The notes under the pieces were generated by a model. It did no database searches. It saw only the letters and a program-made list of their open reading frames with translations, and was not told where the DNA came from. DNA of 8,397 nt, taken from Prasinococcaceae sp. CCMP 1430. Lineage: Eukaryota > Plantae > Prasinodermophyta. This document shows, in pieces, positions 1 to 8,397 of the stretch (positions are counted from its first letter, which is position 1; every line of letters begins with the position of its first letter). The position numbers and the translations under genes are program-made. The stretch covers positions 1 to 8,397 of the forward strand of contig RQSC01000579.1 of NCBI GenBank assembly GCA_013416795.1. The letters are read 5' to 3'.

Positions 1-1
1 A

Positions 2-349
2 GAAGCTGATCTGACTGTACTTGGCAGCAAACAAAGGCAGAAATCCCCAGAGGACATGGGTGCCAGAAGAGGGACACGCGGGGTGGCCAAAGGTATGCCG
101 GCCTCCCCCTCCGCTCAGGGGCATGTACCTCTTGCCAATGTATTTCAGCATCCTACTGGAATGCCTGTCTATGTGGGGATCAACACCCAAGTGGTTGAAG
201 AGCAGGCTACCATCCTTCGTTCTCCTCGAGGTCCAACTTTAGAGCAAACAGGGTTCTTTAGAAGGCCAGCTGACAGACCTAGAGGGCTGTCCAGATCTAG
301 GTCCAGATCTCCGTCTCCTGATCCTGAAGCCCCAGGAACCACCCCTTAA
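2..349 (+). CDS. C-terminal part of ORF3 from the upstream copy (5' truncated by the window edge)
   Basis: Frame is open from base 2 (EADLTVLGSKQRQKSPEDMGARRG...RSRSRSPSPDPEAPGTTP*) and is collinear with the frame at 8103-8397. The ATG at 56 is internal and reads AGG in the other copy. Confidence 0.85.
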   Translation, partial: EADLTVLGSKQRQKSPEDMGARRGTRGVAKGMPASPSAQGHVPLANVFQHPTGMPVYVGINTQVVEEQATILRSPRGPTLEQTGFFRRPADRPRGLSRSRSRSPSPDPEAPGTTP

Positions 350-447
350 GGTGACAGGCTGAAAAGATAGTCAGTAAGGGAGGCTGGTCAGGGTCAGTTT
401 CTTTATTTAAAGCTTTTGCAGTTTAATGTTGTCGAGGCGACAACAAG

Positions 448-461
448 TTAAGTTGGAGGGA
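448..461 (+). other. Polypurine tract (plus-strand primer) before the LTR
   Basis: TTAAGTTGGAGGGA ends 1 nt before the LTR-initial TG at 463. Confidence 0.85.
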
Positions 462-462
462 T

Positions 463-1208
463 TGTAATGAATCAGTATATTAGTAGATATAATATTCATT
501 TAAATATAATAGTTAATTTAGTTCAGCCTGCTGAACTTTAGTTAGTAGTCAGTCTGCTGAACTTTAGTTAATAATCAGTCTGCTGGACTTTACATAATTA
601 TCAGTTTAATGACTCGGCCAAAAGCAGCAGGCTGAAGTCAACTTAAGTCAGCTTGCTGACACATTCTTTGACAGCCAGCTGACTTCCGTGCTCGGTAGCA
701 GCGAACTGCCTTGATATGCATCTAAGTACCACCTGCTAGATGAATGGCCAGATGACATCCCCATGATGGATGGCTATTCGGGATGATGGGAGATGGCGGT
801 GGATTTGGTTAACCGAGGTCCTACCAACGTGGTTAACTCCCGGGTAGGCGGTGCCATCGCACTGACCGTTGAACAGTAAACTCATTCCATGTACATATGC
901 TAGGCATTGCTCTCGAGTTCGGCATTCGGAAACGAGGCCAACTCTCTTGTACAGCTTACTGAGAGAGATCTGAATCCAAGGCGAGAAGCCATTGATACGC
1001 ACTGTCTTCTAACCTTGCTTATGTATGAGTTTACTGATTTGCATTATTGATGCTAGTTTACTCTCATTTGACTGACGAGTATTATTCACTGCTAGTGTGT
1101 TGTCCTTTGCCGTTAAACCAGTTAACGGAAAATACCATAAAGATTACTTGCTGATATAAAGATCTTTATTAATTGTTAATCGCCTATTTGGTAAGTCGAT
1201 TCATTTCA
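463..1208 (+). repeat. Long terminal repeat, 746 bp, TG...CA
   Basis: Starts TGTAATGAATC and ends GATTCATTTCA, an 11-bp terminal inverted repeat with 10/11 matches; PPT on the left and PBS on the right. Only one LTR copy is in the window, so the limits rest on these signals. Confidence 0.88.
523..605 (+). repeat. 26-bp tandem repeat, three full units plus a partial, in the presumed U3
   Basis: Units start at 523 (tcagcctgctgaactttagttagtag), 549 (tcagtctgctgaactttagttaataa), 575 (tcagtctgctggactttacataatta) and 601 (tcagt). Confidence 0.9.
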
Positions 1209-1209
1209 G

Positions 1210-1221
1210 TGGTATCGGAGC
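1210..1221 (+). other. Primer binding site for initiator tRNA-Met
   Basis: TGGTATCGGAGC 1 nt after the LTR-terminal CA; differs from the common plant PBS TGGTATCAGAGC by one A>G, which a G-U wobble would tolerate. Confidence 0.88.
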
Positions 1222-1242
1222 AGTTATCACAGTCTTCTTTGT

Positions 1243-2721
1243 ATGGTAAGGACAAGGTCTCAAACTAGCAACTCCCGAGACATGGAGAACCAGGATAACG
1301 AGAATGTCGAAAACCAGGCGGAAAGCCATGTAGCGGGAAACCGTACCTATTCGGAAGCAGTAGCGGATACTGCAGCTAGGGAGGCTGCAGATGAGGCAGC
1401 TGCTATTGCCTCAGTCGCAGCTCAGCAAGCTGAGGAGGAGATAGCCAGACTAGAAGCTGAACAAGTAGCAAAGGCCGCTGAAGATATACAAAGGAGGGAA
1501 GGACAGCCAGCTGACGAGCGCACTGTTGAAGAACTTATGGCATCAAGGGCCAATGTTCTGAACCCACCTCCTGCTGTACAACTCAATGTACCCCTAGGTC
1601 AAATACGTGACCGGCTGAATGCGGCAGGAATTGCTGCTGCAGGAGCGAGAGGGATTGTTGAGGACACTACTCAGCGAGTAGATGCCAATGCTGCTGCTGC
1701 ATTTGCTAATCTACCACCCCAGAGTGTAGACTTGGGAGCATTGTTCGTTCAGATGCAGTCGCAAATGGCGACCATGTATCAGTCCCAGCAGGAGGACAAA
1801 AGAATCATAATGTCCCTACTCCGGGACAGAGACCAACTGGGGTCTCACACCACTAGTGGTGGTGGCCGAGGGCCTAGTAAGCCCAAGCCGAAACCTCCCC
1901 AGGACTATGATCCTGAGGGAAACAGAAAATATTACCTGATCAAGTTTCTCGCGGATGTTGAGCAGTGGCTGGAGAACTACCCAGAACTGCAAGATTACGA
2001 GAAGGTCAGGCACACCGGTGCGCTACTGAAAGGCAGTGCCGCAGACTGGTGGCTTTACTGGAAGGAAGAGCGTAAGGCTCGGCAACTCGGTGACCCTACG
2101 TGGGTAGAGTTTGTCGAGAAGTTGCATGAGAAGTTTGATGTCATCAACCAGCAGGAGAAAGCTATCTATGCGATGATCTCCCTGACACTGAAGCAGACCA
2201 CTTCAGTTGCTGAGTTTGCTCAAAAGTTCCAAGAGAACATGATGAAGCAGCCTGATTTGCCAGAACGGTATAGGATAGCATACTTCAGGTATGGCTTGAA
2301 ATCCGAGGTCTCTGGTCATTTTGCTGAGAAAAAGTATGAGAAACTGGCTGACTTGATCCAGGATGCTGACGCCTGGGATCAGCAGCAGTTCAATCACAAG
2401 CGCCAGAGTAACGCTTTGGTGTCTAAGATTGTCAAAAAGCCCCACGGTTCCTACAATGCAGTTGAAGGAGACCAGGCTGAGGATAATCAGGGTGATGAAT
2501 ATGAGTATGAGTACAATGCTATTCAGTCTAGAGGTAGAGGTGGTCCCTCTCGAGGTGGCTATGGAAGGGGTGGTGGTAGGACTAAGCCGAGACCAGCCTC
2601 AGCAAAATCTACTTGCTACCATTGTCAGCAGAAAGGCCACTACAGAGAACAGTGTCCGGTCAAGCACCTGCCTAAGGTCGAGAGAAAAGACCAGCCTTTA
2701 AAAGACAGCAACAGTCAGTAA
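1243..2721 (+). CDS. gag: Gag polyprotein, 492 aa
   Basis: Ala/Glu-rich N-terminus, capsid-like segment LKGSAADWW...[16 protein letters not shown]-rich stretch and a CX2CX4HX4C zinc knuckle ([14 protein letters not shown]). Confidence 0.93.
2614..2655 (+). other. Gag nucleocapsid CCHC zinc knuckle
   Basis: Encodes [14 protein letters not shown]. Confidence 0.92.
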
Positions 2722-2738
2722 TCCAGTCTACTGACTGT
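2697..2738 (+). promoter_or_regulatory. Programmed -1 ribosomal frameshift signal at the gag-pol junction
   Basis: Slippery heptamer T TTA AAA (2697-2703) phased correctly in gag, a 7-nt spacer, then a perfect 10-bp stem ACAGTCAGTA (2711-2720) / TACTGACTGT (2729-2738). The pol frame is -1 to gag and open from 2676. Confidence 0.85.
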
Positions 2739-5700
2739 GAGGATGCTAGAGATAGTGAGTCGTCACTAGCTGCCCTCGTAGCAGGTATTATGGGTCCTGC
2801 TGAACTGGATTCACTATGCATGCCTGACAACCAGATAAAGGAGACCATCAGCAATATAGACGTCCAGAGAGTGCACACTCTGGATGCTCTTGTTCCACCT
2901 GATGTCCAACATTTCTTTGCTACGTCAGGAGAACAATGCGAAAGTCAGGAAAAGACAGTCCCCCCTATCCTACTGCATTGCATGATTGCAGGTAGGAAGG
3001 TGAGGGCATTTGTTGACGGAGGGGCGTCACATACTTTTATCCACAAGGACTTAGTTAAGCGGCTAAGGCTGCCTACTGTCACCCAAGGGAATAGAAAAAT
3101 ATTCCTTGGAGATGCCTCAAGTATCCCGGGAGGAGTTATAACCAAGCCTATTGAGGTCCAGTTAGGTTCTGGCATTGCAGTTCTAACTGAAACGCTTACA
3201 TTTGAGGTACTCAACACTGGCTTTTATGATCTCGTGCTAGGCAGGTCCTGGCTTAATAGACATCAAGCTGAAGTGTGTTGGAGCAGAGGTACAGTTAAAG
3301 TGAGAGGAGCCAGTGATGGGCAGACTGACTTGGCACCCACCAGTGCTCTTCCTCTTGTCCTGTGTGGATGGCAAATGAAGGAAAAGAAGAGGCTTCCAGA
3401 AGGATGCAAGTTGCTGAATGCAATGGAGTTCGTCAAAAGCTGGAACCAGAAGGAAGACAGAATGTTCTGTCTGCTGCTAAGAGAGGTACCTCCTCAACCT
3501 GAAGAAGTGGTTGAGAAAAAGGTAAGCCCTCCGGAGCACCCTACTGCTGCAAAAATTGTTGCTCAGTACACTGATGTATTTAATATGCCTCCAGGACTAC
3601 CCCCTAAGAGGGAAGTAGATCATAGGATTGATTTATTACCTGGGAGTCAGCCACCTTGGCAACGCACGTATGGCTTGTCTTATGTGGAGAGCGAGGAGTT
3701 GAAAACACAGATTGCAGAGCTTGAGGAAAATGGTTATATTTCTCCCAGTAAATCACCTTACGGCGCACCCATCCTATTTGTTAAGAAAAAGGATGGCAGT
3801 ATGCGGATGTGTGTGGATTACAGAGCCCTGAACAGAATTACAGTAAAGAACAAGTATGCTTTACCCAGAATCGAGGACTTGCTTGATACCCTGTCTGGCG
3901 CTAAGGTGTTCAGTAAGATAGATCTCAAGAGTGGTTATCATCAAATCAGAATTGCTGAGGGGGATGAACACAAGACTGCTTTCCGCACACGTTATGGACA
4001 CTATGAGTTCAACGTGATGCCATTTGGACTGACTAATGCTCCTGCTACCTTCATGGGTGCTATGAATGACATTTTCAGACCTTATTTGGATAAGTTTGTG
4101 CAAGTTTTCCTGGATGATATTTTAATTTTCTCTAAAGATGAAGCTCAGCACACTGAACACTTAAAGAAAGTGCTGGACACTCTGCGGAAAAATCACTTGT
4201 ATGCTAAAATGAGCAAGTGTGATTTCTTTAAGGAAAGTATTGAATTCTTAGGCCACGTTGTCAGTAAAGAGGGCATCAGTGTGGATCCTAAGAAAGTCCA
4301 GACCATAAGGGACTGGCCAGTACCACAGTCTGTCTCTGAAGTTAGATCCTTCCTCGGGTTGGCTAACTACTATAGGAGATTTATTGAGAATTATTCCACA
4401 AAGGCCAGTAAACTGACTGACCTTACTAAGAAAGACATCGGGTATGTGTGGGGGGAAGAGCAGCAGGCTGCCTTCCAGACCCTTAAAGATGCCCTTTGTT
4501 CTGCCCCAGTGCTAGCCGTGTATGACCCCAGCAAACCGGTGCAGGTGGTTACTGATGCCTCTGACTTTGCCATGGGTGCTATTTTGTTGCAGCCTGCTGA
4601 CAAAACCACAAAGGATGGTAAGGTACGGCAGGAGTGGCATCCTGTGTTGTATGAGTCTATGAAATTTAATCCAGCGGAGATTAATTACTCAGTGCATGAT
4701 AAAGAGCTGCTAGCTATCATTCATGTACTCAAACAGTGGAGAGCATACTTACATGGTAAAGCTTTTAAGGTGATTACAGATCATCTAGCTCTGACCCACT
4801 TTCAGAAGAAGTCCAAGCTGTCGAGGAGGGAGAACCGCTGGAGCCAGATGCTGGAGCAGTTCCAAGTCCAGATCGACTACAAACCAGGGAAGTTGAATCC
4901 TGCTGATGCACTCTCTAGAAGACCTGACTTGCAAGAAAGGAACTTTAGTCAGCATGCTGTAGATAAAGTCCTGTGTGCACTCACTTCACTAAAGGTGAAA
5001 AAGTCCTTCCTTGAACAACTTAGGAAAGCCTACCTTTCTGACCCAACATTTGAGCCCAGCCCCACTACTGGTGTGTGTCGTGCTACTGCACTCGGGTATA
5101 AGCTCAAGGGAGGGGTCTGGGTGACTGAAACCACTTCAGGCAGGCTGAAGCTGGTCATTCCTAATAACTTGGAAATAAGGTCTCTCTTACTGAGTCAAGC
5201 TCATGACAGTCTCCTGGGTGGACATTTGGGGCAGGCCAAAACTGTTGGCAAACTGGCAAAACATTATCATTGGGAGGGGTTACCCCGGGAGGTCTTGAAA
5301 TATGTCAAGTCCTGTGACCAGTGTCAGAGAAATAAGTCTCGGCACACACCACCCGGAGGTCTCTTGCAACCGCTACCCATCCCAGCGGGACGCTGGGAAA
5401 CTATATCCATGGACTGGGTGGTCTCACTACCAAGAACTGCCAACGGGCATGATTCAATACTGGTAGTCGTGGATAAACTGACAAAAATGGTCATTTTTAT
5501 CCCCACAACTGTCAAAGTGACTGCACTCGAAACAGCGAGACAGTTTTACAACCATGTAGTATGCCAACATGGGCTCCCTTCTAATATCATCTCAGACAGA
5601 GACTCAAAATTCACCTCTAAGTTCTGGAGAGCTTTAATGGGGTTAATGGGAGTCAAACAGCTGCTCAGCACAGCAAACCACCCTCAGACTGATGGGCAGA

Positions 5701-6506
5701 CTGAAAGAACTAACCGAGTTCTGCAGGAGGTGCTGAGAGCATATATTAACCAAAAACAAGATAATTGGGATGACCTGTTGCCTCAAATTCAGTTTGCGGT
5801 CAACAGTGCGGTGCACGCGTCAACGGGCAAAACTCCTTTTGAACTCAGCCTGGGTAGAGTCCCTAAGTCTCCTCTAGATGTGCTAGGGGAATCTTTAACT
5901 CACCCTGAAGGGATTGACAACCCGGTCTCCCTCCAGTTAACTCAGGAGTTTGCTGACACCCTGTCAGAAGTCCAACGAAACTTGCACACGGCCCAAGAAA
6001 ACCAACAAAAATACGCTAATCAACACCGTCGGGAACTGACATTTTCCAAGGGGGATTTAGTCAAACTGCATTCTCAGCACCTGTACCTCCCTGGTGTGGT
6101 CAAGAAAAAGCTTGGCCCTGTCTGGGTCGGTCCATATTCGGTGGTCCGTCGTGTCGGTCAGAATGCTTACAAACTGAACATGTCAGCTGAATACAAGGGG
6201 CACCCGGTCTTTAATGTCTCCTTCCTGGAACCGTACATCAAAGGTGATACACTGTTCACAGGTCGGTTCCCTGTCCAACCGGGACCGGTCCCCGCTGTCC
6301 GGGACGGCGACCCTGAGGAATATGAGGTCGATGAGATTTTAGACGCTCGCTCGGTCCGTCGATCGTCTAAATATGTCATGAAATACCTCATTCGATGGAA
6401 GGGTTACGATGCCTCTGGGGACACTTGGGAGTTTAAGGACCACTTGACCAATGCCAAAGGGGCGTTGACACGGTTCCACCTTCGGGCCGCTGGAGTCCCT
6501 CCATAA
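2697..6506 (+). CDS. pol: Pol polyprotein (protease, RT, RNase H, integrase, chromodomain), probably made as a Gag-Pol fusion
   Basis: Frame is open 2676-6506 and the track ORF starts at ATG 2790. Motifs: [84 protein letters not shown], chromodomain. Confidence 0.97.
2970..3303 (+). other. Aspartic protease domain (limits approximate)
   Basis: [14 protein letters not shown] with catalytic Asp at 3015-3017, and downstream [10 protein letters not shown]. Confidence 0.85.
3618..4265 (+). other. Reverse transcriptase core (limits approximate)
   Basis: [30 protein letters not shown] at 4107-4118, FLGHVVS. Confidence 0.95.
4545..4919 (+). other. RNase H domain (limits approximate)
   Basis: [42 protein letters not shown]. 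Confidence 0.92.
5199..6240 (+). other. Integrase: HHCC zinc finger, DDE core and GPY/F region (limits approximate)
   Basis: AHDSLLGGH...CDQC (5202-5324), [23 protein letters not shown] at 6129-6137. Confidence 0.93.
6318..6482 (+). other. Integrase C-terminal chromodomain
   Basis: [43 protein letters not shown] fits the chromodomain pattern and keeps the three aromatic-cage positions (Y, W, Y). Confidence 0.92.
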
Positions 6507-6554
6507 CTGTCATTTCAGTTGACACGGGAAGGTGACAGGCGGTCCTGTCTCCAT

Positions 6555-6569
6555 TTAAGTTGGAGGGGA
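6555..6569 (+). other. Internal second copy of the polypurine tract
   Basis: TTAAGTTGGAGGG (6555-6567) is identical to 448-460 and starts 49 nt after the pol stop; no LTR follows it. Confidence 0.75.
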
Positions 6570-6669
6570 AAATATATGACAGTTAGTGAGCGAGAGCGAT
6601 AAAAACACACTCATACGTTTATGTGTAGCGCATCGCAACTACGTCAACTTTTAGCAATCATCCTGTAAG

Positions 6670-6772
6670 GTAAACAGCAGCGAAGCCACTATACTAAATA
6701 CTAACATACTTCCTGCAATCCCTATGACAAAGGTCCATATCCTACTAACTTGTGCCCTGGTTACATGTGCAG
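6670..6772 (+). other. Putative 103-nt intron in the ORF3 leader
   Basis: Donor AAG|GTAAAC at 6670, TACTAAC at 6699-6705 and 6743-6749, acceptor TGCAG|G ending at 6772, one base before ATG 6774. Polypyrimidine tract is weak. Confidence 0.5.
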
Positions 6773-6773
6773 G

Positions 6774-8397
6774 ATGGCGCCCACCACACAAAAGGAGGAC
6801 AGAAAGCGCAAGGCAGAAGAAGCCAGGAGGACAATGGAGCAATACCAGAAGGAGCTGGCGGCGACGTCCCTCACCAGGAGAGAACAAGAAAGGGTCCGCA
6901 AACAACAAGAGGCGGCAGAAGAGGCACAGAGGAAGAAGGATCAGGAAGCGGAAAACCTCAGGAAAGCTGAGGAGGAGAGACAGAAGAAACAACAAGAAGA
7001 AGCGGCAGCGGCAGAGGAGGAGAAAAGGAAAAAGATTGAAGCGGACAGACAGAAGAGCTTGGCCACTTACAGGTATACTGTGGTGGGTGGCCAAAACTTC
7101 GATAACCTGAAGGAAGCATTGCTGGCAGCCCAGGAGATCAACAGGCTGGAACAGACAACACTGCTACAGAAGGAAGGAGCTACAGCACTGGACAGGTACA
7201 TCGAGACACACACCGGCGTGGTCCTTTACGAAGATTATGCTAAGATGGTGGGCTATACAGCAGAGCAGGCCCGGTATCTCGCAGATGATTCAGAGGACAA
7301 GCCGGTCCCCATACCGGGAATAGTGGGAGATCAGAGACTCATCCGGATGGTGAGCATGCGGCCCGATAGCTTTAAGGATACGGTATTCTACCTCACACTC
7401 CTGCCAGCTTACAATGAAGTTGAGAGAAGGAGCTGGGAGTACTTGGCCAGGGAAGCAGGACAGCAGATGTTCTCTCCCCACTGGTTCCCGTGTAAACTGA
7501 GGAAGGCTGAGCACGGACCCCAGTACTACCAGCAGCCAACAGACTGGAGGTGGATGACCGTCACAAATAAGAAGCAGGAGTGTGACCGAGCCCAACCGGA
7601 TGACTTCCACTATGGCCTAGACGGCTATCTCATCCTACCACCTCACATTGCCCCTTGGGACCCCAGGCTGAATGGATGCCTGAGCAATATGAATGCAGAG
7701 ACCAAGGAACATAGGAGGAGGGGAAGAGACTACTTCTCTAAGGGAAAGCATGCCTTTGTCAAATGGGCAAAGAATGCAGGCCGGATAGATATCAGCAGGC
7801 TGAAGGCCAAGCAACCTCCAGCGCGCCCTAAGAAAGGGAGGTCGGTAGACTACTCCATGTCTACTAGGGAGCAGGACGACTTAGTGGACGAGACCCCTAC
7901 TCTCTCCGAGGAGGAGGATGAGGAGGATGAGGAAGAAGAACAAGGCAGAGGAGAAGCATCAGCAGCAGGTACTCAGGATACCCAGCGAGAGGCAGTGGCA
8001 CTTCCTAAAGAACCACGATCAGGTGTGTGGAATGTGATCCCCGTTATGGCGACAACTGGACCCCGCGCTCGCTCCCCCAGCCCACCTGCCCAAGCAGGGG
8101 AAGAAGCTGATCTGACTGTACTGGGCAGCAGACACAGGCAGAAATCCCCAGAGGACAGGGGTGCCAGAAGAGGGACACGCGGGTGGGCCAGAGGTATGCC
8201 AGCCTCCCCCTCCGCTCAGGGGCATGTACCTCTAGCCAATGTATTTCAGCATCCTACTGGAATGCCTGTCTATGTGGGCATCAACACCCAAGTGGTTGAA
8301 GAGCAGGCTACCATCCTTCGTTCTCCTCGAGGCCCAACTTTAGAGCAAACAGGGTTCTTTAGAAGGCCAGCTGACAGGCCTAGAGGGCTGTCCAGAT
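6774..8397 (+). CDS. ORF3, unknown accessory protein, 3' truncated by the window (about 558 aa predicted)
   Basis: Translated by hand with no stop in 541 codons (MAPTTQKEDRKRKAEEARRTMEQYQKELAA...LEQTGFFRRPADRPRGLSR). An in-frame ATG also lies at 6765 and the previous in-frame stop is at 6702. It joins the C-terminus seen at 2-349. Confidence 0.9.
   Translation, partial: MAPTTQKEDRKRKAEEARRTMEQYQKELAATSLTRREQERVRKQQEAAEEAQRKKDQEAENLRKAEEERQKKQQEEAAAAEEEKRKKIEADRQKSLATYRYTVVGGQNFDNLKEALLAAQEINRLEQTTLLQKEGATALDRYIETHTGVVLYEDYAKMVGYTAEQARYLADDSEDKPVPIPGIVGDQRLIRMVSMRPDSFKDTVFYLTLLPAYNEVERRSWEYLAREAGQQMFSPHWFPCKLRKAEHGPQYYQQPTDWRWMTVTNKKQECDRAQPDDFHYGLDGYLILPPHIAPWDPRLNGCLSNMNAETKEHRRRGRDYFSKGKHAFVKWAKNAGRIDISRLKAKQPPARPKKGRSVDYSMSTREQDDLVDETPTLSEEEDEEDEEEEQGRGEASAAGTQDTQREAVALPKEPRSGVWNVIPVMATTGPRARSPSPPAQAGEEADLTVLGSRHRQKSPEDRGARRGTRGWARGMPASPSAQGHVPLANVFQHPTGMPVYVGINTQVVEEQATILRSPRGPTLEQTGFFRRPADRPRGLSR
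8102..8397 (+). repeat. Direct repeat of 1-296 (period 8101 bp, about 96% identity)
   Basis: Substitutions at positions 22, 30, 34, 57, 83, 84, 90, 100, 133, 178, 232 and 277 of the left copy. Confidence 0.97.

Follow-up and report, generated by a model that had tools for sequence, protein, structure and literature searches.

Chromoviruses form the Ty3/gypsy lineage of greatest age and widest distribution and as a rule carry gag and pol only. The locus analyzed here, a stretch of 8,397 nt (hereafter, the window), holds an element of this kind in which a further long open reading frame, ORF3, lies between pol and the PPT, raising the question whether ORF3 is a genuine third gene and, if so, what it encodes and where it came from.

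Organization of the host element

The host element is a chromodomain-bearing Ty3/gypsy chromovirus (Metaviridae), as the first-pass annotation had it. The window shows it in a permuted view, with an ORF3 tail followed by one LTR, gag, pol and ORF3:

2–349, + strand: 3' tail of ORF3, upstream copy; 115 codons plus a stop at 347–349
448–460, + strand: purine-rich 13-mer in the PPT position, directly 5' of the LTR; an exact repeat of 6555–6567
463–1208, + strand: LTR, the sole one in the window; 746 nt, with TG start and CA end
523–605, + strand: 26-nt repeat, 3.2 units, within the LTR (U3-like part)
1210–1221, + strand: candidate primer-binding site; TGG starts 1 nt past the LTR end
1243–2721, + strand: gag; 492 aa, open
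2676–6506, + strand: pol frame; open from 2676, first ATG at 2790, 1238 aa from there
2697–2703, + strand: candidate -1 frameshift site; X XXY YYZ heptamer, in register
6507–6773, + strand: pol-ORF3 spacer; 267 nt, including the first 13-mer copy (6555–6567)
6774–8397, + strand: ORF3; 541 codons, uninterrupted, running past the window end

The LTR, in which 9 of the 10 terminal bases are inverted-complementary, is common to the ORF3 tail upstream of it and the gag downstream of it, indicating a tandem or permuted layout that matches the previously described 'tandem elements with mutual LTRs' (PMC11728184). The candidate primer-binding site lies where the positional criterion of PMC6317226 places it. 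There is no self-priming complement of at least 8 nt in the LTR, and neither the window nor 20 loci contain tRNA genes with which the site could be compared. An Rfam search gave no match.

Both coding regions have the composition expected of a chromovirus. Gag carries a capsid domain and a zinc knuckle (Ty3_capsid, 4e-10; Retrotrans_gag, 2e-8; zf-CCHC, 8e-4), and the domains of pol follow in the order protease, RT, RNase H, integrase, SH3 and chromodomain, the last (Chromo, 2e-8, aa 1178–1230) with 3/3 aromatic-cage positions present. The two frames overlap by 46 nt, and the overlap holds the candidate frameshift heptamer. The closest pol is 49% identical, and seed-plant chromoviruses are 42–47% identical in pol. 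The interiors of gag and pol contain 0 stops and 0 frameshifts, and the earlier description of the element as intact holds for these two genes, but the window has only one LTR and its end cuts ORF3.

A long third frame that looks coding

ORF3 had been described as a sense frame of at least 541 codons that is invisible in the ORF track, and we confirmed both points. The frame contains 0 stops and is missing from the list of open reading frames because it exits the window end; the predicted full product is ~558 aa, a length that uses the stop of the upstream copy. ORF3 lies in a different frame from pol and begins 267 nt after the pol stop. The remaining five frames of 6774–8397 contain 17, 26, 24, 9 and 18 stops, the first two counts being those of the other sense frames. 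The only tandem array in ORF3 is a 9-nt unit repeated 2.6 times (23 nt) within the acidic run of the protein, so the openness of the frame is not a product of tandem repeats, the origin excluded by the rule of PMC6317226.

Under a codon model trained on the gag and pol of the element, ORF3 looks coding: its frame scores +0.10 bits/codon (core +0.14, tail +0.09), compared with -0.30 and -0.43 for the two other frames over the whole of ORF3. We lean, if only modestly, towards ORF3 being a genuine accessory gene of this element family.

Homology searches

The core of ORF3, which the first-pass annotation had been unable to assign, stayed unrecognizable in Pfam, the PDB, 1.84 billion protein representatives, contig collections and 82 related chromovirus loci. 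In Pfam, searched up to an E of 10 with the whole of ORF3 and with three fragments of it, no family rose above its curated threshold, the best scores being 15 bits vs cut-offs of 27–34 bits; nor did the profile of any described eORF domain (plant mobile domain, Transposase_28, Athila ORF-1) match above threshold. No relative was found among PDB sequences queried with the whole of ORF3 and with the core, among the 1.84 billion representatives searched with the core by phmmer with no length filter, or by word-seeded searches with the core and the C-terminal part. Peptide-pattern scans of three contig collections (metagenome, viral and prokaryotic genome) found nothing, and ORF3 had no match in phage records (tblastn), among the 120 nearest pol proteins (phmmer --max) or in the gag of the element itself (BLASTP). 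The tBLASTn search for homologues that had been proposed earlier, run here against the 82 chromovirus loci, likewise returned none. Gag and pol, looked up as exact sequences, hit no contig. No homologue outside retrotransposons was present in the collections searched, where the source organism seems unrepresented, given that the closest pol is only 49% identical.

The upstream copy and the origin of ORF3

Positions 1–296 of the window repeat 8102–8397 at 96% identity, and past this shared part the upstream copy continues in the ORF3 frame for 17 codons before its stop at 347–349. Neither a stop nor a frameshift occurs in the 98 shared codons, in which the two copies differ by 12 substitutions, 6 synonymous and 6 non-synonymous by path counting. 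The dN/dS of 0.33, obtained from two copies and 98 codons, is not significant (one-sided P 0.059) and points weakly towards the selection that the first-pass annotation had suggested. Much the same applies to the proposed duplication of the PPT on the two sides of ORF3: the 13-mers at 6555–6567 and 448–460 are one exact match, with ~0.004 expected by chance, but gapped local alignment around them does not rise above shuffles.

In its third codon positions, ORF3 departs from the rest of the element, with a GC3 of 0.58 (core 0.62) vs 0.49–0.50 in gag and pol and an RSCU correlation with gag or pol of 0.4, where gag and pol correlate with each other at 0.65. The differing composition and the copy of the PPT 13-mer on each side fit a putative origin of ORF3 outside the gag-pol lineage. 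We also considered that the module arose as a LINE-mediated retrocopy and rejected this, since the second 13-mer is not preceded by an A-run and the first is not followed by a T-run.

An origin outside the lineage could also mean that ORF3 is a piece of a host gene, recently transduced by template switching or read-through and carried by a few copies as a neutral passenger. The divergent third-position composition, the identical 13-mers bracketing the module and the visibility of just two copies, both in one tandem locus, fit such an event, and sense-oriented transduction has been described in LTR retrotransposons (PMC7264820). We nevertheless consider it unlikely for ORF3: the copies are 4% diverged, with the frame kept in both and a synonymous excess, no host-like homologue appeared among the 1.84 billion representatives (where the source genome seems to be absent), and the CpG depletion of ORF3, at 0.41 equal to that of gag and pol, speaks against a very recent capture. 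Conserved aORFs are separated from one-off transductions by their presence in all or most copies of a family (PMC7264820); two partial copies lie within the window, and none of the collections searched yielded further ones.

The predicted ORF3 product

The translation of ORF3 falls into distinct parts:

6774–7058, + strand: ORF3 aa 1–95; 54% charged (27 K/R, 24 D/E), 7% hydrophobic, predicted long helix
7059–7823, + strand: ORF3 aa 96–350; aromatic-rich core, family not recognizable
7824–8397, + strand: ORF3 aa 351–541; basic cluster, acidic run, then a Pro/Ser/Gly/Arg-rich tail predicted to be unstructured
7908–7940, + strand: acidic run; 11 residues

This layout agrees with that given by the first-pass annotation in its charged N-terminus, its Trp/Tyr/His/Cys core (29 aromatic residues, 3 Cys and 7 His) and its basic, acidic and RS/SP segments, the RS/SP repeats extending into the tail of the upstream copy; it differs in the N-terminal coiled coil. 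Helices are predicted at aa 5–30 and 35–102 (block pLDDT 73–91), and modeling thus yields a confident prediction of a long charged helix over aa 5–102. However, only 8 of the first 95 residues are hydrophobic, too few for heptad packing, which favors one lone charged helix over a coiled coil. AlphaFold modeling of the core, another analysis proposed earlier, was run as AlphaFold2 without an alignment and gave an unusable model (pLDDT 34 for the core, 42 overall), with the N-terminal helix alone confident. The core, ~250 aa, is probably folded, although its kind is not recognized.

LINE-1 ORF1p has an N-terminal helix for multimerisation, a central nucleic-acid-binding domain and a basic tail. 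ORF3, with its long N-terminal helix, central mixed core and subsequent basic clusters, resembles it in layout only, and could on that ground be an additional particle protein with a structural or chaperone function, acting on the element RNA in the cytoplasm. We find this improbable, since the ORF3 helix is devoid of the hydrophobic heptad positions required for coiled-coil multimers, no RNA-binding family is matched in sequence, and gag already provides a capsid and a zinc knuckle.

About half of the ORF3 protein is low-complexity or predicted to be disordered, and these large low-complexity parts, combined with the lack of homologues, could suggest that the frame is open but not a gene, that is, a decaying or never-functional stretch that owes its openness to a purine-rich composition. 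The stretch is indeed poor in T (15%), so that stops are less frequent in it. Yet, with a stop probability per codon of 0.041 at this composition, 541 open codons have a probability of ~1.2e-10, and the longest open run in 2000 shuffles of the stretch averaged 108 and never exceeded 303 codons. The two other sense frames with their 17 and 26 stops, a codon model that is positive in the ORF3 frame only and the open second copy also stand against this reading, which we rate as quite improbable. ORF3 is very unlikely to be env-like or to serve cell-to-cell transfer, roles suggested for the Athila, Bagy-2 and SIRE ORFs: its position and orientation are those of env and a possible splice acceptor precedes the start codon, but the highest 19-residue Kyte-Doolittle mean of 0.73 implies no membrane segment, the N-terminal 30 aa are strongly hydrophilic (mean -1.78), so that hydropathy detects neither the signal peptide nor the one or more transmembrane segments expected of an env-like product, and no envelope family is matched. 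Thus, as the first-pass annotation had stated, ORF3 sits in the env position without being env-like, and it is not a cell-entry protein.

Expression signals

Several motifs upstream of ORF3 bear on how an accessory gene in this position might be expressed:

1190–1196, + strand: donor-like GGTAAGT, candidate 5' splice site; in the LTR, 3' part, 12 nt from the LTR end
6699–6705 and 6743–6749, + strand: TACTAAC motifs in the spacer, branch-point-like, at most 75 nt upstream of the ORF3 start
6771–6772, + strand: acceptor-like AG, one base 5' of the ORF3 start and the first AG past the second TACTAAC

The whole window has 3 occurrences of TACTAAC, compared with 0.58 expected, and 24 nt separate the second spacer copy from the first downstream AG. 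Around the ORF3 ATG, position -3 is A and position +4 is G. Four ATGs lie within the spacer and none in 1051–1242. Because a branch-point-like motif and an AG directly precede the start codon, ORF3 is most likely expressed from a spliced subgenomic mRNA, judging by these motifs, with AG 6771–6772 as the putative acceptor. With splicing at this point, the four spacer ATGs that precede ORF3 would be lost from the mRNA, comparable to retroviral env and the env-like ORF of barley Bagy-2; expression through an acceptor shortly before the ORF is documented for Bagy-2 (PMC7264820) and plausible for ORF3 as well. The GGTAAGT in the LTR may serve as the donor, with the junction at 1191/1192, and 1245/1246 is a second candidate; donor-like sites are nevertheless not enriched in the window (8 vs 9.7 expected), and of the intron proposed in the first-pass annotation it is the 3' splice-site-like signal that stands out, whereas donors occur at chance frequency. 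Folding of the spacer RNA does not surpass that of shuffles (z 0.28), and an RNA target element for ORF3 was not identified.

Possible roles and comparison with known systems

The ORF3 product would be a soluble, non-membrane protein comprising the charged helix, the core, NLS-like basic clusters, the acidic run and an RS/SP tail predicted to be disordered. From this layout we tentatively propose, while rating it as unlikely, that it serves the element as an accessory factor in the nucleus, associated with RNA or RNP, which might regulate the balance or export of the spliced and unspliced RNA of the element or contribute to evasion of silencing. Complex retroviruses encode regulators of the Rev/Rex type, and the basic clusters and RS-rich tail of ORF3 would suit a similar function in RNA processing or export; in contrast to Rev/Rex, however, ORF3 is several times larger, and no homology was found. 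If the ORF3 mRNA indeed arises through removal of gag-pol by splicing, the element has to keep its spliced and unspliced RNA in balance. A stronger version, in which ORF3 represents a new family with a new fold that functions as a nuclear RNA regulator (splicing/export balance) or a counter-silencing factor, translated from its own spliced mRNA, is doubtful; if true, it would amount to a 'complex retrotransposon' organization in a non-seed green-lineage host, analogous to that of complex retroviruses.

VANC, from the VANDAL DNA transposons (PMC11728184), is likewise an accessory protein dispensable for the core chemistry of transposition, but it belongs to another transposon class and shows no similarity to ORF3 in any search, so the analogy extends to 'accessory ORF' alone. 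Within chromoviruses, the 5' extra ORFs of Tekay elements (sunflower Tekay group 2, Retrosat-2 and Sb7) also encode orphan proteins, of ~400 aa, with a nuclear localization signal, few helices and long disordered regions, conserved within the family and with no assigned function (PMC11728184). These ORFs, however, lie upstream of gag, whereas ORF3 follows pol, and sequence similarity between them was not detected. With the env-like Athila and Bagy-2 ORFs and with retroviral and errantiviral env, ORF3 has in common the site between pol and the PPT, but it differs from them in the lack of a signal peptide and a transmembrane segment, its strong charge and its NLS-like and RS/SP segments.

The closest counterparts are the extra ORFs of the classes eORF-3'F (Neumann et al. 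2019, PMC6317226) and aORF-3S (Vicient and Casacuberta 2020, PMC7264820), with which ORF3 shares position, orientation and size: it exceeds 250 codons and lies downstream of the polyprotein, on the same strand and separate from it. Like these ORFs, it lies outside tandem repeats, has no conserved domain (as is the case for ~79% of them) and appears to have been acquired independently; our searches, however, returned no sequence similarity between them and ORF3. Such ORFs are typical of SIRE and Athila/Tat/Ogre, which are not chromoviruses, whereas the chromovirus lineages are described as mostly without them. We infer that ORF3 is a lineage-specific member of eORF-3'F or aORF-3S in a chromovirus family. 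What is new here is a chromovirus case of the already described orphan extra ORFs of LTR retrotransposons.

Extra ORFs in related elements

Extra ORFs of at least 250 codons occur in 3372 of 8453 plant Ty3/gypsy elements and form 314 mutually dissimilar groups, with a domain match in only 21% (PMC6317226), so that orphan status is the rule for an eORF, not the exception. Sense ORFs located after pol, and the spliced expression of such ORFs, have been described as well (PMC7264820). On present evidence, ORF3 is one orphan among hundreds of unrelated extra-ORF groups and has mainly catalogue value. If conserved in its family, it would add a chromovirus example, and one with a clear expression signal, to the poorly understood accessory proteins of retrotransposons; a third gene, if stably kept, would show that chromoviruses, too, recruit accessory functions.

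The first-pass view that chromoviruses seldom carry extra ORFs is supported by our survey of related loci, in which extra ORFs after pol were uncommon, in agreement with PMC6317226. Several candidates in this survey were rejected on inspection: the long sense ORFs after pol in five loci (L060, L008, L025, L024 and L070) are the gag of the next copy, the one in L022 resembles pol, with RT, RNase H and integrase, and the apparent extra ORFs of L069 and L072 match the gag region of other loci.

A permuted view of one chromovirus family

The window opens and closes on the same sequence: positions 1–296 and 8102–8397 are repeats of 96% identity, each reaching a window end, and the order across the window is ORF3 tail, LTR, gag, pol and ORF3, the sense frame that follows pol. 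The window thus shows a single LTR-retrotransposon family in permuted order; its parts are as follows.

448–460, plus strand: purine-rich 13-mer immediately 5' of the LTR
463–1208, plus strand: the sole LTR in the window, starting with TG and ending with CA, terminal inverted complementarity at 9 of 10 bases
523–605: 3.2 copies of a 26-nt unit, matching at 87%, within U3-like LTR sequence; the array may be enhancer-like
TGG starting 1 base past the LTR end: primer-binding-site (PBS) position, assigned by position only
1243–2721, plus strand: gag, with Ty3 capsid and zinc knuckle
2790 (first ATG) to 6506 (stop), plus strand: pol, with protease, reverse transcriptase (RT), RNase H, integrase, SH3 and chromodomain
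2697–2703, plus strand: heptamer of the X XXY YYZ type, in register, within the gag/pol overlap

The permuted order fits two tandem copies with a common LTR, which is its likely cause; such an arrangement has been described for sunflower elements (PMC11728184), and the same pol-LTR-gag order recurs in several related contigs from metagenomes (L008, L024, L025, L060 and L070). The positional criterion for the PBS was taken from PMC6317226; the LTR contained no self-priming complement of 8 nt or more, and neither the window nor 20 related loci yielded a tRNA gene for comparison. A 17-nt AT-rich near-duplication lies at 487–520, just 5' of the 26-nt array.

Neither gag nor pol contains a stop or frameshift. 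The pol frame, open from 2676, overlaps gag by 46 nt (2676–2721) in the –1 frame, and the in-register heptamer in this overlap suggests programmed –1 frameshifting. The element had been described as intact, which holds for gag and pol but could be verified only partly, since the downstream copy has its 3' LTR beyond the window. The chromodomain (6300–6506) keeps all three aromatic-cage positions, a state that within plants is confined to non-seed lineages, namely, algae, mosses and club-mosses (PMC6317226), and that hints at a green-lineage host outside the seed plants. In the pol coding region 5' of the chromodomain, positions 6261–6312 form a GC-rich overlapping palindrome with 32-nt arms, 72% complementary. 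Three of the nearest pol relatives (P0092, carried by locus L001, P0034 and P0040; 1731–1916 aa) have about 650–870 residues with no Pfam match between protease and RT, a large insert that is missing from the pol of the window and unrelated to ORF3.

ORF3 is a long, very probably coding frame after pol

ORF3 runs for 541 codons without a stop (6774–8397, plus strand), a stretch in which the remaining five frames contain 17, 26, 24, 9 and 18 stops. The probability of such a run under the local composition (15% T) is about 1.2e-10, the longest open run in 2000 shuffles of the stretch was at most 303 codons, and the only tandem array inside ORF3 is 23 nt long. Its ATG at 6774, with A at –3 and G at +4, is the first in-frame ATG past the preceding stop. 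In the upstream copy, the frame continues 17 codons beyond the last codon of the window to a stop at 347–349, giving a protein of about 558 aa. The length of at least 541 codons claimed in the first-pass annotation is therefore borne out, as is the absence of ORF3 from the ORF list, for which the sole cause is that the frame runs off the window end. The antisense frame with only 9 stops probably just reflects the purine richness of the sense strand. Minus-strand open frames of 147 codons (6651–7094) and 106 codons (7290–7610) overlap ORF3.

A codon model trained on the element's own gag and pol gave +0.10 bits per codon for the ORF3 frame (core, aa 96–350, +0.14; C-terminal part, +0.09), against –0.30 and –0.43 for the two other frames over the whole of ORF3; the second half of pol scored +0.23 under its own codon model. 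ORF3 is a real feature and, very probably, one of the element's genes. Between the two ORF3 copies there are 12 differences over 296 positions, none of which breaks the frame, and path counting yielded 6 synonymous and 6 non-synonymous changes. The resulting dN/dS of 0.33 points toward the selection that had been proposed but falls short of significance (one-sided binomial P = 0.059), so that selection on ORF3 is only suggested.

CpG depletion in ORF3 (0.41) is on par with that in gag (0.48) and pol (0.40). GC3 is 0.58 in ORF3 overall and 0.62 in its core, compared with 0.49–0.50 in gag and pol, and synonymous codon usage of ORF3 correlates with that of gag or pol at r of about 0.4, versus 0.65 between gag and pol. 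Both the third-position GC and the codon usage fit a different origin of ORF3 from gag-pol.

The ORF3 protein and the search for relatives

ORF3 is not env-like, because it has no hydrophobic segment (19-residue hydropathy maximum 0.73) and its N-terminus is hydrophilic, in agreement with the membrane-free protein initially described. Of residues 1–95, 54% are charged and only 8 are hydrophobic, and AlphaFold2 run without an alignment predicted helices at aa 5–30 and 35–102 (block pLDDT 73–91). Of the N-terminal coiled coil proposed earlier, the charged helix stands, but so few hydrophobic positions suit a single charged helix better, and we favor that reading. The core has 29 aromatic residues, 3 Cys and 7 His; both structure models of it, including the AlphaFold check that had been proposed, had pLDDT <50 and were unusable. 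Farther along the protein lie the following segments.

aa 314–316 and 351–356: basic clusters
aa 379–389: acidic run of 11 residues
past the acidic run: tail rich in Pro, Ser, Gly and Arg, with RS/SP runs that extend into the last 17 residues of the upstream copy

The core proved as unrecognizable as first reported. ORF3, whole and in pieces, had no match in Pfam, and no relative was detected among PDB sequences, in metagenome, viral and prokaryotic contigs, among the 120 nearest pol proteins, by a phmmer search with the core as query against 1.84 billion representative proteins unfiltered by length, by word-seeded searches with the core and C-terminal part, or by tblastn against 82 related chromovirus loci; nor did it resemble the element's own gag. 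The closest pol proteins, from Closterium, Haematococcus, seed plants and metagenome contigs, are only 43–49% identical, and exact look-ups of gag and pol in sequence collections gave no match; hence both host and element family appear to be absent from the collections. The lack of ORF3 matches fits an orphan protein and an unsampled host alike.

A predicted spliced mRNA for ORF3

The signals relevant to ORF3 expression are as follows.

6507–6773, plus strand: spacer between pol and ORF3, 267 nt, with four ATGs ahead of the ORF3 start
6699 and 6743, plus strand: TACTAAC motifs in the spacer
1190: donor-like GGTAAG inside the LTR, upstream of the PBS position
1245: donor-like GGTAAG immediately 3' of the gag ATG

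The four spacer ATGs imply inefficient scanning from unspliced RNA, or from a transcript begun far upstream in the spacer. Counting both strands, TACTAAC occurs 3 times in the window versus 0.58 expected, a count of at least 3 arising in only 4 of 200 shuffles. The second motif lies 24 nt 5' of the first downstream AG (6771–6772), itself one base ahead of the ATG, which is how a branch point and its 3' splice site are typically arranged. Given the spacer ATGs, this geometry and the lack of any ATG between 1051 and 1242, the most economical model is that ORF3 would be translated from a spliced subgenomic mRNA with its acceptor AG at 6771–6772. For the intron originally postulated, then, there is an acceptor-like signal, but donor-like motifs are at chance level (8 observed, 9.7 expected), with search patterns taken from the window itself (donor-like, 1245–1250; branch-point-like, 6743–6749). 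Folding of the spacer RNA is not stronger than that of shuffled sequences (z 0.28). Retroviral env and the ORF of barley Bagy-2 are expressed from spliced subgenomic mRNAs (Bagy-2: PMC7264820).

Origin of ORF3 and its place among extra ORFs

One exact 13-mer occurs both at 6555–6567, 49 nt past the pol stop, and at 448–460, immediately before the LTR, where by our own arithmetic about 0.004 chance matches between the two stretches are expected. The duplication of the polypurine tract (PPT) suggested at the outset thus has this exact match in its favor, but flanking similarity is weak, gapped local alignment scoring no higher than shuffles. The pair is compatible with, without proving, insertion of an ORF3 module beside an ancestral PPT. 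A LINE-mediated retrocopy was rejected, no A-run or T-run marking one.

We surveyed the 31 related loci with at least 1.5 kb past the chromodomain. The long sense ORFs examined after pol turned out to belong to the gag or pol of a second or following copy, and candidates in L069 and L072 were rejected as gag-like on a second look. The exception comes from a distant chromovirus relative: a sense ORF of 486 codons (L073:15207–16664), about 1.8 kb beyond pol, that matched neither Pfam nor ORF3 nor other loci and may be an unrelated neighboring gene. In this neighborhood, then, an extra ORF behind pol is unusual, and both the survey and the literature (PMC6317226) support the earlier statement that chromoviruses seldom carry extra ORFs. 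Those described so far in chromoviruses lie 5' of gag (PMC11728184), and extra ORFs (eORFs) of plant LTR retrotransposons are missing from lineages whose internal region is nearly all polyprotein (PMC6317226).

The eORFs of at least 250 codons reported in 3372 of 8453 plant Ty3/gypsy elements form 314 mutually dissimilar groups, and only 21.4% have a domain match; the authors regard them as independently acquired, their function being questionable or unknown (PMC6317226). Sense ORFs located past pol form a recognized class (PMC7264820), whose definition fits ORF3, making it one more case of an already described class. The hallmarks of env-like proteins are absent from ORF3, and no known eORF domain matches it. 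It might have one of the roles initially imagined for it, among them one like that of VANC, an analogy that drew support from none of the ORF3 searches. Less usual are its chromovirus host with a classical chromodomain, its size and its clean splice-acceptor-like signal.
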